From Candidatus Bathyarchaeota archaeon (GTDB taxonomy: Archaea; Thermoproteota; Bathyarchaeia; 40CM-2-53-6): a stretch of DNA of 64,000 nucleotides. A program made the translations under genes and the position numbers. The stretch is from positions 1,408,001 through 1,472,000 of the forward strand of contig CAVSBL010000002.1 in NCBI GenBank assembly GCA_963726255.1. Reading direction: 5' to 3'. The notes beneath the pieces were generated by a model that saw only the letters and a program-made list of their open reading frames with translations, was not told where the DNA came from and made no database searches. Below are positions 1 through 64,000 of this stretch, piece by piece; within the stretch, counting starts at the first letter, position 1, and the number at the start of each line of letters is the position of its first letter.

Positions 1-801
1 TCCGTCAACTTCTCTAATTGGAGTTATTTCAGCCGCAGTCCCGCAGAGGAACAGCTCGTCCGACGTGTACAACTCTTCCCGCGACATGTCAATGCGGCTA
101 CAATCGACATCAAGCTCACCCGCTAGTTGAATCACAGTATCACGAGTTATTCCCCGAAGTATACCTGCGGAAGCGGGCGGTGTTGAGAGCGCGCCTCGCT
201 TCACTCGAAAGATGTTCTCGCCCGTTCCCTCACACACCATTCCGTTCGCGTTTAGAAGGATGGCCTCATCATACCCCGCCTTTACTGCCTCAATCTTTGC
301 AAGGCCTGCGTTCGCGTAGTTCGCGGAGGATTTTGCTTGGGGAGGTAGCGTGAGCGGACTGATTCGTCGCCAAGATGAGACTAGGCAGCGGACCCCATTC
401 TTCAACGCATCTTTGCCCAGGTAGGCTCCCCAACGCCAAGCCGCAACTGCAAAGTCTACTTTGTTCGGTAACGGGTTAACTCCCATTTCCCCATAACCGT
501 AGTAAGCAATCGGCCTGATGTAACACTCGTCAAAGCCGTTAGCTTTGACAATGCTTCTGATTGCGGAAGCTATTTCATCTGGGCTGTATCGGAGGTCCAT
601 TAGGTATATCTTGGCGCTGTTCACGAGGCGCCAGACGTGATCGTACAGCCTAAAGATGGCTGGGCCTCGATCGGTTTTGTAGCATCTGAGGCCTTCGAAG
701 ACGGCTGTTGCATAATGCAAGGCGTGGGTTAGAACATGTATCTTGGCGTCGTCCCAGTCGACTAAGCTGCCGTTGAGCCAAATCTTACTGCCTTTATCCA
801 T
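1..801 (-). CDS. ilvE: Branched-chain amino acid aminotransferase (class IV), runs off window start
   Basis: Manual translation from ATG at 801: MDKGSKIWLNGSLVDWDDAKIHVLTHALHYATAVFEGLRCY...YIRP...QAKSSANY...GYDEAILL...EGTGENIF...ILRGITR...GTAAEITPIREVDG; absent from ORF track because it is partial. Confidence 0.93.
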   Translation of the reverse strand, partial: MDKGSKIWLNGSLVDWDDAKIHVLTHALHYATAVFEGLRCYKTDRGPAIFRLYDHVWRLVNSAKIYLMDLRYSPDEIASAIRSIVKANGFDECYIRPIAYYGYGEMGVNPLPNKVDFAVAAWRWGAYLGKDALKNGVRCLVSSWRRISPLTLPPQAKSSANYANAGLAKIEAVKAGYDEAILLNANGMVCEGTGENIFRVKRGALSTPPASAGILRGITRDTVIQLAGELDVDCSRIDMSREELYTSDELFLCGTAAEITPIREVDG

Positions 802-858
802 TCGTGAAGACCTCTGCCTCAAGCAACTGAGATTCAAACGAAAATTCTGGGCTGCGCG

Positions 859-1296
859 CTAGGTGATTTGGACGTGGTCGATTTGGTAGTAGCGTTTGGC
901 TAGCATGCGGGTCTTGTCTATTGTTCGGCCGTTCTTTCCTATGGCTAGGGCTTTGTCTTTGGGGTCCACTTCCACTACGACGATTTTGCGGTCGGGCCTT
1001 TCCGTTATTCGAACTTCCTTGATTTTCGCTGGCGACAGGCAGTTCCTAATGAGGCCTTCCGCCGTGTCGGAGAATTCAACTACTTCGATGGGCCGTCCGG
1101 TCATCTTGCGAAGGGCGTTAATGTTTTTGCCGCCCTTGCCGATCGCTAATCCCATCTCTCCGGGTTTGGCGAGGAAGATTATCCTATCGCCTTCTTCGTC
1201 GATTATGCAATCGTTTGCTGTGGCGCCCGTAATGTTTTCGAAGAGCGCGATAAGCCTCATCGTTTCGCCGGTGAGTTTTATTCCTGAGCTGGCCAT
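859..1296 (-). CDS. nusA: Archaeal NusA (KH-domain) transcription factor
   Basis: GLAIGKGGKNI and AIGKNGRTI KH motifs; follows rpl30e. Confidence 0.95.
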   Translation of the reverse strand: MASSGIKLTGETMRLIALFENITGATANDCIIDEEGDRIIFLAKPGEMGLAIGKGGKNINALRKMTGRPIEVVEFSDTAEGLIRNCLSPAKIKEVRITERPDRKIVVVEVDPKDKALAIGKNGRTIDKTRMLAKRYYQIDHVQIT

Positions 1297-1299
1297 GTC

Positions 1300-1614
1300 T
1301 TAGCTCTCTGCTAGTTTGAGTATCTCTGAATCGCCCGGTTCCTTAATCGCTAATACGGATACTACGAAGGGTTTCAAGCATGCTGACCCGAGGTCGACGC
1401 TGTTTCCTGGAAAATTGAAGATGGGCACCGACGATTGCTTGGCGTATTGGATAATGTCTGTCTTGTATTGGGCGGGGCAGTTAGAGGCTACGATTAGGAG
1501 CTTTGCCTTCGCGAACCTTGCAGCGTCGAGGGCTTCCCTGACGCCCAGTGCAACTTTGCCGGTTTTAACTGCGATCTGGATCTGTTTGTTCACGTCTACT
1601 TTTGTGCTCTGCAT
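1300..1614 (-). CDS. rpl30e: 50S ribosomal protein L30e
   Basis: AVKTGKVALG...LIVASNCP...GNSVDLGSACLKPF; conserved position after rpoA. Confidence 0.95.
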   Translation of the reverse strand: MQSTKVDVNKQIQIAVKTGKVALGVREALDAARFAKAKLLIVASNCPAQYKTDIIQYAKQSSVPIFNFPGNSVDLGSACLKPFVVSVLAIKEPGDSEILKLAES

Positions 1615-4600
1615 TACTTCTTTCCCTTCTCAGGCATGGACATGTAGACTTCGATGAGGCCTGTTCCCATAGGAACTTGTTGCCCGACGATGACGTTTTC
1701 CGCGACTCCACGTAATGTGTCCCGTGTTCCTTTGACTGCGGCATCTACGATGGTGGGTATTGTTATTTCAAATGCGGCTTTGGCTAGCGTGCTGGCTTTC
1801 TCTCCGCTCACGCCGTGCCTTCCGACTTGGAGTACCTCTCCGGACGCGGTCATAGCATCGGCTACGAGCATGACGTGGCGTATGTCTACGTCGAGGCCTT
1901 GCTCTTCCAGAACCGCGGTTGCCTCCTTTATGATTACGTTGCGGGCTGCTTCAATTCCAAGCACTTCGGCTACTTCGTGCATATTGTTCGAGATTGTTCT
2001 GGTTGTATCTACGCCTTCAGTTTCCAGTGTCAACTCGAGGTTTGAGCCCTCGGTTCTGATTACCCATTCGCTTTTCTCGCCAGTTTTCTCTTCCATGACT
2101 AGTGCACGTTTTACTTGTGGGATTCCCTTGACGTGCATCAGGGGCAGGCGCAACACGAGCCTGTTGAATTGTGGTATGTCCATGTCCTGCGGTGTGATGT
2201 GGACGGTGTTTCGTTCCACTTCTACCTTGCATCCGCCAGGGGTTACAGCTGCTTTTACGTCTTTGAGAACTACTTCTCTCTCCCTCATGGCTTCGGTGTT
2301 CAGTGTGACAACAATCCGCATTTTAGTGATATCTGATTCAATGATTGATGCAATGTCGCCCAAGGTGGTATGGGTGATTCTTGTGGCAACTTCCTGTGCC
2401 TTTTCCCGGCTCGTGCGCCGTTTCTTGTCAAGGTACACAATCATGCTAGGTGTGGATGGAATCTTCCGTGCGTCTACGATCTCGATTAGCCTGGGAAGGC
2501 CTAGCGTTACGTTCTGTTCCCTGACGCCTGCGAAGTGGAATGTTCTAAGCGTCATCTGGGTGCCGGGCTCACCTATTGATTGGGCCGAGACTATTCCGGC
2601 CGCTTCCCCAGGTTCGATCATTGATTTGCGGTAGTTCTTCACGGCTTCCTTTATCGCCGTGTCCACTCCCTTCCGGGTGAGTTTTACGCGGAGGAGGCTG
2701 TCTTTCAGTTGGTCGGCTAGGCTGGGGGTGAGGTCTTCCCTGACCTCTGCGACCCTCTTCTCAATGTAGGCCTTGCTCGCCTTTGCACCCTTCTCGATTG
2801 TGAGTTCGACCCGTTCCACCAATCGTTCGGTATTCACTGCCTTTCCGTGATCGCTTTTGGCGGTGTCGACTCCGTCTTCACCATACCTGAATTGTATGAT
2901 ATCGCCTCTTGAGTCGCGGACTGTGCCGTCGTATTCAACCCGAATGTGTTCGAGCGCATTGATGAGCCGGCGTTGCATGTAACCGCTCTGCTGCGTTCTA
3001 ACGGCCGTATCCACCAGTCCTTCTCTGCCGCCCATCGAATGGAAGAAGAATTCCACGGGGGTTAGGCCCTCTTGGTAGGAAGCGTAGACGAACCCTCGGG
3101 CTTCAGCGCCGACATCACCCCTCTCGAAGAAGGGGAGGGCTCGGTCTCTGTAGCCCCGCCTTATTCGTTGGCCGCGGATTGATTGTTGGCCAACGGTAGC
3201 AACCATCTGGGCGATGTTTAGCATTGAGCCGCGCGCTCCCGTCTTGGTCATTATAACTCCAGAATTGTCCGTCTCAGTCTTCAGGTATTGTTCAGCGAGT
3301 TCGCCCGCCTGGTCGCGGGCCTTTGAAAGTTCATCCATGATGCGGAGTTCAAGGGACTCTTCGACGGATCGACCTGGGAGCCGTTCAAGTGTCTTTCTCT
3401 TGTATTGGTCAATCAAGTCTTGTACATGTTCTTCGGCTTTCTTGACAGCCTTTGAGATTTTGTCTCTGACTCCGGCTGAAATGTCGAGTTCATCAATTCC
3501 GTACGTAAATCCTCGAAGGGTTATGAAACGGTCAAGGAGTTTTATCAAACCGTTCAGGAAGATACGGGCTGGTTCAGAGCCGCTGTCTTTCACTATGCGG
3601 TGGAAGAGGGTCTCGGAGCGTTCGGCACCGATTGTGTTCTTGTCTATGACCCCTTCAACGAGCGTCCCGTCTTTCACTACGACAGAGCTGCCGTCCTCTT
3701 TGGTTACCATGCTCGACTTGGCTACAAAGTCGAAACCTGCCGGGAGGAAGAGGCTGAAGATTTGCTTCCCGCTCCAAAGCTCCTCCGGCCGTTTTATCTC
3801 AGGGGGCGGCAGTTCTCCGCGGTATCCCGCCGCGGTTATGAGTTTGCCGACTTCTTCTTTGTTCAAGTAAGTTGACTTTCTCGTGAGTAGGTACGCTGCG
3901 GTGAGCAGGTCGGTCTTGGCTCCAATTATGGGGCCTCCGTATCGGGGTGAGAGAATTTGATCTTGGACTTGCATGAGTAATTTTGCTTCGGTTCTTGCTT
4001 CCTCCCCCTGTGGGACGTGGAGGTTCATTTCGTCGCCATCGAAGTCCGCGTTGTATGGTGGGCATACGCATGGGTTGAGCCTGAAGGTCTTGTATGGGAG
4101 CACTTTCACCGTGTGTGCCATTATCGACATTCGGTGGAGTGAGGGTTGCCGGTTGAACAGGACGATATCTCCATCCCTAATGTGGCGTTCCACGATGAAA
4201 CCCGGCTGAATTGCTTCAGCCAAGCTTTCACGTTCAGTGACGAATTCCAGCCTGACCCTTCGCCCGTCAGGCCTTACGATGTAGAGCGCGCCAGGGTATT
4301 GGTCTGGACCATTCCTGATGAGTTGTTTCAACTCGTCGATGTTCCAGGGTGTGACCCTTTCAGGGATGGTTAGGCGCTGGGCAACATCGAGCGGTACGCC
4401 GACTTCGTTAATGTCAATATTCGGGTCAGGTGAGATTACGGTCCTGGCTGAGAAATCAACTCGTTTTCCGGAAAGGTTTCCCCTGAACCTGCCCTCTTTG
4501 CCTTTGAGCCTCTGGCTGAGGGTCTTCAGCGCCCGGCCAGACCTATGGCGTGCGGGCGGCAGGCCGGAAACTTCGTTGTCAAAGTAGGTTGTGACGTGGT

Positions 4601-5426
4601 ACTGGAGTAGTTCATGGAGTTCTTGGATGATGTTAACGGGAACGCCTGACTCCAGAGCTTCTTTGAGTTTCTGGTTTATCCTGATAATGTCGACGAGCTT
4701 GTGCGTAAGGTCGTCCTCTGATCTGATTCCTGATTCGAGAGTGATGGATGGCCTTACCGTTACTGCTGGGACGGGTAGAACTTGGAGGATCATCCATTCG
4801 GGCCGTGCGGCGGTGGGTTCCATGCCTAGTAATCGGAGGTCTTCGTCCGGGATTCGTTCGAGTCGCTCCCGAATTTGGCTTGGGTTTAGCCTAGCTGCGC
4901 CGGCTTCCGCCATTTCATGGAAGGTGGTTGGTTTCGCGTGTTCAATTTGGTATTGGCGGGCTCCGCAGTGTGGGCATTCCTGGCTCTTCTTCGCATCCTT
5001 CATGACAGTGTCGTAGAATGTGGATGGGATCTCGTTGAGTTGCTTTTGCTGCCTCTGCATCATTTCATTGTATGCCTTGATCTTGTCGGCGGAGAGAAGT
5101 ATGCGGCCGCAGTTTCGGCATGTGACCTGAAGCAGTTTGTGGATAAGCTTCGCGAAGGCCACGTGGACGACTGGTTCTGCCAGTTCAATGTGCCCAAAGT
5201 GTCCAGGGCATGCGGATGCGGTGTTGCCGCAAGTCTTGCACTTCTGTCGTGGCTCTAGGGTGCCGAGGCGGCCGTCCATCAAGCCCGAAACAATTGGAAC
5301 GCCGTCTTCATCGTAAGTGTCGGCGGTTTGAATTTCAACCGCGGAAAGTTTGCGTATTTCACCTGGGGACGTGAGCGTAAAGTGGATACTGCCGATTACT
5401 TTGGTTGGTTCTTCAGCGACCGACAT
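1614..5426 (-). CDS. rpoA: RNA polymerase largest subunit, unsplit A'/A''
   Basis: NADFDGDEMN active site, CPGHFGHI, and A''-type SIGEPGTQMTLRTFH and ENVIVGQ in one ~1270 aa ORF; start taken at MSVAEE. Confidence 0.97.
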   Translation of the reverse strand: MSVAEEPTKVIGSIHFTLTSPGEIRKLSAVEIQTADTYDEDGVPIVSGLMDGRLGTLEPRQKCKTCGNTASACPGHFGHIELAEPVVHVAFAKLIHKLLQVTCRNCGRILLSADKIKAYNEMMQRQQKQLNEIPSTFYDTVMKDAKKSQECPHCGARQYQIEHAKPTTFHEMAEAGAARLNPSQIRERLERIPDEDLRLLGMEPTAARPEWMILQVLPVPAVTVRPSITLESGIRSEDDLTHKLVDIIRINQKLKEALESGVPVNIIQELHELLQYHVTTYFDNEVSGLPPARHRSGRALKTLSQRLKGKEGRFRGNLSGKRVDFSARTVISPDPNIDINEVGVPLDVAQRLTIPERVTPWNIDELKQLIRNGPDQYPGALYIVRPDGRRVRLEFVTERESLAEAIQPGFIVERHIRDGDIVLFNRQPSLHRMSIMAHTVKVLPYKTFRLNPCVCPPYNADFDGDEMNLHVPQGEEARTEAKLLMQVQDQILSPRYGGPIIGAKTDLLTAAYLLTRKSTYLNKEEVGKLITAAGYRGELPPPEIKRPEELWSGKQIFSLFLPAGFDFVAKSSMVTKEDGSSVVVKDGTLVEGVIDKNTIGAERSETLFHRIVKDSGSEPARIFLNGLIKLLDRFITLRGFTYGIDELDISAGVRDKISKAVKKAEEHVQDLIDQYKRKTLERLPGRSVEESLELRIMDELSKARDQAGELAEQYLKTETDNSGVIMTKTGARGSMLNIAQMVATVGQQSIRGQRIRRGYRDRALPFFERGDVGAEARGFVYASYQEGLTPVEFFFHSMGGREGLVDTAVRTQQSGYMQRRLINALEHIRVEYDGTVRDSRGDIIQFRYGEDGVDTAKSDHGKAVNTERLVERVELTIEKGAKASKAYIEKRVAEVREDLTPSLADQLKDSLLRVKLTRKGVDTAIKEAVKNYRKSMIEPGEAAGIVSAQSIGEPGTQMTLRTFHFAGVREQNVTLGLPRLIEIVDARKIPSTPSMIVYLDKKRRTSREKAQEVATRITHTTLGDIASIIESDITKMRIVVTLNTEAMREREVVLKDVKAAVTPGGCKVEVERNTVHITPQDMDIPQFNRLVLRLPLMHVKGIPQVKRALVMEEKTGEKSEWVIRTEGSNLELTLETEGVDTTRTISNNMHEVAEVLGIEAARNVIIKEATAVLEEQGLDVDIRHVMLVADAMTASGEVLQVGRHGVSGEKASTLAKAAFEITIPTIVDAAVKGTRDTLRGVAENVIVGQQVPMGTGLIEVYMSMPEKGKK

Positions 5427-5427
5427 T

Positions 5428-8400
5428 CTAAGCACGCTCCGATACTTCTAATCGCGGCGCCACGCCGAGGGCCATGAGTTCCTGCAGCAATAGTTTGAAG
5501 GCATAGGACAGTTGCACGGCGGAAATGACCGCCTTGTCGCCGTCGACTCTGCAAATGTACTTGTTTTGTTTCACGTCGTGGTAGGCTAACAGGCCGCATA
5601 CTTCGCAAACCATGGCCGTGTACTTGTCCGATTCTTCAAGGAGCCTGTCCCTCAATAGTGCCGACGCGCCGTGGCCGATTAAGCAATCTCGTTCCATCTC
5701 GCCGAACCTGAGGCCTCCGCCCCTCGCACGGCCTTCAGTCGGTTGACGTGTGAGCATCTGTACTTGTCCTCGCGCACGGGCATGCATTTTGTCGGCGACC
5801 ATGTGGTGTAATTTCTGGTAGTAGACGACTCCCATGAATATATCAGCGACGAGTTTCTTGCCGTCTACACCATTGTAGAGAACTTCCCTTCCGCTGTGTT
5901 GGAAACCTAACTCAAGAAGCGCATCACGTAGAGCCGCAGGCCCTTCATTACTGAACGCGGTTCCATCGACTGGCTCTCCCCGAAGGCTTGCAACCTTCCC
6001 TCCCACTGCCTCAACGAACTGGCCGATAGTCATGCGCGACGGAATCGCATGGGGGTTAATGATAACGTCAGGTACGATCCCCTGTTCGCTGAAAGGCATA
6101 TTCTCCTGCGGGATCAAAGTCCCGATAACGCCTTTCTGTCCATGCCTCGATGCAAACTTGTCTCCGAGTTCAGGAATTCGCGTGTCTCGAACGCGCGCCT
6201 TCACTAGGCGGTTGCCTTCTATCGACTCGCTAAGGAAAACGGCGTCCACTATGCCTTCTTCCGAGGGGCGCATGCCCACCGATGAATCACGTTTAGTTGG
6301 TCCTTTGACCTCGAATTCGCGGTATTCTTCGAGGAACCTGGGCGGACTTGTCCTTCCGATCAGCACGGAGTTTCCGGTGACCTCTGACTCTACCGAGATG
6401 ACCCCGTCTTCTTCTAAGAGCCTGTAGTACCTGTCACCCCTGTAGCCGCGAATTCCGGCCTCGGGCACTTCGAATTTATCACGAAGGCCCCCGAGATACT
6501 GCCTGCACTCTCCTTCATAGACTCGGTAGAATGTTGAACGGAAGAGCCCTCGGTCTACCGACGATTTGTTAATTATGATAGCGTCTTCCATGTTGTAGCC
6601 TTGGTAGCAGAGAAGTGCTACAACACAGTTCTGTCCCGCAGGCCTACTGTCGTACTTGATGATGTCCATGGGTTTCGTCCTGACCATGGGGACCTGTGGG
6701 TAGTGTAGGATGTGGCCTCGCGAATCAACGCGGTTTGCGTAATTAACGCAGAAAATTCCAAGCGCTTGTTTTGCCATAGCGGATTCATAGGCGTTGCGTG
6801 GTGACTGGTTGTGTTCGGGATAGGGGATTAGGGACGCGCAGATTCCCAGAATTGTGTACGGTGCAATTTCGACGTGCGTGGTCCTTTCATTCATTCGGTT
6901 TGGCGACGGGGCGATCAACGCATTTTCTTCCTCATCTGCGTCCAGGTACTCGATGACGCCTCGGTCCACGAGGTCCTCCCAACGCATCTCTCCGCGCTGT
7001 ACTGCTTCTACGTGCTCACGCGTTAGCCGTGGCTTTGAATTCTCCACAATGATTAGCGGCCTTCGTACCCTGCCTTGGTCGCAGTTAACGTAAAGCGCAT
7101 TTCGGCCTCCTTCAACTAGAGGCGGCGAGTAAGCTACATTTACTTCCGAACTTATCTCCGCACCCCTTCGCATTCGGATAAGCTCCGCCGCTAGCTTGTC
7201 TGCCTCGCTGGCGTATCCTGCAATCAGGCCGTCAACGAAAACCTTCGCGCCAGTTTCGCGGAGTTTGCTGTCGGCTTCGTCTACGGGGACTACGCCCATG
7301 CGTCGGAGTTTCGAAACGAATTCTCGCGAATCCACGCCAATAGATATGACCGCGCTGAGAGCGAGATTCTTTACAAGACCGCAGTTCGAGCCTTCAGGCG
7401 TCTCGCTGGGACAAAGCCTCCCCCAATGTGTGGGGTGGAGGTCTCTTGCTTCGAGGTTTGGTTGGCTCCTGCTTAAGGGCGACTGGAGCCTGCGAAGGTG
7501 GCTCAGGGTTGAAGCGTAATTTGTTCGGTCTAGGAGTTGCGTTACACCGACTCGGCCGCGAACCCAATTGCCGGTGGCAATCGCATGCTGTATTCGTTCT
7601 GTGATAATACCAGGGCGAATAGCATTACTGATTGAAAGTTCCGCATGCCTGCGGATTGTGATTCGTTCGAGTTGGTATTTCAGGTCTCGGATCAGGTTGC
7701 GGAAGGAAATTCGGAATAATTCGGCTAATAGGGACCCAGCGAGTTTCAACCGTTTATTCGCGTAATGGTCCTTGTCGTCAGGCCCCCTAATCCCAAGTTT
7801 GAGTTCGATTACCCGAACTCCCACTTCAGCAATGCACGCGGCTTTCTCTTTCCTGTCTTCAGGGCTCCGTCCAATATGTGGAAGGAAGTTTCTGTCAACG
7901 GAAGCCTCAGCCTTCTTTAAACGGTAATCTTCGACTTGGCCGGGAGCCAACCGGTTACCGATGTAGAGGAGGGCATCCCTCTGTGAAACGACGCCGACTG
8001 ATTTCTCAAAGGTTGTTGCAAGTTGGTTCTGAAGCGTCTCGTCGGTCGATATCATCTCAGCAATTCTCGAGTCCTCTTCGTAGCCGAGCGCCTTCATCAT
8101 CACAACGATTGGGATGTCCGATGGGACGCCGGGCATCGTTATGTACATGGCGCCGTCAGTTTTCAGAGTCACCTCTGTTCTAGCTCTGAAACCGACCGTT
8201 GTTGAGAAGATCTTAGCTTTGTAGGTGGGATGGACGCCTGTTTGCTCCTTGTCTACCAGAATCTTGTTTGCCGCCAAGTCTTCCAGTGCAACGACGACAC
8301 GTTCTGCACCGTTCACGATGAAGTAGCCACCGGGGTCAAGCGGATCTTCACCGATGCTGATCAGTTCCTCAGCGGACATTCGAGAGAGCGGGCAAATTTT

Positions 8401-8790
8401 CGAACGAAGCATTACGGGAAAATCGCCGATATAGACAATCTCGGTTTGACCCTCCCTCTCCCCGATCACAGGAGTCATCTCCAAGTGGAGGGGGGCGGCG
8501 TAAGTCAGGTTGCGAATTCTAGCCTCAGTTGGAAAGATCTGCCGTTCCGACCCGTCTACTTCAGTTACCCGCGGCGTTCCAATCTCAATTTTGCCGAGTT
8601 TGATTTTCAGCGGATAGTCTTCAATCTCAATTGGGATCTCTCCGGTTTCGTCGACAATGGCTTGCAGCCCAGTCTCTATGAACTCATTGTATGAGTCGAC
8701 GTGTTGCCTAACCAGCCCTTTCTCTTCCAGGAAATGTTTGATTAAATCCCAGATTTGAGGGCTAACAGTTCCAGCCGTAGTTACAGCCAC
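5428..8790 (-). CDS. rpoB: RNA polymerase subunit B (unsplit)
   Basis: ETPEGSNCGL, GDKFASRHGQKG, GGLRFGEMERD, C-terminal Zn site. Confidence 0.97.
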   Translation of the reverse strand: MAVTTAGTVSPQIWDLIKHFLEEKGLVRQHVDSYNEFIETGLQAIVDETGEIPIEIEDYPLKIKLGKIEIGTPRVTEVDGSERQIFPTEARIRNLTYAAPLHLEMTPVIGEREGQTEIVYIGDFPVMLRSKICPLSRMSAEELISIGEDPLDPGGYFIVNGAERVVVALEDLAANKILVDKEQTGVHPTYKAKIFSTTVGFRARTEVTLKTDGAMYITMPGVPSDIPIVVMMKALGYEEDSRIAEMISTDETLQNQLATTFEKSVGVVSQRDALLYIGNRLAPGQVEDYRLKKAEASVDRNFLPHIGRSPEDRKEKAACIAEVGVRVIELKLGIRGPDDKDHYANKRLKLAGSLLAELFRISFRNLIRDLKYQLERITIRRHAELSISNAIRPGIITERIQHAIATGNWVRGRVGVTQLLDRTNYASTLSHLRRLQSPLSRSQPNLEARDLHPTHWGRLCPSETPEGSNCGLVKNLALSAVISIGVDSREFVSKLRRMGVVPVDEADSKLRETGAKVFVDGLIAGYASEADKLAAELIRMRRGAEISSEVNVAYSPPLVEGGRNALYVNCDQGRVRRPLIIVENSKPRLTREHVEAVQRGEMRWEDLVDRGVIEYLDADEEENALIAPSPNRMNERTTHVEIAPYTILGICASLIPYPEHNQSPRNAYESAMAKQALGIFCVNYANRVDSRGHILHYPQVPMVRTKPMDIIKYDSRPAGQNCVVALLCYQGYNMEDAIIINKSSVDRGLFRSTFYRVYEGECRQYLGGLRDKFEVPEAGIRGYRGDRYYRLLEEDGVISVESEVTGNSVLIGRTSPPRFLEEYREFEVKGPTKRDSSVGMRPSEEGIVDAVFLSESIEGNRLVKARVRDTRIPELGDKFASRHGQKGVIGTLIPQENMPFSEQGIVPDVIINPHAIPSRMTIGQFVEAVGGKVASLRGEPVDGTAFSNEGPAALRDALLELGFQHSGREVLYNGVDGKKLVADIFMGVVYYQKLHHMVADKMHARARGQVQMLTRQPTEGRARGGGLRFGEMERDCLIGHGASALLRDRLLEESDKYTAMVCEVCGLLAYHDVKQNKYICRVDGDKAVISAVQLSYAFKLLLQELMALGVAPRLEVSERA

Positions 8791-8799
8791 AATTTCACC

Positions 8800-9066
8800 T
8801 TAACCATCAACAACATACCGATAAACGGTAACTTCGCCAGCGGTCGCGCTCTTGCGCGTTATACGCAAAATATCACCCATCTTTGCTCCCAAGGCCTCAG
8901 CGGTAGGATCGCTAGTTCTGACGTAAGGGAGCTGGTGTGGCCTGATATGGAACTCCCGCATCAGTTCTTCCGCTTCCTTCTTGGAAAGAAGCTCATGTTT
9001 CGGAACAAATTGATGGCCGAAGATGTTGTATGACCTCTCCTTTTCGCTATCCTTCAATCTAGGCAT
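8800..9066 (-). CDS. rpoH: RNA polymerase subunit H (Rpo5)
   Basis: HQFVPKHELL...QLPYVRTSDP...RKSATAG...YRYVV. Confidence 0.95.
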   Translation of the reverse strand: MPRLKDSEKERSYNIFGHQFVPKHELLSKKEAEELMREFHIRPHQLPYVRTSDPTAEALGAKMGDILRITRKSATAGEVTVYRYVVDG

Positions 9067-9338
9067 TTTCTCCCCCGAGAAAAGGTTCTTCCGGCCCTCG
9101 AACAGACCTTACCGAAACTTTCCACAGCACCACCGGGACCCAAGCTAATAAAGTTTAGTGCATTCTAAGCGCTCCGCTAAATGAACGCCCGCGGATTCCG
9201 AAGCAGAAATTTCGGAACAGACGAGTTTTCTGCTAACCGGCTCTATGTGAACTCTCATTAATTACGTTTGAGGCGCGCCCAAAACCGTTGACTCGGACGG
9301 TGAACCACAGGAGGAACATGAAAACTTCGTCGGCTGAT

Positions 9339-9785
9339 TTAGTCGTTCAACACGAGCAGATCGTCCAAGATAGGCGTTTTAGCCCAGTCCCTTGCCGCCT
9401 TCTTCTTGCCATAACCTATCAAGTTCCGGTTCTCTGAGGTCATCAGACTGCAGAAAAAGGCCTTGCCACCCTTCGGCTTGACTTCTTCGATTGCACACTC
9501 GCCGTCGCGCAAAAAAACACACGGAGAATCAGAAAAAGCCCATTCCGAATGAACAACTCGCCCCGCCTCATCGTCTTTCCTCGCGGGACAGACGTAATAT
9601 CGCCTCTGACCAGATTCCAAAACGTAGTCGAACACAAGGAAACGAGTAAGGAGCTCTCTTTCAGACAAGCCGAGGAACCGAGCAATCCTTGGCAAATCAT
9701 CCGGGGAAAGGGCACAGGGATGAGTCATACAGCACTTGCCGCATTTCACACAAGGCTTTAGCGTTGAAGGATTCTTCACTCTCAA
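9339..9785 (-). CDS. YkgJ-like cysteine-cluster (CxxCxxCC) protein
   Basis: CVKCGKCC...C and CVFL...CAIEEVKP pattern. Confidence 0.7.
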   Translation of the reverse strand: MRVKNPSTLKPCVKCGKCCMTHPCALSPDDLPRIARFLGLSERELLTRFLVFDYVLESGQRRYYVCPARKDDEAGRVVHSEWAFSDSPCVFLRDGECAIEEVKPKGGKAFFCSLMTSENRNLIGYGKKKAARDWAKTPILDDLLVLND

Positions 9786-9832
9786 TGGTTGCCGAGAAGC
9801 CCCTACAGAAGAAGAATTGCATTACCGGAGTC

Positions 9833-10264
9833 TTAAGATAACGCTTGTAGGGCCGTAAGTGCCTTTGCTCTGTCCTGTGAGTAGCGCGTGTATAGTCTGC
9901 TCACATTGGATATGAATTTGATTTTGTCTCCGGCTACTGTGTAGAATTCTTGCATTCTGCCTTCGAGTGTCTTTGCTGCAGACATTGCATCTGTCATGGC
10001 CGCGTTACCCGGTAACGTTAGGTCCATTTTGTATGTTTCCTCGAAAATACCTGAGACTGGTTCGAGTAGGGAGTGATCGACGCTTTCTCTCGCTGTCCTC
10101 TCTAACTCCTTCTTCCGTTTGTCGCTGTTCTCCGCGAATTTTGTGAAGAGTGGCTTGGCTTGGGCGAAGGTGCTACTTGTGGCCAAGCCGCGGTAGAATT
10201 GAGCGGTTTGATCTTCGAGTTGCAGCGTAAACCTGAGAACCATGGTGAAGGTGGTGAGCTCCAT
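9833..10264 (-). CDS. Ferritin-like/rubrerythrin-like four-helix protein
   Basis: Two LE..T/MxxFY helical repeats; the diiron His ligands appear to be lost. Confidence 0.6.
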   Translation of the reverse strand: MELTTFTMVLRFTLQLEDQTAQFYRGLATSSTFAQAKPLFTKFAENSDKRKKELERTARESVDHSLLEPVSGIFEETYKMDLTLPGNAAMTDAMSAAKTLEGRMQEFYTVAGDKIKFISNVSRLYTRYSQDRAKALTALQALS

Positions 10265-10297
10265 ACTTTGAGTCCCTCTCACACACCTTGCATGGCA

Positions 10298-11791
10298 CTA
10301 GAACCATCTTGAGATGACGACTTTTCTGTCCGTGAAGAAGTTGATCGCGTCGAAGCCTTGTCCGTGTAGGTCTCCGAAGAAAGAGTCTTTCCAGCCGCTG
10401 AATGGGAAGTAAGCTACAGGAGCCGCTATTCCTATGTTGACCCCGACGTCTCCTGCCAGTACTCTGTGTTTGAACTCTCTAGCCCACTTGCCGTTTTGTG
10501 TGAATATTGATGCTGCATTGCCATATGGGTTCTCATGGATGATTCTAAGAGCCTCTTCGAAGTCCTTGGCTCTGATCAAGCACATGACGGGTCCGAAGAT
10601 CTCTTCACTGCCAATCTTGCTCTTCGGGTTGACTTTATCGAATATTGTTGGGCCGATGAAGTAGCCTTTCTCGTAACCTGGCACTTTGATATTTCGACCG
10701 TCGAGGATCAATTCGGCCCTTTCCTTGATGCCGGTTTCGATGTAGGATAGGACCTTCTCTTTGGCTTGCGCTGAGCGAAGCGGCCCCATTTGCACAGTTT
10801 CATCTAAGCCGTAACCGGTTTTGACAGCCTTCGCGGCTTCCAATAGCTTCTTCTTCAGTTGCTCGTAGAAAGCATCGTCACCAACGGCTACTACGTTAGC
10901 ACCTGCTAAGCATCTTTGACCTGCACAGCCGTAGACTGAGTTCATTACAGCAGGCATGATCTTGTCGAGTGGTGCATCAGGCATAACCAAGAGGAAGTTC
11001 TTCGCACCACCTTGGCATTGTGCCCGCTTGCCGCCTGCAGTTGCTTTAGCGTAAACGTATTTCGCGACGGGTGTTGAGCCTACAAAAGACACGCCCCTCA
11101 CGTCTTTGCTTTCGAGAAGCGCATCAGAGACATCTCTTGATCCGTTCACGAGGTTGACCACGCCTGGTGGAAAACCTGCCTCGTCTACTAGTTCGAACAG
11201 CTTGTTTTGGGTCAGTGGGACTTCGCTTGAGGGCTTCAGGACATAGGTATTCCCGCACGCGACAGCATAGGGTAGGAACCACCATGGGATCATTGCTGGG
11301 AAATTGGAGGGGGGAAGGCATGCGAAGATTCCCAATGGCTGCAGGACACATTCCTCATCCAGACCGGGAGCGATGGTCTCTAAGTTGTATCCCATCATCA
11401 GCGTAGGAATGCCTGCCGCATGTTCAACACATTCAATCGCTCGTCGAACTTCGCCTCGAGCCTCGTCGATGGTCTTCCCATGTTCCTTCGTTAGGATTTG
11501 AGACACTTCTTCGAAATGCTCTTCCATCAAATTCTTGAGGGTGAACATGTAGCGTGCACGCGTGAGCGGAGGCGTTTCCCTCCATTCATCATAAGCAGCT
11601 TGGGCATACCGGATAGTCTCTTCCACCTCTTCTCTGGTGGACATTGGGACACGGGCTAGCACTTCGGTTGTGGCTGGGTTGACGACGTCTAGGGTCTTAG
11701 TCGATTTTGACGCAACCCATTCGCCGTTGACATAATTCTTTATGACTTCGGCCTGGGCCTCACGCCCTATGACCTTTGTAGCCTGTACCAT
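10298..11791 (-). CDS. mmsA: CoA-acylating (methyl)malonate-semialdehyde dehydrogenase
   Basis: SFVGST, GGAKN, GCAGQRCLA catalytic Cys, EEIFGP, FSGWKDSFFGDLH, C-terminal SRWF. Confidence 0.9.
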   Translation of the reverse strand: MVQATKVIGREAQAEVIKNYVNGEWVASKSTKTLDVVNPATTEVLARVPMSTREEVEETIRYAQAAYDEWRETPPLTRARYMFTLKNLMEEHFEEVSQILTKEHGKTIDEARGEVRRAIECVEHAAGIPTLMMGYNLETIAPGLDEECVLQPLGIFACLPPSNFPAMIPWWFLPYAVACGNTYVLKPSSEVPLTQNKLFELVDEAGFPPGVVNLVNGSRDVSDALLESKDVRGVSFVGSTPVAKYVYAKATAGGKRAQCQGGAKNFLLVMPDAPLDKIMPAVMNSVYGCAGQRCLAGANVVAVGDDAFYEQLKKKLLEAAKAVKTGYGLDETVQMGPLRSAQAKEKVLSYIETGIKERAELILDGRNIKVPGYEKGYFIGPTIFDKVNPKSKIGSEEIFGPVMCLIRAKDFEEALRIIHENPYGNAASIFTQNGKWAREFKHRVLAGDVGVNIGIAAPVAYFPFSGWKDSFFGDLHGQGFDAINFFTDRKVVISRWF

Positions 11792-11960
11792 ATCAGTTCA
11801 CTAAACTTGGACACCGTCCAATCGGTTATTAGCCTTACGGTGTAGTATCATCAAGGACAATGCGATTGACTTCGTCTGATAGTGGGGAAAGTTGTGCATA
11901 CCAAGATGCGGCTATCAGCTCTCACCTTTAGCCGCCTAGCCGCACATTTCCCAAGTGGTA

Positions 11961-13304
11961 CTAGGCAACCTCTTTGTCTGCTACCTCAAGCGCCCTGTCG
12001 AGCACGCTGACGCCCTGCTCGAATTCTTCTTTCTTGATTATCAGGGGTGGGGCGACGGTTAGGTAGTTGATCCATGTGTTGATGAACACACCGTTCTTCA
12101 TGCATTCTGCGGCGACGCGGTCAACAACCAAAGGTTTGCCCTGTAGCTTATCCTCACGAGTATTGAAGCCCTCCTTGGATTTCCTGTTGCGGACCAATTC
12201 AAGTGCCCAGAAAAGGCCAAGCCCGCGCACATCTCCTACTGAAGGATGTTTATCTTGCAACGCTTTCAACTGTTTTCCAATGGATTGCCCCATTTCACGT
12301 GAGCGTTCAACGAGGCCTAGCCGCTTGTATTCTCCGATGGCCGCGACCCCTGCTGCCAATGTCAGTGGGTGCGCCTCGTAAGTGTGACCGTGCGCGAAGT
12401 AATTCTCCTCAAAATAATCCGAAATTTCGCGAGTTGTTGCGGTGACACTCAGCGGAACATACGCACCAGTGATTCCCTTGGCAGTTGTCATAATGTCGGG
12501 TTTGACCTTCCAGTGGTCTACCGCAAACCATTCGCCTGCCCGTCCCCAACCTGACATGACCTCGTCACAAATCAGTAGGACTTCGTGTTGCTCTGTAATC
12601 TCGCGGAGGCGGGGAAGGTATTCGTCAGGAGGAACGAGTATCCCATTGGTTCCAACAATCGGCTCGACAATGATGGCTGCGACGTTCGATTCATGCTTAA
12701 TCATGTACTCAATATAGTCGGCGCATGCGATGCCACAGTTGGGATATTCCAACCCGAAGGGACAACGATAGCAGTAGGCATCTGGTCCAAAAATAACCCC
12801 TCCCATTTTGCCGGAAGGTTCAATCGGGTATCGTCGTGGATCACCCGTGGCTGCAATTGAACCCGCAGTCGAACCGTGGTAGGATGAGTAGCGGGAAATT
12901 ATCTTGTACTTGCCCGTGAACTGCCTCGCAATCTTGAACGCAGCTTCGTTTGCCTCGGTCCCTGACGTAGCGTAGAAAAACTTCTCAAGTCCTTGGGGCA
13001 TAACCTCCAAGAGAGATTTCGTTAATCTTGCGCGTACATCCGTGGTAAAAGATGGCGCTGCGTAGGGAAGCTTCTTGGCTTGTTCGCAGATTGCTTCAAT
13101 TACAGCCTTATTCCCGTGACCTAGATTGGAACACATCAGTTGGGATGAAAAATCAAGAAAACGCTGGCCTGACGCGTCTGTAAAGTAGCATCCTTCTGCG
13201 CTAACAATCTCGCGAGGAACCCACCCTTTTTGCGCTCGCCAAGTTCCATACGTGTACTCTTTTGATACTTTCACAACGTCCGACTGGGTAGCAGCCTGAA
13301 CCAT
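11961..13304 (-). CDS. Class III (omega-amino acid) aminotransferase
   Basis: SGTEANE, YHGST, DEVMSGWGR, TAKG PLP-lysine, HGHTY. Confidence 0.9.
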   Translation of the reverse strand: MVQAATQSDVVKVSKEYTYGTWRAQKGWVPREIVSAEGCYFTDASGQRFLDFSSQLMCSNLGHGNKAVIEAICEQAKKLPYAAPSFTTDVRARLTKSLLEVMPQGLEKFFYATSGTEANEAAFKIARQFTGKYKIISRYSSYHGSTAGSIAATGDPRRYPIEPSGKMGGVIFGPDAYCYRCPFGLEYPNCGIACADYIEYMIKHESNVAAIIVEPIVGTNGILVPPDEYLPRLREITEQHEVLLICDEVMSGWGRAGEWFAVDHWKVKPDIMTTAKGITGAYVPLSVTATTREISDYFEENYFAHGHTYEAHPLTLAAGVAAIGEYKRLGLVERSREMGQSIGKQLKALQDKHPSVGDVRGLGLFWALELVRNRKSKEGFNTREDKLQGKPLVVDRVAAECMKNGVFINTWINYLTVAPPLIIKKEEFEQGVSVLDRALEVADKEVA

Positions 13305-13428
13305 AATGCATCCATTCCTTTTACCAGAATTTACGCTTAATAGTATTACTGTCCAATTCCTGCGTCAAAATTCTGGACGATGTACAGTGCGGTATTGAGG
13401 CCTAAGGGAATATTCTCTATTGCCTCAG

Positions 13429-14778
13429 TTAGGAAACGTAGACAATCATGAGATCCATTAGATTCGTACCCGTCTCGCCAGTGCGTATGGCGTCGTGTAA
13501 TCTTCTGAAGGCGCTTGAAGAATCATGCATCCTTAAGCATTCAACGGCATCTATACCAGCCCTCCTAGCGCGTTCTAGACTGTGGCCGTCAACTATCGCC
13601 CCTGCTAGGTCAGTGGGGCCGTCAGTTCCATCGGTACCGATGGAAGCGATGGTGATTTTCTTACTGCCTGCTATTTTCAGGGCTGCCGCCAATGCCAATT
13701 CTTGATTTCGACCTCCTTCTCCGTGCTCCCCCCGAATAGTTACGGTAGTTTCGCCGCCCGCGACCAAGACACATGGAGAGTTAAACGGCTGCTCGTTCGT
13801 CTCGATTTCTTTTGCAATACTTGCCAAAATGATACCAACGTCCTTTGCCTCCCCCTCGACACTGGTTGATATCGTCACGGGGCGTAATCCAAGTTCGGTC
13901 GCCGTTCTCACGGCAGCCCGACAAAGCATCGGATTCTCCGCAAAAATAACATGGTGTGCCCTTACGCCCATCCGTTCAAAGTCAGTTGACTTCGGAGTTT
14001 CTTGATCAATGTCTGCTTTCTCGAAGTAATCCCTTGCCGAGCTGGGAATTTTGTCCCACAGATCATATCTTACAAGAACATGCTTTGCATCGGAGAATGA
14101 AGTCGTATCCGAAACGGTAGGCCCCCAAGGAAGACCTACAACTTCATCGATGGCGATTAAACTAACAACTTCGGCCTGGTGCGCAGCCATTGACAGTTTT
14201 CCGCCACCCACTTGAGAGAGATGCTTTCGAACAGTGTTCATATCTTCGAGGGGTGCCCCAGAATTCAACAGCAAGTTACAGACTTTTCTTGCATCCTCAA
14301 GGGTAATGCCTTTCGGGGGAAGCATGGTTAAGGAAGTACACCCGCCCGTAACACAGACAATTACAAGGTCATCCTTCTCTGCCTTTCTGGCTATCCGAAG
14401 AATTTCCTCACCTCCTATGGCGCTGCCCTCGTCAGGTATTGGATGGCCCCCTTCCATCACCCTAATCTTCTTGGTTTTGCGACCGCCTCCTTTCTTCTCG
14501 ACGACAACGCCTTCTCTAATTTTGTCTTGGAGAATGTCTTCAAGAGCACACGCGGCAAAGGTAACCTGTTTGCCTCCACCGATAAGGAATATGTCCTTAA
14601 TTTTCTTTAGATCGTATCTGAGCGGTCCTATCTTGAGATCGTCGTTAAGCTTGACCTGCTCCATGATGAGGTCATATGAGTTTACTTGTTCTAGGGCGCC
14701 CTCGATGATTTTAAGGACTGCCTCTCTTCCACGAATGTTTCCCTTAGACGTAAGCTCGTCCGAATTTTGTATTACCAT
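13429..14778 (-). CDS. Glycerate 2-kinase (MOFRL/TtuD family)
   Basis: GGHPIPD, NTVRKHLSQVGGG, GGETTV, GGRNQE, GTDGTDGPT, TGTNLMD. Confidence 0.88.
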   Translation of the reverse strand: MVIQNSDELTSKGNIRGREAVLKIIEGALEQVNSYDLIMEQVKLNDDLKIGPLRYDLKKIKDIFLIGGGKQVTFAACALEDILQDKIREGVVVEKKGGGRKTKKIRVMEGGHPIPDEGSAIGGEEILRIARKAEKDDLVIVCVTGGCTSLTMLPPKGITLEDARKVCNLLLNSGAPLEDMNTVRKHLSQVGGGKLSMAAHQAEVVSLIAIDEVVGLPWGPTVSDTTSFSDAKHVLVRYDLWDKIPSSARDYFEKADIDQETPKSTDFERMGVRAHHVIFAENPMLCRAAVRTATELGLRPVTISTSVEGEAKDVGIILASIAKEIETNEQPFNSPCVLVAGGETTVTIRGEHGEGGRNQELALAAALKIAGSKKITIASIGTDGTDGPTDLAGAIVDGHSLERARRAGIDAVECLRMHDSSSAFRRLHDAIRTGETGTNLMDLMIVYVS

Positions 14779-14787
14779 AAGCTAGTA

Positions 14788-16041
14788 CTAGGCTCCGACT
14801 GGCAAAACATATGGTCCTCCGGGAACTATTGCCGTCCTCAGTTCTTGATTTGATTGCATACCGCATAGCCGCAGAGCTTCGTCAACTGACTTGGCGTGCT
14901 CCATTTTCATTGTCCTTACGGTCTCGGGGTCAACCCCGTCGGTGACGACTATGACCTTGGCCTTGGACAGGATTCTTGCAAGTATCTGGATGTTATCCTG
15001 ATCCTCAACGGGCTCGTCCGTCTTCAGCTTCTTAAGGACGTCTTGGGGATCCTTCCCAAGGGACATGTACTTCTGAAAGACCTTGTGGCCCACGCCGTCT
15101 CTACACTCGCTTGCCAGAACGATAGTCCCGCCTTTTCTTATCATCAATTCTCCGACAGCCAAACCTTTGACACACTGATACAAGTTCCTGTCGAGTGGAT
15201 ATCCACCATTTGTTGTCACGACGACATCAAAGAGTTCGTGAAATTCCACTTTCATGTCTTCAGTAACTGCTTTGGCCGCTTTTCTGTGAGTTGGTCCTGG
15301 TTCTCCAATGAATAGGTGCGTCATGTTCTTTTGGGAGTCTACAGTGACGTTTACGATGAGGTGCAGTCCGCTCTTCTGACCTCCTTGAACAATATCCTCG
15401 TAGATGGGGTTGCGGTCTAGAAGTCCGTATCTAGCCCTATCATGCGCTACCATGTCGAAGCTGTGGTTCTTCAGAATTGTAATCTTGCCCGCGATACCCG
15501 GTACGATGCTTTTGTATCCTCCGCCGAATCCTGCGTGAAAGTGCGGAACCACTAACCCGGCGGCGATCTTCAAGTCCGATTCCATAAACCGCCTGTTGAG
15601 GAAGACTGGGGTGCCTCTCGTAGTTGTTCCAAGTGAAACCAATTCCCCGTTGGCATCGTGGTTTTCAATGCAAAACTTGTCTACAATCGTTTGTCCAATA
15701 TTCTCGATCAAATCAGCGCGGCTCATTGGCGCGTGAAGGCCATTTGCAACTAGAATTGTGATATTTTCTCTTGCGACTCCAGCCTCCTCAAGCTCCCCCA
15801 AGAGGAGGGGAACGATTACGTCGTTGAATGCGAAGCGAGTATTGTCGCTGACAACAACGCAGACCTTCTTGGCCTTAAATCCGAGGAAGAAGGAGCGATT
15901 CTCCTTGAAATAGCTGGAGATCTTGCTTTGAGCGTAATTTCTGGGATCAGTAATTGCTCTCGCATCTTTAGGCCTAAGTATTCTTACTTTTCGGGGTGCC
16001 TTGAGGTTGACGTACTTCTGTCCATAAGGGAGTTTTACCAT
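14788..16041 (-). CDS. larA: LarA-family nickel-pincer 2-hydroxyacid racemase/epimerase
   Basis: SDNTR, GLH, PHFHAGFGGGYKS, GGYPLDRNLYQCVKG; start taken at MVKLPYG. Confidence 0.88.
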   Translation of the reverse strand: MVKLPYGQKYVNLKAPRKVRILRPKDARAITDPRNYAQSKISSYFKENRSFFLGFKAKKVCVVVSDNTRFAFNDVIVPLLLGELEEAGVARENITILVANGLHAPMSRADLIENIGQTIVDKFCIENHDANGELVSLGTTTRGTPVFLNRRFMESDLKIAAGLVVPHFHAGFGGGYKSIVPGIAGKITILKNHSFDMVAHDRARYGLLDRNPIYEDIVQGGQKSGLHLIVNVTVDSQKNMTHLFIGEPGPTHRKAAKAVTEDMKVEFHELFDVVVTTNGGYPLDRNLYQCVKGLAVGELMIRKGGTIVLASECRDGVGHKVFQKYMSLGKDPQDVLKKLKTDEPVEDQDNIQILARILSKAKVIVVTDGVDPETVRTMKMEHAKSVDEALRLCGMQSNQELRTAIVPGGPYVLPVGA

Positions 16042-16069
16042 CGTTCTTGTCGTCCATCCTCGTTCACGA

Positions 16070-17356
16070 TCAAACTGGCCTGCGATAGTTCGCCCCTGCA
16101 TACGTTGCCGACTCGCCTAGTTCTTCTTCTATCCTTAGCAATTGGTTGAATTGGGCGGTTCTTTCACTTCTGCATGGAGCCCCGTTCTTGAGTTGACCTG
16201 CACCTATGGCAACGGTTAGGTCGGCGAGCCATGTATCCTCCGTTTGGCCCGATCTTTCAGAAGCGACGACACTGTAGCCGTTCTTGACGGCATATTGCGC
16301 GACGTCCAAGGCCTCACTCAATGTTCCTATCTGATTGACCTTCCAGAGTACGGCATTGGCCGCGCGACTTTCTACTCCCGTTCGAACCCGTGACAAATTA
16401 GTGACGAAGAAATCGTCACCCACTATCTGAATTCGCCCCAATCTCTTAGTGACCTCAATGAAGCCCTCAAAATCATCTTCATCGAATGGATCCTCGATCG
16501 ATTTAAGCGGCAACGTGTTGACCAACTCTTCGTAAAGATCCATAAGGTTCTCGCGAGAGAATTCTTTGCCCATCAGATGGTACTTGCCATACTTCCTATC
16601 GTAAAGATGACTTGCAGCCGCGTCCATCGCGAGTATGAACTTATCTTCATAACCAAGTTCCTCGATTGCTCTGAGAATCTCGTCAAAGGCGTCATGAGGG
16701 TCGCTTATGCCGGGAGGCGAATAAGCTCCCTCATCGCCTACGTTCAAAGCGTACTTTGATCGTTTCGCGAGCCGTTCTCCTAGTTTGAAATAGACCTCAG
16801 CGCTGAGACGCATAGCCTCTGAAAAACCCTCGGCTCCAATTGGCATAGCATTGAATTCTTGAAAATCTAGGTCAGTTGCACCAAGTTTTCCGCCGTTTAT
16901 CATAATTATCATGGGAACAGGAAGTATGTGCGCTTGGGGACCCCCGATGTATCTGTAGAGGGGAAGACCGAGAGCCTCTGCAGCGACCCGTGCAACTGCG
17001 AGAGAAACGCCGACGATGGCGTTCCCTCCTAGTTTCGACTTATTCTCAGTTCCATCGAGTTCAATTATCGTCGAGTCTATCTCCTTCTGGTTTCTGACAT
17101 CCATCCCGGTCACTTTAGGTCCGATGACCTCATTGACATTTCTTACAGCAGTCAAGACGCCTCTTCCAGCATATCTAGAACCACCGTCTCTCAGTTCGAA
17201 AGCCTCGTATTTTCCTCTGGATCTACCGGACGGAACATCAGCTCTTGCCCTTGCTCCCCCTTCGGCGATAACATCTACCTCTATCGTTGGGTTTCCTCTT
17301 GAATCCAGTATCTCCCTCGCCCTCACTGATTTGATTCTGAAGATTTCTTGAGACAA
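16070..17356 (-). CDS. eno: Enolase-family protein with divergent active site
   Basis: REILDSRGNPT, VGDEG, SIEDP, VGDD, KVNQIG retained; GASTG is GRSRG, the GGxHA His is lost, SHRSGE is SERSGQ. Confidence 0.85.
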   Translation of the reverse strand: MSQEIFRIKSVRAREILDSRGNPTIEVDVIAEGGARARADVPSGRSRGKYEAFELRDGGSRYAGRGVLTAVRNVNEVIGPKVTGMDVRNQKEIDSTIIELDGTENKSKLGGNAIVGVSLAVARVAAEALGLPLYRYIGGPQAHILPVPMIIMINGGKLGATDLDFQEFNAMPIGAEGFSEAMRLSAEVYFKLGERLAKRSKYALNVGDEGAYSPPGISDPHDAFDEILRAIEELGYEDKFILAMDAAASHLYDRKYGKYHLMGKEFSRENLMDLYEELVNTLPLKSIEDPFDEDDFEGFIEVTKRLGRIQIVGDDFFVTNLSRVRTGVESRAANAVLWKVNQIGTLSEALDVAQYAVKNGYSVVASERSGQTEDTWLADLTVAIGAGQLKNGAPCRSERTAQFNQLLRIEEELGESATYAGANYRRPV

Positions 17357-17564
17357 ACCGATTTACCAGCACACTAAGTCAATTCTACGCGCGTTTCTTG
17401 AACAAGGACTTATCCTTTCGAACTGTGGCTTATCTTCGACGCAATTGGGTGCAAAACGGCACAATGGCTCGTTCGAAAGATGGAGTCAATGTCAGGTATT
17501 CTTCTCGATATGCTTTCGGATTGAACCCGGGTGTTCCTTACGCGTGCGGCGGTCTCTGGCCAGC

Positions 17565-18026
17565 TCAAGTCTCCATTCTTGGATCCTCTTTTAGTATTCT
17601 TGCGACAACTTGCGTGCTGGTTCTTTCAATATCGCTCATGTTGCTGAGGCGTTCCAGTTTTTGCATATAGTCATCTCTGTCATGTGCTCGGATTAGGACT
17701 ATGAAGTCGACGTCTCCAAGAATATAATATACAGCCCAGACTCCAGGGATCTTGGATAGTCTGAGTCCAACTTTCTGGTGATACCGCGGGCCATACTTGG
17801 CTCGAACAAGCACCGCTGCAAGATAGTCGTACCCTAATCTTGCAGGATCGAGTTTCGCATAATACCCTTCAATTACCTTCTCTCGCTCTAGCCTGCTGAT
17901 TCTGTAGTGCACCGTTGATTTCGGGATGCCAAGCCTCTTAGCGATTACCTGCAGTGGAACCCTGGAATCTTTTTGAAGTATCTTTAGCAGGGTCCTATCG
18001 ATCTTATCCAACTTTGCCACTTCCAT
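17565..18026 (-). CDS. Lrp/AsnC transcriptional regulator
   Basis: LDKIDRTLLKILQKDSR HTH, GDVDF RAM domain. Confidence 0.92.
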   Translation of the reverse strand: MEVAKLDKIDRTLLKILQKDSRVPLQVIAKRLGIPKSTVHYRISRLEREKVIEGYYAKLDPARLGYDYLAAVLVRAKYGPRYHQKVGLRLSKIPGVWAVYYILGDVDFIVLIRAHDRDDYMQKLERLSNMSDIERTSTQVVARILKEDPRMET

Positions 18027-18226
18027 TCGGCACACAACGCCCCATTTGGACAGTGGAGCTTTTCTTTAAGACACTATCGGAATGTTGGGCTCAAGAATCC
18101 GATACGCGATGAAGAAAGCGTTTAGCCAATTTTACTGGCGAACCTTGTCGGGTAGCTGGGATTGGCTGCTCAACATATATTTTGGAGAGACATGCACGAT
18201 AGACGGGCCTTGAAGGTGGAACCACA

Positions 18227-18682
18227 ACGCAAGTTTCGGCCAAACTAGAGCGGGTTAAGAACCTAAAATTCAACGTCAAACTGCCAGACGGACGCCGAAT
18301 TGAACTAAACTCGGGCGAGGAGATGGGTCAAGCCTTCACCCCCATGGAGCTCTTCTTGGTCGCCTTGGCAGGTTGCACTGCGATGGATGTGCAATGGATT
18401 ATGGATAAGGAGAGGCAACAGGTGGACCGGCTTGAAATTTCAGCTCGGGGAACTCGGCGAGATGAAGACCCGATGTACTATGAAAGTATCGACTTAGAAT
18501 ACACGCTCGCGGGTCCGAGCATTAGGAAGGATGCCGTTGAAAGAGCAATTCGACTCTCACAGGAAAAATACTGTTCAGTATGGGCTATGGTGAATGATAA
18601 TGTCAAACTTAACATAACTTACAGGATTGCGAACGGAACCGATCCGGAGCAACAATACGCCTACACGGCCCAGGCAAGATAA
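18227..18682 (+). CDS. OsmC/Ohr-family protein (start probably upstream of ATG 18323)
   Basis: PMELFLVALAGCTAMDV...SQEKYCSV; the frame extends upstream as TQVSAKLERVKNLKF behind an AGGTGG SD-like motif. Confidence 0.8.
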   Translation, partial: TQVSAKLERVKNLKFNVKLPDGRRIELNSGEEMGQAFTPMELFLVALAGCTAMDVQWIMDKERQQVDRLEISARGTRRDEDPMYYESIDLEYTLAGPSIRKDAVERAIRLSQEKYCSVWAMVNDNVKLNITYRIANGTDPEQQYAYTAQAR

Positions 18683-18948
18683 GCCGTGGGTAACTTGCCA
18701 TCATAAATGGCAATGCCGCTTTTATTCTGGTTAGGCCATAACATACCTAGGTGGATATTGGGCAGCCCTAAGATGGTTCGGAAGAAGAAGAAAGAGCAGG
18801 CCAAACCCGCGCATACGGGTCAGATGTCAACTTCAGGACACTAACCACCGGATTGGTTAGTATCGAACCGCCTGCGCCAAAGAACTTCAGTTTATGTACG
18901 TAAGTCTCTATTGCGCCTTGGCGATCAATCTCCGGCGGACGGAAGCGA

Positions 18949-20109
18949 ATGCAGGAAACAGAAGCTAAAGAGTTCTACCAGTACGACCCCGCCAAGCGAG
19001 CCCTTGCCAAGCGTTACGAAAATGTGAAGCTAATTCTAGAACCTATCACTGGAACAATAGTTCCGGTCGCACTCTCCCTCTTTCTGCTCTTCTCGGGGAC
19101 ATCAGTTAAGCTCGCCCAAAGTCTCGCTTCGATGACCAGTTCTTACTGGATGACGTTGGGTTTGTACATTATCTCTTTCGTAATCTTCCTGCAGGTTGTA
19201 GAAACGCCATTCTCGTTCTACTCAGGGTACATTGTCGACCACAGATTTCACCTTTCAACCCAATCCTTGAAGGATTGGAGTGTTGACGAGTTGAAGAGCC
19301 TTGGAATCGAGGTGGCCTTTGGCGTACTAGCAGGAGTCACCCTCTATTATTTGATCAGAACTACGACTTTGTGGTGGCTCGCGGCCGCAGCGCTCTTTGC
19401 AATTTTCTCAATCCTGCTCTCAATAATTCTACCTTACGTTCTCATGCCGATATTCCATAAAGTTACACCACTCGCTGATCCGTCATTGAAGGACACACTT
19501 CTTGAGATGTCAGGGAAAGTCGGCGCGAGAAGCGTCGACCGGGTCTTGGTAGCGGATGAAAGCAGCAAATCCATCAGAGCGAACGCATTCTTCTCAGGGA
19601 TCGGTGGGAGTAAAGCGATCGTACTGTTCGATACACTGCTGAATAGTTTCACACGTAGAGAGGTGATTACTGTGGTCGCCCATGAACTTGGGCACTACGT
19701 GAACAAAGACATCTGGAAGGAAGCAGGTCTATCCGGCGTCCTGACATTGCCGCCGTTCTTCTTTGCCGACTTCGCCGTGAGGCAGGCAGCGAACAGCCTG
19801 GGGTTGGCCAGCATGGCCGACCCTGCTGGTGTCCCAATAATTATCGCCATCTTGGTAGGCGTGAGCTTCTTGCTGCAACCATTCTCCAACGGAATCTCCC
19901 GAGTAATGGAGAGGAGGGCTGACGAGTTTGCCCTTCGAGCTGCGGACGATTCGGACGCGCAGTCATCAGCTGAGAGGCGGCTGGCGGATTTGAGCCTCGC
20001 CGTAGACAAACCGAATCGGCTTGTTGAACTGTTCTTCTACTCTCATCCCTCATCCGCTAGACGCGAGCAGTTGGCTGAGGATTGGAAGAAAAAGCACACT
20101 AACAAATGA
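18949..20109 (+). CDS. M48 (Ste24/CAAX-protease-like) zinc metalloprotease
   Basis: ANAFFSG, HELGH, ERRADEFA, SHP; multiple TM segments. Confidence 0.9.
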   Translation: MQETEAKEFYQYDPAKRALAKRYENVKLILEPITGTIVPVALSLFLLFSGTSVKLAQSLASMTSSYWMTLGLYIISFVIFLQVVETPFSFYSGYIVDHRFHLSTQSLKDWSVDELKSLGIEVAFGVLAGVTLYYLIRTTTLWWLAAAALFAIFSILLSIILPYVLMPIFHKVTPLADPSLKDTLLEMSGKVGARSVDRVLVADESSKSIRANAFFSGIGGSKAIVLFDTLLNSFTRREVITVVAHELGHYVNKDIWKEAGLSGVLTLPPFFFADFAVRQAANSLGLASMADPAGVPIIIAILVGVSFLLQPFSNGISRVMERRADEFALRAADDSDAQSSAERRLADLSLAVDKPNRLVELFFYSHPSSARREQLAEDWKKKHTNK

Positions 20110-20193
20110 AGCATCGGTCCACTATTCTTGTCCACGCCTCACGCATGGCGAACAACACTTTCGCGGGCCGTGGGCATAAGTCTCATGTCTCAC

Positions 20194-20739
20194 TCAGTAA
20201 ACTTTTCTGATTCGCGCGATCAGGGACGGTCCGATTGCGCCGAGTAAGATTGCGGTCGTCAACTCGTGGGCCAGGCCGAAAGGATAGGGGCTAACGCTGC
20301 CCGTAATGAATGGAACGTAGAGGGCCAGGACCGCGCCCAGCCACGGGTAACTGAAAAGGAGAGCATCAATAACGGATGTCCCAATATCGAATAACATTGT
20401 AAGAAAGAAACCCACGATCGCCATCCTCCATCGACTAAACGAGCTTGTACGATGCCATAACAAACCCGCGAGTAACCCTACAACGGCCATACAGCTCGAC
20501 GTCTCCAGAGTCCATATACCCGCACCATAGGGGCTGACCAAGTCGCTAAGCGTCATAGAAAGCCAACCAACAGCAAACCCTGCCAAAGGGCCACCCACCA
20601 CACCACTAACGATCACGAGAAAAGCAATGGGCTTCACGTTAGGGGGACCCCAAGCGAGGGCGAACCTGAACGCAACGTTCGCTGCTGAAAGCGAAGCCAC
20701 GAGAGCCAAAAGCTTAGTCTTGCTTGGCACTGGAACCAC
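20194..20739 (-). CDS. ECF transporter S component-like membrane protein
   Basis: PPNVKP...GPLAGFAVG...SD motif, about 5-6 TM segments. Confidence 0.7.
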   Translation of the reverse strand: MVPVPSKTKLLALVASLSAANVAFRFALAWGPPNVKPIAFLVIVSGVVGGPLAGFAVGWLSMTLSDLVSPYGAGIWTLETSSCMAVVGLLAGLLWHRTSSFSRWRMAIVGFFLTMLFDIGTSVIDALLFSYPWLGAVLALYVPFITGSVSPYPFGLAHELTTAILLGAIGPSLIARIRKVY

Positions 20740-20964
20740 CTGGATGGATTATCCAGGCAACTACATGTAAAGCCTTCCTGCAGGAGTCTGATTCAGAGAG
20801 ACTTGCTCTCCCTGCACTTGCAGCCCTTTCGATTTCTAGCACGCTTTCCTCAAGCGCCCGCCTTCTTGGCTCGATCTTAGAGTGGACGAATCATCTATGA
20901 GGCTTAAATTTGCGCAGCACTCCCAAATTCGATTCGAGCTAGTCATAGGGGAGAACTGAGAAGG

Positions 20965-22545
20965 TTGTTCAGAACAAGAATCTTGATTTGCCTTGCAATT
21001 GTCCTGCTCATGGTAGGCGGTGCGACGCTTCCAATTCTCGCCTCCAACATGGACAATGCGCCTTCAAAGATTCAACACATCATCTTCATAATTCAAGAAA
21101 ACCATTCATTCGACAATTACTTCGGAACATACCCGGGCGCGAATGGTTTTCCTCTAGGAATCTCGATTCCGATCAATCCCAATCAAACGAACCTGGGGTT
21201 GGTTCAACCATTTCATCTGAATGTTGCACAGCCAATCTCGATAGTGGGCGACGAACTACCGCCAGGAATCAGCGACCCTTCACAACTGAACGAGACAATT
21301 TCCTTGGATCCGGATGATATTGGAAGTAGCTCGACTGGTCCATTCCCATTTAACAATGAGTCCATCGGACACGACCTAAGTCATGCATGGGCAGTAGCGC
21401 ACGAAGCATACGATAATGGTAAGATGGACGGATTCATAGCGGCGGAGAAGAGCACTCTAACTATGGGGTATTACGATCGGAACGATCTTCCATATTACTG
21501 GGATTATGCGGACAACTATGTCCTAGACGATAACTTCTTCTCGTCCCTGATGGGCCCCAGCTTTCCGAATCATCTTTACATAGTCTCAGGGACCAACGGA
21601 CCGACTAATGGATTAAACTACCGTTGGGTATTACATAACGGTGTGATCGATAACCCAGCCGGCGATTTTGGTTGGCAAGGCGTCAGCCTCTCGTGGGCAA
21701 CGCTTGCGGAAGAACTTAGCAACACGAACATCCAATGGGCTTGGTACGATGGGCAGGCGAGACCGCTGAGGCCTACAATCTGGAACGTTCTACCACTCTT
21801 CACCTACTTCCAGAATCACCCTGACCAGCTTACGGAGCATGTGAAGAACACACAATACTTCATTTCAGACATTCAAACCGGCCAGTTGCCAGCCGTTTCT
21901 TGGATCATTCCTGGAGAAGGAGCAGGAGCATGGCGTCCGCCTAGTTGGCCGGCGGTTTGCAATGGGCAGTCGACTAGTGAACACCCACCAGCTAGGAGCG
22001 ACTGTGGGATGGATTACGTATCGTACTTGGTCAATCAGGTGATGCAAAGCCAATACTGGCAGTCAACCGCAATCGTCCTGACCTGGGACGATTATGGAGG
22101 ATTCTACGACCATGTTGCCCCACCACAAGTAGATGAATACGGTGAGGGATTCAGGGTCCCAACCCTTGTAATCTCACCCTGGGCTAAACACCATTTCGTC
22201 GACCACACACAATATGAATTCGCCTCATTCTTGAAACTAGCAGAAGAAACCTTCAACCTACCATCACTCGGGACGAGGGACGTATCAGCGAACGATATGA
22301 TGAACTCGTTCGACTTCAACCAATCACCACAATCAGGGCGAATTGAGCCAGCGAATTTTGTAGGCCCCGCGCAATCATCGACAACAGCCCAGCTATCAAC
22401 CTCAATAACTGAAGCCACAAGCACTGAGTCAACATTGCTCTCGGAGACTGCATGGCTGTTCTATATCGTCTTGACCGTTGTGGTGGTTGCCGCAGCAGTC
22501 ATGGCCGCAGTTATAGTTCGTCGTTGGAGTATGAGGAAGAACTGA
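20965..22545 (+). CDS. Secreted, membrane-anchored phosphoesterase (phospholipase C/acid phosphatase family)
   Basis: Signal peptide, [35 protein letters not shown]; C-terminal TM. Confidence 0.88.
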
Positions 22546-22591
22546 AATCGCAGGGGGCGACACGAATTAGGCATCCGCTAGTTCAATGGCT

Positions 22592-22921
22592 CTATTCTTT
22601 TCTCTCAACCGTTACCTTGCATCTTGTGACTAAGGCAGCTATGGCCCCGAGTGCTGCCAGCCATGGTGCCATTACGGCCCCGATTAATCCAGCAGTGACT
22701 GGTAGTTCAAGCAGCAACTTGTCCTGCTCGTCTCGAACGATGATTCTCGTCACATTCCCTTCGTGTACTAAGTTCTTAACTCTCGTCACTAATTCGTCCG
22801 CGTTGATCGAGAATTCTTCCGACACAGACTTGCCAACTCGTCTTCCGCAATTCAAGCAGTATTTCGCGGTCTCTGGTAAGTCAGTTTGACATTTTTCGCA
22901 GCGGACCATGATCTCGCTCAC
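22592..22921 (-). CDS. Zinc-ribbon + DUF4342-like protein
   Basis: CEKC...CLNCG followed by VKNLVHEGNVTRIIV...LELPVTAG. Confidence 0.75.
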   Translation of the reverse strand: MSEIMVRCEKCQTDLPETAKYCLNCGRRVGKSVSEEFSINADELVTRVKNLVHEGNVTRIIVRDEQDKLLLELPVTAGLIGAVMAPWLAALGAIAALVTRCKVTVERKE

Positions 22922-22945
22922 TACACTGTTTGGCTCTGCGGTCGA

Positions 22946-23980
22946 TCACCGCAAAGGTCTCATGAGAACCTCGCCAGGCGTTTTTCGAGGGGTAGGCTTG
23001 ACATTCCGCCCGTAGCCTAGCCGAAGGAGGAGTTGCGGGAACCCCTTCACGCCTAACGTATCACGAAGCTTAGCAAGCAGCTCAGGGACTTCAATCGGCT
23101 GATTCAGAAAGGACGCCCAGACGTCGTCAGCGCAAGCCCGTAACAATACCCTTTCCAAGGCTTGACCCCCCGACAACCAACCCTCTATGGTATTGGCATC
23201 TGTTCCGAGCACTGCCAAGACGGGGGATCCGGTGGCGAGCTGCCGATCTTTCGCAGCCTGCCCCTCGCCGAAGTCGAATGTTCGGACGACAATAGGCGCC
23301 AAGTTTGAAGTTAGCCCTTCTATACCCAGGGCGTAGCCGGGCATGCCATCATGGCTGACGGTACGATTGCGATGCATCCAGGCGGCCAATTCACGGCGAA
23401 AACTCGGGTTAGCCATTTGAATACGGTCACCTTCAGCGACTAAGTCAGCAACTTTGTTGCGGTCATTTTCATCAAGCACGAAATGAAGCCACGCACCTTC
23501 TTTGCTAGCAGCGGCTTCCAGCTCTGAGAGAACTTTTTCGGGAATATTCCGTGGCTCAAAGGGCATCCGGTTTGTGCGGCGTTGGGTTATTGCTTGGAAC
23601 AGCAAATCATCCTCAGCGGTCGGCTTTTTCCTCTTCCCAAAACTGACGCGTGCCAGCAGGTCGGGCTCAGCCTTCTTCGGGAGGGTTCTCACTTTACTTG
23701 CATAACCAAAATGGTGAAGAGCAATACGCAGGTTTAGAAGTGATGCCCCACAGGCCATAATTAATTCCCGATCCTCAGGGTCACAAACAGGTAAGGCCCG
23801 CCTGCGATCGGCATGTAACTCAACTTCGTCCCCGACGATCTTGAACAGCCAGGGTTGCGAATTATGCCCCGATGGTGCCAGGATGGCATAGTTCAGGAGG
23901 TATCGCAGCTTGTCGGAAGGCTTCCCTCTCTTCGGATACGGTCTCTCGGAAATTTCCCAAGGGTCCCATAACTCGGACAT
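22946..23980 (-). CDS. Acg-family FMN-binding nitroreductase-like protein
   Basis: APSGHNSQPW, RRTNR, NQPIEV, PQLLLRLGY. Confidence 0.85.
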   Translation of the reverse strand: MSELWDPWEISERPYPKRGKPSDKLRYLLNYAILAPSGHNSQPWLFKIVGDEVELHADRRRALPVCDPEDRELIMACGASLLNLRIALHHFGYASKVRTLPKKAEPDLLARVSFGKRKKPTAEDDLLFQAITQRRTNRMPFEPRNIPEKVLSELEAAASKEGAWLHFVLDENDRNKVADLVAEGDRIQMANPSFRRELAAWMHRNRTVSHDGMPGYALGIEGLTSNLAPIVVRTFDFGEGQAAKDRQLATGSPVLAVLGTDANTIEGWLSGGQALERVLLRACADDVWASFLNQPIEVPELLAKLRDTLGVKGFPQLLLRLGYGRNVKPTPRKTPGEVLMRPLR

Positions 23981-24107
23981 TTCAGAACGCCCCTGACTTC
24001 CGAAGACCCGGAGACCCCCAGCTATTAAGAGGATTGCCTAATTTTCTGGCCAGAACACCAAAAGTCTGTTAACGCGGGTCAACAAGTTTCGGTTTTGATG
24101 GCTCAGC

Positions 24108-25547
24108 ATGAAGGAGTACGATGTCATCGCGATAGGCACGGGTTCGCCAATGTACGTTCTCGAAGGGATGATCCAAAGGAACCCGAACATCAGGGTCGCC
24201 GTCATAGACAAAGACGAAGCTGGTGGCATATGCCTCACACGTGGGTGCATCCCCTCTAAGATTCTACTCTACCCTGCAGAAGTAGTTCGGACGATTCAAC
24301 GGGCCAGTACTTTTGCGATCGAGGTTGACTTGAAGAAAGTGAATTTCGCGAAGGTAATGAAGCGTATGCGAACGCTGATCGATAAAGACGTAGAATCAAT
24401 AAGGCAAGGTCTTTCCAGTTCACAGAACATCGACTACTTCCACGCCACCGCAGAATTTACCGGGCCGTACACACTGAAAGTTCAGGATGAAACGATCAGG
24501 TCGAAGATGATTCTCCTATCGACGGGTTCACAGACGATCATCCCACCAATCGATGGCTTAGAGGATACGGGTTACCTCACTAGCGACACAATCCTCTACG
24601 AGACCAAACTGCCTGGAAGCGTCGCTATCGTGGGTGGCGGTTACATCGCGGCCGAATATGGCCACTTCCTATCCGCGATGGGTTCGAAAGTCACAATAGT
24701 CGGCAGAAACCGGCAGTTCCTCCCACAAGAAGAACCTGAGGTATCCGCACTTGCGAAAGAAGAGCTGGGAAAGCACATGACAATTCTAACAAATCATGAG
24801 GCCACGCAAACGCGGAAGACACCTAGTGGCAAGAAGCAACTCCTAGCGGTCGATAGAGAAACGGGGCGGAAAAAACCGATTCTCGCTGACGAAATAATGA
24901 TCGCGACGGGACGGGGGCCTGGCACGGAGATCTTACGTCCTGATCGTGCTGGAATCAAGACTGACGCGAAGGGGTGGATTGTGGTCGACGAATTCTTGCA
25001 AACGACGTCCCCAAACGTCTGGGCGTTCGGCGACGCGAACGGCAAATACCTTTTCAAACATAAAGCCAACTACGATGCCGAAGTAGTCTATTACAACGCC
25101 GTTCTGGGTAGGAAGGTCCCCTACGACTACCATGCCGTTCCACACGCTGTCTTCACAGACCCTGAAATCGCAAGCGTCGGGCTGAGAGAGAAAGAGGCGC
25201 TGGAGCGCTTTGGCTCGGACAGGATTATGATCGGCTTTGAACGGTATGAAGATACCGCCAAGGGAGAAGCTATGGCTCTGAAGAACTACTTCGTGAAGGT
25301 GATCTTGGAAACGGACACCTTCCGGATTCTGGGCGCTCACATCATCGGCCCAGAGGCATCCGTTCTGATTCAAGAGATAATTAATCTCATGTACACGCCG
25401 GAACAGAGCGCGCGCCCCCTGATGGTTGCAATGCACATACACCCCGCGCTGAGCGAGGTAGTTCAGCGAGCCTTCGGATCGTTAATGACACCTGAACAAT
25501 ACCACCACCAGCTAAGCCACATGATGACCGACGAAGAACATCACTGA
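24108..25547 (+). CDS. Dihydrolipoamide dehydrogenase/mycothione reductase-like disulfide oxidoreductase
   Basis: GGICLTRGCIPSK, GGGYIAAE, GDANG, HIHPALSE. Confidence 0.88.
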   Translation: MKEYDVIAIGTGSPMYVLEGMIQRNPNIRVAVIDKDEAGGICLTRGCIPSKILLYPAEVVRTIQRASTFAIEVDLKKVNFAKVMKRMRTLIDKDVESIRQGLSSSQNIDYFHATAEFTGPYTLKVQDETIRSKMILLSTGSQTIIPPIDGLEDTGYLTSDTILYETKLPGSVAIVGGGYIAAEYGHFLSAMGSKVTIVGRNRQFLPQEEPEVSALAKEELGKHMTILTNHEATQTRKTPSGKKQLLAVDRETGRKKPILADEIMIATGRGPGTEILRPDRAGIKTDAKGWIVVDEFLQTTSPNVWAFGDANGKYLFKHKANYDAEVVYYNAVLGRKVPYDYHAVPHAVFTDPEIASVGLREKEALERFGSDRIMIGFERYEDTAKGEAMALKNYFVKVILETDTFRILGAHIIGPEASVLIQEIINLMYTPEQSARPLMVAMHIHPALSEVVQRAFGSLMTPEQYHHQLSHMMTDEEHH

Positions 25548-25803
25548 AACGTATTTCCTTAAGCCACGATGGAGTCCTTCGCTTTTGGGTTGGGATTCAC
25601 ATTGTTCACTCTAGCCTCAATCATGTCTGCCCGATAGAGTCAATCGAACAGCGAAAATGAGAGAACAGGATGTACAGTCACGACAGAAATCAGGAACGCC
25701 ACCATTAATGCGCCCAAGGCTGGAGTCATTGAGACGACACTTCTCGAGGCCCTTTCACCTGTAACCTTGTTTAGATGATACCATTCGAGGGAGGATTCTT
25801 GCA

Positions 25804-26220
25804 ATGATTAGGGTTGTTCGATTCGAGGAATCCGTGGCGGACAGTATTCTCAGCTGTGCCCTTGACGCGTACCCTAATGAGGCGATTCTTCTCTTGCGCG
25901 GTAAGGTAGGTAAAGATGAGATACTCATCAATGACGTTTTGATTCCACCTCTCGCTACACATGGACGGGGATTCTCCAATTTCCGGAGCATCATGCTTCC
26001 AATGGACCTGAGTGTGATGGGAGTCGCACATTCGCATCCCTCCGGTTCGCTTCGACCTTCAATCCATGACTTGAACCATTTCTACGGGAGGATCATGGTA
26101 ATCACAGCTTACCCATACCAATCCTACCGTGATATCGGAGTCTTCAACAGCCACGGTGACAGACTCTTACATGAAGTAGTGCCGGACCATAAGCAGCCAA
26201 GCGATGACTTGACTTATTGA
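25804..26220 (+). CDS. JAMM/MPN+ metalloprotease
   Basis: YPNE plus HSHPSGSLRPSIHD JAMM motif. Confidence 0.88.
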   Translation: MIRVVRFEESVADSILSCALDAYPNEAILLLRGKVGKDEILINDVLIPPLATHGRGFSNFRSIMLPMDLSVMGVAHSHPSGSLRPSIHDLNHFYGRIMVITAYPYQSYRDIGVFNSHGDRLLHEVVPDHKQPSDDLTY

Positions 26221-26387
26221 ACGCTGCACTCGCAACTATCGTAGGCCGGCTACTTGGAATCTACATGTCAAGATAATATCTATGCTACCCGGATGGGGAA
26301 GCTTGTTACTCCTATCATTAGTCCCAAAGCAGAGTTTCGCGTACGCCTTTGAGCTGATCTGTTTCCCAATACTATCACAGTTATGCA

Positions 26388-26525
26388 TTACGCCTGTTGC
26401 TGGAGGATCAGAATTCCGAAGTATACGGCTAGACCCACGTAGAGAACTAGCTCTAATTGGTCAGGGAGGAGATAACCCAGTGAAACTCCCTTGGCGGCTA
26501 CCCACTCCAACGCATCCCTAATCAT
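26388..26525 (-). CDS. Small (45 aa) membrane protein, paralogue of 29451..29699
   Basis: Manual translation MIRDALEWVAAKGVSLGYLLPDQLELVLYVGLAVYFGILILQQQA; about half identical to the paralogue. Confidence 0.65.
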   Translation of the reverse strand: MIRDALEWVAAKGVSLGYLLPDQLELVLYVGLAVYFGILILQQQA

Positions 26526-26577
26526 CAAAATCGTCCTCGACACAGCTACTCAAATCCATCAGCGCAACATCAAGTCT

Positions 26578-26754
26578 TCAGGCTTGACCTGTTCCCTCTC
26601 CTCGGTAGTGAGGACTTAGGTCGTGTTTTCCGCAGTAGTGTCCCTTCAATCGCAATTTTGTGCTGAATCTTCTTTCGCAAAGTAGACACCTGTAGATGCC
26701 GATGATGGGTAGGGAAGTTGCTTTCCGTTCATCGAGTTGGAATATCTGACTCAA
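26578..26754 (-). CDS. Small C2H2 zinc-finger protein (58 aa)
   Basis: TTG start; YRCLLCERRFSTKLRLKGHYCGKH matches Y-x-C-x2-C-x3-F-x5-L-x2-H-x4-H. Confidence 0.65.
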   Translation of the reverse strand: MSQIFQLDERKATSLPIIGIYRCLLCERRFSTKLRLKGHYCGKHDLSPHYRGEGTGQA

Positions 26755-26972
26755 TTTCTGCGCCTTTGACTACGCCATGCAGTTGGGTTGAATATAATCA
26801 GGATTCACCTTCGGTGTACACCATTAACCGCATTGGGTTGGATAGTACGCTTATCGTTTTCCCAAGACATCAGCGCTAATTCATTTCGGCATGTTGATAA
26901 TCAACTGGCCTTCCATGCGGAGTAAGTATCCTCACTATATTCGAGTGACTGTAACTGACAGAGTCGAACCCA

Positions 26973-27245
26973 TTGGCCGAGAAGAAGCCCACGCAACCTG
27001 GCAGAAAATCCCCAGTGCAAATAAGGTTCGAGATTCTAGAGTTTCTCTTCTATAATGCTGGGCCTCATTCTAGGACATCCCTTTGGCGTCACGCTACTCA
27101 GCTTTCATACGATGACTTCCAACGCTATCTAGAATACTTGAGAACTAAGGGTTTCATCGAAGAATCGGAAGGGGAAATTCGACTGTCTGCGGAGGGAAGA
27201 GATGTTTACGTTAAGCTCAAAGAAACGCTTCCGTCGATTTTGTGA
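26973..27245 (+). CDS. Winged-helix DNA-binding protein
   Basis: RKSPVQIRFEIL...LSYDDFQRYLEYL..KGFI...LSAEGR. Confidence 0.75.
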   Translation: MAEKKPTQPGRKSPVQIRFEILEFLFYNAGPHSRTSLWRHATQLSYDDFQRYLEYLRTKGFIEESEGEIRLSAEGRDVYVKLKETLPSIL

Positions 27246-27308
27246 GAGACAATACACCAATGGTGAGTTATGCCTATACCTTCCCAGTTCGGTACGGAAT
27301 AGTCAGCG

Positions 27309-27683
27309 ATGTCAGACAATAGCGAAGAATACCCAGTCACTGGACTTCACGCATTCTTGCGAGAAGCCTCAGATGAGTTCCGAAGATTCCGTTTTCAGGC
27401 TAAAGTCAATCTCATAGGCTCGATCATTCTGCTTCTCTTTCTTTCACGCTTTCTCATTTTCGCAGTTGGAAGGTACGGACCTACACCGTTTAGAGCCCCC
27501 GAGGTGGAGTATGAACCGCATTTCGAATTCCTGGACTTCTTTCTCTTATTGGCCTCGCTAGCTGCTGTGTTGTGGTCTCTGTATGTGTGGATTGGGCAAC
27601 GACGATTTGTTTCACGGTGGGGGGAGAGATTTGAGAGACTCGACGCTTTGGAAAAACGATTCCTCCCCGACGATTCCTCCTAG
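27309..27683 (+). CDS. Two-TM hypothetical membrane protein
   Basis: Two hydrophobic stretches; follows the wHTH gene. Confidence 0.6.
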   Translation: MSDNSEEYPVTGLHAFLREASDEFRRFRFQAKVNLIGSIILLLFLSRFLIFAVGRYGPTPFRAPEVEYEPHFEFLDFFLLLASLAAVLWSLYVWIGQRRFVSRWGERFERLDALEKRFLPDDSS

Positions 27684-27843
27684 CGTAAACACCACAAGTT
27701 GACTACGAACCTCCGTCGCCTGACTTGCGGGCCGGGACTAAGCGACTGTAGGAGATGAAGCGCCAAATGCACCTCTGGTGCGCACCAGAAATGGCGTCTG
27801 CTTAAATGATACTCGCCGCGTGGATGCCCAGTGTGAAGCAGTT

Positions 27844-28629
27844 ATGGAACCAGCCGTACACCGCACTTCGGTGAACCCGGCTCTATCAATAGGCCTGCTG
27901 TGGCCACTACGAATCTTCATGGGCTTTACGTTTCTTTATGCGGGCCTCCAGCACCTGACGGACCCTTCCTATTTCGACCCGTCGAAATCAGGCTATATCG
28001 GGCATTTAATATCGCAATATGCGGTTGGTTCACCAATTCACGATTTCCTTCTTGGCGTTGTTGCTCCGAACGCGGCTACCTTCGGCTACGTTGTCGCCAT
28101 GGGAGAATCGTTGATTGGAGTAGCTGTTCTACTTGGTTTTCTGTTCAGATTCGCCGCATTCGCCGGCTTGATTCTGAATTTCACATTCTTTCTGTCCGCC
28201 ACTTGGGGTGCGTTTCCGTTCTATTTTGGTTCCGATATCGTTTTCGTGATGTGCTGGTTGACGCTGCTATTGACTGGGCCACAGGGACAAAGCGTAGATG
28301 GAGCGTTGGCGACGCGGTTTCATTCTCTCGGTTGGCTGGTAGTTAGGCCCGTTCAGGTGAGCGCGGTCGCAGCTCCGGCAAGTGCACAGACAAGTGGGAC
28401 TCCGGTTCCCCTTGCGAGAAGAGCGAGCCTGTATCCGAAACAGGTGCTTGAGGTGAATAAGGCATTTGACCGAATCAAACAGCAGTTCGTTTCGCATCGC
28501 GAGACGGTGACGATACTTGAGTTTGTTCGCGCATTCGTGATCAGCTTAGGCGTGGACCGTGCTGATACGCCGAGGCTCTTGAATGGAATTCAGGCTCTTA
28601 TCAACCGCAAAGGAGTTGATGGCCCTTGA
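27844..28629 (+). CDS. DoxX/DoxD (thiosulfate:quinone oxidoreductase small-subunit-like) membrane protein
   Basis: PLRIFMGFTFLYAGLQHLTDP...GESLIGVAVLLG...FLSATW...YFGSD. Confidence 0.8.
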   Translation: MEPAVHRTSVNPALSIGLLWPLRIFMGFTFLYAGLQHLTDPSYFDPSKSGYIGHLISQYAVGSPIHDFLLGVVAPNAATFGYVVAMGESLIGVAVLLGFLFRFAAFAGLILNFTFFLSATWGAFPFYFGSDIVFVMCWLTLLLTGPQGQSVDGALATRFHSLGWLVVRPVQVSAVAAPASAQTSGTPVPLARRASLYPKQVLEVNKAFDRIKQQFVSHRETVTILEFVRAFVISLGVDRADTPRLLNGIQALINRKGVDGP

Positions 28630-29261
28630 CGACGGAGGAGGTAAATCAGACCGCGGAGCGGCTGGTGGAAAAATATAGTATGCAAGTTCCAAAGGAAATT
28701 GCAGACTCAGTTTTCATTGGCCGGCCGAGAGTTCCGGTGTTACTTGCCCGTGCATCTTTTCGGCCTGACGTTGATGTTCGGACGGAGCAGCGGACGCAGT
28801 TTCAACGAGAGCGTAGAAACTTCCTTCACACAATGCTCGGACTTGCAGCGGTCTCCGTCACTGGGTTATTCTTGTTGAAGATCGCCTCTGCCCCCAGCTC
28901 CCAGCCCCTGCCGACCACATACGCGTCAAACGCCGCTGCCACCCATAGCGGTCAACTGCTTGCAAATGCCGCGAATATCCCCCCGAACCAGTCATTAACC
29001 TTCAATGACCCAGCCGTAGGCCCAATAGTTCTAATTCACCTAGACAATGGGCAATTTGTCACTTACAGTTCCATTTGCACTCACGCTGGATGCCAGGTTC
29101 AGTTTGACCCCTCGGCGAAGGATTTGGCCTGCCCCTGCCATGGTGCAGTATATGACCCGTACAACAATGCGCAAGTGTTGGCGGGACCAGCACCCTATCC
29201 GCTGCAAAAAATCCAAATACAATACGACTCGTCAACAGGCAACATCTACTTGACTGGTTGA
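28626..29261 (+). CDS. Rieske [2Fe-2S] protein
   Basis: CTHAGC and CPCHGAVY boxes, GPAPYPL; internal RRNFL Tat motif followed by a TM segment. Confidence 0.9.
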   Translation: MTTEEVNQTAERLVEKYSMQVPKEIADSVFIGRPRVPVLLARASFRPDVDVRTEQRTQFQRERRNFLHTMLGLAAVSVTGLFLLKIASAPSSQPLPTTYASNAAATHSGQLLANAANIPPNQSLTFNDPAVGPIVLIHLDNGQFVTYSSICTHAGCQVQFDPSAKDLACPCHGAVYDPYNNAQVLAGPAPYPLQKIQIQYDSSTGNIYLTG

Positions 29262-29450
29262 AGTGGAATATGGAACCGCCGTGAGGAATTCTCAGGGAAT
29301 CAACCTTCTCCATTTCATGAGATTGTGATTAGCACGCTTCGAGAACTCAGTCAAAGCTGCCGGTGACGGCCTCGGTGGTTTTTCGGTAAAGTCTCTTTTG
29401 AAAAGACGTAGCTCGATCCGTGGCGATCGGTAGCCAATCTAAGCTAGGAG

Positions 29451-29699
29451 ATGATTCATCCATTACCATTATATGCTAACTACACGCCGTCGTTCCATTT
29501 ATCGGCGCACATGGAGAAGACAGATTCATTGAAACTGAACGTCCATCTCAGGCCAAAGTCGATTGCTGACGCGACAGTGAACTGGTTACTGGCTAACGCG
29601 AGGTCGTTCAGTTACCTATTGCCCGATAGCTTAGAGCTAGGGCTTTATCTTGGCCTTGCGGCATATTTCGCATTCCAAATGGCTCAACAGCAAGCGTAG
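29451..29699 (+). CDS. Small membrane protein, paralogue of 26388..26525 (start uncertain)
   Basis: C-terminal WLLANARSFSYLLPDSLELGLYLGLAAYFAFQMAQQQA. Confidence 0.6.
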   Translation: MIHPLPLYANYTPSFHLSAHMEKTDSLKLNVHLRPKSIADATVNWLLANARSFSYLLPDSLELGLYLGLAAYFAFQMAQQQA

Positions 29700-29992
29700 G
29701 CGACTGTTGAGGTCGCTAAAGACTTGAGTAAAGAGAAAAAGTCCACAAGGAAACAAGACAGAGTTCACAATCGAGCTCTGGTGTTGACAACAATCGACCT
29801 GACAAATGGCTTGGAGGGCGAACGCTCTTGGTTTTCCTTTGCAGAACTTGGCCGATGGTGAACGGTGCAGAGAACAGATGCGGATAATTCAAAAACGCAC
29901 AATGGGCTTCATGGTCCGTGTGAATCGCATTCCTCGTACGGACCACGTCTCCTAATAGTCAGCCCGTCCGTTATGTCTACGTAGTGTAGAGT

Positions 29993-31147
29993 CTGAAAGC
30001 CATTCTCGTAGAGTGCCTTACTCCGGACACCAAACCGCGAATGAATGAATTAAGTGATATTGCGAAGACTGCCGGTTACGACGTAGTCGGACAAGTTACG
30101 CAACAACGGGACGCGGTAGATGGAGCGTTTTGTGTTGGCAAAGGAAAGATAGACGAGATCGCGAAGCTTGTTCGAAAGGACCCAGTTGATGCGGTGGTTT
30201 TTACTCGACAACTTTCCGCAGGTCAGGTGTTCAGGATCAAGAAGAAGCTTGGTGAGGAGGTCCGGGTTCTAGACAGGAATCTGCTCATCCTGGAAGTGTT
30301 TGATAAACGCGGTGCCACAGCCGAGGCTAAGCTCCAGGTATCGTTGGCGAGGTTACGGTACACGTTCTCTTGGGGTAGGGAATCGATACGCATGCGCGGA
30401 ATCGTCAGCGAACAAATGGGACGAGGAGGCCCCGGCCGTTACCCGTACGAGTCATACGAAGCCATGTCCCGCAAGCGTATTAGCAAGATCGAGGGCGAAC
30501 TCCGGGAAATAAGGTCGAAACAGTCCCGCCTCCGAACGCACCGAGGAAAAGCAGGTTTCCGGATCGTGGCTTTGACGGGTTACACGCAGAGCGGAAAGAC
30601 GACATTGTTCAACAGGTTGGCGTCTGAATCAAAAGAAGTGGGCTTGGGACCATTCACGACATTATCCAGCTTTGCACGAAAGATTCCCATGGAATCGGGG
30701 TCCCCGTTCATTATGGTCGACTCAATCGGATTTATCGAGGAATTGAACCCGTTACTCCTAAACGCGTTTCGTACTACGTTGAGTGAACTCGCAAATTCAG
30801 ACCTAGTTCTCTTGTTCGTTGACGGTAGCGATGATATTGAAACGGTGATCAGAAAGACATCGGCATCTCATGAGGCCATGCAGAAGGAAGTCCCTGGAGT
30901 TCCAATTCTCGTCTGCGTCAATAAGATAGATATCGCAACACGTGAACACTTGGACAAGGTCCTGAAGGAAGTTCGCAGAATATTCGAAACAGAGGAGATA
31001 ATCGAGATCAGCTCCAAAACAGGGGCTAATGAATCTGACCTCCTCAGCAAGATTGGAAAAAGACTAGCTACCACCCACCCGATTCTCAAGCACGAGTTGA
31101 CGCAAACGACCCTTTCACGAAAGAACCGAATGTATCCTAGACTGTGA
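29993..31147 (+). CDS. hflX: GTPase HflX (probable CTG start at 29993)
   Basis: VGKGK, DRNLLILEVF, EAKLQV, GYTQSGKT, FTTL, DSIGFI, NKID. Confidence 0.9.
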   Translation: MKAILVECLTPDTKPRMNELSDIAKTAGYDVVGQVTQQRDAVDGAFCVGKGKIDEIAKLVRKDPVDAVVFTRQLSAGQVFRIKKKLGEEVRVLDRNLLILEVFDKRGATAEAKLQVSLARLRYTFSWGRESIRMRGIVSEQMGRGGPGRYPYESYEAMSRKRISKIEGELREIRSKQSRLRTHRGKAGFRIVALTGYTQSGKTTLFNRLASESKEVGLGPFTTLSSFARKIPMESGSPFIMVDSIGFIEELNPLLLNAFRTTLSELANSDLVLLFVDGSDDIETVIRKTSASHEAMQKEVPGVPILVCVNKIDIATREHLDKVLKEVRRIFETEEIIEISSKTGANESDLLSKIGKRLATTHPILKHELTQTTLSRKNRMYPRL

Positions 31148-31175
31148 ATCCGCGCACGTCATCGGGTTGCAGGGT

Positions 31176-31418
31176 TCAGTATTGTTGCAGGTTCTGTATC
31201 TTACGTGAGGTTAGGTTCACCGTTACGGTGAAGAAGAATTTTCTGTCTTCGTTTCTTATTCTATAGCTGCCGGTAACTCCGACATCGCCCATTGCGTCAG
31301 GAGACATCTGGCCTTCAATTGCAAAGTCGTCGAGAGCCGAGCCAACTTTGGATTCTAAGTAGTTCTTGATTAGCTGATACAATTCGCTCGGAGGTGTTTT
31401 GGTTTCCAAATATTCCAC
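31176..31418 (-). CDS. Small hypothetical protein
   Basis: 80 aa ORF filling the gap, same strand as the TRAM gene. Confidence 0.5.
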   Translation of the reverse strand: MEYLETKTPPSELYQLIKNYLESKVGSALDDFAIEGQMSPDAMGDVGVTGSYRIRNEDRKFFFTVTVNLTSRKIQNLQQY

Positions 31419-31482
31419 CTCGATTCCGTGTAAGGTTGAACTTTAAAAAAATAGGGATTCGGGAGAGATCCTCCCAGAAGTT

Positions 31483-31689
31483 CTATTGGACGACTTCGCC
31501 TATGGCGAATCGTGGACCAACGGAGTTGATCTTAACCTTCACGTGGTCGCCAGGTTTGGTTTGGGGAATGAAGACTACGAAGCCTTCGATCCTAGCGACT
31601 CCGTCACCGCGACGGCTCGTCTCCTTGATGTCAAGTTCGTATTCTTTACCTTCCTCAACTGGCTTGTTGAAGGAACGTTCAAAGCTCAT
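31483..31689 (-). CDS. Single TRAM-domain RNA chaperone
   Basis: KPVEEGKEYELDI...GDGVARIEGFVVFIP..KPGD.VKVKI; GAGGTGA SD upstream of ATG 31689. Confidence 0.9.
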   Translation of the reverse strand: MSFERSFNKPVEEGKEYELDIKETSRRGDGVARIEGFVVFIPQTKPGDHVKVKINSVGPRFAIGEVVQ

Positions 31690-31932
31690 GCATTTCACCT
31701 CATTCGGTTTCGTTCAGCTAGTTCTTCGGGAGAAAACAAGGACGCCAACGCGGATGGTTACGGAAGGACGTTCGCTTCAGCCCGTATACCTAACTGACGA
31801 ACACAGTAGACCCGAGGCTAATAACCCTGCTTGTTGCGGCTTTCGTGTGAGTCTTTCTCGGAAAAAAGAAACAGATGTAGCGAGCCATCTTCGCTGTATA
31901 GCTTTCTTGTAGAAGTAGGGTTGGGCTGTTCC

Positions 31933-32313
31933 TCAGCGCGCCTTCTCGCGAACCTCGAAATAGTGTCGGTATCCTTTCGCGTCCTCCTCGTAATCGTACT
32001 TCGTCTGCGTGCGCCGGTCAATGTACAAACCTGACCCAAGGTGATCCATCTGCATGTTTCTCATGCGAGCTGTCAACGCGTCGAGAATGTTCACGTAGTT
32101 CAGGCCCTCACTCGGTTTCCACTCTGTGACTGGGGAGGGCTCACTCATCGTTATGAGCTTCACGAAGTGTCGTGGAGAACGCTGTTCACTGTGGCCGCCT
32201 CGACAAGTAAAGAGCTTTGAGTCCATGAAATCATTGAATTGCTCATAGCTTCCGGCGAACTCAAACTGGAGGCCGCATTTTTGGCAGCAACACAAGAAGA
32301 CGCGATTTGACAT
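31933..32313 (-). CDS. Hypothetical Zn-binding protein
   Basis: CQKCG...CRGGH. Confidence 0.5.
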   Translation of the reverse strand: MSNRVFLCCCQKCGLQFEFAGSYEQFNDFMDSKLFTCRGGHSEQRSPRHFVKLITMSEPSPVTEWKPSEGLNYVNILDALTARMRNMQMDHLGSGLYIDRRTQTKYDYEEDAKGYRHYFEVREKAR

Positions 32314-32514
32314 GAGCCTCTATAGTCCGCCCACCTAATAGACTCCCCTATCAGCAATCGCACAGACTTCTTTGGACTGCCCCAGCGCATCACCAATACT
32401 CCATACCAGAACTGCCTCCAATTTTGGAATTGAAAAACCCAAGCGTCATTCAACCGAACACCGACGATGAACATTTGTTTACGAAGGCTGTGGAAACAAA
32501 GTTTGGCCGTGATA

Positions 32515-32704
32515 TGGCGGGCCCGCCGGGATTTGAACCCGGGACCCTTCCCCAAGAAGGCTTCTCAGCCGGTTTCTTTTCGGGTGGCTTCCCATGGGTT
32601 CGAAAAGCCCAGAGGTAAAAGCGTCATCGACACCAGTCTGGCGTCTCCGATGCTCTACCTTTTCAGGATCCAGACTTGAAAGGATCTGACTGAGCTACGG
32701 GCCC
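32515..32704 (-). tRNA. tRNA-Lys(UUU) with four introns (17/17a, 30/31, 37/38, 43/44)
   Basis: Removing 32661-32687, 32623-32646, 32586-32615 and 32548-32579 gives a 77-nt cloverleaf GGGCCCG TA GCTC AGTCAGGTA GAGC A TCGGG CTTTTAA CCCGA GGGTC CCGGG TTCAAAT CCCGG CGGGCCC G CCA; each intron has BHB-type pairing. Confidence 0.9.
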
Positions 32705-32756
32705 CGGACGCTCACAGCACGGTCCACTATCAAAAGCGTTTCGCAGGGACGAAGAT

Positions 32757-33698
32757 CTACGACGGTGCTTCCGCGAGAATCACGTTTACTTTGCCTCGGT
32801 CGGCTCCGCGTCCAAGCGAGAGTTCAAGGCTTTCCCCGACCTTTCTGTGCTGAATCGTATGCTGCAGGTCGTCCCAACTCTTCAGCAGCTTCTTATCAGC
32901 TTCCAGAATCACGTCGCCGGCCGACACACCGCTCTTGTTGGCAGGGCTTCCTCTACCGACTTTGACGATCAGCACTCCGTTCTCATGTGGGATATCATAC
33001 GATTCCGCGATATCCCTGTTCAGAGTTACCCCTGAGATTCCTAGGTACGGTCTGACAACTCGCCCGTTTTGTATAATCTCCTTCGCAATCATCCTAGCTG
33101 TATTGATTGGGATGGCGAAACCGATGCCCTGCGCAAAGGGTATGTTCGCAGTGTTAACGCCGATTACGGAACCCGCACTGTCAACCAAGGGGCCGCCGCT
33201 GTTCCCTGGGTTAATGGCTGTGTCGGTCTGAATCAAATCCTCATACATGTGATCTTCGATGTGTATGTGCCGTCTCAGAGCACTGACTACGCCAACGGTT
33301 GCCGTGGGGCCTGGAAGTAAGAAGCCGTACGGGTTTCCGATGGCGATGGCAATTTGCCCAACGACTAGGCTGTCCGAATCCCCCAACTTGACTTTAGGCA
33401 GGTCCTCGCCGTCAACGCGTACCACGGCGACGTCGGACGTGGCGTCCGAGCCTAGAACCTCTCCTTTGAATTTCTTGCCATCGGTTGTTACGACTTCAAC
33501 GCGGGATGCGTCTTCGACTATGTGGTGGTTGGTCAAGATTCCGCCGTTGGAATCGAATATTATTCCTGACCCTAGGCCACGGAGGGGTATGGTGTCGAAG
33601 AAATTCTCGCGAATCACCCGTAAAGTCGCCACAGACACTACGGCGGGGCTGACTCTCTCGATGGCAGCAATCACATCTTTCTCGGTACCTGGCAACAT
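32757..33698 (-). CDS. HtrA/DegP-type serine protease with PDZ domain
   Basis: LTNHHIV, SDVAVV, INPGNSGGPL, PDZ. Confidence 0.92.
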   Translation of the reverse strand: MLPGTEKDVIAAIERVSPAVVSVATLRVIRENFFDTIPLRGLGSGIIFDSNGGILTNHHIVEDASRVEVVTTDGKKFKGEVLGSDATSDVAVVRVDGEDLPKVKLGDSDSLVVGQIAIAIGNPYGFLLPGPTATVGVVSALRRHIHIEDHMYEDLIQTDTAINPGNSGGPLVDSAGSVIGVNTANIPFAQGIGFAIPINTARMIAKEIIQNGRVVRPYLGISGVTLNRDIAESYDIPHENGVLIVKVGRGSPANKSGVSAGDVILEADKKLLKSWDDLQHTIQHRKVGESLELSLGRGADRGKVNVILAEAPS

Positions 33699-33782
33699 TT
33701 TCTAGACCTCGAAGAAAATTGAAAGCGACAGCGGTCTATTTAATGACTAACCACAGAGACAATTAGACAAGAGGCGAACGAG

Positions 33783-33923
33783 ATGGATGATGCTAAGTAT
33801 TTCAAATGCGGAAAATGCGGTTACGAATTCCTATCCAAAACAGGCAACTCAACCTGTCCCAAGTGCAAGAGCCAAACGCTTGAGGAGAAAGACCTCAAGA
33901 GCTTGTTGGGGTTGGACGAATAG
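33783..33923 (+). CDS. Small zinc-ribbon protein (46 aa)
   Basis: Manual translation MDDAKYFKCGKCGYEFLSKTGNSTCPKCKSQTLEEKDLKSLLGLDE; below ORF-track cutoff. Confidence 0.7.
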   Translation: MDDAKYFKCGKCGYEFLSKTGNSTCPKCKSQTLEEKDLKSLLGLDE

Positions 33924-33995
33924 ACTCGGGACCATCCTCTCGAAACACACAAGCATTTGGTTAGCCTTTCTTGTAGAGGAGTGACGACCGCGGGT

Positions 33996-34099
33996 TGGCG
34001 CCCTTCGCCAGGAGAAGGCTAGCTGCTCCTTTGGGCGGGATTCGAACCCGCGTCGACGACGTGACAGGCCGTCATCCTAGACCACTGAACGACCAGGGC
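33996..34099 (-). tRNA. tRNA-Asp(GUC) with intron at 68/69 in the acceptor stem
   Basis: Removing 34004-34031 restores acceptor pairing GCCCTGG/CCAGGGC plus G73 and CCA (76 nt); anticodon loop CTGTCAC. Confidence 0.9.
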
Positions 34100-34312
34100 A
34101 TCGGCAACTCAGAAATCCCTGAGCCAGCTTAAAGCATTGCTACAGCATAGGCACTAGGCGCATCTTACTTGTGTAAGGATGGAATAAGATACGGACTCAT
34201 TGTCGACTATTCTCTTAACCATCGTCGCGCTGCTGATCCTCGTCCCAGTGATACTAGTCTACTTTCGTTTTCGTCAACGCCTACTGCAACGAATTCTCAA
34301 AAACTCCTGATC

Positions 34313-36034
34313 TCACCGATGGGTTGTAAGAACCTGTGCGAAATCGCTCTCGAAGTATTCGTCTCGGTTCCTTGTTGCGGCGCTTCTCAAATCGGTTTCG
34401 AATTTCCGAAGGTCTGCCCTCTTAATTTTTCCACTCACAGTCTTGGGCAACTCGCCAACGAATTGTATCATCCTCGGCCGCTTGTAGGGCGCCATTCGTT
34501 GCCTGGTGAAGTTGAAGATGTCTAAGGCTAGTTCTCTGGATGGAGTTTGGCCCGGCTTTAGCATGATATACGCTTTCGGAACGAACCCTCGCAACGGATC
34601 TGGGCTTGCAACGACTGCGACTTCCGTTATGGAAGGGTGGGCTAGAAGTTCGCTCTCTACCTCGAAGGCGCTTATCCTGTAATCTGAGCTCTTGAACACA
34701 TCATCTGCTCTTCCGATGAACCAGAAGTAGCCGGCGGCGTCGCGTGAAGCTAGGTCCCCAGTAAGATACCAATCACCGACGAAAACTTCCCTATTCTTTT
34801 CTCGCGGATCGATGTAACCTTCCATCACTCCAACGGGTTTTCGCGGCTTAACCCGAATAGCTAGGATACCATCTGTCTTCGGTGGAACAGGATTTTGATC
34901 ATCGTCCAGTATTTCGATTTGAAATCCTGGGGCTGCAACTCCCATTGAACCCAACTTGACATCCATGCCTGGGAAGAAACCAACCGTTACGGTCGTTTCA
35001 CTCTGCCCGAAACCTTCTCGAATCGTAAGCCCGGTACCATCGTGCACTTTCTGGTTTATTTCGGCGTTTAGGGGTTCGCCGGCACTGACAAGTTGTCTAA
35101 GCGAGAAATGGTAGGCCTTCAAGTTCTCTAAGAGTAGGAATCTCCAGACCGTTGGAGGGGCACAAAGGGTCCTTACACTATAGCTTTCAATCACGCTTAG
35201 AACATGTTTGGGGTCGAATTTTCCAGCGTAATTGTAAAGGAAGCTTGTGGCTTCTGCGTTCCAAGCCCCGAAAATGCTGCTGTATGCGTACTTCGCCCAA
35301 CCGGGCGCACTTATGTTGTAGTGCACATCACCCTTTCTGGCTCCAATCCAATACATCGTGGTTAGGTGCCCAACAGGGTAGCTTCCGTGGGTCTGCAGAA
35401 CAAGTTTGGGTTTGGCAGTGGTTCCTGACGTGAAGTAGATAAGAAGTTCATCTTCAGGACTAAATGTGTCCTCGCTTCGGAAGTATGCAGACTCGCCGTC
35501 AGCCTCAGCGTAATCAATCCACCCATTCGGCCCCCCCGCAACACTAACCCTAGACACGGAGTCGGCTATGGAAGCAGAATCAATTCGACTAGTTAGCTCC
35601 CTGTTGGTGAAGACGCACTTCGCCTTGCCTCTCCCAATTCTGTCTCGAATATCGTCAGCTGTCAGGAGAGTGGAACTAGGTATGATTACGCACCCTGACT
35701 TCATTGCCCCCAGAAAAATCTCGAATAGCTCAACCGAGCTAGACATCATCAGCACGATGCGGTCCTTCTTCTTGAGCCCGAGGTTCCTCAGGAAGTTGGC
35801 CGCCTTGTTGGACCGCTCCTTCATTTCCTGAAAACTAGCCTTCCTCTCTGCCCCCTTGTCGTCTACGTAGATTAGGGCGGGGTTGGAGTTTCTTCCAGCC
35901 AGTGTGTCGAAGTAGTCCAGAGCCCAATTGAACTTGTGCAGTTGCGGCCACTCGAATCCTGCCTTCGCCTGCTCATAGTTGTGTGCGTTAAGAAGAAAAT
36001 CCCTAGTTGCAATGAACTCTTCTAGGCCTGGCAA
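34313..36034 (-). CDS. AMP-forming short/medium-chain acyl-CoA synthetase
   Basis: YFTSGTTAKPK, GFGQSET, YLTGD, GRADD, LPKTVSGKI. Confidence 0.9.
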   Translation of the reverse strand: MPGLEEFIATRDFLLNAHNYEQAKAGFEWPQLHKFNWALDYFDTLAGRNSNPALIYVDDKGAERKASFQEMKERSNKAANFLRNLGLKKKDRIVLMMSSSVELFEIFLGAMKSGCVIIPSSTLLTADDIRDRIGRGKAKCVFTNRELTSRIDSASIADSVSRVSVAGGPNGWIDYAEADGESAYFRSEDTFSPEDELLIYFTSGTTAKPKLVLQTHGSYPVGHLTTMYWIGARKGDVHYNISAPGWAKYAYSSIFGAWNAEATSFLYNYAGKFDPKHVLSVIESYSVRTLCAPPTVWRFLLLENLKAYHFSLRQLVSAGEPLNAEINQKVHDGTGLTIREGFGQSETTVTVGFFPGMDVKLGSMGVAAPGFQIEILDDDQNPVPPKTDGILAIRVKPRKPVGVMEGYIDPREKNREVFVGDWYLTGDLASRDAAGYFWFIGRADDVFKSSDYRISAFEVESELLAHPSITEVAVVASPDPLRGFVPKAYIMLKPGQTPSRELALDIFNFTRQRMAPYKRPRMIQFVGELPKTVSGKIKRADLRKFETDLRSAATRNRDEYFESDFAQVLTTHR

Positions 36035-36197
36035 ACCTATCGTGCCCGAGTCAAATGGAGCTTCTTCTAAGGGTTATTTCCCATTTCTCGCATTAACAAG
36101 AAGCGCTAAGCAGCACTAAGTGTCACCATCGCAAGCGGCTAAATATTTCAGTCGACAAGAGCAAGAATGTCGGGTGATGCCAGGCCTGCCAAGGACG

Positions 36198-36650
36198 ATG
36201 CCAATCAATGAGGGCACGAAAGCACCCGATTTCACCCTGAAAGATCAAAATGGCAAGCGGGTAAGGCTTCGCGATTTCCGGGGGAAGAAGGTTGTTCTAT
36301 ATTTCTATGTTCGCGATGACACGCCCGGATGTACTAAAGAAGCGTGCAGCTTCCGCGACGGCCTTGCAAGATTGAAAGATGTTCCGGTGCTCGGCATTAG
36401 CCCGGACCCGGTTGACTCACACAAACATTTCGCAGACAAGTACGGCCTCCCGTTTACTTTGCTCTCTGACGAGAAAGCCAGGGTCGCCAAGAAGTTCGGT
36501 GTTTGGGGTAAGAAGAACATGTACGGTAGAACCTACTATGGAGTCATACGCTCAACTTTCATCATCGATGAATCCGGTACCATCAAACAAGAATACAAAC
36601 GTGTGAAGGTAGATGGCCATTTAAGCCAAATTATCAAGAATTTACGGTGA
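36198..36650 (+). CDS. bcp: BCP/PrxQ peroxiredoxin
   Basis: YFY.RDDTPGCTKEACSFRD, RSTFII. Confidence 0.9.
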   Translation: MPINEGTKAPDFTLKDQNGKRVRLRDFRGKKVVLYFYVRDDTPGCTKEACSFRDGLARLKDVPVLGISPDPVDSHKHFADKYGLPFTLLSDEKARVAKKFGVWGKKNMYGRTYYGVIRSTFIIDESGTIKQEYKRVKVDGHLSQIIKNLR

Positions 36651-37144
36651 GGGCAACAACCCCTAGCTGGTCAGATCCTGTGGTAAACTTGGACGTTGCA
36701 TACGTCCCAACACCCAAGGACCTCGTTCGCAAAATGCTGAGGGTGGCAGGCGTGCGTCGGGGTGAGACCGTTTTCGACCTTGGGGCCGGGGACGGGCGCA
36801 TACTGATCGCGGCCGTGAGGGGGTTTGGGGCACGAGCCATAGGCGTCGAGATGGACCCGGAACGACTGGCCCGAATACAAGAACGATTAACTGCGACGGG
36901 CACAGAGGCAACAGTGCTTGCAGGAGATTTAATGCGGGTCGACCTGTCCACTGCAGACGTGGTCACGATTTACCTTTCAGAATCGGTGAACACCAAGCTG
37001 GCCGAAAAGCTGAGGAACGAACTCAAACCTGGGGCGCGGATAGTTTCACTAGACTACGTCCTCCCGGGATGGACCTCGGAACGAGACTTGACCGTCGGGA
37101 GCGGGGGTATCACACGCAAGTTATACTTGTACAGGGCTCAATGA
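36647..37144 (+). CDS. SAM-dependent methyltransferase (protein-lysine MTase-like)
   Basis: YVPTP, DLGAGDGR, ADVVTIYL, ELKPGARIVS. Confidence 0.85.
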   Translation: MRATTPSWSDPVVNLDVAYVPTPKDLVRKMLRVAGVRRGETVFDLGAGDGRILIAAVRGFGARAIGVEMDPERLARIQERLTATGTEATVLAGDLMRVDLSTADVVTIYLSESVNTKLAEKLRNELKPGARIVSLDYVLPGWTSERDLTVGSGGITRKLYLYRAQ

Positions 37145-37281
37145 TCCGACTGCGCTACGCGCGGAATTACACTGCCAGAGAAAAAGGGCAAAATCAACCT
37201 CTTTTGACTCCGAAAAACACCCCGCCCCCCCAGGGGTACCTCCAACCGTGCGCGCACCGCTGAATCCAGAGATTTTGATGT

Positions 37282-37480
37282 TGGTCCCGCGGGCCGGAGT
37301 TTCATAGGGTTTGGCCCTATTTTGAATTCGCCGGACCGCGAATAGTCCTCCAGCGACACTCCGGTTTCCGTTGTTAGCCTAGTAGGCTGACATGGGCACG
37401 CCTTGGGCGCACACCTACAGCGTCTCCGTCACTCCGTATAAGAGGGACTCGGAAGCTCTACCAGGCTGAGCTACCGCGGG
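37282..37480 (-). tRNA. tRNA-Tyr(GUA) with four introns (30/31, 37/38, 53/54, 59/60)
   Basis: Removing 37422-37449, 37366-37414, 37327-37349 and 37299-37320 gives 77-nt CCCGCGG TA GCTC AGCCTGGTA GAGC T TCCGG CTGTAGA CCGGA GTGTC GCTGG TTCAAAT CCGGC CCGCGGG A CCA; C1-G72 and A73 are archaeal Tyr identity elements. Confidence 0.92.
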
Positions 37481-37612
37481 ACCGAGTCAAAGCCTTCGCC
37501 CTGTAGCCTATAAGGTTTCACGAAGTATCTGCCGACCCAGCCATCTTCGTTGTGAGGGAAGCGCCCGCGTTAAATCCTCGGAAACATTGTCCTCGTCCTT
37601 AGGTTAGTTTCA

Positions 37613-38021
37613 ATGACTTTCAAGCGATCTTTCCGTGTTCACTGGGTCGACACCGACATCGCAGGCGTCATGCACTTCAGCAATTTCTTTCGCTACTTCG
37701 AAGCCTGCGAAGAAGAATTTTACCGTTCACTGTCTCTACCTTTAACCGAAATTCGCGAGAACTTTGGCGTGATGTTGCCTCGCGTCGAGGTCCATTGTCA
37801 GTACACGGCTGCGTGCCGATTCGATGAACAAATTGATGTTACGTTGAGAGTTCGCGAAGTCGAAGAGAAGACCATCACTTACAATTTCCAAATATTTCGT
37901 CAATCAGACGGAAAACTCGACGGCCGAAGGCTACGTGAAATGTATCGCAGTAAATTCGGAATGGAAGGCTGTACCGCTGCCCGCTGAAATCGCAAAGACG
38001 GTTCGCAGCAGCATTGGCTAG
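37613..38021 (+). CDS. 4HBT/YbgC-family thioesterase, frameshifted near 37920
   Basis: RVHWVDTDIAGVMHFSNFFRYFE; continues in another frame as AEGYVKCIAV...AVPLPAEI to TAG 38021. Confidence 0.8.
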
Positions 38022-38084
38022 GGCAGCCTGTTATACACAATCTCTCGCGGAGGCATAGAGCTTGCATACAGGAGAAAACGAACT

Positions 38085-38747
38085 CTAACGCTGCGACCGT
38101 CCACAGTGCTCGCAGAACGTTTGGTCGCCCGTGTTCACTGCGCCACAGAACCTACATTTCCAACCTAGAGCTTCGGCCGGAATGGTTTCACGCTTTTTTC
38201 CAGTCCCGATTCCAACCAAGGACAAAATCAACCCCACAAGAAAGACCTCGTAGCCGGCGAACTCGACAATTGGATTAAGGACGGTTAGGTTCTCGACTGA
38301 GTCTAGGCTGAAGATTACTACGCGGCGAGTGGTGTCTTGATTGTCGAAGACGAAGAAATAGGTCCCAGGGGTGGTGGGGGTGAACGTGAAGTTGTAGGAT
38401 ATCGCCGTTGGCCTAGCTAGAATGATTGCGCTAGGGCGCCCCGCCCGCCAAAGTGAGAAGTTTCCTTCATCCATCACGTAGAATGCTATTTCGCGTCCGT
38501 CGGTGACTTCCAAAGCCCCCTGCACTTGAACGTCCCCTCTCAGATCTGAGGAGAGGAAGGTGTAGTTTGAAGGCGGGACGGCTAGGAGTGTTGGGGGGAG
38601 GATTGGGTTAACAGTCTGAACGTGCGACGCGAATCCTACCGACTGAGCAATCGGGCTGAGAAATTGGGGGCCCTGCTCAATCGTAAATGCTCCGGCCACG
38701 ATTAGGATTAGACCTATGGTCAGGATTTTTCTTCGCGTCGTACTCAC
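38085..38747 (-). CDS. Membrane protein with beta-sandwich (GOLD-like) domain and C-terminal Zn ribbon
   Basis: IAFYVMD...GTYFFVFDN, TM, CRFCG...CEHCG. Confidence 0.65.
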   Translation of the reverse strand: MSTTRRKILTIGLILIVAGAFTIEQGPQFLSPIAQSVGFASHVQTVNPILPPTLLAVPPSNYTFLSSDLRGDVQVQGALEVTDGREIAFYVMDEGNFSLWRAGRPSAIILARPTAISYNFTFTPTTPGTYFFVFDNQDTTRRVVIFSLDSVENLTVLNPIVEFAGYEVFLVGLILSLVGIGTGKKRETIPAEALGWKCRFCGAVNTGDQTFCEHCGRSQR

Positions 38748-38794
38748 CAGGTTCTATTCAGATTCGTGTGATGCCTCCACTGATGTGGGAGGGA

Positions 38795-38909
38795 TGGCGG
38801 GCCCGCGGGGATTCGAACCCCGGATCCCAGGCTTTCGCCGCGAACGCTCCGAAGGCTTACACGAATCGGTTCCATCTCTGTGTCTTAATCCTGGCTCGAC
38901 TACGGGCCC
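38795..38909 (-). tRNA. tRNA-Arg(UCG) with two introns (29/30, 37/38)
   Basis: Removing 38857-38877 and 38834-38848 gives anticodon arm CAGGC CTTCGGA GCCTG; A20 present; GCCA end; 79 nt. Confidence 0.88.
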
Positions 38910-39371
38910 ACTACTCCGACTAGTCATGCTCAACGTCGGATAATTGTATATGGTTTCACCGTAAGCTCCTGTCAACCGCCAGTAAATCCAGCTTATCCTT
39001 CTCATCAACAACGTGCAGCTGACGACCAAATGCAAGAAGCGCTTCCCCCGCCCTCGTACGAGTGCCAGTTTCAGGCATCTCTCTCGAAACCAGGCGGGGT
39101 CGCAAGTCTTTCAAATCGCTCAACCGTCCATCTATTGCTGACTATTGTTGCACCTTGCAGAGCTGTGATACATGCTGCTGCTTCAAGGCCTGCTTTGAAG
39201 ATAGAATCAAGGCTAAGAGCACCAATTAGGCCAGAAACATGTCGCCCGAGTCATCTGGCAAAAGCTGCCGGCCTCTTACTGGCTATTTAGGATAGAGGAT
39301 GATTCATCCATTTAACCTAACTACGTGCCATAGTTAAGTGCAGGCAGTACATAGGAATCAACATCAGCGTA

Positions 39372-40616
39372 TTGGGAAGGAGTCTGCTAATTGTGTCGAT
39401 CCACGCGCGGTGGATAATGCTTGGCGCAATCATCATCGTAGCCGTCCTGGGCTTGATCTCAAGCGGGCCCACAGCATGGGCTGGGGCGGTTCACCAAATG
39501 GATGACTCTACGATTACGGTTTCGTCGCTAACATCAGTTACTAGTTCCGAGTCATCCTCAGGGTCGACAACGGGTACGGTTGCATCCACGACACTCGAAT
39601 CGCAAACACCCTCGACCAGCCTGTCTCTCACTTCAACTGAGTCTTCGGTTGCATCTACGACTCTTGCAACTGAGACGGTATCCTCGACATCATCCCTTGC
39701 TTTTTCTTCGAGTACAGAGAATTCTGAGACCTCACTTACGTCGACAAGTGCAACATCTTCGTCTCTGACAACAGCGTCGTCAACAGACGTTACATCCACG
39801 TCGAGTTCCATGGCGACTTCCACGAACACGGAGACGTCATCTTCATCTACGCCGTTGGTTTCGACGACAGCGTCTTCAACGAGTTCCCTGACGTCTTCGG
39901 CAGTATCTTCGCCAGCTACTACAACGACTGCGAAAGTTGAAAGTTCCACGACATCGTCTGTGACCAAGACGATTGTCGTCACTAGTTCGGAAACTGCATC
40001 AAGCGACCCCCCGGGGCAAACTTGCAACTCCTACTATTGGAACCAAGGGAACTGCCATCAATACACCTGCTACTACAACAACTGTAATGGCAATTGTTAC
40101 AACTGTTACGGGAATTGCTACAACAGCAACTGCTATCCTACTCCTTGCTCTTCTAACTATCCAAACTACCCCTATGGTTGCAATCCAAATTACGGTTACC
40201 CGAACCAGTACCAAACAATCACGTCCACGGAAACGAGTTATTCAGCATTCACAGAAACCAGTTTTACAACCTCAACACAAACTCCCCAGCCAGTAACTTC
40301 AACAACCATACTAACAAGCACCACGGCTACAACTGATGCAACTCTCGTGACAACGTTCGGTACATTGGCGGGCATCTTCTTGGGGCTATTCCTCGCCACC
40401 CTGTTTCTACTGATGAGGCGGAACTCGTCCACCAGCCAGCAACTTTCCGATAACACTCCAGTAGAAGCGGGTCCAGTGCCTCAAACAGCGGTAGGAGAGA
40501 CGTCGAAGACATCTGGATCGTTCTGCATGAACTGCGGAATGAAACTCCCCAAGAGCGTTAGGTTTTGTGGCGAGTGCGGCGCGCGACAACCTAAACCTGC
40601 TAAATCCCAGCATTGA
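39372..40616 (+). CDS. Ser/Thr-rich surface protein with Cys/Tyr/Asn-rich module, TM and Zn ribbon
   Basis: Signal peptide, long S/T tract, CNSYYW...CYNCYGNCYNSNCY, TM, CMNCG...CGECG. Confidence 0.7.
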   Translation: MGRSLLIVSIHARWIMLGAIIIVAVLGLISSGPTAWAGAVHQMDDSTITVSSLTSVTSSESSSGSTTGTVASTTLESQTPSTSLSLTSTESSVASTTLATETVSSTSSLAFSSSTENSETSLTSTSATSSSLTTASSTDVTSTSSSMATSTNTETSSSSTPLVSTTASSTSSLTSSAVSSPATTTTAKVESSTTSSVTKTIVVTSSETASSDPPGQTCNSYYWNQGNCHQYTCYYNNCNGNCYNCYGNCYNSNCYPTPCSSNYPNYPYGCNPNYGYPNQYQTITSTETSYSAFTETSFTTSTQTPQPVTSTTILTSTTATTDATLVTTFGTLAGIFLGLFLATLFLLMRRNSSTSQQLSDNTPVEAGPVPQTAVGETSKTSGSFCMNCGMKLPKSVRFCGECGARQPKPAKSQH

Positions 40617-40841
40617 ATTAGCAAAAATCTCCAAGGCCTAATATGGCGGCCTCGGTAAGAACACAGACAATTAGACGAGCATAAAGCATAGCCGAGGCTT
40701 TACGAGAAACAGGGGTTGTTTTCAGTGCTGTCCATAAGGCACGGTAAATATGGTATGGGCAGAGCGTGCCGTATCTTCCCAAGGGGAATACTGTTAGGTA
40801 CCATATGTCCACTCTTTGAGCCTGGCTCGGGGTGAAGGAAG

Positions 40842-41276
40842 CTGACGATCTTATCTGGCGAAGAGATTGAGAGGCGCGTTCGATGCGGATCGCTTGGCCT
40901 CACGCCTTTCGACCGTGGATGCTTGAATGGGGGCGGTTACGATCTGCGCTTGGCTATGGATGTAGTCATTCCAGCGGGCGAACATCGCTTGGTCGCAACT
41001 CTTGAAAGAGTTGAACTCGGAGATGATATAGTAGGAACAATGCACATTCGCTCCTCCCTTGCGCGCAGTGGAATCATGGCTAGCTTAGCGCTGGTGGACC
41101 CAGGCTTTCGCGGGCAGCTGACGATCTCACTCTTCAACGCGGGTGCCGATTCGTTCAAAATGAGTCGGAATAGCAGGTTCGTGCAGTTGACGTTGCATGA
41201 GCTTAGCAGTAAGACGAGACTCGTGTACACCGGGAAGTATCAAGATAGCCAAGGAATTGTAGATAGCCGACCCTAG
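40842..41276 (+). CDS. dcd: dCTP deaminase (probable CTG start at 40842)
   Basis: TILSGEEI N-terminus, GYDLRL, RSSLARSG, VDPGFRGQLT, YTGKYQ. Confidence 0.88.
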   Translation: MTILSGEEIERRVRCGSLGLTPFDRGCLNGGGYDLRLAMDVVIPAGEHRLVATLERVELGDDIVGTMHIRSSLARSGIMASLALVDPGFRGQLTISLFNAGADSFKMSRNSRFVQLTLHELSSKTRLVYTGKYQDSQGIVDSRP

Positions 41277-41339
41277 TCGCCCTACTCTTTGTGTCAATTC
41301 GTGTCGAAACCGTTATTACTGTTCGGCATGGGCATGTGC

Positions 41340-42128
41340 ATGTCCCTACTTGTCAAAGCGACTAAAGAAGGCGGCATATTGAAAGCAGGTTCACGTATAT
41401 CCGACCTGAAATACAAGCTCATGACCATCGAGCTCCTCAACCTGGCCAAAAACTACTACACATACAGAGAACTCGCACAGATTATCGGCCTCCCTGAGAC
41501 GGTTCTAAGCAGGTACGTGAAAGGCCATGTTCTACCAACAATAGACAGAGCACAGAACATCAACAGAACCCTCCAGAAAATAATGCGACTTGAAGGAGAG
41601 ATTCAGCAAAGAATCCGTTTCGACGAATCGGGATACTTCGACAACACCAAACTCATTTCAGACACACTTCTACTTGAGCGGGCAGTTCAACATGCCGTAA
41701 ACGCATTTGCTGGCATGCGGATAACAAAGATCCTTGCCGCCGCCGTTGACGGCGTACCTCTGGCGGCGCTTCTTGCACACAGACTTGGCGTTGGCCTCGT
41801 AATTGCAAAGAAGAACAGGGAGGTAGGAGTACGAGAATTCATCGAGGAAGTTTACATCCCCAACAGGACTGCGATAATGGTCAGCCTATACGTCCCACGG
41901 GATGCGCTAAGGAAAGGAGACTGCGTACTAATAGTGGACGATGTCATCGACAGCGGTGAGACACAAATCGCTTTGACCAGAATCGTTCAGAAAGCCAAAG
42001 CGGAAGTTACAGGCATGTATGCACTTATCAGTACGGGTTCAGAGTGGAAGAACAGAATCGAAGCAGTCACTCATTGCCCCGTAGAAATCGTTTTGCAAGT
42101 AGGTAAGAAACCGCTACAAGAAGTCTGA
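41340..42128 (+). CDS. HTH + phosphoribosyltransferase-domain protein (PurR-like architecture)
   Basis: YTYRELAQIIGLPETVLSRYVKGHVLP HTH; VLIVDDVIDSGET PRPP loop; start uncertain. Confidence 0.82.
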   Translation: MSLLVKATKEGGILKAGSRISDLKYKLMTIELLNLAKNYYTYRELAQIIGLPETVLSRYVKGHVLPTIDRAQNINRTLQKIMRLEGEIQQRIRFDESGYFDNTKLISDTLLLERAVQHAVNAFAGMRITKILAAAVDGVPLAALLAHRLGVGLVIAKKNREVGVREFIEEVYIPNRTAIMVSLYVPRDALRKGDCVLIVDDVIDSGETQIALTRIVQKAKAEVTGMYALISTGSEWKNRIEAVTHCPVEIVLQVGKKPLQEV

Positions 42129-42228
42129 GTCAAGACCGGGCTTCGTTCAGCAGCCCGCCCGGATACGACTGGCTTTGCACGCCCATGCCTGTTAGCCTAT
42201 CTCAGTAGCCAGCTGCTGGTTTCATTCG

Positions 42229-43272
42229 CTAACTCTTGGGAATAGACATCTCAGCTTCGAGCACATTTGGCCTTAGCACGCCTCTCTCGGTAATGAAACC
42301 CGTCACAAGTTCCACGGGTGTCAGGTCGAAGGCTGGATTGAAGGCGAAGACACCTTTCGGTGCAATTCGTTTTCCTCCTATGTGGGTAACCTCCTGCGGG
42401 TTTCTTTCTTCGATTTTCACTTCAGACTGGTCGTTCCGGAGGTTGAAAGTTGAGGCAGGGGCCGCAACGTAGAATGGAACATTGTTCGCTTTCGCTGCCA
42501 GCGCAATAAGATAAGTACCTACCTTATTGGCCACGAATTTCTTTGTGATCCGATCCGCGCCCACAATCACTTTTTGCACCATACCCATTTCCATCACGTA
42601 GCCAACCGCTCCGTCAACTATCAATGTGACCGGAATTCCATCCCTGAGTAGTTCGTAAGTGGTCAGTTTGGCTCCCTGAAGCCTAGGCCGCGTCTCAGTG
42701 GCGATAACTCGAACTTTCTTGCCCTGTCGGATAGCTGTGCGAACAGGGGCAATTGCGGTCCCGTAACTTACAGTTGCGAGTGTTCCAGCGTTGCAATGGG
42801 TTAGGACTTGATCGCCATCATCAATAAGGCTGGCTCCGTGTTCGCCGATCCTGTGGTTTGCTTCGACATCTTCCTGGGCGATTTGTTGAGCTTCAGCAAC
42901 GACTTGCGCGGCTATCTCGTTCGGTCCACCCTCTGTTTGTTGGGCTTTCCGAAGAACCCTGTCAATCGCCCAGAATAGATTCCACGCGGTTGGGCGACTG
43001 TTTCGAAGTACTTCCGCTGCAGCTTGAAGGCCCTGCATGAACTGGCCTTTGTCTTTGGTTCGGTTCGCATTGGCCGCTAGCGCAAGCCCCATTGCAGCGG
43101 CAACGCCGATTGCTGGCGCCCCACGCACGGTCATGTCTTTGATGGCCTTTGCAACCTGCCGGTAATTTCGGAAGGATACGTAGGCAAATTTGTTGGGCAG
43201 CTTGGTTTGATCTATCATTCTCACTCGGCCGTCAACCCATTCAACAGTTCTCAGCGCGGACATGGGCTCCAA
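42229..43272 (-). CDS. mtnA: 5-methylthioribose-1-phosphate isomerase (eIF2B-alpha-like)
   Basis: VRGAPAIG, SRPTA, LTHCNAG, ETRPRLQG, GADRI, ANKVGT, NPAFD. Confidence 0.88.
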   Translation of the reverse strand: MEPMSALRTVEWVDGRVRMIDQTKLPNKFAYVSFRNYRQVAKAIKDMTVRGAPAIGVAAAMGLALAANANRTKDKGQFMQGLQAAAEVLRNSRPTAWNLFWAIDRVLRKAQQTEGGPNEIAAQVVAEAQQIAQEDVEANHRIGEHGASLIDDGDQVLTHCNAGTLATVSYGTAIAPVRTAIRQGKKVRVIATETRPRLQGAKLTTYELLRDGIPVTLIVDGAVGYVMEMGMVQKVIVGADRITKKFVANKVGTYLIALAAKANNVPFYVAAPASTFNLRNDQSEVKIEERNPQEVTHIGGKRIAPKGVFAFNPAFDLTPVELVTGFITERGVLRPNVLEAEMSIPKS

Positions 43273-43461
43273 GTAAGTCGCCTGTTAAGGACTAGGGTTA
43301 CCTGTTGGATTAGCTTTCCCATACCATTTGCTTGGTTGAGCGTTCGCCGAGTTCAGTGTTGACCAATTTCGGAAACTTACGGAGCAAAATATTGCTATCC
43401 GGCTACCTAGTCACAAAAGCATTAAGGGATGATGCGTCAGCGGTGAGGCAAGTGCTATCAC

Positions 43462-44025
43462 ATGGAGAACAGCCCCGCGCCCGTTCCTCAAGCCCCTTCA
43501 CAGACACAAGAAAAGCCACTGTTCACTCCCTGGAACGCCGTGTCCGACGGGCGTTTGGTCTACTTACCATACAAATCTGAACTCATGGAGCTACGAGACC
43601 GGGGGTTCGGCGAACTCAGAAAAGACAAGCTTCTCCTGTCTTCATACGAATCCTTCTACCTCCTAGAGAAACAGAAAATTCGCGTTTTCACCAAGAAAAG
43701 CAACCGGGAGTTAGAGCTTCGAGACCTTGTCCGGACATTTTCCGTCGGTAGACCCGAGATCTGGATAAAGTACTTGGTCTACAGGGACCTACGGGACCGT
43801 GGTTACATAGTTCGCGAGTCCACCAGGGCTTTCGATTTTGACATTTACGGAAAAGGGCCGCTAAGGCGATTAATCTCGATCGTATACGAGGGTGGCGAGG
43901 CAAGCCTCAGGAAACTGAGAGGACTACTTCAATATTCTGACAAGGAAAAGAAGGAACTGATACTAGCAGTTGTAGACCGACGCACAGACATAGTCTACTA
44001 TACGTTGAACTCGTTAAAGGTCTAG
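43462..44025 (+). CDS. tRNA-splicing endonuclease, structural (non-catalytic) subunit
   Basis: LSSYESFYL, KYLVYRDLRDRGYIV, ILAVVD...IVYY EndA fold; lacks the G-x-K-Y-G Tyr and the catalytic His. Confidence 0.8.
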   Translation: MENSPAPVPQAPSQTQEKPLFTPWNAVSDGRLVYLPYKSELMELRDRGFGELRKDKLLLSSYESFYLLEKQKIRVFTKKSNRELELRDLVRTFSVGRPEIWIKYLVYRDLRDRGYIVRESTRAFDFDIYGKGPLRRLISIVYEGGEASLRKLRGLLQYSDKEKKELILAVVDRRTDIVYYTLNSLKV

Positions 44026-44040
44026 AGACCGAACGGCGAC

Positions 44041-44562
44041 TTATTGGGGCTGCCGAGCGTTGCAGTGCGGGCAGATAAGTTCTCCACCGTGCAACTGAGC
44101 ACCGCACTGAACGCAATACCTGACTTGAGCAGGGCCAGTTCCCAGCGGCGGGACTGTTTGGGGTATTGCTGATTCGGCGCCGCGGTGATGAACGGCGCCT
44201 CCTATTGCCCCGCCGAATGCACCCGCAACAACGTTCGTTAGGAGAATAAAAACGACTGCTTCCTGCAACTGCGACAAGGGCGGCGTCGGGCCAGCGGGGT
44301 TGGGGACCACCTCGAAAACCAGGAATATCTCTAAAACACCTAGAAAGAACGGTATCGCAAGGATACTAGCCAATGCACCCGTTGCAGCAGCCTGATTGAT
44401 CTTTCCGTGGAGGACGTAGGCTGCGACTGCCCCCCCAATTATGGCTCCAGTCGCCGTGGAAATGGGCGGATCAACCACAATGCCCAAAACCGCAGCGAGT
44501 ACACCGCCAACAACTAGGCCGCTGCAGGTTGCAGCCCAAAAATCCTTACTCTTGGCGGACAT
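44041..44562 (-). CDS. Gly-rich four-TM membrane protein with C-terminal Zn ribbon
   Basis: Hydrophobic GxxxG helices; CVQCG...CPHC. Confidence 0.65.
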   Translation of the reverse strand: MSAKSKDFWAATCSGLVVGGVLAAVLGIVVDPPISTATGAIIGGAVAAYVLHGKINQAAATGALASILAIPFFLGVLEIFLVFEVVPNPAGPTPPLSQLQEAVVFILLTNVVAGAFGGAIGGAVHHRGAESAIPQTVPPLGTGPAQVRYCVQCGAQLHGGELICPHCNARQPQ

Positions 44563-44683
44563 AGCAACTCTAACTCCCAGAATTCCAGCCTCGCTATAAA
44601 GGAATTGCACCTAAGTGGTCCACATTCGACTCACAATGTTATAGGAGGGGCTCTCGTAGCTGCAACCCCGAACGTGAAGAAAC

Positions 44684-45997
44684 TTGACCGCCAAAACATT
44701 CACCCTCCCGCGAGGGATCCGAGACACAGACTCTAATGAGATGAATCGAAGATTATGGCTCTACGACAAGATACGCGACGTTGTTCGAAGGTATGGGTTC
44801 CAGATGGTTGAACCTGCAACGATTGAAAACTTGGAAACCCTTGAAGCGAAGAGTGGGCCAGCCATCCGCAATGAAATCTACTGGTTCAAGGACAAAAGCG
44901 GCCGAAGCCTTGGCCTCCGTTTCGACCTGACAGTAGGCTTGGCGAGGATGGTCGCTAATCGCTCCGACCTACCCGAACCCATCAAGTTCGCCACGATTGG
45001 TGGAAACTGGCGGTATGACGAACCACAATTTGGAAGGTATCGATACTTCACCCAATGGGACGTTGAAATCTTCGGCTCTGAAAGCCCGTTAGCCGATGCT
45101 GAGGTGATTAGCGTTGGGGCGGATATTTTAGGCGGCGTTGGTTTGAAAGATTCCATTATCAGAATAAGTAACCGTAAGCTCACGGAAGCTTACCTAAAGC
45201 AGTTAGGTATTCGTACGGGCAAGGCACTCGACCAGTGCCTCAGAACCATCGATAAGCTACGAAAAGCGAACCGCCCGCAGCTCGAAAAGGAGTTCCAAGC
45301 GGCCAAAGCAAAGAAAGATGCAATTGAAGACATCTTCTCGTTCATTTCTCTGAATGGCTCGCCCGAGAATGTTCTTGCGAGGCTGGATGGCTTCACCTTC
45401 AAGGAAGAGAATGCTAAGAAGGGTTTGGAGGAGTTGAAGATTCTAGCAGACGCATTAGCATCATTCGGGCGTTTGGGAATCTGTGCCTATGACCTCAGCA
45501 TAGTGCGTGGCATCGGTTACTACGACGGAATCGTCTTCGAAGCTTTCGACAAGGGTGGGGAGGACGTGGGCTCAATCTTCGGAGGGGGAAGGTACGATCG
45601 CCTGTGCAAGATATACGGAAAACGCGACATACCCGCAACTGGCGTGGCTGGTGGAATTGAACGCCTCATGATCTCCCTAGAACGGGGCAACCTGTTTCCG
45701 AAAAGCCAACTCGGTGCTAAAGTCTTCGTCGCAACGGTTCAGGAGAGTCTTAAGCAGGAGGCCATCAAGCTAGCCCAGAAACTTCGCGAGAACGGTGTGG
45801 CAACCGAAGTTGACTTGAAAACACGACCTTTCGGTAAGCAGCTAGAGTATGCTAATACGACAAGGATTCCATACTTGATAGTGCTCGGCCCACAAGAACT
45901 TCAATCGCAAATGGTCAAGGTTAAGGATATGGCCACTCGGAACGAAATGGAAGTGCCCTTGACCGGTCTAGTTGAGAAACTTCAGTCGCTGAATTAG
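44684..45997 (+). CDS. hisS: Histidyl-tRNA synthetase
   Basis: LRFDLT, WRYDEPQFGRYRYFTQ, RGIGYYDG, GGGRYD, GIERL. Confidence 0.95.
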   Translation: MTAKTFTLPRGIRDTDSNEMNRRLWLYDKIRDVVRRYGFQMVEPATIENLETLEAKSGPAIRNEIYWFKDKSGRSLGLRFDLTVGLARMVANRSDLPEPIKFATIGGNWRYDEPQFGRYRYFTQWDVEIFGSESPLADAEVISVGADILGGVGLKDSIIRISNRKLTEAYLKQLGIRTGKALDQCLRTIDKLRKANRPQLEKEFQAAKAKKDAIEDIFSFISLNGSPENVLARLDGFTFKEENAKKGLEELKILADALASFGRLGICAYDLSIVRGIGYYDGIVFEAFDKGGEDVGSIFGGGRYDRLCKIYGKRDIPATGVAGGIERLMISLERGNLFPKSQLGAKVFVATVQESLKQEAIKLAQKLRENGVATEVDLKTRPFGKQLEYANTTRIPYLIVLGPQELQSQMVKVKDMATRNEMEVPLTGLVEKLQSLN

Positions 45998-46422
45998 TCG
46001 CCGCCTATGAAGACTTCTTTCTCATAAGACTGTAGTATTGCAGTTAGGGTAGCCCGCTCACCGACTAAGTCACGCGTAGACACCACCCCAACCAACTTCC
46101 CTTGCTCGTCGACCACGACCACATGCCTGATTCTGTGTTTGTTCATGGCCTTAGCAGCTTCCGCCACTTCGGAGCTGGCCTTGACGGTGACAACCTGTTT
46201 CGTACTCACCTCGTCTATCGGCGAGGTTAACTTTCTGCCCGACGCTATCGCTTTCATGATGTCTCTTTCGGAGACAACTCCGGCAAGTTTCGTTTTGTCC
46301 CCGGCTTCGCATATGACTAGGAGTCCGATGTTGTTCTCAACCATGAGCTTCGCCGCATCAACCATTGATCTTCCGGCCGGAATCGTGACAGGGGGCCGCT
46401 GGATTATGTCCCCAACGATCAT
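45994..46422 (-). CDS. CBS-domain pair protein
   Basis: GVVSERDI...HRIRHVVVVD...GVVSTRDL. Confidence 0.88.
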   Translation of the reverse strand: MIVGDIIQRPPVTIPAGRSMVDAAKLMVENNIGLLVICEAGDKTKLAGVVSERDIMKAIASGRKLTSPIDEVSTKQVVTVKASSEVAEAAKAMNKHRIRHVVVVDEQGKLVGVVSTRDLVGERATLTAILQSYEKEVFIGGD

Positions 46423-46424
46423 GT

Positions 46425-47593
46425 TTACTGATCCTCCGCCCTGCCAAGTCTAGAATCTATCGGGATATATGGCAGCGCCGTTTTTCCCACGTATAGAGCC
46501 TTAGGTCGAATCAGCCTGTTTGCTTCTAGATATTCAATCGCGTGCGCGGTCCATCCGGCAATTCTACTCATGGCGAAGATGGCGGTGAACAAATCTGTGC
46601 TGATTCCAAGCACGTGAAAGACGATGCCTGAGTACGAGTCCACGTTCGGGAAAATCGGAAGCCCCTCGAGGTGTTTTCGCCGCTCGTCTCAATCGCTTCC
46701 GCTGTGTCGAATAACTTCGTTTGGCCCCTCTTTGCCGCTAGTTCTCCGCCAAGTTTCTTTAGAATCACATATCTTGGATCCCAAGTCTTGTAAACGCGAT
46801 GGCCGAATCCCATGATCTTCTTTTTCTGAGCGAGGCATTCGGTGACGTAACTCTCCGCTCTAGATGGCTCGCCCACCTCCATGACCGTCCGCAATGCAGC
46901 TTCGTTAGCGCCCCCGTGGAGTGGCCCTCTCAACGTCCCGATCCCTGAAGTTATTATGGAGTACATATCCGCTAGCGTTGAAGCAGTCACCGTGCACGAG
47001 AAGGTTGACGCGTTCATCTCGTGCTCCGCGTGAAGAATCAGGGCGACATCCATGACCTGGGCGTCGTACGGCTCAGGCTCCTTTCCCGTTAACATATACA
47101 GAAAATCTGCTGCGTGACTTAGTCCAAGTTTTGGTAAAATGGGCTCTCTTTGGTTTCTTATTCTGTCAAATGCGGTAATTATCGTGGGTGTTTTAGCTAA
47201 GATTCTAAGCGCCTTATCGATTCGTTCCTCGATGCTGTCCGTCATCGGGTGAGGGTCGTACACGCCGAGGGCCGAGACTGCTGTCCTTAAGACGTCCATT
47301 GGATCGCTGCTGGCGGGACATGAGCGAATTAGTTGCAGCACGCCTGGCTCAAGCGTGCGGTAGGACTCAATTCGACCCTTGAATTCGTCCAATTGGGATT
47401 TTGTTGGGAGCCAACCGTAGATGAGCAGGTAGGTAGTTTCTTCGAAGGTGGAGTGTTCGGATAGGTCATCGATGCTGTAGCCGCGGTAGAAGAGTTTGCT
47501 CGCTTCTCCGTCTATAAAACAGATCTTACTCTCTTTCACGTATACATTGTCAAGCCCTTTGTGAATGACAACGGGCTCTTTTACAGCAGTCAA
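46425..47593 (-). CDS. Citrate/2-methylcitrate synthase, frameshifted near 46685
   Basis: HAEHEMNAST, GPLHGGAN, MGFGHRVYK..DPR; C-terminus FPNVDSYSG...SRIAGW...LIRP is in another frame. Confidence 0.88.
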
Positions 47594-47674
47594 TTCGACC
47601 TGAATGTGATTCTACCTGGTCGTTTATACAAATTGCTTAGAAAAAAGAGAGGAGGGAAAATTTAGCCGGTTGGA

Positions 47675-48439
47675 CTAGGTGATTGTTACTGTGCCGTCGC
47701 CCAGGAACCAGAAGGGAGGCGTGTAAACCGTATCGAGGGGATCTTTCGGTACCATATTCGAATATGGCGAGACCGTACTGTACACCGAGTCTAGAACGTC
47801 GTTCCCATTTGACAGGTAGCTGACCAGTTGGCCGGTTAGATCGTCAATTAGGCCAAATTGGAGTGAGATGTCCCCGTTGCAAGCGACCGCTGCTCGAGCA
47901 CCTGCACTAACTAAGGCCTGGCCAATTCCGTTGGAATTCGAGGATATGAGCAGAATTAGTTTGACGTTGCTGAGAGAGCCGGGTGAGAAGTGGTTGGTGA
48001 AGAAGTCGAGGTCAACCCCTAGGGTTCCAGCGTTACCATTGATCCAGCCTTGACTGAAGTCCGAGGCGTATTTCTGTTGCGTCACACCATTGACTACCTC
48101 TCCAACGTACCAGTAGGTGGTGTGAGCAAATGTGTACGTGTTCGAGCGCCAGATTATTACATCATAATTATTCAGTTGAGTTAACAGGAAATCAATAGTG
48201 ACTGCGGAGTCGTTAACGAAAGTTACCTGATATCCGGCGTGCTTCAGATCCTCACTGATCAGCTTGCCATGGAAGCCCATGTGGGCCAGTGCCTCGAGAG
48301 ACGACAGTATGACGGCCTTGCGTTGGCTTTGCGCTAGAACGGGGGGCAACCCAAAGCTTAGCGCCGAAACAGGTGCGACCCCAACGACTGGGATAGACAA
48401 TAGTACCATTATGACTGCGGCAAGAAATATTCGTTGCAA
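47675..48439 (-). CDS. Secreted hypothetical protein
   Basis: Signal peptide; 254 aa. Confidence 0.6.
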   Translation of the reverse strand: MQRIFLAAVIMVLLSIPVVGVAPVSALSFGLPPVLAQSQRKAVILSSLEALAHMGFHGKLISEDLKHAGYQVTFVNDSAVTIDFLLTQLNNYDVIIWRSNTYTFAHTTYWYVGEVVNGVTQQKYASDFSQGWINGNAGTLGVDLDFFTNHFSPGSLSNVKLILLISSNSNGIGQALVSAGARAAVACNGDISLQFGLIDDLTGQLVSYLSNGNDVLDSVYSTVSPYSNMVPKDPLDTVYTPPFWFLGDGTVTIT

Positions 48440-48685
48440 ATTCTACACCTTTGCGGGCAGGAAGGATTCCGGGAAATAAAGAGTATCCTCGGAGGGTAAC
48501 AAATGCAAGTAAAAAATGCTCGAGAAAATTATTGGGAGTTACGACCCGGATACAACGAGCCCGTAGACGCGGACACTGCAATACGCGTTGTTCGTTTTAA
48601 TGTTTCAGTGACTTCTTGATGCAAAGGCGTCAATGAGTCAACAATGGCTGATGCTTCTAATCGCCTGTTGAAAGAAATGTGAATT

Positions 48686-48874
48686 TCACTTGCTGAAATG
48701 AATAAGCAAAAGCCCGAGAGCTACGAGGACGCTCCCCCGAAAGATCGTGTCCCATGCCAAGTTGAATGGGCCGAATCGCCAGTAAGATGCGCCGTACGCG
48801 TTGCCCAAATAGAGTCCGCCAAATGTGCAGATTAAGCCGCCTAGGTATTTCATGAGCCTTGAAATTAACGCCAT
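48686..48874 (-). CDS. Small two-TM protein
   Basis: 62 aa with two hydrophobic segments. Confidence 0.45.
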   Translation of the reverse strand: MALISRLMKYLGGLICTFGGLYLGNAYGASYWRFGPFNLAWDTIFRGSVLVALGLLLIHFSK

Positions 48875-48983
48875 GTTGATTCAGGGTGAGATGGCGCATT
48901 GGATTTGTGTTAATGGCTTGTGGCCTCATCCCCATGAAACATTAATATACCTATAATGGTACACTATTGTTTCGGCGCCCGAT

Positions 48984-49757
48984 ATGTCCCACGCTTCCAG
49001 AACACCACCCTGTAACTCCGACACGGAAACGAGGTCGGCGACGTTCCCAGCCCTATACGAGCTCTCTCGGCCACTACTGGACTACAATATCGTCATCGCC
49101 ATCGTCAAGGGGGATGTCGGGGCAGTCAACATACTCAAAGACGCGATGAGCATTTCAAAGGACCTTCGCATCGACAACCTAATTCTGGCGCTAGGACCTA
49201 CTACGCCGCTGTCGCTCCGACCACCTTCAGGATCGAGAATATTGTGGGCAACATTCACTGACGGCCAAAACCTCCTAAACGGCCCCCGATTAACCATAGT
49301 GCCACCAAACCAGCTCACAGACCTAAGCTTGAGCCTGGAAAAACTCTCCAAAACAAGAACCGGCCGCATTCCACTAATCATGGGAGACTTTCTTGACAAC
49401 GTGCTCTCCGTCTCCTCAGCCCCAGCAGAACTCTATTCATTCTTATGCAAACTCTTCACCAGAATTCGGACAAACGGGCAGACGGCGTTCTTCGTAGCGA
49501 CAGAGGATTTGCACGACTCAAAGAAAACTGCAATACTCAAGAGGTTCGCCGACGTTGTCATCGAATACCGAGCAGTACAGGAACTAACCGAGAGCAGGCT
49601 GGAAGCTCGTATCTTCGACCACGCAGAGAACCACTACACTATATGGGACGAGAAAAGCACGTACTCGAAATATGAAAATCGACCATTCCTAAGCCACGAG
49701 CTTCCAAAGATCGGGCGCCAGCCCAACCTCATCACCGAAGCCCAAGGATATTTCTAG
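48984..49757 (+). CDS. Degenerate RecA/KaiC(RAD55)-like domain protein
   Basis: LTDLSLSL...IMGDFLDN...LKRFADVVIE pattern with no Walker A; start uncertain. Confidence 0.55.
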   Translation: MSHASRTPPCNSDTETRSATFPALYELSRPLLDYNIVIAIVKGDVGAVNILKDAMSISKDLRIDNLILALGPTTPLSLRPPSGSRILWATFTDGQNLLNGPRLTIVPPNQLTDLSLSLEKLSKTRTGRIPLIMGDFLDNVLSVSSAPAELYSFLCKLFTRIRTNGQTAFFVATEDLHDSKKTAILKRFADVVIEYRAVQELTESRLEARIFDHAENHYTIWDEKSTYSKYENRPFLSHELPKIGRQPNLITEAQGYF

Positions 49758-49781
49758 CAAGTCGGACTGAACAACGAGAAG

Positions 49782-51080
49782 TTACGCGGTTCTTATCGTT
49801 GCTGCCCCTTGCAGGCCAAGCTCCTTAATTGAAATCTCCCGCATCTTGAACTTCTGGATTTTCCCCGTAACCGTCATAGGAAACGAGTCTGTGAACTTGA
49901 AGTAGGCTGGAACCTTGAAGTACGCTATTCTCGCTTTGCAGTATTCCTGAAGTTCCAGGGCTGTTGCAGTCTGCCCAGGTTTCAGTTTGACCCACGCCAT
50001 GACTTCTTCTCCGTACTTTCGGCTTGGAACTCCGATTACTTGAACATCCGAAACCTTGGGATGCGTGTAGAGGAAATCTTCCACTTCTCTCGGGAAAATC
50101 TTCTCGCCGCCACGGCTAATCATATCCTTAGTTCGCCCGACGATGTTCACGTAGCCATTCTGTTGCATAACTGCAAGGTCTCCAGTGTGCATCCAACCCT
50201 CGGAGTCAATGGCTTCCCGAGTGGCTTCTGGATTGTTCCAATACTTCAGCATCACGAGGTAACCGCGAACGCACAACTCTCCCGCAGATCCGCATGGTAG
50301 AGTTCGGCGATGAACATTGTTGGTACGCCGTGAAGCGCTGTGCACTTTTCCTCCTCCACAGTCCTGAGGACGGTTTCCGCGCTGAAAGCATCCGAGGGAA
50401 GAACCATGGTTGCACCATGGGTAACGCACGCAAGGTTCCCTAGCACCATTCCGAAACAATGGTAGAAGGGTACTGGGATGCACAATCTGTCGTGGTGAGT
50501 GAAATTCATTCCCTCGCCAACGAAGAAACCATTATTCAAGATGCCATAATGGGTTAGGGTGGCGCCTTTCGGAAAACCAGTGGTTCCCGACGTATATTGA
50601 ATGTTGATGGCGTCATAACATTCGAGCGCCCTTTCTCTTTCTCTAAGCTCGGCTGGGGAGGAGTTCATTGTTCCGATGTCTATGAAACGTTCCCAGGGAA
50701 GCATTGAGGATGGGGAGGGCTCACCGCAATTGCTGAGTGTTATGACTCGTCGTAGGGCGGGGACACGGGTTGCTTTGATTTCCTGGTCAGGCGAATTGAG
50801 TCATGACCCATTCCGCGTTGTTCGGGGACCATATGCCGACGCAATCTCCCTTCTGCACGCCGAACCCGAGAAGCGCTGCGGCAAATTCATCCACCCGTTC
50901 CTTGAGCTGTGCGTAAGTGAACCTGAGGCCCTGATGCCTTGAAACGAGCGCCTCTCCATCCTCATACCTAGAGACTACCTCGTCGAAGAAACTCCCAACC
51001 GTCTTTTCGATGAGAAGCCTATCTGCCGGGCCTTGTTGGTAGCTTGGGCCCGGCCTGTTTTCCTTCATTTGCGCTCGCAC
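49782..51080 (-). pseudogene. AMP-binding acyl-CoA synthetase with two internal deletions and frame changes
   Basis: Three fragments: N-terminus to EWVMTQFA; [15 protein letters not shown]...[10 protein letters not shown]; GELCVRGY...HTGDL...FPMTVTGKIQKF. The TAK..NINP segment and the GSPCP/YGxTE segment are missing. Confidence 0.8.
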
Positions 51081-51144
51081 GCCGTTTGGGGTTTGGGGGT
51101 GGAAGAATAGTTCTTGGTACCTTTACTAAATACGGTAAAATGCT

Positions 51145-51292
51145 TGGCGGGCCCGCGGGGATTTGAACCCCGGACTTCTGCACTGGCCTTCCAGTTCTAC
51201 AGCTTTTTCCGGGTGTTCCTTAGGGGGTTCGGCAACAATCTCCGCCTCTTTAAGCGGAGCCTGCCGCTCTATCCAACCTGAGCTACGGGCCC
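51145..51292 (-). tRNA. tRNA-Arg(CCU) with three introns (30/31, 37/38, 45/46); C at position 33
   Basis: Removing 51228-51260, 51205-51220 and 51176-51196 gives a 78-nt cloverleaf with GCAGC CCCCTAA GCTGT AGGTC; A20 present. Confidence 0.8.
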
Positions 51293-51382
51293 AGAGCTGG
51301 AACGGGGCGGCTAAAGTAAAAGGATTAAGGCGGGATGATTCGAAGAAGCTTAAAGAATCAACGGGTTTTCCTTTGGGGTTGA

Positions 51383-51546
51383 GCGGGGATACCCGAGCCA
51401 GGTCAAAGGGGCAGGACCACCAGCCCGCTGGTGGGGCCATACTTAAGATCAGAACTTGCCTTGGGCAAAGAGAAGGCATCCTGTGGCGTAGAGCCCACGT
51501 ATGGACGCGAAAGCCTTCAGGGGTTCGAATCCCCTTCCCCGCACCA
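51383..51546 (+). tRNA. tRNA-Leu(UAA) with introns at 30/31 and 37/38 and a probable third in the variable arm
   Basis: Removing 51416-51440, 51448-51477 and ~51492-51510/12 gives CAGGA CTTAAGA TCCTG, variable arm GGC-GTAG-GCC, A73 and CCA. Confidence 0.85.
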
Positions 51547-51831
51547 TTTTGAGCATCTTCTGTTATAACTGCGAAGATTGCTGAACATGCGTAGTGGATG
51601 AAAACGTGAAGGTTATTGAGAATCAACGATAAGCGCTTCGGTGAAAGCGCTGGTGCAAACTCTGCGCAGCTAGCACCGATCAAGACATAGTGTCTAATCG
51701 CATGCTTGGAACTCCTCCGCCTACTGTGCCCTTAACCTACCTGCACGAGAAAAGAAACCAAACACAGCATTATTTACGCGTATGTACGAAGATGACTAGC
51801 CATTATTATTCTGGTAAGAGGAGATGCAATT

Positions 51832-53036
51832 ATGGCTCGTTATACCGTTGTGACGATGCCAGGAGACGGGATCGGCAATCAGGTTATGCCGGAGGCACTA
51901 CGTGTCCTAAGGGCAGTTGGTTTCGATGCAGATTATATCCATGCCGACATAGGCTGGGAGTTTTGGCGGAGCGAGGGAAACGCGCTGCCCAGTCGCACGA
52001 TTGACCTGCTGGCTAAGCACAAGCTGGGACTGTTTGGCGCCATCACATCCAAACCAAAGAAAGAGGCTGAAGCCGAGCTGGACCCTAAGCTACGCGATAA
52101 AGGACATGTCTACTACAGCCCCATCGTGACTATGCGTCAACGCTTCAACCTGGATATCTGCGTGCGGCCCTGCGTAGGCTTTCCCGGCAATCCGCTGAAC
52201 TATATCCGCAAAAGACCTGATGGTGGCTTCGAAGAGCCGCAGATCAACGCTACCGTCTTCCGCCAGAACACAGAGGGCCTGTATTGTGGCATCGAGTGGA
52301 CGAACCCGCCGGATATTGTCCGTGCTGCGCTGGACTCGCATCCCAAATTCAAGGCCTTCGCCGACGTTCCCGGGCAGGACCTCGCCGTAAGCGTGCGGAT
52401 CGTTACTCGGCCGGCGGCGCAGCGGATCATCACCGCAGCGTTTGAGTTCGCCAAAAAGAAGGGTTTCAAGGGAGTGACCATTTGCGAGAAGCCAAACGTG
52501 GTGCGCGAAACCTCTGGCATGATGGAGGAAGTTGCGAAGGAAATTCAAAAGACAAAGTTCCCTGACATCCAACTCTGGCGCAACAACATCGATGCGCAGT
52601 TAATGTGGTTGAACAAGAACCCGGAAAGCTTCAACGTAATCGTCGCTTCAAATCTCTTTGGCGACATCCTCTCCGATGCCATAGCCGGGTTGGTTGGTGG
52701 GCTGGGCTTCGCCGCTTCCGGGAATATTGGGAAGGAAGTTGCGGTCTTTGAACCGACACACGGGTCTGCCCCTAAGTACCGGAATTGAATCCGCCAATCG
52801 TGAATCCGATCGCCACCATCCTGGCGGGAGCGATGCTACTGGAACACGTCGGCGAAACTGCCAAAGCGAAAAAGATCTGGGATGCAGTTGGCGCCGTCGT
52901 GAGGGAGGGAAAGGTTCGCACTTACGACATGATGCGCCTCACCGGCGGGCCGAAAGTACTCCAACAAGGGGCAGCCTCAACACCTCAAATGACGGATGCA
53001 ATACTAGCCAAACTGGATAGGGAGAAGGAGGCTTAG
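51832..53036 (+). CDS. Isocitrate/isopropylmalate-family beta-decarboxylating dehydrogenase, frameshifted near 52780
   Basis: PGDGIG, RQNTEGLY, NLFGDILSD, FEPTHGSAPKY, then NPIATILAGAMLLEH in the next frame. Confidence 0.88.
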
Positions 53037-53041
53037 GCGAA

Positions 53042-54304
53042 ATGACAGGAAAAACATTAGCGGAGAAGTTGATTGGATCACACACCGCTAAGGGATCTGT
53101 TTCGGTTGGAGAGATCGTAATAGTCAAAGTGGATTACACCTTTAGTCACGACGCAGCCGGACCACTTCTAATTCAGCAACTAAGCAAATTGAAAAACGAC
53201 CTCTCTAGCTCCGACAAGAATCGGACGATCTTCTTCATCGATCATGCAGTTCCAAGCCCCACAAAAGAACTATCAAACGATCAGGCAACCGTCAGGAATT
53301 ACGCCTCAATCAACGGACTGATCTTATCTGATGCAGGTAACGGCATTTGTCACCAAATAATCGCGGAAGACTACGCGGCTCCGGGAGACCTACTTGTTGG
53401 AACAGACTCACACAGCTGCACGGCTGGTGGTCTGTGTGCATTCGGAACTGGCATGGGCGCGACAGATGTTGCAATCGCGATGAAACTAAGGAAAACATGG
53501 CTGCGTGTCCCAGAATCAATACGGATGAATATTGAGGGTCGCCTTCCGAGAGGCGTATTCGCCAAGGACTTGATTCTGAAGACCCTATCCATACTCGGAA
53601 CAGACGGAGCAACCTACAAGTCACTAGAATTCGATGGACCAGCAATCGATGAACTAGAAGTTTACGGCAGATTGACCTTGACTAACATGACTGTTGAAGC
53701 TGGCGCCAAGACAGGCCTCGTCAAGTCGGACGCACGCACAAAACAGTATCTCACGGAGTTTGGTCGGGAGCACCAATGGAAGGAAATCCATGCGGATGAT
53801 AATGCTTCCTACGAATCGGAAATCACAATCAACGCTTCGGAACTGCAACCTCAAATTGCTTTCCCCGGTTCGCCCTCCAACGTCAAACCGGTCTCCGAAG
53901 CTAAAGATGTGAAGGTTAACGAGGTCTTCATCGGAAGTTGCACAAACACCCGAATCGAAGATATGCGGATCGTGGCACAAATCTTCAGGAAGAAACAAAA
54001 AGCGAAGAATCTCAAGTTGATAGTAACCCCCTCATCTAGGAACCTGTACCTGAAATTGATGGAAGAAGGAATTCTGGAAACCTTACTACAAGCAGGAGCA
54101 GTAATCACCCCCCCTGGATGTGGAGTATGCTACGGAGCAGTTGGCGGAATCCCCGCCGACAACGAAGTGATCTTCTCCACTTCGAACAGAAACTTTCCAG
54201 GCCGAACAGGAAACCCGAAAGCCCAGACATACCTGGGATCACCAGCAACAGCAGCGGCAACCGCAATCACTGGTATCATTACGGATCCAAGAGAGTTTGT
54301 CTGA
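53042..54304 (+). CDS. Aconitase-family hydratase large subunit (LeuC/HacA/DmdA type)
   Basis: DHAVP, GICHQ, GTDSHSCT, IGSCTN, GCGVCYG, STSNRNFPGR. Confidence 0.92.
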   Translation: MTGKTLAEKLIGSHTAKGSVSVGEIVIVKVDYTFSHDAAGPLLIQQLSKLKNDLSSSDKNRTIFFIDHAVPSPTKELSNDQATVRNYASINGLILSDAGNGICHQIIAEDYAAPGDLLVGTDSHSCTAGGLCAFGTGMGATDVAIAMKLRKTWLRVPESIRMNIEGRLPRGVFAKDLILKTLSILGTDGATYKSLEFDGPAIDELEVYGRLTLTNMTVEAGAKTGLVKSDARTKQYLTEFGREHQWKEIHADDNASYESEITINASELQPQIAFPGSPSNVKPVSEAKDVKVNEVFIGSCTNTRIEDMRIVAQIFRKKQKAKNLKLIVTPSSRNLYLKLMEEGILETLLQAGAVITPPGCGVCYGAVGGIPADNEVIFSTSNRNFPGRTGNPKAQTYLGSPATAAATAITGIITDPREFV

Positions 54305-54320
54305 GGAGAAGGTGTAAAGA

Positions 54321-54815
54321 ATGGCTGGACGAGCGTGGAAATTTGGGGACAACATCAGCACGGACGAAATAACTCCGGGACGGTACATGGGTCTTCGGTC
54401 GAACCTGCCCGAACTGGCGAAACACACCCTCGAGGATGCTAGAAAGGAGTTCCCCGGTAGCGTAAAGCCAGGAGACTTCGTTGTGGCTGGAAAGAATTTT
54501 GGGATGGGTTCAAGTCGAGAGCATGCGCCAATTGTCATTAAGACGTGCGGTGTCGCCGCAGTCCTTGCTCAGTCGTTTGCAAGAATATTCTATCGCAACG
54601 CAATCAACATAGGATTGCCAGCGATTGTTTGTGACACAACAATAATCGATGAAAGCGACCAACTCGAATTGCATCTCACGGACGGTGTCGTAGAGAACCT
54701 GACAAGAAAAACCAAGATCCAGTTCCCAGCAATGTCAAAGACCATGGAGACAATCCTTAGCGAAGGCGGACTTATCGCATACGTGGAAAAACATGGAGAT
54801 CTGGTTTTCTCGTGA
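54321..54815 (+). CDS. Aconitase-family hydratase small subunit (LeuD/HacB type)
   Basis: GDNISTDEITPG, NFGMGSSREHA, SFARIFYRNAINIG. Confidence 0.92.
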   Translation: MAGRAWKFGDNISTDEITPGRYMGLRSNLPELAKHTLEDARKEFPGSVKPGDFVVAGKNFGMGSSREHAPIVIKTCGVAAVLAQSFARIFYRNAINIGLPAIVCDTTIIDESDQLELHLTDGVVENLTRKTKIQFPAMSKTMETILSEGGLIAYVEKHGDLVFS

Positions 54816-55338
54816 GAAGAAAACATGACCAATTCAAGAGAATCTTTCCAGAAGTAAGTCAAATCCATAATCCAAAGCTGATCGAGGCCGTCCTGAGGAC
54901 TTGGCAGCTCGCTCAAGAGCGCGGTTGCTGGAAAGTGGACGATTTAGAACATATTCCATTCACCCTACTTGTTCAGACAAAAACGTCCTTGCTTGAACAC
55001 ACGAGACGTGTAACAAGGATGGCGATGGCTGTGGCTCGAGAGAGGGGTGACCTGAATATGGACTATGTTATTGCAGGCGGGCTTCTTCATGATGTGGGTA
55101 AGCTTCTAGAGTACGAAAGTGCGGGCGGCACGTTGTAAAATCGAGACCGGGCGAACTTGTTAGACATCCCGTCTCCGGATATGGCCTCACGCGTGAAACT
55201 GACTTACCCCTAGAGGTAAGTCACATAGTCATGTCTCATTCAGAGGAAGGAGAGAAAGTCAAGAGGACACCTGAAGCGATTCTAATTCACCATTGCGACT
55301 TTATCGACTTTGAGATAGCCAAGAGAAAGGCAAAATGA
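54812..55338 (+). CDS. HD-domain phosphohydrolase, frameshifted near 55130
   Basis: EHTRRV, LLHDVGK; continues as VRHPVSG...SHIVMSHS...RTPEAILIHHCD to TGA 55338. Confidence 0.82.
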
Positions 55339-56624
55339 GACTATACGAAAACGAAGCAAAACAACTCTTCCGGGACAAGGGCATTCCTGTACCTGGGCAA
55401 TATGGAATAATCCACTCGCCCTTGGAACTGGAAGGACTCAACGCACATTACCCATTGATCCTGAAGGCACTCGTTCTGGTCGGAGGACGAGGAAAAGCGG
55501 GAGGAATCAAGAAAGCCAAGAATCAGAATGAAGCCAAGGCCAAGGCTGAGGAGATCTTCAAGCAGGGAGTAAAAGACTACCCTGTCAAGTCCTTACTAGT
55601 CGAGGAAGCTGTAGACGAACTCGCGGCCTGCTACATAGGGACGACGATGGATCCCGCAACCTTCAACAACGTTGTCATAGCAAGCGCCACCGGCGGTGTA
55701 GATGTGGAGACGGTGGCTAGAGACACTCCAGAAGCAATCCACAGAATCGAGGTCTCAGGAAACGAGAGCAAGCTTGCCCCGAGTCTAGCAAACGAGTTAG
55801 CCAGGCAACTTATCGACGAGCTGCCTGCAAGTGCACGCGCCATCGCCAGCACAGAAAACCTAGCAGAGATTACTTCCAAGGTCTACAGCCTCTATCAAGA
55901 AGCTGACACCAAGATCTGTGAGATCAACCCACTGATAATCACGACTAAAGGACTTGTGGCCGCTGATGCTAAGATCGTGCTCGACGATAACGCGTTGTAT
56001 CGTCAGAAAAAGCTACTTGATTCCCTTGGAATCACTGACAAGCGGCATGATGCAGCCGAGACGACCGCGAACGAACGAAAGGCTCAGGCAAACGGTTTCA
56101 AATATGTAGATCTTCTTCCCGAAGACGCCTCAAAGGATCTGAAGAAAATCTACGTAGGGCTTGTCCCTGGTGGGGCTGGCTATGGAATTTTCTCAATTGA
56201 CGAGGTCGCGAATATTGGGAATCGATTCTTTCAAGGTAGAGTCATACCCGTCGATTTCATGGACTCAGGAGGGGGGCCTTCCCAGCGTCAGGTAGCCCAA
56301 ATGTTTCATTTGCTGATGGACTATGACAAAGTCGACCTAATCATAACCTCACGATTCGGGGGCATCTCAAGTTGCGACGTCTTCATCCGTGGACTCGTTG
56401 AAGCCCTCAGGGAAAGACATGCCCAGGGCAAGAAAATCATTCCTGTCTACGGTCGGATGGTCGGAACAGATCTTCCTAGTGCCCGAGAATACTTGGAGAA
56501 GGCCAAGGCCGAGACACCGGAAGCGCTCAAAGAGATGACAATCATCGTGGGAAACCAGCGTATCATGGCTGATGTGATCAAAGACGCCATCAACTGGCTC
56601 TTCACCGCCAAGAGGGAGAAATAA
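55335..56624 (+). CDS. ATP-grasp acyl-CoA ligase beta subunit (SucC/AclB/citryl-CoA synthetase-like)
   Basis: MRLYENEAK, GGRGKAGG, GGVDVE, EINPL, DAKIVLDDNA, divergent PGGAGYG substrate loop. Confidence 0.85.
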   Translation: MRLYENEAKQLFRDKGIPVPGQYGIIHSPLELEGLNAHYPLILKALVLVGGRGKAGGIKKAKNQNEAKAKAEEIFKQGVKDYPVKSLLVEEAVDELAACYIGTTMDPATFNNVVIASATGGVDVETVARDTPEAIHRIEVSGNESKLAPSLANELARQLIDELPASARAIASTENLAEITSKVYSLYQEADTKICEINPLIITTKGLVAADAKIVLDDNALYRQKKLLDSLGITDKRHDAAETTANERKAQANGFKYVDLLPEDASKDLKKIYVGLVPGGAGYGIFSIDEVANIGNRFFQGRVIPVDFMDSGGGPSQRQVAQMFHLLMDYDKVDLIITSRFGGISSCDVFIRGLVEALRERHAQGKKIIPVYGRMVGTDLPSAREYLEKAKAETPEALKEMTIIVGNQRIMADVIKDAINWLFTAKREK

Positions 56625-58759
56625 TGGAGAAAATACGTGCCGACCAAGGATTGCTCTACCATCTCATCATGCAAGTCCGACCGGAACTCGCGAGGCACAT
56701 CAAAGAGACAGGAGAGATTGACACAATTGTTGTGGGCCTGGGAGGCGAGGGCACGCGTCACGCGGGACTAATGCGCGACTTCGGGACTAGAATTGTTGCT
56801 GGAATTGCGCCGGGCCGTGGGGGCACTCGTATCCACGAGACAATTCCAGTATATGACACGGTTGCAGAGTGTCTCAAGGATCACCCATATGTCGCTGCGG
56901 CGAGCATTTGGCGGCAATTTTCCACGGCGAAGGAGGCGGTAATCGAGGTCATTGAAGCAGGTATTCCGCTTGTTGTCGTAATCACTGAAGGAATCCCTCT
57001 GCGCGATGTCCGCGAGATGCTCGTAGCTGCGAGAAGGAACAGAACAGTCCTGATTGGGGGAAACTCGCCTGGCATCATCTTTCCCCCTGAGCAGGTAAAG
57101 ATAGGGATGCTTCCCGACGTCTTCTACCCTGAAGAGATTGCCCCTGGGAAGGTCGGACCAAATGGGGTTACGATAATCTCTCGTAGTGGTGCAATTCTGT
57201 ACCATATGTCCGATGCTCTAGCAAGTGCAGGTATCGCTCAGAACGCGGTCATCGGTATCGGCGGCGATGCAGCGATTGGTTCCACTTTTGTGGATCTGAT
57301 CCCTCTTGTGATGAAGTATCCACACACCGAACTCGTGGTGATTGCAGGAGAGATAGGCGGTATCCAAGAAGAGCGACTGGCCGAGGATATTCTTGCCCAT
57401 CCCGGACGATACTCAAAACCCTTGGTAGCCCTCGTCTCAGGAGCACACGCCCCGGAAGGGAAGACAATGGGACACGCCGGAGCAATCGTCGCTCCAGGAC
57501 AAGCCTACGGCACCTTCAAGTCAAAAAAGGAAGCACTGGAGCGTGCAGGAGTAACCGTTGTCAACTCCCAGTACGACCTCATCGAGGCTGCAAAGACAAA
57601 ACTGAAGAAAACCTACTTCGACCCAGAACGATACTATCAGAAAATGCGACACACCTGGGACGCGAAAGCCACAACCCCGGGGTGGGGGACTGTAATTACC
57701 GAAGTAAAACCGAACAACATCATCATCTCGGGCTACTCACTGCAACAAATCGTTGGCCACAAAGGGCTCTTGGACGTGGTCAATCTCTTATTCGAAGGAG
57801 AGTTCGCCGCTCCAGAATTGATGAAAGAGTTGCGAACCACCGCCATGAAAGGAGCTCTCAAGCCAGGGCCCCCGATCGTAAGGTATGGAGATGAAGATAT
57901 CTCTCAGACCCTTGCTAGGGCTCTCATCTATGACGAAATTCTAGCGACGTTTCCGCAGAAGGGAAGATCAGCACCTAGACTCAAGACTGCCTTCGCTATG
58001 GGAAGAGTCGGAAGGTATCTTGCAGCAATCTTGCGAACTACATCCGCGCTCGACGACCTCTCGGAAGAATCGAGCTTCACTGAACTAATCTACCGAGCTA
58101 TAACTGGCAACACGGCCTTTGATCGTGAAAAAGGAAACCTCCTTGAAGCGATGGCTGTAGCATGTGTGGACCACGGTGTTACTCCTCCCTCAGCTCAGGT
58201 CGCTATCATCTCGGCAACAACAAGACCCGACTACTCGGTGTCGGTTGCAAGCGGAATTGGTGCGATAACGGACATCCACGGAGGAGCAGGAGCGAAGGCT
58301 GCGCATTTCTTCTCCGAATGTGTTTCTCGTTCCAAGAAAAATAAAGTCGATTTGGAGGAAGCCACTAGAATAGTAGTTACTGAGTATGTCAGAGCCGGGC
58401 GGAGGATTGAAGGTCTCGGCCATAGAATCCACACCCAGGACCCTAGGCGAGATGTTCTCTGGAAACTAAGTGAGGTTGCAGGGATAGCCGCAGAGAATGT
58501 AGCCGTTTCCAAGATCGTTTCTAAAGTGTTCAAGCAAGTGCGAGGGATGGACCTCCCAATCAACGTGGATGGAGTCATCGGGGCTATAGTCGCCGACATG
58601 GGACTGAATCCCATAGTCGCAAAAGTCCTCTTCATTTGGGGGCGCGTTGCGGGCCTCTCGGCACATTATTTCGAAGAGATTCTTTCTCAACCCGAGATGC
58701 GATCCATCAACTTCGCCCAAGCCGTCTACAAGGGAAAACTTCACCGGGAGCTACTATAG
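56624..58759 (+). CDS. SucD-like alpha subunit fused to a citryl-CoA lyase/citrate-synthase domain (ACL-like)
   Basis: ITEGIP, SRSG, GEIGG, MGHAGA phospho-His; then DHGVTPPS, HGGAG, GLGHRIH..DPR, INVDG. Confidence 0.85.
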   Translation: MEKIRADQGLLYHLIMQVRPELARHIKETGEIDTIVVGLGGEGTRHAGLMRDFGTRIVAGIAPGRGGTRIHETIPVYDTVAECLKDHPYVAAASIWRQFSTAKEAVIEVIEAGIPLVVVITEGIPLRDVREMLVAARRNRTVLIGGNSPGIIFPPEQVKIGMLPDVFYPEEIAPGKVGPNGVTIISRSGAILYHMSDALASAGIAQNAVIGIGGDAAIGSTFVDLIPLVMKYPHTELVVIAGEIGGIQEERLAEDILAHPGRYSKPLVALVSGAHAPEGKTMGHAGAIVAPGQAYGTFKSKKEALERAGVTVVNSQYDLIEAAKTKLKKTYFDPERYYQKMRHTWDAKATTPGWGTVITEVKPNNIIISGYSLQQIVGHKGLLDVVNLLFEGEFAAPELMKELRTTAMKGALKPGPPIVRYGDEDISQTLARALIYDEILATFPQKGRSAPRLKTAFAMGRVGRYLAAILRTTSALDDLSEESSFTELIYRAITGNTAFDREKGNLLEAMAVACVDHGVTPPSAQVAIISATTRPDYSVSVASGIGAITDIHGGAGAKAAHFFSECVSRSKKNKVDLEEATRIVVTEYVRAGRRIEGLGHRIHTQDPRRDVLWKLSEVAGIAAENVAVSKIVSKVFKQVRGMDLPINVDGVIGAIVADMGLNPIVAKVLFIWGRVAGLSAHYFEEILSQPEMRSINFAQAVYKGKLHRELL

Positions 58760-60169
58760 GTGGATTCGATCAGTCGCAGAATGGCACAATTTGCTCTGTC
58801 TTTGCGTTATGAGGCGATCCCTGAACCTGTTTTGCGAATGGCGAAGCGGTTGCTTCTGGACAGCATAGGCTGCGCTCTTGCCGCCGTTAAACTGAAGGAC
58901 ATTCAGGCAGCGTACAACTATGTTCAGCAGCTTGGAGGGAAGAAACAGGCAAGCATCATCTGGTACGGCGATAAAACAAACATGCCCAACGCAGCACTTA
59001 TGAACTCCCTTCTAATCCGTGCCATGGATTACAACGATATCTACTGGAAACAGGATCCCTGTCATCCGTCAGACATAATCCCTGCGGCACTAGCCCCAGG
59101 GGAGTATCGTGGCGTAAGTGGAAAGGAGTTAGTTACAGCGATCGTGATCGCCTATGAGCTTGAGATGAGACTGTGCCTTGCCGCTGATCCCGGGATTCGT
59201 GAAGTGGGTTGGCATCACGCAAGCCTTACGCAATTTGTAAGTCCTTTGGTCGCTGGACGAATGCTCGGCTTAAGCGAAGATCAAATGGTGTCAGCCGTCG
59301 GAATCGCCGGCTCAAGTCACTTCACTTTCGGCGGGGTGGTTGCAGGCCATCTGACGAACATGAAGAATGCAGCCGACCCCATGGCAACTGAAGCTGGAGT
59401 TCGCGGAGCGATGCTAGCAGCAACAGGCTATTCCGGTCCGGTGGAGATTTTTGAGGGGAAAGAGAGCCTATTTGAAGTACTATCGAAAGTGAGATGGAAT
59501 AGAAATGCGTTGATCGATCATCTAGGTGAAGGGTTCCTCATCACACAGTGTAGCTTCAAGGCGTTTCCAACGGAAGCACTGACGCATCAGCCGATCACGG
59601 CGACTTTGGAAATAATGCGAGAGAACAAAATCGATTCCCGTGAAGTCAGAGAAGTTCTTGTCGAGACAACGAATCGCGGAGCTGATATTCTATCTGACAA
59701 AAGCAAATACCATCCCACAACGAAGGAAACAGCTGATCATTCTCTTCCTTATTGCATAGCAGTGGCGATTGCCAAAGGAAATGTTCTACCATCTGACTTT
59801 GAAGAAAAAGCTCTCCAAGATCAATCTGTTCTGCAACTTCTTCCTAAGATCAAGGTTATTGCCAACCCTGAGATCGATGCCATTTTTCCAAATGTGAAAC
59901 GAACGATCGTCACCATCACGACAAGAGATGAGCGAACGTTCAAGAAGCAAGAGGACTTCGCTAGGGGAGAACCGGAACGGCCACTTTCCGAGCAAGAACT
60001 GATTGCCAAGTTCCATGCCAACGCGCAAGTCGCTTTGAGCAAGAGACAGCGGGAAGAACTGATTCAAGCTACTCTTGCCATTGACCAGTACAATGATGTC
60101 CGCAAATATGTGTCCCTTCTAGTTCGTGCTGCAACTCCTCGTTTCGACCGGATGCAAGTCCGGCGGTGA
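58760..60169 (+). CDS. prpD: MmgE/PrpD-family dehydratase (2-methylcitrate dehydratase-like)
   Basis: LLDSIGC, IRAMDYND, HPSD, ETADHSLPY. Confidence 0.85.
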   Translation: MDSISRRMAQFALSLRYEAIPEPVLRMAKRLLLDSIGCALAAVKLKDIQAAYNYVQQLGGKKQASIIWYGDKTNMPNAALMNSLLIRAMDYNDIYWKQDPCHPSDIIPAALAPGEYRGVSGKELVTAIVIAYELEMRLCLAADPGIREVGWHHASLTQFVSPLVAGRMLGLSEDQMVSAVGIAGSSHFTFGGVVAGHLTNMKNAADPMATEAGVRGAMLAATGYSGPVEIFEGKESLFEVLSKVRWNRNALIDHLGEGFLITQCSFKAFPTEALTHQPITATLEIMRENKIDSREVREVLVETTNRGADILSDKSKYHPTTKETADHSLPYCIAVAIAKGNVLPSDFEEKALQDQSVLQLLPKIKVIANPEIDAIFPNVKRTIVTITTRDERTFKKQEDFARGEPERPLSEQELIAKFHANAQVALSKRQREELIQATLAIDQYNDVRKYVSLLVRAATPRFDRMQVRR

Positions 60170-60213
60170 GAGTCGCCCTCCAAATCGAAATGGTATATGT
60201 TTTTTTGTGCGTG

Positions 60214-61272
60214 CTATCCCATCGTCAGCGCCATTACTGCTTTCTGGGCATGAAGGCGGTTTTCGGCTTCGTCGAATATGACGGAGTTCGGTCCATCCAT
60301 GACCTCATCGGTTACCTCGAAGCCGCGGTCTGCAGGTAAGCAGTGCATGTAGAGAGCTTTCTTCTTGCAGAGGTCCATCATCTTCTGGTCGCAGATCCAA
60401 TCTTTGTGCTTGTCTATGAGTTGCCTTACACCGTCTAGGTCAGGGCTAGACCTCTTGGGCGGCAAGTACTCCGTGCTCGTCCATGACTTCGGATAAACCA
60501 CGTCGGCACCTTGAAATGCTTCCTTCATGTCGTAGGACACTTCGAAGGAGCCGCCGTTTTCATCCGCTAGGCGTTTGCAGTTCTGTATCACTTTGGGATC
60601 CAGCTCGAAGCCCTTCGGATGGGCTAGTACGACATCCATTCCGAAGTTTGTCCCAACCAGTGCCACGCTGTGCGGCACGCTGAGCGGTTTCCACGGGCTT
60701 GGGGCGTATGCCCAGCTCATCACTAGCTTCTTTCCTTCAGGTTTCGGTAATTTCTCTTTGATGGTTAGTATATCAGCCATTGCTTGGCATGGGTGGAACA
60801 TGTCGTCTTCCATGTTGATGATCGGGATCTTGGACCATTTCGCGAAGTCGCGCACAATTTGGTTGCCTCTGCCATAGGTCCAGTCTGCGGGTTTTCCGAA
60901 GATCCGGATAGCAATCCCATGCCCATATCGCTCAAGCACTCTGGCGGTGTCTGAGACTCGTTCCTTGGTCTCAGCTGCCACCTTTGTCTCCCCAACATCG
61001 CCCAACTTGATTGTTGGGCTGTAGACCGTTTCGGGCTGCAAGTAGTGCGCATGCCCTCCAAGTTGCGTCATCCCCGCCTCGAAGCTGTTCCTGGTGCGGA
61101 GCGAGGGATTGTAGAATAGCATGAAGAGCGTCTTGTCGGCAAGGATCTTGTGCGGTTCGCCAACTGCGAACTTCCTCTTGAGGTCCTTCGCCAACTCCAG
61201 TACGGCGTCCAGCTCTTCACGAGTCCATTCGGCAGTGTCGATGAAGTCCATGCCCTTCAAATTTGTAAACAT
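60214..61272 (-). CDS. YgeW/N-acetylornithine-type carbamoyltransferase
   Basis: SLRTRNSF, HPCQAMAD, SWAYAPSPWKPLSVP, HCLPAD. Confidence 0.8.
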   Translation of the reverse strand: MFTNLKGMDFIDTAEWTREELDAVLELAKDLKRKFAVGEPHKILADKTLFMLFYNPSLRTRNSFEAGMTQLGGHAHYLQPETVYSPTIKLGDVGETKVAAETKERVSDTARVLERYGHGIAIRIFGKPADWTYGRGNQIVRDFAKWSKIPIINMEDDMFHPCQAMADILTIKEKLPKPEGKKLVMSWAYAPSPWKPLSVPHSVALVGTNFGMDVVLAHPKGFELDPKVIQNCKRLADENGGSFEVSYDMKEAFQGADVVYPKSWTSTEYLPPKRSSPDLDGVRQLIDKHKDWICDQKMMDLCKKKALYMHCLPADRGFEVTDEVMDGPNSVIFDEAENRLHAQKAVMALTMG

Positions 61273-61341
61273 CTCTTAACGCCTCACGAATTCAGCGGAG
61301 TTTTCCGCTCTAAATCTGCATAAATATCTGCCTCGTGGGCT

Positions 61342-62154
61342 TCATGAGCGGTTTTGGCGCTCGCCTGATGCTATCGAACCTTTTCCGGAATAAGGGCGCC
61401 TTGGCAAAGCGAACTCTGTTCTTATTAGCTCAAGTAACCTTGAGACTGCGATTCGAGTCATCTGTTCACCTTGCTGCGCATTCACCTTCTTGATTTTGGT
61501 TAGAACGCCCGTCTTCGGAATCAGATCCTTGGTCGGAGGGAGAACAACGTACGGAGGATACCGTTCTGCTGAATCTCCTCTGATCCTGTCCTTCTTTACC
61601 AGTTTCGGCCTCAAGTACAACATCATAGCAGTTTCCATGTTGGCTGCGTGTTCCAAGGCTACACCCTCAAAGCCGGGGAAGATTTTGTCGTATTCCTCAG
61701 GTTTTATGAGTTCAAACCACCGGGCGACTACGACCTTTACGTTTGCGGGTCGACCGCTGTCCCTTAATGCGAGGTCGACGCCTTCGTTGAGAAACATGCT
61801 GTTTTCATAATGCCCGTCAAGAATAATGATCTTCTGCACTCCGTGCCGAATCACGTCTCTTAGGAAATCCCGCACAAGTGCCGTTAGGGTTGCTCCGTCC
61901 AAACTGCATGTTCCAGGAAAGTCGGGTCCACCTGAACTTCCGGGTTGAGGTTTGTATCCCAATGCCATCTGCGGGGCTACTACCACATCCGACTTCTCAG
62001 CCAATTTCAATGCAATTTCATAGGGTATGATAGCGTCAACGCCCAAGGGGAGGTGTGGCCCATGCTGCTCGGTTGAGCCGACGGGCACTACTATGACGCC
62101 GTTTCTCTTTACGAATGCATCGAAATCCTTCCATGTGATTTCCTGCATGTTCAA
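61342..62154 (-). CDS. Creatininase/creatinine amidohydrolase family
   Basis: GSTEQHGPHLPLGVD, GHYEN, EHAANMET. Confidence 0.9.
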   Translation of the reverse strand: MNMQEITWKDFDAFVKRNGVIVVPVGSTEQHGPHLPLGVDAIIPYEIALKLAEKSDVVVAPQMALGYKPQPGSSGGPDFPGTCSLDGATLTALVRDFLRDVIRHGVQKIIILDGHYENSMFLNEGVDLALRDSGRPANVKVVVARWFELIKPEEYDKIFPGFEGVALEHAANMETAMMLYLRPKLVKKDRIRGDSAERYPPYVVLPPTKDLIPKTGVLTKIKKVNAQQGEQMTRIAVSRLLELIRTEFALPRRPYSGKGSIASGERQNRS

Positions 62155-62170
62155 TTCGAATCACATTCGA

Positions 62171-63190
62171 TTAGCTGTGGTTTGATTTGAAGTATGGGAT
62201 TACGTGTTTTGCGTACATGTCGATATACTTGTACTCGTCTTGGCTCCAGTTACAGGTGTGGATCTCTTGGAATCCCTCCTTCACGTACCGTTCCAGCCGT
62301 CGTATGTGCTCGTCCGGATCAGAGGAGATTATCCAAACCTTCGCTAGTTGCTTCTCATCAAGCCAAACTGATGTGGCCTCAACCTCCCTAGGGTCAGAGA
62401 CAGGGTACTTGTAGAAGACAGGCATCATTATTGTTCCCCACCGTTTGCATGCTTGAAGAGCCTTGTCGTAGTCTTCATCGTAGGCAACGTTCACTTCAAG
62501 TATCTTCGTTACTTTATCGGGGTCCCTTCCAACACTTTTGGCGCCCTTAACCACCGCAGGGAATAGGATCCGTTTGTAGAAGGAGACATCTGTATTCTCC
62601 ATGGTAAGGAACCCATCGCCATATTTGCCTGCAATCTCCGCGTTGATTGGTCCGTTTGCAGCGACGTACAGCGGAATCGGTTTGTCGGGTTTGGTGTACA
62701 GGTTTGCGTTTCTGAGTCGATAGTACTTGCCCTTGAAGGTGACGAAGTCTCTTGTCCATAAGGCTCGGATTATTCTGATGGCTTCCTCGTAGCGTTCGGA
62801 CCGTTCTCTGAAGTTCGGCCATTCATACCCTAGCGGCACTTCGTTCATTGCTTCGCCGGCCCCGACCGCCAAGAAAATTCGGTTAGGGTACATTACTCCT
62901 AGAGTCGCGTATGCTTGAGCAACCAAGGCGGGGTGGTATCGGAGGATCGGAGCGGTGACAGCGGGGCCTATTGGAATGGTCTTAACGTGTTCTGCGCAAG
63001 CTGCAATCCAAGACCATGTAAAACCGCAACCTGCGTCCGTATGAACCCACGGATGAAAATGGTCGGTCACCCAAACGGCTCCGAAACCGTTCTTTTCGGC
63101 GTAGACGGCTTGGTCGATCAGTTCGTGAGGGTTTCGTACCTTTTCCAACTCGACGAAGTATCCAATTCTCAATGTTCCTGAGCCCTGCAT
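62171..63190 (-). CDS. F420-dependent LLM-class oxidoreductase (G6PDH-F420-like)
   Basis: DHFHPW, RYHPALVAQAYATL, GAGEAMNE, FKGKYY. Confidence 0.85.
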   Translation of the reverse strand: MQGSGTLRIGYFVELEKVRNPHELIDQAVYAEKNGFGAVWVTDHFHPWVHTDAGCGFTWSWIAACAEHVKTIPIGPAVTAPILRYHPALVAQAYATLGVMYPNRIFLAVGAGEAMNEVPLGYEWPNFRERSERYEEAIRIIRALWTRDFVTFKGKYYRLRNANLYTKPDKPIPLYVAANGPINAEIAGKYGDGFLTMENTDVSFYKRILFPAVVKGAKSVGRDPDKVTKILEVNVAYDEDYDKALQACKRWGTIMMPVFYKYPVSDPREVEATSVWLDEKQLAKVWIISSDPDEHIRRLERYVKEGFQEIHTCNWSQDEYKYIDMYAKHVIPYFKSNHS

Positions 63191-63300
63191 AGTACGTAGT
63201 AGATGTCCGTTTTAGACTATGCCACTTACAGTGTATGCAGTTAACCAACACGGCAAATCTTTTAACGCGTTCAACCGCACTACGCGATTAGGTCTTTCGC

Positions 63301-64000
63301 TTGGAAACTCCGTCGAAAGTCTTCCTAAGAAAGGCATCTGGCCTTGTACGAGAAATATCGTTTACGGACGTTCTGTTGTACAATATCGCACAGATAAGCA
63401 TCGGTATCGGCATCGCGTACATTGTGCTCTTTGTTCCGTCCTTCTACCCTGGCAGCAGCATGGAACTATCAATAATCATAACCACAATTGGATGCATGTT
63501 TTTCGCGCTGGTCTATTCCCTGTTCTCGGTGACAATGCCGCGTTCTGGTGGGGACTATGTGTTCGTCACTAGAACACTGCATCCGGCAATCGGTTTCGCA
63601 ATGAACTGGAACTTCGCCTTATGGGAAATATTCTACGTCGGATGGTCCGCGGGTCTCTTCGGCTTCTTGGGACTATCTACCTTCTTCGCCATACTCGGAT
63701 CGATCACAGGGAACCCACAGATGGCGACCTATGCCCAGGCGGTCAGTACTCCGAATGGGTATGTCCTCCTAGGAACTGTGGTCCTTATCTTGTTCACATT
63801 GCTCCTGATCTTCGGAGTCAGATCGTACTTCAAGTTCCAGACGGCGAGTTTCATAATCGCTTTTGTTGGCAGTCTGCTTACAATAGTTGTCCTTGCAGCT
63901 ACAAACCCTGCTTCGTTCATAACTGCGTTCAACCACTACGCTTCTGCGCTGGGCGTGGCATCACCCGACGCATATCACGACATTATCAACGAAGCGGTCA
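63301..64000 (+). CDS. APC-family amino acid permease, runs off window end
   Basis: Manual translation METPSKVFLRKASGLVREISFTD...AMPRSGGDYVFVTR..HPAIGF. Confidence 0.85.
   Translation, partial: METPSKVFLRKASGLVREISFTDVLLYNIAQISIGIGIAYIVLFVPSFYPGSSMELSIIITTIGCMFFALVYSLFSVTMPRSGGDYVFVTRTLHPAIGFAMNWNFALWEIFYVGWSAGLFGFLGLSTFFAILGSITGNPQMATYAQAVSTPNGYVLLGTVVLILFTLLLIFGVRSYFKFQTASFIIAFVGSLLTIVVLAATNPASFITAFNHYASALGVASPDAYHDIINEAV

Follow-up and report, generated by a model that had tools for sequence, protein, structure and literature searches.

Enolase is among the most conserved enzymes known, and the enolase subgroup is, to our knowledge, usually treated as carrying out a single reaction. In the glycerate branch of the serine cycle, hydroxypyruvate reductase, glycerate 2-kinase and enolase act in turn to yield phosphoenolpyruvate (PEP). 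The acid-sugar dehydratases of the enolase superfamily belong to the mandelate-racemase subgroup, and their substrates are unphosphorylated acids.

The locus described here lies in a window (the whole stretch of DNA analysed) of 64,000 nucleotides from a Candidatus Bathyarchaeota archaeon, and it points to an undescribed breakdown of a small hydroxy acid. A preliminary description had read it as an Lrp gene followed by a closely linked remodelled enolase, a LarA-type epimerase and a glycerate 2-kinase, and the open reading frames and domains are as it stated, all on the minus strand. The Lrp/AsnC-type regulator (17565..18035) lies upstream, followed by ENOv, an E373-type enolase paralogue of 428 aa (16070..17356), a homologue of the LarA-family NPN-dependent 2-hydroxyacid racemases (FHDN subtype; 14788..16041) and a glycerate-2-kinase-like DUF4147+MOFRL kinase of an enolase-linked clade (13429..14778), with gaps of 208, 28 and 9 nt. 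The LarA reading frame is open from 16101, overlapping the end of the enolase gene, and its start is likely at 16041. We hypothesize, with about even confidence, that these genes form a co-evolved module that would act on a close analogue of glycerate by racemisation, phosphorylation at C2 and beta-elimination.

The enolase paralogue and its active site

When ENOv is aligned with the M. jannaschii enolase 2pa6 and with the canonical enolase of its genome, the motif changes that had been claimed for it are borne out: PSGASTG becomes PSGRSRG, NGGKHA becomes NGGKLG, SHRSGETED becomes SERSGQTED and AKYN becomes AQFN, and the AMD, IED, GDD, KVNQ and GDEG motifs are all present. The changed residues are Arg45 (17222-17224), Leu158 (16883-16885), Glu367 (16256-16258), Gln371, Trp376 and Gln402, and they include the replacements of two active-site histidines that we take to be His159 and His373 in yeast enolase numbering. 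We counted these substitutions in 166 members of the ENOv clade and in 30 His-type enolases. In the clade, the loop alanine has become Arg or Lys in 164 members, His has become Leu at position 158 in 164 and Glu at position 367 in all 166, and Glu-to-Gln and Lys-to-Gln changes occur in 161 and 155; the His-type enolases have A, H, H, E and K at these five positions in 29-30 of 30 sequences, with the two histidines and the loop alanine present in 30/30. Other clade-wide changes are Lys193 to Gly, Phe376 to Trp and Ile377 to Leu, and a second Arg (Thr to Arg in GASTG) is less general (123/166). Across the 93 His-type enolases of our tree, very divergent archaeal ones included, neither histidine varies. 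The residue changes in ENOv are not due to chance. In the portion of the enolase literature drawn on here (PMC8996150), the carbonyl of the loop alanine (PSGASTGTF) holds the second metal and a Glu168/His367 network is said to activate water; this alanine and the histidine of that network are among the positions changed in the ENOv clade.

Eleven core catalytic and binding residues are each kept in 166/166 clade members. These are the metal ligands Ser46 (loop 1) and Asp245, Glu288 and Asp315 (barrel), the general base Lys339, the general acid Glu209 and the assisting Glu167, Arg368 and Ser369 of the phosphate site, and Gln166 and Lys390 of the carboxylate site. ENOv scores 530.6 bits on the equivalog model TIGR01060 (cut-off 300), with 187.7 bits for Enolase_N and 341.9 bits for Enolase_C. 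The E-type enolases form one clade (79/79 tips, SH-like support 0.948) that spans archaea and bacteria of several phyla on a short stem branch (0.085), and those of its members that are listed with a name are all annotated as 'phosphopyruvate hydratase' or 'enolase'. The equivalog score, the short stem and the retention of Glu209, the acid on which loss of a hydroxyl depends, argue against a new substrate. Together with the intact core, they favour the foremost alternative, which we regard as a serious possibility though short of probable: that ENOv is an ordinary private enolase, a catabolic isozyme acting on 2-phosphoglycerate in a route from hydroxypyruvate or L-glycerate through D-glycerate and 2-phosphoglycerate to PEP. 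Arg45, Leu158 and Glu367 would then be a compensated alternative (Arg45 and Glu367 might offset each other and so bring back ordinary activity), or would tune metal preference, direction or inhibitor tolerance, for example towards phosphorylated tartronate semialdehyde. This alternative has to explain, however, why two otherwise invariant histidines were replaced and the replacements then frozen.

ENOv is also a paralogue. A separate canonical eno lies elsewhere in the genome (G000:C2:1515970-1517226; 584.9 bits; PSGASTG, GGKHA and SHRSGET), so ENOv is not the genome's only enolase. Among 36 other genomes with an E-type enolase, 34 also have a His373-type enolase, the exceptions being one that lacks it (G033) and one with only a split, untyped gene (G004). 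Retention of the His-type enzyme in so many genomes counts against a private isozyme of the same activity.

Linkage to a separate kinase clade

The preliminary description had suggested a survey of gene neighbourhoods around enolases of this type, and these revealed a tight, phylum-crossing link to a dedicated clade of MOFRL kinases. Across the 36 genomes with an E-type enolase, 35/37 enolases of this type have a MOFRL gene no more than 3.5 kb away, compared with 1/37 of the His373 type. In a set of 80 loci the linkage holds for 41/51 E-type and 2/29 His-type enolases, and a contig end cuts 8 of the 10 unlinked E-type loci. Linkage alone is nevertheless no proof of a new substrate, since at two Bathyarchaeota loci (L084 and L085) a canonical His-type enolase adjoins a MOFRL kinase, which speaks for a private enolase. 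More diverged enolase paralogues are paired with MOFRL genes in 10 of 15 cases, which makes the pairing of a kinase with an enolase-type lyase look like a general scheme. Some of these pairs sit in sugar-type operons with FGGY kinases, a DeoC/LacD aldolase, Zn-dehydrogenases, an aldo-keto reductase and an esterase.

The window kinase matches DUF4147 (189.1 bits) and MOFRL (127.4 bits), and the genome holds a second MOFRL gene elsewhere, to which it is 32% identical. In a tree of 83 MOFRL sequences, a split with support 0.998 separates all 40 enolase-linked kinases from another clade, in which 24 unlinked MOFRLs, this genome's second copy among them, group with 3 Thermococcales kinases. Kinases of the unlinked type occur as a second copy in at least 23 of the 36 genomes, indicating that two parallel kinase/enolase sets are often present in one genome; this again speaks against a private enolase. 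On the other side, 11 of the 36 genomes have a single MOFRL match, which lies beside the variant enolase in 10 (in G033 it is on a different contig). The two kinase groups have 37 invariant columns in common, and the sole clade-specific, well-conserved column is His418 (13525-13527), which is Asn in unlinked kinases. The window kinase falls below the NCBIfam cut-offs for archaeal glycerate 2-kinase (213.3 vs 550 and 168.7 vs 670 bits), a weak test given that the unlinked copy does so too (247.2 vs 550). Its nearest solved relative is PH0495 (1x3l; 326 bits), which, like TM1585 (2b8n; 236 bits), has the same DUF4147+MOFRL architecture. The PDB title of PH0495 says 'hypothetical protein'; presumably it is a glycerate kinase that forms 2-phosphoglycerate. 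The nearly unaltered kinase active site and the closeness to PH0495 argue against a new substrate and for a private enolase. So do D-2-hydroxyacid dehydrogenases of the glyoxylate/hydroxypyruvate-reductase type (GyaR-like), which lie beside the enolase-kinase pair in 10 loci and fit a plain conversion of hydroxypyruvate to D-glycerate.

The neighbourhoods of E-type enolases are nitrogen-rich, with Lrp, class III aminotransferase, hydantoinase-, OTCase- and M20-type genes. The window's Lrp/AsnC protein (HTH_24/HTH_AsnC and AsnC_trans_reg domains) has an AsnC-type HTH of 54.0 bits and a ligand-binding domain of 50.1 bits; it reaches no equivalog cut-off in the profile search, and relatives occur at two other E-type loci (L031, 54%; L016, 75%). 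A class III (omega-type) aminotransferase gene (11961..13304, minus strand) lies 124 nt downstream of the kinase in the same direction, and keeps this place in L006 (98%); at 6 other loci, class III aminotransferases of 31-38% identity adjoin an E-type enolase. Next comes a CoA-acylating (methyl)malonate-semialdehyde dehydrogenase (10298..11791, minus; TIGR01722 543.9 bits, cut-off 448.5), found again with E-type enolases in L006, L016 and L041. It is uncertain whether either enzyme belongs to the pathway. A 149-aa protein (9833..10282, minus) had no match in a Pfam search; in L006 and L016 a relative comes after the dehydrogenase, and in L041 one lies beside it (cluster c17). The co-directional run ends with a putative Zn/Fe-chelating CxxCxxCC protein (PF03692; 9339..9785, minus), with relatives in L006 and L016. 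A domain search of the window's open reading frames found no sugar genes.

Racemases with an Asp pocket

The window LarA keeps the Lar_N and LarA_C domains and the equivalents of Arg75, His108, His174, Lys184, His200, Tyr294, Gln295 and Lys298; in its own numbering the catalytic and cofactor residues are His103, His167, Arg69, Lys177, His193 and the motif YQCVK. The cofactor genes that the preliminary description had proposed to confirm are found in the genome, outside the window: larB (236.2 bits, cut-off 175), larC (156.4, cut-off 90) and larE (307.2, cut-off 150). In the parts of two LarA studies used here, selectivity is assigned to F175, F176, W358 and T359 of LarA1 (PMC11770544; PMC7583248). 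According to the same parts of the first, F,F,W,E/Q is usual for the lactate racemase (LAR) group, which includes a glycerate-preferring member; racemisation of glycerate by LarA enzymes is known; and E,V,A,H is the signature of gluconate 2-epimerase (PMC11770544).

At these positions the window LarA has Phe168, His169, Asp349 (14995-14997) and Asn350 (F,H,D,N). Among the 27 homologues closest to it, 26 share this pattern and the remaining one is a truncated sequence. Its subfamily comprises 27 proteins at 63-96% identity, followed by a gap down to 49% or less. A second, unrelated LarA lineage beside E-type enolases has E,F/Y,D,H in 8/8 cases. Unlinked Bathyarchaeia LarAs (n=29) have F,F,W,E/Q in 28 and Y,Y,H,K in 1. 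In 151 Synergistota genomes, 9/10 LarAs with E[FM]DH have an enolase-family neighbour, compared with 0/20 other LarAs (two of the ten are loci already in the main set). Thus, both LarA lineages near ENOv-type enolases have a re-modelled substrate pocket, with Asp where lactate and glycerate racemases have Trp, and the Asp in these two unrelated lineages is convergent. For the private enolase, the known racemisation of glycerate by LarA enzymes is a point in favour. The linked racemases, however, lack the F,F,W,E/Q signature, and in Synergistota two LAR-type LarAs adjoin a MOFRL kinase with no enolase within 1.5 kb. We also considered malate racemase as the identity of the window LarA and rejected it (331.6 vs 500 and 326.6 vs 462 bits; residues D,N do not match). 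Lactate racemase was rejected on its signature and its score below the NF033504 cut-off.

The pathway of the preliminary description (epimerisation, phosphorylation at C2, beta-elimination) is strengthened by the canonical eno, larBCE, the kinase linkage and the LarA pockets; its racemase, by contrast, is not a fixed third partner. LarA lies within 3 kb of just 8/51 E-type enolases in other genomes, and in X1, the sequencing run that best represents the locus, a deletion form that joins ENOv to the kinase without LarA has a depth similar to that of the LarA-bearing form. LarA is therefore dispensable, which counts against the proposed module. LarA is accessory to the enolase-kinase pair.

Candidate reactions and related systems

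From these data we infer the catalytic steps and the substrate of the proposed module. The enolase paralogue and kinase would be a co-diverged two-enzyme unit to which this lineage added a dedicated racemase, with an Lrp-type regulator in control. LarA, whose nickel-pincer cofactor would be supplied by the distant larBCE genes, would interconvert the D- and L-forms of a small polar 2-hydroxy acid, and the MOFRL kinase would phosphorylate the 2-hydroxyl of the D-form. ENOv would bind the 2-phospho acid on two Mg2+ ions, Lys339 would take the C2 proton, and the C3 substituent would be expelled with the aid of Glu209, Glu167 and Glu367. The product would be PEP or a 3-substituted homologue, whose phosphate would repay the ATP.

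The substrate is most likely a near analogue differing at C3, rather than D-glycerate/2-phosphoglycerate. Our best single guess is a 3-amino route, from isoserine through 2-phosphoisoserine to PEP and NH4+, followed by C4 2,3-dihydroxy acids. The case for isoserine is circumstantial: two of the enzymes carry acidic substitutions and the gene neighbourhoods are rich in nitrogen-related functions, which may hint at an amine, and conservation of Glu209 in all 166 members counts against a non-hydroxyl leaving group. More tentatively, the enolase subgroup of anaerobic archaea and bacteria may have diversified into a number of lyases, every one of them with its own MOFRL kinase. The E373 clade would be the member closest to glycerate, acting on a substrate other than glycerate (in the boldest form of the idea, it would be a 2-phosphoisoserine ammonia-lyase with PEP as its product) and fed by a new class of nickel-pincer racemases with an Asp pocket. 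Phosphorylation at C2 followed by beta-elimination would, on such a radiation, be a strategy for turning 2-hydroxy acids into energy-rich enol phosphates.

A sub-case of the glycerate-analogue module deserves separate mention because the hydroxyl stays the leaving group: ENOv and the kinase might be a phospho-sugar-acid dehydratase for a 2,3-dihydroxy acid of C4 or longer (erythronate, threonate or 2,3-dihydroxybutanoate), with the 3-hydroxyl expelled and a 3-substituted homologue of PEP as the product. Retention of Glu209 fits, His158 to Leu would give space or a hydrophobic contact, and the first and last residues of E,F/Y,D,H match the gluconate 2-epimerase signature in the material consulted (PMC11770544). 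The sugar-type operons around other enolase/MOFRL pairs and an HpcH/HpaI aldolase near the pair in L013 and L033 point the same way. We consider it unlikely, however, as the kinase pocket is almost unchanged, the window is without sugar genes, and E-type neighbourhoods are nitrogen-rich rather than sugar-rich. Finally, a non-catalytic or moonlighting copy, for example a regulator or scaffold, is very improbable: enolases are known moonlighters in the source used here (PMC8996150), but the eleven catalytic and binding residues, the operon setting amid enzyme genes and the kinase linkage across phyla all oppose it.

If the module is as proposed, a family regarded as isofunctional would clearly conceal a divergence of function: it includes a monophyletic clade that crosses several phyla, has both active-site histidines replaced and is matched by kinases of a clade of their own and by racemases that would be built for the purpose. 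Should the substrate prove new, archaea that abound in sediment and peat, and bacteria that ferment amino acids, would have an ATP-neutral path that starts from a small hydroxy acid or amino-hydroxy acid and leads directly to PEP. Many automatic annotations would be corrected, and LarA would gain two further subfamilies, whose substrate is predicted to be polar or cationic.

Among known systems, canonical enolase (EC 4.2.1.11, TIGR01060) shares with ENOv the two domains, metal ligands, base, acid and phosphate and carboxylate binders (498.7 bits to M. jannaschii 2pa6; 49% identity to the genome's canonical enolase). ENOv differs in Arg for the loop Ala, Leu for the presumed His159, Glu for the presumed His373 and Gln, Gln, Trp and Leu in the second shell, and in being a second, kinase-linked copy in a clade of its own. 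Acid-sugar dehydratases resemble the proposed ENOv chemistry in taking a proton alpha to a metal-bound carboxylate before beta-elimination, whereas ENOv falls within the enolase subgroup itself and retains the phosphate site. The window kinase belongs to a separate enolase-linked clade, unlike the unlinked and Thermococcales MOFRLs of glycerate 2-kinase type. The window LarA, with F,H,D,N and 381.3 bits against the NF033504 cut-off of 460, differs from the LAR group (for example LarAH43; F,F,W,E/Q), and its D and N differ from the H/Q and K of malate racemases (LarAH5/LarAH6) at the W358/T359 positions. The glycerate branch of the serine cycle runs through its reactions in the same sequence and with enzymes of the same families, and a D-2-hydroxyacid dehydrogenase is a frequent neighbour of the module; that branch, however, uses the housekeeping enolase, whereas the module has dedicated kinase and enolase paralogues, often beside the canonical set.

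Gene order and the Glu-type enolase family

Open reading frames and domain and profile matches define a run of eight genes in the same direction on the minus strand of the window. An Lrp/AsnC regulator (18035..17565) is followed after 208 nt by the enolase paralogue ENOv (17356..16070), after a further 28 nt by a homologue of the LarA family of racemases (16041..14788, in a frame open from 16101), and 9 nt later by a kinase with DUF4147 and MOFRL domains (14778..13429). Next come a class III aminotransferase, a CoA-acylating (methyl)malonate-semialdehyde dehydrogenase and, in the 9339-10282 region, a 149-aa protein that matched no Pfam family and, at the end of the run, a CxxCxxCC protein. The two small proteins also lie behind a semialdehyde dehydrogenase in the loci L006 and L016, and the 149-aa protein adjoins the dehydrogenase in L041 as well. 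At 8800-9066 on the minus strand, a short reading frame resembles by eye the archaeal RNA polymerase subunit H/Rpb5, which would be consistent with an archaeal origin.

Aligned with the Methanocaldococcus jannaschii enolase 2pa6 (498.7 bits) and with the canonical enolase of its own genome (49% identity), ENOv shows the combination proposed in the preliminary description: PSGASTG is changed to PSGRSRG, NGGKHA to NGGKLG, SHRSGETED to SERSGQTED and AKYN to AQFN, with the metal, base and acid motifs retained. Two of the replaced residues are His159 and His373 in the numbering of yeast enolase. When 166 sequences whose His373 column holds Glu (Glu-type) were compared with 30 that have His, the loop Ala was replaced by Arg or Lys in 164 of the 166, His159 by Leu in 164, His373 by Glu in all, a Glu by Gln in 161 and a Lys by Gln in 155; Gly193, Trp376 and Leu377 are further differences across the clade. 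Ser46, Gln166, Glu167, Glu209, Asp245, Glu288, Asp315, Lys339, Arg368, Ser369 and Lys390 are unchanged in all 166. According to PMC8996150, the carbonyl of the loop alanine holds the second metal in enolases, and a His/Glu network is believed to activate water.

The 120 best of 7999 database homologues of ENOv (64-98% identity) carry the variant motifs; their sources are Bathyarchaeia, Nitrososphaerota, Hadarchaeum, Omnitrophota and Methylomirabilota. An enolase-family tree of 186 sequences unites all 79 Glu-type tips in a single clade (SH-like support 0.948) on a short stem (0.085), with canonical enolases of the Thermococci type as sister group. Judged by its sequences, ENOv is a family and not a drifted copy. 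Apparent 'AH/LH/IH-type' enolases without His159 proved to be an artefact of pairwise reading, since the multiple alignment shows the His (AHH, KHH, THH). One Glu-type gene (G030:C135:7290-8540, loci L120/L217) reads through an in-frame TAA, and in G004 another enolase-like gene is broken into two neighbouring parts (G004:C19:228476-229682); a pseudogene or an assembly error could account for each.

Had ENOv been the only enolase of its genome, this would have spoken against the preliminary description, but a canonical copy (584.9 bits, PSGASTG/GGKHA/SHRSGET) lies 90 kb away. The genome also holds larB, larE and larC, each above cut-off, so that the separate enolase and the larBCE genes that had been called for are all present, and a second MOFRL gene, at 1477-2784 of locus L186 on G000:C2, stands away from any enolase. 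A His373-type enolase likewise occurs in 34 of 36 other genomes with a Glu-type gene, the exceptions being G033, which lacks one, and G004, which has only the split, untyped gene.

The MOFRL kinase as regular partner

The preliminary description had proposed examining the neighbourhoods of such enolases, and these tie the variant closely to the kinase. Across the 36 genomes, 35 of 37 Glu-type enolases have a MOFRL gene no more than 3.5 kb away, as against one of 37 His373-type enolases, that one beside an ENOv pair; the figure for much more diverged enolase paralogues is 10 of 15. ENOv also served as query to collect 80 loci, in which the kinase occurs within 3 kb of 41 of 51 Glu-type enolases. 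Of the ten without it, eight are cut by a contig end, and the other two (L008, L016) lack it despite full flanks. Loci of the Thermovirgaceae type (L050) and the Actinomycetes type (L052) are among those examined. Only four of 121 Thermococci genomes have ENOv, each time adjoining the kinase; the 26 other enolases read in this class, which belong to the best-scoring loci (L221-L246), are without exception canonical and have no kinase as neighbour.

Two of the 29 His-type enolases among the 80 loci do have a kinase neighbour. In these two Bathyarchaeota bins (L084:5843-8503 and L085:6197-8849), a canonical Ala/His/His enolase directly follows a MOFRL kinase 38-39% identical to that of the window, with an aldehyde dehydrogenase near. 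These pairs may represent an ancestral or a parallel arrangement.

A tree of 83 MOFRL sequences splits in two with support of 0.998. One clade comprises 24 kinases without a neighbouring enolase, among them the second copy of the window's genome, and three from Thermococcales; the other brings together every one of the 40 ENOv-linked kinases, all 10 that neighbour a different enolase paralogue, and six unlinked ones. Since at least 23 of the 36 genomes also hold a kinase of the first clade, many have two parallel sets of kinase and enolase. Linked and unlinked kinases share 37 invariant columns and differ in one well-conserved column (His418 as against Asn), and the closest solved structure to the window kinase is PH0495 (326 bits). 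The kinase substrate must therefore resemble glycerate closely.

The more diverged enolase paralogues have lost the equivalents of Glu167, Glu209 and Arg368 and kept the metal ligands and the Lys base. They adjoin MOFRL kinases of their own (L319:1-9136, L320 and L321, on G005:C14, G013:C25 and G020:C28; L323 and L324, on G035:C50 and G036:C213) in sugar-type operons of two kinds, one with two FGGY kinases, a DeoC/LacD aldolase, two Zn-dehydrogenases and an MFS carrier, the other with an aldo-keto reductase and an esterase. These strongly diverged paralogues may be phospho-sugar-acid lyases.

An accessory racemase with a distinct pocket

The racemase is a less regular member than the preliminary description had supposed: in other genomes, just 8 of 51 Glu-type loci have a LarA gene within 3 kb. 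It can also be lost. In L006, a 97%-identical relative, 1157 nt are missing inside LarA (at L006:1098-1099, equivalent to window 14866-16022), and because the gap is still flanked by LarA remnants of 19 nt (5' end) and 78 nt (3' end), L006 lost the gene. One sequencing run (X1) yielded a contig with the deletion joint 14865->16026 beside LarA-bearing contigs, both forms at similar depth, so the racemase gene is polymorphic for presence and absence. None of the runs listed as containing this DNA is from RNA. LarA is intact in other contigs of X1 and in contigs of three other studies, and one contig from another study (X4) spans kinase, LarA and ENOv. A recent insertion of LarA is ruled out by the gene ends left in L006 together with the coexisting forms in X1. 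In seven pairs of ENOv and LarA homologues the two proteins agree in the length of their longest contig, a hint that the arrangement may be the same in those bins.

By alignment, the window LarA retains the two catalytic His and the cofactor-binding Arg, Lys and His. Four positions (F175, F176, W358 and T359) select the substrate side chain in LarA enzymes, as described in PMC11770544 and PMC7583248; at these the window protein has F, H, D and N. This FHDN signature recurs in 26 of its 27 closest homologues (63-96% identity), the remaining one being incomplete, and gives way to FFW[EQ] in 91 of the next 93 (49% identity or less). The 29 best LarA homologues in 301 Bathyarchaeia genomes comprise 28 with FFW[EQ] and one with YYHK, and none of the 29 has ENOv or the kinase beside it. 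A locus search of genome contigs with the window LarA alone returned no relative, whereas other homologue searches did.

A second LarA lineage, 31-35% identical to the window protein, directly adjoins ENOv and the kinase in Synergistota, Chloroflexota, a Bacteriovoracaceae bin and two archaeal bins, and has E, F/Y, D and H at the selectivity positions in all eight cases. In 151 Synergistota genomes, 10 LarAs are of the E[FM]DH type, two of them in loci already in the set; an enolase-family gene lies within 1.5 kb of 9 of these 10, as against none of 20 other LarAs, two of which adjoin a MOFRL kinase with no enolase within 1.5 kb. In two Synergistota loci (L296 and L297, equal to L329 and L330; G550:C25 and G549:C6), the neighbour of a LarA of the E,F,D,H type is a different enolase paralogue, more diverged, with 37-38% identity and a Gly in the His373 column, and L330 additionally holds a MOFRL kinase, an AraC regulator and a DctP gene.

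As their signatures show, two unrelated LarA lineages thus both have Asp in place of Trp358. According to PMC11770544 and PMC7583248, this Trp of lactate/glycerate racemases faces the side chain of the substrate, and malate racemases are believed to bind the second carboxylate with a Lys in its region. By analogy, the Asp of ENOv-linked LarAs suggests a cationic or strongly hydrogen-bonding substituent on the substrate.

Possible substrates and related systems

That a distinct, conserved module exists is well supported; the chemistry that follows is a proposal drawn from sequence. The simplest account of all observations would be a modular scheme in which a 2-kinase is combined with an enolase-type lyase, ENOv being the member least removed from glycerate. 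We put the chance that ENOv acts on a substrate other than 2-phosphoglycerate at about even. A new substrate is favoured because two otherwise invariant histidines were replaced and then frozen, because housekeeping copies of both enzymes are usually kept, because the module has recruited racemases outside the glycerate/lactate type, and because racemase-kinase pairs of the glycerate type do not seem to need an enolase of their own, though only two such cases, with short flanks, are at hand. Should the substrate be new, an amine leaving group, as in isoserine, would be an unlikely but leading candidate, and C4 dihydroxy acids would be about as unlikely or slightly more so.

Alternatively, ENOv could be a private 2-phosphoglycerate enolase, which we regard as possible but somewhat doubtful. 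The pocket of the kinase is nearly unchanged, ENOv retains the general acid and scores highly against the enolase profile, some neighbours of the pair resemble hydroxypyruvate reductases, two canonical enolase-kinase pairs exist, and Arg45 and Glu367 might merely compensate each other. We would rank 3-sulfolactate, tartrate and 2,3-bisphosphoglycerate low, because the new pocket residues of ENOv and LarA are acidic.

Around the enolase-kinase pair, D-2-hydroxyacid dehydrogenases resembling glyoxylate/hydroxypyruvate reductases occur in 10 loci and class III aminotransferases in six (seven genes) as well as in the window; the semialdehyde dehydrogenase and the two small proteins that accompany it also recur. 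We rejected a PbfA-type ammonia-lyase role for the window aminotransferase, because it scores 303.5 against a cut-off of 525 and PbfA is inactive on isoserine, according to PMC8154272. In Synergistota, the neighbours are either a TRAP transporter together with a GntR regulator, which precede the LarA-ENOv-kinase trio in relatives of L048 and L050, or genes resembling saccharopine dehydrogenase and amidinotransferase. In Hadarchaeum, Thermococci and some Bathyarchaeia bins, the neighbours are genes of xanthine-dehydrogenase, adenine-deaminase-like, hydantoinase-like, PreA-like, OTCase-like and M20 type. These neighbourhoods point in common to small nitrogen-rich compounds that end in a C3 acid.

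A search of the full-text literature found no description of an enolase with these substitutions or of an enolase/MOFRL/LarA module. In the text of two papers on LarA homologues (PMC7583248 and PMC11770544) covered by a term search, 'enolase' does not occur and kinases appear in one generic 'sugar kinase' remark; their supplementary gene-context tables (e.g. Table S1 of PMC7583248) may list the association. The searched parts of 10.1101/2025.05.19.654654 and 10.1101/2025.04.24.650524 mention neither enolase nor archaea, and a link of the pair to the reductive uric-acid/2,3-diaminopropionate pathway of the former is suggestive only. In six loci (L018, L042, L043, L017, L015 and L021), from Hadarchaeum, the class Thermococci and some Bathyarchaeia/Thaumarchaeota bins, the pair stands among genes of xanthine-dehydrogenase, adenine-deaminase-like, hydantoinase-like, PreA-like and OTCase-like type, the PreA-like one combining DHO_dh and Fer4 domains, and these gene sets resemble the bacterial clusters for reductive purine/pyrimidine degradation.

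What the first reader, a model, noticed from the sequence alone, without database searches (positions are those of the whole stretch)
32515..32704. tRNA-Lys(UUU) with four introns that likely need ordered splicing
Introns lie at D-loop 17/17a (27 nt, TCAG/CTGA), 30/31 (24 nt, CATC/GATG), 37/38 (30 nt, CTTT/GAAG) and 43/44 (32 nt, ACCC/GGGG with one mismatch; boundary could shift by 1 nt). The outer helix of the canonical intron needs the anticodon stem, which is broken by the 30/31 intron and competes with the 43/44 helix for nt 38-41. Inference: non-canonical introns must be removed first, through sequential refolding.
Basis: partly seen in the sequence, partly recalled or inferred. Interest (0 to 1): 0.88.

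Follow-up and report, generated by a model that had tools for sequence, protein, structure and literature searches.

The report
Four-intron lysine tRNA gene, confirmed
This is a real lysine tRNA gene of a soil archaeon broken by four short introns, one more than the published maximum I could find, and its overlapping splice signals suggest, but do not prove, that the introns come out in steps.

Summary
On the minus strand, window 32704..32515 holds a 190-nt gene. Each intron has bulge-helix-bulge (BHB) geometry.

Comparison settles it. Across 22 same-genus sequences, 72 of 77 exon columns are invariant against 39 of 113 intron columns. Intron helices covary. Relatives lack intron 1, 2 or 4 at exactly the predicted joints. 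The assembly has no uninterrupted copy.

The lineage is Bathyarchaeia. The genome encodes a two-subunit EndA with the broad-specificity loop, and RtcB. The four-intron form occurs in 13 of 105 genomes of the order. tRNA-Pro(GGG) in the same genome also has four introns.

The ordering idea is partly supported. Three BHBs abut across exons of 7 and 6 nt. The canonical intron has no flanking helix of more than two pairs until the 30/31 intron is gone. Intron 1 is independent, intron 4 need not precede the canonical one, and no RNA data exist. Stepwise BHB formation is already described in print.

The parts
32515..32704 (-). Whole tRNA-Lys(UUU) gene: 190 nt, five exons, four introns, encoded CCA at 32517-32515.
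32688..32704 (-). Exon 1, tRNA positions 1-17.
   Evidence: Invariant in 22 genus sequences except position 16.
32661..32687 (-). Intron 1 (27 nt) at D-loop 17/17a. Central helix is 4 bp, inner helix 5 bp, outer helix 1 bp.
   Evidence: Absent at exactly this joint in 10 of 28 orthologues.
32647..32660 (-). Exon 2, positions 17a-30.
32623..32646 (-). Intron 2 (24 nt) at 30/31. Full motif: 4-bp outer helix (21-24 with 32-35), 4-bp central helix, 7-bp inner helix.
   Evidence: five of six inner pairs have compensatory changes. Absent in L054, L060 and L062.
32616..32622 (-). Exon 3, a 7-nt micro-exon (31-37) with the anticodon. Every base is part of the intron 2 or intron 3 motif.
   Evidence: Invariant.
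32586..32615 (-). Intron 3 (30 nt) at the canonical 37/38 site. Central helix is C-G, U-A, U-A, U-G. Inner helix is 2 bp followed by a hairpin. Outer helix is only 1 bp while intron 2 is present.
   Evidence: Present in 28 of 28 orthologues.
32580..32585 (-). Exon 4, a 6-nt micro-exon (38-43). Every base is part of the intron 3 or intron 4 motif.
32548..32579 (-). Intron 4 (32 nt) at 43/44. Central helix is 3 bp plus an A38 mismatch. Inner helix is 5 bp, then a 4-bp hairpin with a GAGA loop. A marginal 3-bp outer helix uses the last bases of intron 3.
   Evidence: Absent in L052 and L053.
32515..32547 (-). Exon 5: positions 44-73 plus CCA.
32728..32735 (-). TATA-like box at -31 to -24, preceded by an A-rich stretch.
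   Evidence: A T-rich box stands at the same distance in all 22 orthologues printed, despite divergent flanks. Promoter function is inferred.
43462..44025 (+). Gene for the second EndA paralogue (187 aa). It lacks the catalytic histidine and is the likely structural beta subunit.
   Evidence: The catalytic partner lies outside the window at G000:C2, about 748246-748812.

Best explanation
This is the only gene for tRNA-Lys(UUU) in a Bathyarchaeia genome, and it is interrupted by four protein-spliced (BHB) introns at 17/17a, 30/31, 37/38 and 43/44. It is probably transcribed from a TATA-like box about 27 nt upstream. A two-subunit (alpha-beta)2 splicing endonuclease cuts at the 3-nt bulges, and RtcB joins the exons. 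The 30/31, 37/38 and 43/44 motifs sit head to tail, so the 7-nt and 6-nt exons between them consist entirely of splice-motif bases. I infer that maturation goes by cut, ligate and refold steps. Intron 1 can go at any time. Introns 2 and 4 are presented in the primary transcript. The canonical intron 3 becomes a proper substrate only after intron 2 is removed and the anticodon stem can form. Neighbouring introns cannot be cut at the same time without freeing a micro-exon. Shown here: the gene, its boundaries, the motifs, their conservation and the enzymes. Inferred: transcription, splicing itself, and any order. My sub-odds are: real four-intron gene 0.95; intron 2 before intron 3 about 0.55; all non-canonical introns obligatorily first about 0.25.
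For: The spliced product is a tRNA-Lys(UUU) cloverleaf with all stem positions paired. BHB geometry holds in 28 orthologues, and the helices covary. Exon columns are invariant in 72 of 77 cases against 39 of 113 for introns, pair 27-43 changes in a compensatory way, and the assembly has no uninterrupted anticodon arm (0 hits). Natural alleles lack intron 1, 2 or 4 at the predicted joints. There are two EndA paralogues. One is 7.7e-41 to the A. pernix catalytic subunit, keeps the Tyr/His/Lys positions, and has Lys-Pro-Lys aligned to K44/R46 of the specificity loop. The other lacks the His (PMC3241643). RtcB scores 571 bits. On order: intron 3 has a 2-bp inner and 1-2 bp outer helix while intron 2 is present, and a 5-bp outer helix in the 3 of 3 orthologues without intron 2. 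In the 3 of 3 out-of-genus orthologues that have intron 2, the inner helix is 1 bp. Local energy of the intron 3 motif is -6.1 kcal/mol in the precursor and -12.7 after intron 2 removal. The medians over 14 four-intron genes are -9.5 and -13.5. The intron 2 motif is more stable while intron 3 is present (-17.5 against -13.1). The neighbouring tRNA-Arg(CCU) has the same 30/31 + 37/38 + variable-loop layout, with only 2 central pairs at the canonical site. In C. merolae the anticodon-arm BHB was always the last substrate observed (PMC3728597, passage).
Against: There is no RNA evidence. Three metatranscriptome runs gave no cover of the gene, only a stretch matching the conserved 3' exon. RNAalifold run freely on the alignment recovers the acceptor stem, the intron 2 helices and the intron 4 central helix. 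It does not recover the intron 1 or intron 3 motifs, and instead pairs intron 3 with the T-arm. Whole-molecule folding puts the intron 3 motif 13.8 kcal/mol above the ensemble even when it is the last intron left, so that model cannot rank the orders. The outer helix of intron 2 is made of invariant exon bases, so it has no covariation support. Broad-specificity EndA cuts relaxed motifs (PMC3241643). The four minimal cores are mutually compatible. Intron 4's central helix has a mismatch in 19 of 26 sequences.
Confidence: 0.6

Rival explanations
1. It is a real four-intron gene, but splicing is unordered. The broad-specificity EndA recognises each minimal core (central helix, two bulges, inner helix) independently in the primary transcript, and any apparent order is only kinetic.
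For: The four cores share no paired base, apart from A38, which is mismatched in 19 of 26 sequences. The EndA is the two-subunit type with the specificity loop. In A. pernix that type cuts D-loop introns and relaxed motifs (PMC3241643). Intron 3 keeps a 4-bp central helix and -6.1 kcal/mol of local stability in the precursor.
Against: Intron 3 has no flanking helix of more than two pairs before intron 2 is removed. The motifs abut, so two enzymes could hardly bind neighbouring sites together (inference). Cutting introns 2 and 3 together would release a 7-nt exon that is paired only to an excised intron (inference).
Confidence: 0.3
2. The gene has a different structure: three larger introns and anticodon CUU. 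ARAGORN's intron mode and my solver both proposed forms of this.
For: ARAGORN -i reads the unspliced DNA as tRNA-Lys(ctt) with one 119-nt intron. My solver ranked a 27/44/43-nt parse with anticodon CTT first.
Against: That parse takes exon bases from the loop of intron 3 and the 3' part of intron 4, which vary among orthologues. It discards the invariant 7-nt and 6-nt blocks. Two of its three motifs have no inner helix. Orthologues without introns 2 or 4 show the four-intron joints directly.
Confidence: 0.02
3. It is a decaying pseudogene or relic, not a working tRNA gene.
For: A decayed partial 3' copy exists elsewhere in the genome (G000:C2:471313-471446). Similar partial copies lie 1-2 kb downstream of the gene in two relatives.
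Against: Exons are nearly invariant across 22 species and stem pair 27-43 changes in a compensatory way. A promoter-like box is conserved. No other source of the UUU anticodon arm exists in a 98.5%-complete assembly.
Confidence: 0.03

Closest known systems
Three-intron tRNA genes of Thermoproteales, e.g. Pyrobaculum calidifontis tRNA-Glu(UUC) and P. islandicum tRNA-Pro(UGG) (Sugahara 2008, as cited in Kanai 2015, PMC4390854, passages read)
   Same: Several BHB introns lie at canonical and non-canonical sites of one tRNA gene. The host has a two-subunit EndA. Standard tRNA finders miss the genes.
   Different: This gene has four introns where that review says 'up to three'. The host is a Bathyarchaeia lineage whose named relatives are soil, peat and wetland genomes, not a hyperthermophile (the Thermoproteales lifestyle is recalled). 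Three motifs abut across 7-nt and 6-nt exons.
[quoted passage not shown]
   Same: It has multiple BHB introns. RT-PCR showed an order in which the anticodon-arm intron goes last, correlated with motif stability.
   Different: It is a eukaryotic nuclear gene. Its motifs can each fold independently, according to the authors, whereas here they share bases. Its order was shown by experiment, whereas here it is only inferred.
Intron-rich tRNA sets of soil Asgard archaea, Atabeyarchaeia and Freyarchaeia (PMC11291895 and its preprint, passages read)
   Same: They are wetland-soil archaea in which 92-95% of tRNA genes are interrupted, often at non-canonical sites, and over half carry several introns.
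   Different: They belong to a different phylum. The highest intron count per gene is only in Supplementary Data 4, which I could not open, so four or more introns may already be tabulated there.
Iterative intron detection in tRNAscan-SE 2.0 (PMC8450103, passages read)
   Different: It speaks of two or three introns and gives no case study. Whether the program finds all four introns here was not testable with these tools.

Membership tests
Archaeal tRNA gene with BHB (protein-spliced) introns | Removing the introns restores a canonical cloverleaf with an anticodon. | tested here: met
   The 77-nt product is called tRNA-Lys(ttt) by ARAGORN with all stems paired.
Archaeal tRNA gene with BHB (protein-spliced) introns | Each exon-intron pair forms two 3-nt bulges separated by a 4-bp helix, with at least one flanking helix. 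| tested here: met
   Met for introns 1, 2 and 4 in the primary transcript (covariation). Intron 4's central helix is 3 bp plus a mismatch in 19 of 26 sequences. Intron 3 meets it fully only once intron 2 is removed.
Archaeal tRNA gene with BHB (protein-spliced) introns | The host encodes an EndA able to cut non-canonical sites (two-subunit or epsilon type with the specificity loop). | tested here: met
   Two PF01974/PF02778 proteins are present. One has the catalytic Tyr/His/Lys and a loop with Lys-Pro-Lys aligned to A. pernix K44/R46. The other lacks the His. Enzyme activity was not tested.
Archaeal tRNA gene with BHB (protein-spliced) introns | The host encodes the RtcB-type ligase. | tested here: met
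   PF01139 match of 571 bits over the full length, in a 521-aa open frame.
Archaeal tRNA gene with BHB (protein-spliced) introns | Spliced RNA or intermediates are observed. | tested here: inconclusive
   Three RNA runs held only small shares of the stretch, and none covered the gene.
Obligately ordered multi-intron pre-tRNA | One motif cannot form until another intron is removed. | tested here: inconclusive
   By the helix-length criterion this is met for intron 3 relative to intron 2. Energy models agree on direction only. It is not met for intron 1, and it is weak for intron 4.
Split or permuted tRNA gene | Halves are encoded at separate loci or in swapped order. | tested here: not met
   All five exons are collinear within 190 nt. 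The partial 3' copies elsewhere are decayed or lack a matching 5' half.

The most novel reading that the evidence does not exclude
Bathyarchaeia carry tRNA genes with four introns, above the 'up to three' stated in the reviews I could read. In tRNA-Lys(UUU), three splice motifs are concatenated so tightly that the 7-nt and 6-nt exons are nothing but motif bases. Maturation would then be an RNA-encoded programme of cut, ligate and refold cycles, with the canonical intron licensed by removal of its neighbour. Intron 1 is present in 12 and absent in 9 of 23 species of one genus. That would make this a natural series for watching tRNA intron gain or loss.
Probability: 0.4. Interest if true: 0.65.

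Novelty: new variant of a known kind. Interest (0 to 1): 0.55.

Why it matters
Multi-intron tRNA genes are known, but the reviews I could read stop at three introns per gene, and none of the main texts I searched describes them in Bathyarchaeia. This gene and tRNA-Pro(GGG) in the same genome show that four is reached and kept across species. Standard finders miss such genes: ARAGORN and Rfam at gathering score both miss this one. Rfam sees only 17 tRNAs in the whole assembly. Genome surveys of these abundant soil and sediment archaea will therefore under-report tRNAs. The compact, overlapping arrangement gives a small natural substrate (190 nt, eight cut sites). With it, one can test how a broad-specificity endonuclease and RtcB handle competing motifs and very short exons. 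The presence/absence series for each intron among relatives offers material for the open question of how archaeal tRNA introns are gained and lost.

Tried and rejected
RNA evidence. One search for runs found three metatranscriptomes holding 5-9% of the sampled words. Laid on window 31500-34200, they covered the neighbouring gene region and a 32-nt stretch of the conserved 3' exon. They gave no joints and no cover of the introns. This says nothing either way.

Whole-molecule folding of all 15 splicing states. It ranks intron 3 as least accessible and shows relief after intron 2 removal. But it also disfavours the canonical motif when that is the only intron left, because of an alternative pairing between the D-arm and the 5' part of intron 3. 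That pairing is not conserved in orthologues (my reading). I use only the direction of these numbers, not their size.

Free consensus folding. It did not recover the intron 1 and intron 3 motifs.

Census of intron counts. My BHB/cloverleaf solver timed out once. After a rewrite it gave many false solutions for long regions. Even in relaxed form it mis-parsed this gene, tRNA-Arg(CCU) and class II tRNAs. I therefore report intron counts only where orthologues support them, plus gene lengths. Among 29 CCA-ended candidates, lengths run from 75 to 187 nt, and this gene is the longest. One of the 29 has only a dubious 428-nt partner.

Alternative three-intron/CUU parse. Rejected on conservation.

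Partial 3' copies as attachment-site duplications of an integrated element. The five largest ORFs around the own-genome copy gave a transporter, a peptidase and a hydrolase, with two giving no family match. No integrase was found. I did not pursue this in the relatives.

A T-loop-like hairpin in intron 3. The TTCGAA-like loop is not kept across orthologues, so I dropped the idea.

Literature. Seven searches found no main text describing an archaeal tRNA gene with four introns or tRNA introns in Bathyarchaeia. Supplementary Data 4 of PMC11291895 may list such genes. Sugahara 2008 and Fujishima 2010 were seen only as citations.

Full report
WHAT IS THERE. The finding lies on the minus strand. 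Read 5' to 3' from window 32704 down to 32515, the 190 nt begin with a typical archaeal acceptor and D-arm and end with a T-arm, acceptor, discriminator G and an encoded CCA. ARAGORN on the raw window reports only a tRNA-Asp at 34025-34100. Rfam at gathering score reports that gene and one at 51148-51292. Neither sees this gene. That leaves 77 nt, which ARAGORN draws as tRNA-Lys(ttt) with 7, 4, 5 and 5 paired positions in the four stems.

SPLICE MOTIFS. I used the standard BHB register, recalled from the field and consistent with all four sites here. The four exon bases x-5..x-2 pair with intron bases n-5..n-2, and each side carries a 3-nt bulge. On that register every intron shows the motif.
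- Intron 1: 4-bp central helix, 5-bp inner helix, 1-bp outer helix.
- Intron 2: 4-bp outer helix (positions 21-24 with 32-35), 4-bp central helix, 7-bp inner helix. This is a strict motif.
- Intron 3: central helix C-G, U-A, U-A, U-G. The inner helix is only 2 bp and is followed by a hairpin. The outer helix is 1 bp.
- Intron 4: 3 bp plus an A38 mismatch, a 5-bp inner helix, a hairpin, and a marginal 3-bp outer helix made with the last three bases of intron 3.

WHY IT IS NOT CHANCE. A parse alone is weak evidence. My own solver finds thousands of formal parses of this region (7314), and it ranked a three-intron CUU parse first. The decisive evidence is comparative.
- The 190 nt match full-length in 11 of 22 same-genus genomes. 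They match from position 45 onward in 9 more.
- I parsed 28 distinct orthologues. Intron 1 is present in 18, intron 2 in 25, intron 3 in 28 and intron 4 in 26. Where an intron is missing, the exons are joined exactly at the predicted joint.
- In the 22 genus sequences, 72 of 77 exon columns are invariant against 39 of 113 intron columns.
- Pair 27-43 spans three introns. It is T-A in 22 and C-G in 6 sequences and is never broken.
- On the alignment, the BHB cores are paired in 93.5% of 811 cells, against 37-50% with slid partners. Ten of 42 pairs show changes on both sides. None of 500 shuffles reaches any of the five observed measures.
- The three-intron CUU parse draws exon bases from stretches that vary among orthologues, so it is rejected.
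- The assembly is 98.5% complete with 9.3% contamination, and the gene lies on its 2.36-Mb contig. It holds no uninterrupted copy of the Lys(UUU) anticodon arm (0 hits).
- A T-rich TATA-like box stands at -31 to -24 in all 22 orthologues printed, although the flanks diverge.

ORGANISM AND MACHINERY. Public records with the same gene are titled Candidatus Bathyarchaeia or Bathyarchaeota MAGs. A few contigs sit in bins labelled as bacteria. Of the 26 loci, 20 hold full genes, 1 holds only a partial copy and 5 are chance pattern matches. The own genome has two EndA paralogues.
- The 188-aa paralogue matches the A. pernix catalytic subunit at 7.7e-41. It keeps the Tyr/His/Lys positions. It has Lys-Pro-Lys aligned to K44/R46 of the Crenarchaea-specific loop. 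In A. pernix that loop confers cleavage of D-loop introns and relaxed motifs (PMC3241643, passages).
- The 187-aa paralogue is encoded in this window at 43462-44025. It lacks the catalytic histidine.
- Both paralogues carry PF01974 and PF02778.
- RtcB is present.

HOW WIDESPREAD. In the 105 species genomes of the order, a pattern requiring introns 1 and 2 hits 40 genomes, and one requiring introns 3 and 4 hits 30. Both hit the same locus in 13 genomes: 12 of the 23 of this genus (own included) and one from another family (G033). These are lower bounds, because the patterns fix the exon sequences.

The gene is not alone. tRNA-Pro(GGG) at G000:C2:979121-979301 has four introns of 30, 20, 21 and 31 nt. 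Each has a 4-bp central helix and an inner helix of 4 bp or more. It matches full-length in 17 genus relatives, with invariant exons in the 15 of them that my exon pattern parsed. Two sister genera lack its first intron. tRNA-Arg(CCU) in this window has three introns in the same 30/31, 37/38 and variable-loop layout. Among 29 CCA-ended tRNA 3' ends with a matching 5' acceptor, gene lengths run from 75 to 187 nt. The Lys gene is the longest.

THE ORDERING CLAIM. The three motifs of introns 2, 3 and 4 abut.
- G31 is the third bulge base of motif 2.
- Positions 32-35 are the central helix of motif 3, and also the outer helix of motif 2.
- Positions 36-37 are bulge bases of motif 3.
- A38 is the last bulge base of motif 3 and the first, mostly unpaired, position of motif 4's helix.
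- Positions 39-41 are motif 4's helix, and 42-43 are its bulge.

So the 7-nt and 6-nt exons consist wholly of motif bases. The anticodon stem is the normal outer helix of the canonical site, and it cannot coexist with motif 2 or motif 4.

While intron 2 is present, intron 3 has a 2-bp inner helix and a 1-2 bp outer helix. In the three out-of-genus orthologues with intron 2, the inner helix is 1 bp. In the three orthologues without intron 2, the outer helix is the 5-bp anticodon stem. The local energy of motif 3 is -6.1 kcal/mol in the precursor and -12.7 after intron 2 removal. The medians over 14 four-intron genes are -9.5 and -13.5. Motif 2 is more stable with intron 3 still present (-17.5 against -13.1). 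Motif 1 is constant at -10.3.

Removing intron 4 does not help intron 3. Hence one structural dependency is supported: intron 2 before intron 3. Intron 1 is free. Introns 3 and 4 compete by refolding but need no fixed order.

I add one inference. If two neighbouring introns were cut before ligation, a micro-exon would be left paired only to an excised intron. Cut-ligate cycles are therefore more plausible than simultaneous cutting.

AGAINST A STRICT ORDER. The minimal cores are mutually compatible. The enzyme type is permissive. The free consensus fold does not recover motifs 1 and 3. Whole-molecule folding disfavours motif 3 even when it is alone. There are no RNA data.

WHAT IS KNOWN. Kanai's review gives 'up to three introns' for archaeal tRNAs (PMC4390854, passages). 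The tRNAscan-SE 2.0 paper mentions genes with two or three introns so close that one must go before the next BHB forms (PMC8450103, passage). In C. merolae, RT-PCR showed that the anticodon-arm BHB was always the last substrate observed (PMC3728597, passages). Soil Asgard archaea have 228 tRNA introns in three genomes, but the counts per gene are only in a supplement I could not open (PMC11291895, passages). Seven full-text searches found no main text on a four-intron archaeal tRNA or on Bathyarchaeia tRNA introns.

VERDICT. The mechanism is the known BHB/EndA/RtcB pathway. The intron count and the concatenated layout go beyond what I could find in print, but the difference is one of degree. 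The ordering idea is plausible for one pair of introns, is already a published concept, and is untested here.

Noticed in passing
G000:C2:979121-979301 (locus L065), minus strand: tRNA-Pro(GGG) also has four introns (30, 20, 21, 31 nt; two in the D-loop, one at about 30/31, one in the variable loop) and an encoded CCA. It matches full-length in 17 genus relatives. Two sister genera lack the first intron.
   Followed up: yes
window 51145-51292, minus strand: tRNA-Arg(CCU) has three introns (33, 16, 21 nt at 30/31, 37/38 and 45/46) around a 7-nt and an 8-nt exon. Position 33 is C rather than the near-universal U in this genome. A pattern over 22 loci counted C in 18 matches and T in 3. The canonical motif has only two central pairs.
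   Followed up: partly
window 38798-38909, minus strand: Another interrupted tRNA. My solver plus ARAGORN read it as tRNA-Arg(UCG) with two introns (21 and 15 nt). The parse was not checked against orthologues.
   Followed up: partly
window 51383-51543, plus strand: A 161-nt stretch runs from a matching 5' acceptor to a CCA-ended tRNA 3' end, next to the Arg(CCU) gene. It is probably a class II tRNA with several introns. The solver's Leu(UAA) parse is not reliable.
   Followed up: no
G000:C2:471313-471446 (L119 about 8314-8447); also L058 (G020) and L059 (G011): These are partial copies of the Lys gene, running from about position 52 to the 3' end, with introns 3 and 4 but no 5' exon. The own-genome copy is decayed in the anticodon loop, T-stem and acceptor, and has no integrase nearby. 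In two relatives the copy lies 1-2 kb downstream of the intact gene.
   Followed up: partly
whole genome G000: Rfam finds only 17 tRNAs at gathering score and 32 at E<=10. Of 28 CCA-ended tRNA genes with a credible 5' partner, 27 are 90 nt or longer. So nearly all tRNA genes here appear to be interrupted, much as reported for soil Asgard archaea.
   Followed up: partly
window 43462-44025, plus strand: The non-catalytic EndA paralogue is encoded about 11 kb from the four-intron gene. The same window holds at least four tRNA genes (Lys, Asp, two Arg).
   Followed up: partly
locus L064 (G026:C42): In another family of the order, the Lys(UUU) gene seems to carry an extra intron inside the acceptor/D region. 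The 5' acceptor is interrupted before the D-stem. It was not parsed.
   Followed up: no

What the first reader, a model, noticed from the sequence alone, without database searches (positions are those of the whole stretch)
33996..34099. tRNA-Asp with an intron in the 3' strand of the acceptor stem (68/69)
A 28-nt insertion AAGGAGCAGCTAGCCTTCTCCTGGCGAA (34004-34031) leaves a last exon of only 8 nt (GGGCGCCA). The geometry is clean: CGCC(63-66)/GGCG helix, CA|A bulge, AGGAG/CTCCT hairpin, AA|G. Archaeal non-canonical introns usually lie between the D- and T-loops, and I know of no report of one this close to the 3' end. Inference: splicing must precede RNase P/Z end maturation.
Basis: partly seen in the sequence, partly recalled or inferred. 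Interest (0 to 1): 0.88.

Follow-up and report, generated by a model that had tools for sequence, protein, structure and literature searches.

The report
Spliced intron near tRNA-Asp 3′ end
The only tRNA-Asp gene of this Bathyarchaeia archaeon is interrupted eight bases before its end by a 28-base intron of the ordinary archaeal enzyme-spliced kind, sitting at an unusual place and apparently needing the sequence just after the gene to fold for splicing.

Summary
On the minus strand, 34099-33996 is tRNA-Asp(GTC) with a 28-nt insert (34031-34004) between nt 68 and 69. That leaves an 8-nt last exon, GGGC-G-CCA.

It is a genuine bulge-helix-bulge (BHB) intron, not a scar:
- It is the only tRNA-Asp gene in a 98.5%-complete genome.
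- The insert is present in 22 of 22 same-genus genomes, in many other Bathyarchaeia families, and in one family of another class.
- Exons are 99-100% identical within the genus; the intron is 77% identical.
- All five pairs of the intron hairpin show compensatory changes.
- The exon-intron helix switches from CGCC/GGCG to CGGC/GCCG together with the T-stem.
- Intronless orthologues carry exactly the joined sequence.
- The genome encodes a crenarchaeal-type alpha/beta splicing endonuclease and RtcB.

New here: the 3' trailer carries a conserved, co-varying complement of the 5' strand of the T-stem. It occurs in 44 of 45 intron-bearing genes against 1 of 23 intronless ones.

No RNA data were available. 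The position is not the extreme: a relative's tRNA-Glu has one at 70/71. I could not confirm that 68/69 is unreported. This is a known kind of intron in an unusual variant, of moderate interest.

The parts
33996..34099 (-). tRNA-Asp(GTC) gene including the intron (104 nt; the mature tRNA is 76 nt with encoded CCA)
34032..34099 (-). 5' exon, tRNA nt 1-68
   Evidence: Identical (100%) over 68 nt in G014, G015 and G017. Mean pairwise identity 0.994 across 23 genus genomes.
34004..34031 (-). 28-nt BHB intron between nt 68 and 69
   Evidence: Mean identity within the genus is 0.771. Intronless orthologues lack exactly this stretch.
33996..34003 (-). 3' exon: G69-C72, discriminator G73, CCA
   Evidence: invariant across 23 genus genomes
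34034..34037 (-). Central helix H, exon strand: C63 G64 C65 C66 (normally part of the T-stem and the first acceptor pair)
   Evidence: It co-varies with the intron strand: CGCC/GGCG becomes CGGC/GCCG.
34006..34009 (-). Central helix H, intron strand: GGCG
34031..34033 (-). 5' splice-site bulge: C67 A68 | A
   Evidence: The cut after the second bulge base is inferred from BHB geometry (Yoshihisa 2014 passage).
34003..34005 (-). 3' splice-site bulge: A A | G69
   Evidence: The first base is always A and the second varies A/G/C/T in relatives. The minimum-energy fold instead draws a 2-nt AA bulge.
34010..34030 (-). Intron hairpin h': AGGAG (34030-34026), 11-nt loop, CTCCT (34014-34010)
   Evidence: 5 of 5 pairs have changes on both sides, 97.7% of cells are paired, and 0 of 500 shuffles reach the observed value
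34001..34002 (-). Short outer helix h, 3' strand: G70 G71, pairing with C62 C61 (34038-34039)
   Evidence: invariant, so uninformative
33989..33995 (-). 3' trailer 'clamp' ACCCGCG, complementary to C48-T54
34046..34052 (-). Partner of the trailer clamp: C48 and the T-stem 5' strand G49-G53, plus T54
34129..34133 (-). TTTAA, a possible TATA-like promoter box about 30-34 nt upstream of G1
   Evidence: The upstream sequences printed show CTTTAA conserved in most same-genus loci; its promoter function is inferred, not tested.
43462..44025 (+). Structural (beta-like) subunit of the tRNA splicing endonuclease, 187 aa, lacking the catalytic His

Best explanation
This is the single, functional tRNA-Asp(GUC) gene of a Bathyarchaeia archaeon. 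It carries a protein-spliced BHB intron between nt 68 and 69, in the 3' strand of the acceptor stem.

Proposed folding of the primary transcript: the T-arm does not form. Its 3' strand plus C66 (CGCC) pairs with the intron's GGCG to make the 4-bp central helix. That helix is flanked by the bulges C67-A68|A and A-A|G69 and by the intron hairpin. The T-stem 5' strand is held by a complementary 7-nt stretch of the 3' trailer.

Proposed processing: the heterotetrameric alpha/beta endonuclease cuts in both bulges, and RtcB joins A68 to G69. Only then can the T-arm and the 7-bp acceptor stem form and the ends be trimmed.

Shown here: the gene, its borders, conservation, covariation of h', of H and of the trailer helix, and the presence of the enzymes. 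Inferred: the cleavage itself, its exact sites, and the order of events.
For: 1. Borders and product. Removing 34031-34004 gives a 76-nt tRNA with a perfect acceptor stem. Intronless Asp genes of other Bathyarchaeia read ...CCCG(C/G)CCAGGGCGCCA, the same as the joined exons, and score 52-57.7 bits in Rfam against 43.4 for the unspliced gene.
2. Essentiality. There is only one Asp locus in a 98.5%-complete genome. G014 and G017 each hold one copy of the 5' exon; G015 holds one full copy plus a 20-nt T-arm fragment.
3. Conservation.
- 22 of 22 same-genus genomes carry the insert.
- 34 of 73 pattern hits in genome contigs have tRNA context, 31 of them titled Bathyarchaea or archaeon.
- 22 of 151 genomes sampled from the class, own genome included, give full-length model matches in families f1, f2, f5, f7, f9, f10, f16, f23, f25, f29 and f31.
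- 6 of 7 genomes of family f47, in another class, also match.
4. Selection pattern within the genus (23 genomes). Identity is 0.994 for exon 1, 1.000 for exon 2, 0.771 for the intron, 0.582 for the leader, 0.975 for trailer nt 1-7 and 0.594 for trailer nt 8-20.
5. Structure.
- h': 5 of 5 pairs have changes on both sides, 97.7% of cells are paired, and 0 of 500 shuffles reach this.
- H switches from CGCC/GGCG to CGGC/GCCG in the 13 loci whose T-stem pair 49:65 is C-G.
- The 5:68 pair co-varies across the intron: T-A in most, A-T in family f2.
6. Trailer helix. A contiguous complement of at least 6 nt to nt 46-55 lies within 30 nt after CCA in 44 of 45 distinct intron-bearing genes (median 8) against 1 of 23 intronless Asp genes (median 5). 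It follows the T-stem sequence (GACGCGGG with CCCGCGTC; GACCCGGG with CCCGGGTC) at spacers of 0-21 nt. The 3' domain folds into this rod at -30.5 kcal/mol, 44% of the ensemble, z = -2.11.
7. Enzymes. The catalytic EndA alpha subunit best matches the A. pernix chain 3p1z_B at 7.7e-41, with Y, H and K present. A beta-like subunit without the His lies in the window. RtcB matches at 8.5e-172.
Against: - No RNA evidence exists: no RNA run was listed, so splicing itself is inferred.
- The fold of the whole 116-nt precursor is not unusually stable (z = -0.66, 51 of 200 shuffles as good). The 3' domain is only moderately so (9 of 200).
- The minimum-energy fold draws a 2-nt AA bulge at the 3' site rather than the canonical 3-nt bulge. 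The outer helix h is only 2 bp.
- H and h are invariant in alignment A1, partly because the retrieval pattern demanded them.
- Many of the sequences are close kin, so raw counts overstate independence.
- Three families have a weak or unscored trailer complement: f29 has 6 nt at spacer 21, f31 has 5 nt, and f25 was not scored.
- One intronless gene also has a 7-nt complement (L141).
Confidence: 0.88

Rival explanations
1. The intron is real and spliced, but the conserved trailer complement is not part of the splicing substrate. It could instead serve 3'-end formation or termination, block premature trimming, or be a vestige of how the intron arose.
For: Three intron-bearing families have only a weak or unscored complement. 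The spacer varies from 0 to 21 nt. The central BHB can be drawn without it. No experiment bears on it.
Against: It is found in 44 of 45 intron-bearing genes against 1 of 23 intronless genes. It changes in step with the T-stem 5' strand in different families, and also in tRNA-Met and tRNA-Glu genes that have 3'-acceptor introns. Within the genus it is conserved at 0.975 against 0.594 for the flanking trailer. Without it the T-stem 5' strand would compete with the intron for the CCCGC strand.
Confidence: 0.2
2. The insert is a scar of a mobile-element integration or another insertion in a decaying tRNA pseudogene, and a functional tRNA-Asp lies elsewhere.
For: tRNA 3' ends are common integration sites (general knowledge). 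ARAGORN and Rfam call only a damaged-looking 73-76-nt tRNA.
Against: No second Asp(GTC) gene or Asp-like sequence exists in the 98.5%-complete genome. The neighbours are housekeeping genes with no integrase. There is no duplicated tRNA 3' end. The exons are under strong purifying selection and the intron stems co-vary across families and classes.
Confidence: 0.02
3. The tRNA works unspliced, with the 28 nt tolerated as an extra arm or with the 3' end taken at 34025 as ARAGORN draws it.
For: The Rfam score of the unspliced call still exceeds the gathering cut-off (43.4 against 29 bits).
Against: That model has three non-standard acceptor pairs and no CCA or G73 in place, while a perfect stem, G73 and CCA lie just beyond the insert. 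Intronless orthologues equal the joined exons.
Confidence: 0.02

Closest known systems
Non-canonical BHB introns of Thermoproteota (Crenarchaeota) tRNAs, including the 3/4 acceptor-stem intron of Thermoproteales (Sugahara 2008, as cited in passages of Yoshihisa 2014, PMC4090602)
   Same: Short protein-spliced intron. A 4-bp helix flanked by two 3-nt bulges, formed from exon-intron pairing. Located away from 37/38. The host has an alpha/beta endonuclease with broad specificity. Reviews state generically that such motifs occur in the acceptor stem (PMC6379350; PMC12397907).
   Different: This one lies in the 3' strand of the acceptor stem, 8 nt from the end. The positions spelled out in the passages I read are 3/4 and 20/21 to 59/60 'etc.'. 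It is conserved across a class, not confined to a few species. The outer part of the substrate appears to be supplied by the 3' trailer.
Split tRNAs of Nanoarchaeum equitans and Caldivirga, and permuted tRNAs of Thermofilum pendens and Cyanidioschyzon merolae
   Same: Leader and trailer sequences outside the mature tRNA pair to build the helices around a BHB that the endonuclease cuts (passages of PMC4090602; PMC3218864).
   Different: Here both exons are contiguous and in the normal order in one gene. The trailer pairs with an exon (the T-stem 5' strand), not with a leader, and is not itself removed at the BHB.
Intervening sequences of Asgard tRNA genes (bioRxiv 10.64898/2026.10.13.758758; abstract and passages)
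   Same: Heavily interrupted tRNA genes with BHB-compatible inserts, many missed by standard callers. [quoted passage not shown]
   Different: Different phylum. Their acceptor-stem cases are only summarised in a supplement that I could not open. No trailer pairing is described in the passages I read.

Membership tests
Archaeal BHB (EndA/RtcB-spliced) tRNA intron | Central 4-bp helix formed between exon and intron | tested here: met
   C63-C66 pairs with GGCG. It co-varies to CGGC/GCCG in 13 loci.
Archaeal BHB (EndA/RtcB-spliced) tRNA intron | Two 3-nt bulges on opposite strands, each holding a splice site | tested here: met
   CA|A and AA|G. Across 35 distinct sequences the 5' bulge reads CAA, CAT, CTA or CAG and the 3' bulge AAG or AGG; further relatives have ACG or ATG. 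Caveat: the minimum-energy fold slips to a 2-nt 3' bulge.
Archaeal BHB (EndA/RtcB-spliced) tRNA intron | Flanking helices h' (intron-intron) and h (outer) | tested here: met
   h' has at least 5 bp in 31 of 35 sequences and compensatory changes in all 5 pairs. h is only 2 bp (C61-C62 with G70-G71, invariant), extended by the trailer helix. The 'at least 2 bp' criterion is recalled from memory, not read.
Archaeal BHB (EndA/RtcB-spliced) tRNA intron | Joining the exons restores a canonical cloverleaf | tested here: met
   A 76-nt product with a 7-bp acceptor stem, G73 and CCA; it equals the intronless orthologues.
Archaeal BHB (EndA/RtcB-spliced) tRNA intron | Host encodes the splicing endonuclease and the RtcB ligase | tested here: met
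   an alpha subunit (Y/H/K present; best match the A. pernix alpha chain) plus a beta-like subunit, and RtcB.
Archaeal BHB (EndA/RtcB-spliced) tRNA intron | Intron excised and exons ligated in RNA | not testable with these tools
   No RNA run was listed; read laying was not used.
tRNA-Asp (GUC) | Cloverleaf with anticodon GTC in a 7-nt loop, and discriminator G73 | tested here: met
   ARAGORN, Rfam and the anticodon arm ACGGC-CTGTCAC-GTCGT. That G73 is an Asp identity element is recalled from memory.
Integration scar / att-site duplication at a tRNA 3' end | Duplicated tRNA 3' segment and an adjacent integrase or mobile element | tested here: not met
   No duplication of the 3' end. The neighbours are a GTPase, an HtrA-like protease, an acyl-CoA synthetase, a peroxiredoxin and a methyltransferase.
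Split or permuted tRNA gene | Exons in separate transcripts or in reversed order | tested here: not met
   Both exons are collinear within 104 nt.

The most novel reading that the evidence does not exclude
3'-acceptor-strand introns form a distinct, ancient class in Thermoproteota: 68/69 in tRNA-Asp and tRNA-Met, 70/71 in tRNA-Glu, and about 65-67 in a tRNA-Pro-like gene. In this class the splicing substrate is not the tRNA body but an alternative rod, in which flanking transcript sequence clamps the T-stem 5' strand so that the other strand can pair with the intron. That clamp is the 3' trailer or, in the tRNA-Pro-like gene, part of the intron itself. A mirror-image arrangement uses the 5' leader for 4/5 and 5/6 introns, and some tRNA-Asp genes carry four introns. 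This would hard-wire the order 'splice first, then RNase P and 3' trimming', and would be an undescribed way of making the last few nucleotides of a tRNA spliceable.
Probability: 0.45. Interest if true: 0.65.

Novelty: new variant of a known kind. Interest (0 to 1): 0.5.

Why it matters
- Annotation: standard tRNA finders mis-call this gene. ARAGORN and Rfam both end it inside the intron, so the sole tRNA-Asp of a widespread sediment and soil archaeal class is easily annotated as damaged or missed.
- Reach of BHB introns: they can be kept for long evolutionary times, across families and in a second class, only 8 nt from the 3' end, and 3 nt in a relative's tRNA-Glu.
- Testable model: the 3' trailer may be an integral part of a cis-splicing substrate, which would fix the order of pre-tRNA processing steps. 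The proteins needed to test this are identified in the same genome.

Tried and rejected
RNA evidence: the look-up of sequencing runs listed no RNA holder.

Literature:
- Positions written with a slash cannot be searched. One search ('68 69') returned nothing, but searches show that this form does not match '59/60' either, so says nothing. One search ('68 and 69' and similar) found only irrelevant papers.
- Searches found no paper describing a 3'-acceptor-strand intron or a trailer-assisted BHB in cis.
- Passages read: PMC4033280, PMC4090602, PMC8450103, PMC3218864, PMC3239211, PMC6379350, PMC12397907, PMC5829648, PMC3728597 and the Asgard preprint (abstract and passages).
- The primary catalogues could not be read: Marck & Grosjean 2003, Sugahara 2007 and 2008, and Randau & Soll (not held). 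SPLITSdb and GtRNAdb are not available. Supplements are closed. Supplementary Note 3 of the Asgard preprint and the supplementary tables of tRNAscan-SE 2.0 may list such positions. [quoted passage not shown]

Analyses that led nowhere or needed redoing:
- An off-by-one register (GCCC instead of CGCC) gave poor stems and was corrected.
- MAFFT pushed the intron gap to the end of the alignment, so a spliced alignment was used instead.
- ARAGORN with -i gives unreliable intron calls in this genome and was used only as a pointer.
- 39 of 73 hits of the collection pattern were GC-rich bacterial sequences without tRNA context and were dropped.
- L029 and L143, L144 and L153 are other tRNAs and were left out of the Asp counts.
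- L121 and L128 gave no regex hit.
- Further long-span weak model hits were not examined (for example in G038, G146, G111 and G128).
- The names of families f47 and f56 could not be determined.

Considered and rejected: integration scar, pseudogene, unspliced function (see the rival explanations). A group I/II or guide-RNA-bearing intron is also rejected, because 28 nt is too short.

Full report
What is there. On the minus strand of the window, 34099-33996 reads as tRNA-Asp with anticodon GTC. The first 68 nt (34099-34032) run through the T-arm and the first three bases of the 3' acceptor strand (C66 C67 A68). Then come 28 nt, AAGGAGCAGCTAGCCTTCTCCTGGCGAA (34031-34004), followed by GGGC, G73 and CCA (34003-33996). 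ARAGORN and Rfam both stop inside the insert. The Rfam alignment marks three non-standard acceptor pairs and scores 43.4 bits. Without the insert the acceptor stem GCCCTGG/CCAGGGC is perfect.

Whose gene it is. The window lies in a 2.42-Mb assembly of 5 contigs, 98.5% complete with 9.3% contamination. Public records with near-identical copies of this locus are titled Candidatus Bathyarchaeia or Bathyarchaeota archaeon. The genome's tRNA genes are generally interrupted: ARAGORN in intron mode gives erratic calls, and only 18 Rfam tRNA matches appear. A BLAST of the computed spliced sequence and a scan for GTC anticodon arms found no second tRNA-Asp. The near-complete same-genus genomes G014 and G017 each hold one copy of the 5' exon; G015 holds one full copy plus a 20-nt T-arm piece.

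It is a conserved intron.
- All 22 same-genus genomes carry the insert at the same place.
- In the genome collection, 34 of 73 pattern hits have the T-loop directly upstream. The other 39 are GC-rich bacterial sequences and were dropped.
- A covariance model built from 35 distinct sequences gave full-length matches in 22 of 151 genomes sampled from the class, in eleven families. Most other genomes gave 45-nt matches, that is, the same exons without the intron.
- In a sample of 151 genomes from the phylum, 6 of 7 genomes of family f47, in another class, have the same intron in tRNA-Asp.
- The intron is patchy. Other genera of the window's own family gave only weak or no matches; in the one locus I read there (G172), the Asp gene has no insert at this position.
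- Within the genus the exons are 99.4% and 100% identical, the intron 77% and the leader 58%.

It is a BHB intron. C63-C66 pair with the intron's GGCG. On one side lies the bulge C67 A68 | A, followed by the hairpin AGGAG/CTCCT. On the other lies the bulge A A | G69, followed by G70-G71 paired with C62-C61.
- In the 35-sequence alignment all five hairpin pairs show compensatory changes; 97.7% of cells are paired, 0 of 500 shuffles reach this, and slid registers pair at 42-56%.
- The central helix is invariant in that set, partly by construction. In lineages whose T-stem pair 49:65 is C-G instead of G-C, the exon strand reads CGGC and the intron strand GCCG (13 loci). That is a clean double change in an exon-intron pair.
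- The 5:68 acceptor pair also co-varies across the intron: T-A in most, A-T in family f2.
- A review passage states that the BHB is a 4-bp helix with two 3-nt bulges, and that the first two anticodon bases lie in the helix of a 37/38 intron (PMC4090602). That places the cut after the second bulge base, as here.
- The genome encodes a catalytic EndA subunit closest to the alpha chain of Aeropyrum pernix (3p1z_B, 7.7e-41) with the Tyr/His/Lys residues, a second subunit without the His (in this window, 43462-44025), and RtcB. This is the heterotetramer type that reviews describe as able to cut non-canonical introns (PMC6379350).

The trailer. Directly after CCA comes ACCCGCG, complementary to C48-T54, which comprises C48, the 5' strand of the T-stem and T54.
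- Folding the 3' domain gives one rod: the trailer helix, an internal loop, the short helix h, the 3' bulge, H, the 5' bulge and h'. Its energy is -30.5 kcal/mol, 44% of the ensemble, z = -2.11.
- A contiguous complement of at least 6 nt to nt 46-55 within 30 nt of CCA occurs in 44 of 45 distinct intron-bearing genes and in 1 of 23 intronless tRNA-Asp genes.
- It follows the T-stem sequence (GACGCGGG with CCCGCGTC; GACCCGGG with CCCGGGTC or CCTGGGTC) and sits 0 to 21 nt after the gene.
- Within the genus, trailer nt 1-7 are 97.5% identical and nt 8-20 are 59% identical.
- My reading: the trailer holds the T-stem 5' strand so that the other strand is free to pair with the intron. Splicing would then act on a transcript that still has its trailer. 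This is inference from comparison. Kinship inflates the raw counts, but the pattern recurs in at least ten families and in three different tRNAs.

Limits. There is no RNA evidence. The whole precursor is not unusually stable (z = -0.66). The minimum-energy fold slips the 3' bulge to two bases. Helix h is minimal.

Known or new. Non-canonical BHB introns are well known. Reviews list 3/4 and 20/21 to 59/60 'etc.' and say generically that the acceptor stem can be hit. The tRNAscan-SE 2.0 methods anticipate introns near the 3' end. The Asgard preprint mentions a few acceptor-stem inserts. I found no description of a 68/69 intron or of a trailer-assisted BHB in cis. However, slash-written positions cannot be searched, and the primary catalogues, databases and supplements were out of reach. 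The position is not the extreme either: two genomes of family f56 have a tRNA-Glu with a BHB intron at 70/71 and a 3-nt last exon, again with a trailer complement.

Verdict. This is a real, ancient, functionally constrained BHB intron in an unusual place: a known kind in a new variant because of the trailer's apparent role. Interest is moderate.

Noticed in passing
window 43462-44025 (+): A 187-aa homologue of the tRNA splicing endonuclease lacking the catalytic His (beta-type structural subunit) lies 9.4 kb from the intron-bearing tRNA-Asp. The catalytic alpha subunit is elsewhere, at genome C2:748 kb.
   Followed up: partly
window about 20296-20445, 32515-32704, 38795-38909, 51145-51292 (all -), and a T-arm at 51519 (+): Further tRNA genes that default ARAGORN misses (it found only the Asp gene in the window) and that ARAGORN -i calls with long inserts. 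T-arms followed by a 3' acceptor strand and CCA are visible for those at about 32542, 38822, 51172 and 51519. The isotype calls are unreliable.
   Followed up: no
own genome C2:1889156-1889335 (+), outside the window: A tRNA-Pro-like gene has an insert of about 47 nt between the T-stem and the 3' acceptor strand (about 65-67). The insert itself carries complements of both T-stem strands. Its borders were not resolved.
   Followed up: partly
L115, L099, L024 (family f2 relatives): These tRNA-Asp genes are 167-174 nt long with four inserts relative to an intronless orthologue: after nt 4, in the D-arm, in the variable region, and at 68/69. The 4/5 intron draws a BHB whose helices use the 5' leader (hand-parsed). 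A passage of the tRNAscan-SE 2.0 paper says archaeal tRNA genes hold up to three introns.
   Followed up: partly
L028, L089 (family f9 relatives): A 5/6 intron in the 5' acceptor strand uses the same words as the 68/69 intron (CGCC/GGCG, AA|G). The two target sites (-1 to 5 CGCCCT, and 63 to 68 CGCCCA) look alike, which hints at duplication or transposition of an intron within one gene.
   Followed up: no
L164, L167 (family f56, another class of the phylum): tRNA-Glu(CTC) has a BHB intron at 70/71 (H CCCG/CGGG, bulges GA|A and AG|G). The last exon is 3 nt, no CCA is encoded, and a CCCGCGTC trailer complement lies 16 nt downstream (borders hand-parsed).
   Followed up: partly
L129 (G043, family f13): A tRNA with anticodon CAT also has an intron at 68/69, with the CGCC/GGCG helix and a trailer complement directly after CCA.
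   Followed up: partly
L053, L056, L077 (genome contigs records): Three contigs carrying this archaeal tRNA-Asp belong to MAGs titled as bacteria (Acidiferrales, Acidoferrum, Methylomirabilota). They are probably mis-binned archaeal contigs.
   Followed up: no
L108, L082 (family f7 relatives): The 5' leader holds a CGCC-CTG-GGCG mini-hairpin followed by AAG just before the tRNA. It resembles the H helix plus 3' bulge of the intron. Its meaning is unknown.
   Followed up: no
own genome C1:7455, C5:6436, C2:2133717: The same sequence was picked up at these three places in the anticodon-arm scan. The small contigs C1 and C5 therefore share at least about 90 nt with a region of C2, which may mean a repeat or redundant contigs.
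   Followed up: no
L157 (G192, family f47): At the gathering threshold Rfam listed another tRNA in this locus but not the intron-bearing tRNA-Asp. Such genes can therefore be missed altogether by standard annotation.
   Followed up: no

What the first reader, a model, noticed from the sequence alone, without database searches (positions are those of the whole stretch)
37282..37480. tRNA-Tyr(GUA) with four introns and 6-7 nt micro-exons
Introns are 28 nt (30/31), 49 nt (37/38), 23 nt (53/54) and 22 nt (59/60). Central helices are CTTC/GGAG, CTGT/ACGG, CGCT/GGCG and TTCA/TGAA, all fully paired with G-U allowed. Exons are 31, 7, 16, 6 and 17 nt, so 61% of the gene is intron. The T-loop exon TTCAAA sits between two introns. 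Tyr normally has a single isoacceptor, so this gene is probably essential (inference).
Basis: partly seen in the sequence, partly recalled or inferred. Interest (0 to 1): 0.92.

Follow-up and report, generated by a model that had tools for sequence, protein, structure and literature searches.

The report
Four-intron tRNA-Tyr gene in Bathyarchaeia
This is a real tyrosine tRNA gene, the only one found in the genome, cut into five pieces by four short introns of the archaeal protein-spliced type, and related species carry the same gene with one to five introns.

Summary
On the minus strand (37480..37282) lie exons of 31, 7, 16, 6 and 17 nt and introns of 28, 49, 23 and 22 nt at positions 30/31, 37/38, 53/54 and 59/60. 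Joining the exons gives a perfect tRNA-Tyr(GUA) cloverleaf. My own path search gave this parse as its single solution.

[quoted passage not shown] Across 15 distinct relatives 96% of the tested pairs hold, and 19 pairs change on both sides. Exons are 98-100% identical; introns are 64-83% identical. Relatives lack single introns exactly at the predicted joints.

The lineage is Bathyarchaeia. In its order, at least 40 of 105 genomes carry four or five introns in this gene, at seven positions in all.

No second tRNA-Tyr was found. The genome has a catalytic and a His-less EndA paralogue plus RtcB.

Splicing is not proven: the RNA contigs are ambiguous. Reviews give three introns as the maximum. 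An Asgard preprint of 2026 reports up to five. So this is a new member of a known kind.

The parts
37282..37480 (-). whole tRNA-Tyr(GUA) gene, 199 nt, five exons and four introns, CCA encoded
37450..37480 (-). exon 1 (31 nt): acceptor 5' strand, D arm, anticodon stem up to position 30
   Evidence: identical 31-mer in 83 stretches of public genome contigs
37422..37449 (-). intron 1 (28 nt) at 30/31; central helix 4/4, inner helix 3 bp, outer helix 2 bp
   Evidence: central helix 100% paired in 15 sequences; inner helix has 6 pairs that change on both sides
37415..37421 (-). exon 2 (7 nt): positions 31-37 with anticodon GTA
   Evidence: invariant in 12 four-intron genes
37366..37414 (-). intron 2 (49 nt) at the canonical 37/38 site; central helix 4/4, inner 3 bp; the outer helix (anticodon stem) is 1 bp in the primary transcript and 6 bp once intron 1 is gone
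37376..37385 (-). conserved 10-nt element inside intron 2, complementary to the gene's own D arm (37458-37467)
   Evidence: 70 of 73 distinct 37/38 introns have a complement of 8 nt or more; shuffled mean 5.9
37350..37365 (-). exon 3 (16 nt): positions 38-53
37327..37349 (-). intron 3 (23 nt) at 53/54; central helix 4/4, inner helix 5 bp, no outer helix
37321..37326 (-). exon 4 (6 nt): T-loop positions 54-59; exactly the 4 helix nt plus 2 bulge nt that intron 4's BHB needs
   Evidence: invariant; contiguous with its neighbours in relatives that lack introns 3 and 4
37299..37320 (-). intron 4 (22 nt) at 59/60; central helix 4/4 Watson-Crick, inner 5 bp; the outer helix (T stem) is 0 bp before and 5 bp after removal of intron 3
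37282..37298 (-). exon 5 (17 nt): positions 60-73 plus CCA
37510..37514 (-). TATA-like pentamer 30-34 nt upstream of tRNA position 1; possible archaeal promoter, read by eye only
   Evidence: sequence; the gene is intergenic between ORFs 36647-37144 and 37613-37987
43462..44025 (+). second EndA paralogue (187 aa), lacking the catalytic His; probable structural subunit of the splicing endonuclease, 6 kb from the gene

Best explanation
This is the functional, and apparently only, tRNA-Tyr(GUA) gene of a Bathyarchaeia genome. It is transcribed as a 199-nt precursor (inferred). Each of the four introns forms a BHB motif: two 3-nt bulges set 4 bp apart.

A two-subunit splicing endonuclease cuts inside the bulges (inferred). 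It would be made of a catalytic EndA and a His-less paralogue, like the crenarchaeal (alpha-beta)2 enzyme, which accepts introns at non-canonical sites. RtcB then joins the five exons (inferred).

All four introns have an inner helix, so each is at least an HBh' substrate in the primary transcript. The outer helices of introns 2 and 4 are the anticodon stem and the T stem. These become complete only after introns 1 and 3 are removed. The likely order is therefore 1 before 2 and 3 before 4 (inferred, about even odds).

The 6-nt and 7-nt exons are as short as they can be while still carrying the 4+2 nt that the next intron's BHB needs.
For: - **Parse:** the spliced product is a perfect tRNA-Tyr with C1-G72 and A73. 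It is the single solution of my path search.
- **Structure conservation:** on 15 distinct genes, 45 tested pairs are 96.0% paired, against 34.6-41.0% when the partners are slid. 19 pairs change on both sides, against 7.3 +/- 1.8 in shuffles; 0 of 500 shuffles reach the observed value. The four central helices are 100, 98.3, 100 and 100% paired.
- **Exons versus introns:** exon identity is 0.98-1.00 and intron identity 0.64-0.83 among 12 four-intron genes.
- **Exact intron loss in relatives:** some lack intron 3 only, some lack 3 and 4, and some lack 1 and 3. In each case the exons abut exactly.
- **Same joints in five-intron genes**.
- **Outer helices:** intron 2 goes from 1 to 6 bp and intron 4 from 0 to 5 bp after the neighbouring intron is removed.
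- **Enzymes:** there are two EndA paralogues. One is 7.7e-41 to a crenarchaeal EndA chain and keeps the His; that residue is Ala in a second deposited chain, which I take to be a catalytic-site mutant. In the other paralogue that His falls in a gap. There is one RtcB.
- **No other tRNA-Tyr**.
- **RNA hint:** three contigs of an RNA library join exon 3 to exon 4 and keep the start of intron 4. No such junction was found in DNA: none in my loci, and 0 of 57 metagenome hits lie in a tRNA-Tyr context.
Against: - **No clean proof of splicing.** The one RNA-library contig that joins exons 3, 4 and 5 carries a 255-nt flank unlike this genome. Its best match among my loci is a relative whose DNA already lacks introns 3 and 4. 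All runs laid were assembled contigs, which cannot show RNA ends or levels.
- **Folding alone does not favour the BHBs.** In the primary transcript the mean probability of the central helix is 0.09 for intron 1, about 0 for intron 2, 0.82 for intron 3 and 0.42 for intron 4. Intron 2 stays at about 0 in every partly spliced state. The minimum-energy fold shifts intron 1's helix by one register and pairs the D arm with intron 2.
- **The assembly** is 98.5% complete with 9.3% contamination, so a missing second gene cannot be excluded.
- **My searches for a second Tyr gene** need a contiguous anticodon loop, a 7/7 acceptor stem and strict BHBs.
Confidence: 0.9

Rival explanations
1. The locus is a decaying or non-functional copy. 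The working tRNA-Tyr would lie elsewhere, either in an unassembled part of the genome or as a split or permuted gene that my searches cannot see.
For: The assembly is not closed: 5 contigs, 98.5% complete. Only 17 Rfam and 30 ARAGORN tRNA hits were found, so the tRNA census is incomplete. Two relatives carry an orphan 3' fragment of a Tyr gene about 1 kb from their full gene.
Against: The exons are 98-100% identical across 12 four-intron genes, while the introns vary and keep their pairing. The gene keeps CCA and a perfect cloverleaf. The same gene sits in at least 40 of 105 genomes of the order. No second GUA gene was found.
Confidence: 0.04
2. Not all four insertions are independent EndA introns. 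Some might be removed by another route, or the exon 4 micro-exon might be placed wrongly.
For: Intron 3 has no outer helix. The motifs of introns 1 and 2 are not favoured by folding alone. The motif-free alignment misplaced the 6-nt exon in 4 loci, L006, L011, L033 and L097.
Against: Relatives without introns 3 and 4 have exactly this 6-nt T loop between exons 3 and 5. Removing introns 3 and 4 together with exon 4 as one piece would leave no T loop. The central helices are paired in 98-100% of 15 sequences. The BHB-based search placed exon 4 correctly in L006 and its duplicate L033 and in L011 and L097.
Confidence: 0.04
3. Chance resemblance or an assembly artefact.
For: BHB-like motifs are frequent: 46 in 278 nt. 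The genome-wide run gave many low-scoring false parses.
Against: There is one solution at the top raw score, 19, against 11-16 for the parses I judged to be noise. The gene recurs in dozens of independent assemblies with compensatory changes.
Confidence: 0.01

Closest known systems
Multiple-intron tRNA genes of Thermoproteales (Crenarchaeota)
   Same: [quoted passage not shown] They are cut by an (alpha-beta)2 EndA. [quoted passage not shown] Sources: passages of PMC4033280 and PMC8450103.
   Different: Both papers give three introns per gene as the maximum. Here there are four, and five in relatives. The lineage is Bathyarchaeia, for which my searches found no report.
[quoted passage not shown]
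   Same: Most tRNA genes are interrupted, with up to five intervening sequences in one gene. Standard finders miss many of them. Introns sit at BHB-competent joints, and gains recur. Sources: bioRxiv 10.64898/2026.10.13.758758, abstract and passages; bioRxiv 10.1101/2023.11.21.568159, passages.
   Different: The phylum is different. The 2026 preprint does not mention Bathyarchaeia: 0 occurrences of 'bathy'. I could not see its supplements, so I cannot say which genes hold five.
Nuclear tRNA-Ile(UAU) of the red alga Cyanidioschyzon merolae
   Same: It has introns in the D stem, at 37/38 and in the T loop. Removal was shown to be ordered, with the outer introns going before the 37/38 one. Source: PMC3728597, passages.
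   Different: It is eukaryotic, has three introns, and was verified by experiment.
Split and tri-split tRNAs (Nanoarchaeum, Caldivirga)
   Same: The pieces are joined at BHB motifs by the same enzymes (PMC4033280, passage).
   Different: Those pieces are transcribed from separate loci. Here all five exons are collinear within 199 nt.

Membership tests
Archaeal BHB (EndA-dependent) tRNA intron | Two 3-nt bulges separated by a 4-bp central helix, with the cuts inside the bulges | tested here: met
   All four introns have 4/4 central pairs at the joints that give the mature tRNA. The helices are 98-100% paired in 15 sequences.
Archaeal BHB (EndA-dependent) tRNA intron | At least one flanking helix (exon-side h or intron-side h') of 2 bp or more | tested here: met
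   The inner helices are 3, 3, 5 and 5 bp. The outer helices are 2, 1, 0 and 0 bp in the primary transcript; those of introns 2 and 4 become 6 and 5 bp after the neighbour is removed, measured in relatives that share these exon letters.
Archaeal BHB (EndA-dependent) tRNA intron | Removal restores a canonical cloverleaf | tested here: met
   ARAGORN reads the joined exons as tRNA-Tyr(gta), 77 nt.
Archaeal BHB (EndA-dependent) tRNA intron | The motif is the favoured fold of the precursor | tested here: inconclusive
   The ensemble probability of the central helix is 0.09, 0.00, 0.82 and 0.42 for introns 1 to 4. Protein binding and tRNA tertiary structure are not modelled.
Archaeal BHB (EndA-dependent) tRNA intron | Cleavage and ligation shown in RNA | tested here: inconclusive
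   RNA-library contigs show forms without intron 3, or without introns 3 and 4. These may come from relatives whose DNA lacks them.
(alpha-beta)2 heterotetrameric splicing endonuclease | Two paralogous subunits of about 180 aa, one catalytic and one lacking a catalytic residue | tested here: met
   There are two genes, of 188 and 187 aa, each with both EndA Pfam domains. The first aligns over its whole length to crenarchaeal EndA chains and keeps the His. In the second that His falls in a gap. Assembly into a tetramer was not tested.
Split or permuted tRNA gene | Exons at separate loci or in permuted order | tested here: not met
   All exons are collinear within 199 nt.
Self-splicing group I or II intron | A ribozyme core recognisable by Rfam | tested here: not met
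   No intron family matched in the window or in the locus. The introns are only 22-49 nt long.

The most novel reading that the evidence does not exclude
This order of Bathyarchaeia may be a second, independent hot spot of extreme tRNA gene fragmentation, beside Thermoproteales and certain Asgard families. One tRNA family carries one to five introns at seven positions, with turnover inside a single genus. Exons shrink to the 6-nt minimum that a BHB allows.

In addition, the ancient 37/38 intron carries a conserved 10-nt complement to the tRNA's own D arm. This may hold the precursor in an alternative fold and so set the order of splicing, or serve another step of maturation.
Probability: 0.3. 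Interest if true: 0.65.

Novelty: new member of a known kind. Interest (0 to 1): 0.5.

Why it matters
Reviews and the tRNAscan-SE 2.0 paper give three introns as the archaeal maximum. Only an Asgard preprint of 2026 goes higher.

Here a non-Asgard lineage has four introns in its only tRNA-Tyr gene, and close relatives have five. At least two more tRNA genes of the same genome also have four. Standard finders miss the Tyr gene altogether. Genome annotations and tRNA-based completeness estimates for Bathyarchaeia are therefore likely to be wrong.

Species of one genus differ by single introns at exact joints. That gives a natural series for studying how tRNA introns are gained and lost, and in what order overlapping motifs are cut.

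Tried and rejected
- **Standard finders on the unspliced gene.** ARAGORN and Rfam gave nothing. A permissive Rfam search gave only a sub-threshold YrlA match, which rests on the tRNA-like 5' part.
- **First genome-wide run of my finder.** It timed out. I repeated it with stricter anchors. It returns many low-scoring false parses (raw 11-16), including two 'Tyr-like' ones: C2:1514839-1514471 and an ATA anticodon at C2:1960006-1959634. I reject both as noise.
- **First anticodon-anchored search.** It was too permissive and timed out. The stricter version ran to the end.
- **Relaxed BHB rules.** These gave noisy parses for distant loci. I replaced them with a motif-free spliced alignment.
- **RNA evidence.** Four RNA runs were laid, all as contigs. 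The junction that removes introns 3 and 4 cannot be told from a relative's two-intron gene. Depth differences along the gene are not usable for contigs, and parts without cover mean nothing.
- **Metagenome scan for the intron-3-less junction.** It gave 57 hits, none in a tRNA-Tyr context. This is weak negative evidence only.
- **Other tRNAs of the window.** The loci at 38795-38909, 51145-51292 and 34025-34100 gave no solution in my finder. The one at 32515-32704 gave 362 solutions.
- **Supplements of papers** were not seen. Those of the Asgard preprint may list genes with four or five introns.

Full report
**What is there.** The finding lies on the minus strand, 37480..37282. ARAGORN reads the joined exons as a 77-nt tRNA-Tyr(gta) with a regular cloverleaf, C1-G72, A73 and an encoded CCA. 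C1-G72 and A73 as archaeal tyrosine identity marks is my recollection, not a call. Neither ARAGORN nor Rfam recognises the unspliced gene. The gene sits in a 468-nt gap between ORFs 36647-37144 and 37613-37987. A TATA-like pentamer lies 30-34 nt upstream (by eye).

**Is the parse forced?** I wrote a search that reads a cloverleaf along the DNA and may jump only across BHB candidates. A candidate needs four central pairs, 3-nt bulges and a flanking helix. The 278-nt region holds 46 such candidates, so the motif alone is cheap. All four introns have 4/4 central pairs. The inner helices are 3, 3, 5 and 5 bp and the outer helices 2, 1, 0 and 0 bp in the primary transcript. In relatives that share these exon letters, the outer helix of intron 2 (the anticodon stem) grows to 6 bp once intron 1 is removed. 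That of intron 4 (the T stem) grows to 5 bp once intron 3 is removed.

**Relatives.** The gene was found in all 41 genomes searched first. The 31-nt exon 1 occurs in 83 stretches of public genome contigs. Their titles are mostly Bathyarchaeia, with some Nitrososphaeria, Brockarchaeota and Terraquivivens. A spliced alignment that ignores the motif put insertions at the same four joints in 24 loci, which are 12 distinct sequences. It misplaced the 6-nt exon in four of them; the BHB-based search placed it correctly.

Other relatives lack single introns exactly. Some lack intron 3. Some lack introns 3 and 4, so that the 6-nt T loop lies directly between exons 3 and 5. Some lack introns 1 and 3.

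Among the 12 four-intron genes, exons are 98-100% identical and introns 64-83%. On 15 distinct genes, 45 pairs of the four motifs and of two hairpins in intron 2 are 96.0% paired. With slid partners the figure is 34.6-41.0%. 19 pairs change on both sides, against 7.3 +/- 1.8 in shuffles; 0 of 500 shuffles reach this. The sequences are related, so these controls overstate significance somewhat. The compensatory changes in the inner helices of introns 1, 3 and 4 are nevertheless plain.

**Wider pattern.** In the order as sampled (105 genomes), 43 match the stretch from exon 3 to exon 5 with both T-arm introns.
- Two of the 43 (G004, G011) match through an orphan 3' fragment about 1 kb from a three-intron gene.
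- Of the other 41, I parsed 24 with the same four introns.
- I parsed 15 with five introns. Thirteen genomes of one family and one of another add an intron at 9/10. One adds an intron at 44/45.
- The last 2 were ambiguous.
- One further genome has four introns in another combination.

With 22/23 the order shows seven intron positions in this one tRNA. All spliced forms are read as tRNA-Tyr by ARAGORN.

In this genome tRNA-Glu(CTC) and tRNA-Pro(GGG) also have four BHB introns. Relatives confirm both.

**Is it the only tRNA-Tyr?**
- ARAGORN with introns found 30 genes and none for Tyr.
- Rfam found 17 tRNAs.
- My anchored run gave no credible second Tyr.
- A search from all 3,686 possible GUA anticodon loops, allowing up to five introns, returned this gene and one poor candidate, scoring 7 against 12.

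These searches have stated limits, and the assembly is 98.5% complete.

**Machinery.** There are two EndA paralogues. The 188-aa one matches crenarchaeal EndA chains at 7.7e-41. It keeps the His that is Ala in another deposited chain of the same protein. In the 187-aa one, encoded in the window at 43462-44025, that His falls in a gap of the alignment to the Methanocaldococcus enzyme. One RtcB ligase gene is present. A catalytic plus a structural subunit is the make-up of the (alpha-beta)2 enzyme. According to PMC4033280 (passage), that enzyme cuts relaxed motifs at non-canonical sites.

**Results against my reading.**
- Folding alone does not favour the motifs of introns 1 and 2. Their central-helix probabilities are 0.09 and about 0; those of introns 3 and 4 are 0.82 and 0.42.
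- The minimum-energy fold (-85.2 kcal/mol, z -3.74) pairs the D arm with a 10-nt element of intron 2.
- RNA evidence is weak. In one peat metatranscriptome a contig joins exons 3, 4 and 5. Its flank resembles a relative whose DNA lacks those introns.
- Three contigs join exon 3 to exon 4 and keep intron 4. I found no such DNA among my loci or among 57 metagenome hits. This fits removal of intron 3 before intron 4 but does not prove it.

**Novelty.** PMC4033280 and PMC8450103 (passages) state a maximum of three introns. A preprint of October 2026 reports up to five in Asgard genes and does not mention Bathyarchaeia. Five literature searches found no paper on tRNA introns in Bathyarchaeia and no archaeal gene with four or five introns apart from that preprint. 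Subscription journals and supplements were not covered. I file this as a new member of a known kind.

Noticed in passing
L021:1470-1688, L023:848-1078, L025:1445-1678, L181-L191, L202: Relatives of the same order carry FIVE BHB introns in tRNA-Tyr. Fourteen genomes have 9/10, 30/31, 37/38, 53/54 and 59/60. One has 30/31, 37/38, 44/45, 53/54 and 59/60. In the 9/10 set the exons are 9, 22, 7, 16, 6 and 17 nt.
   Followed up: yes
window 37376-37385 with 37458-37467 (minus strand): The 37/38 intron holds a conserved 10-nt element complementary to the tRNA's own D arm. 70 of 73 distinct 37/38 introns from Bathyarchaeia, Nitrososphaeria and others have a complement of 8 nt or more; the shuffled mean is 5.9. 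It dominates the predicted fold of the precursor. Its function is unknown.
   Followed up: partly
G000:C2:1095561-1095710 (minus) and G000:C2:979121-979301 (minus), outside the window: tRNA-Glu(CTC) and tRNA-Pro(GGG) of the same genome also have four BHB introns each. The motif-free alignment places the Glu set (10, 23, 41, 61) in 11 of 25 loci and the Pro set (15, 23, 33, 48) in 16 of 25. Other loci differ by single introns at the same joints.
   Followed up: yes
window 32515-32704 (minus): A probable tRNA-Lys(CTT) with about three introns. The BHBs of two of them are weak, and the parse is not unique: 11 solutions under strict rules and 362 under relaxed rules.
   Followed up: partly
window 34025-34100, 38795-38909, 51145-51292 (all minus): There are further tRNA genes on the same strand: an intron-less tRNA-Asp, and two interrupted genes whose ARAGORN anticodon calls are doubtful. 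My finder gave no solution for them.
   Followed up: partly
window 43462-44025 (+): A His-less EndA paralogue, the probable structural subunit of the splicing endonuclease, lies 6 kb from the tRNA-Tyr gene.
   Followed up: yes
L015 about 2560-2748 and L013 about 2560-2750: Two congeneric genomes have an orphan 3' part of a tRNA-Tyr gene (exon 2 to exon 5, with introns at 37/38, 53/54 and 59/60). It has no exon 1 in the 260 nt shown upstream and lies about 1 kb downstream of their complete three-intron gene. It could be a pseudogene, a partial duplicate or the 3' half of a split gene.
   Followed up: partly
whole genome G000: Only 17 tRNA matches by the Rfam model and 30 by ARAGORN with introns, many with doubtful anticodons, in a genome rated 98.5% complete. 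Standard tools clearly under-call tRNAs in this lineage.
   Followed up: partly
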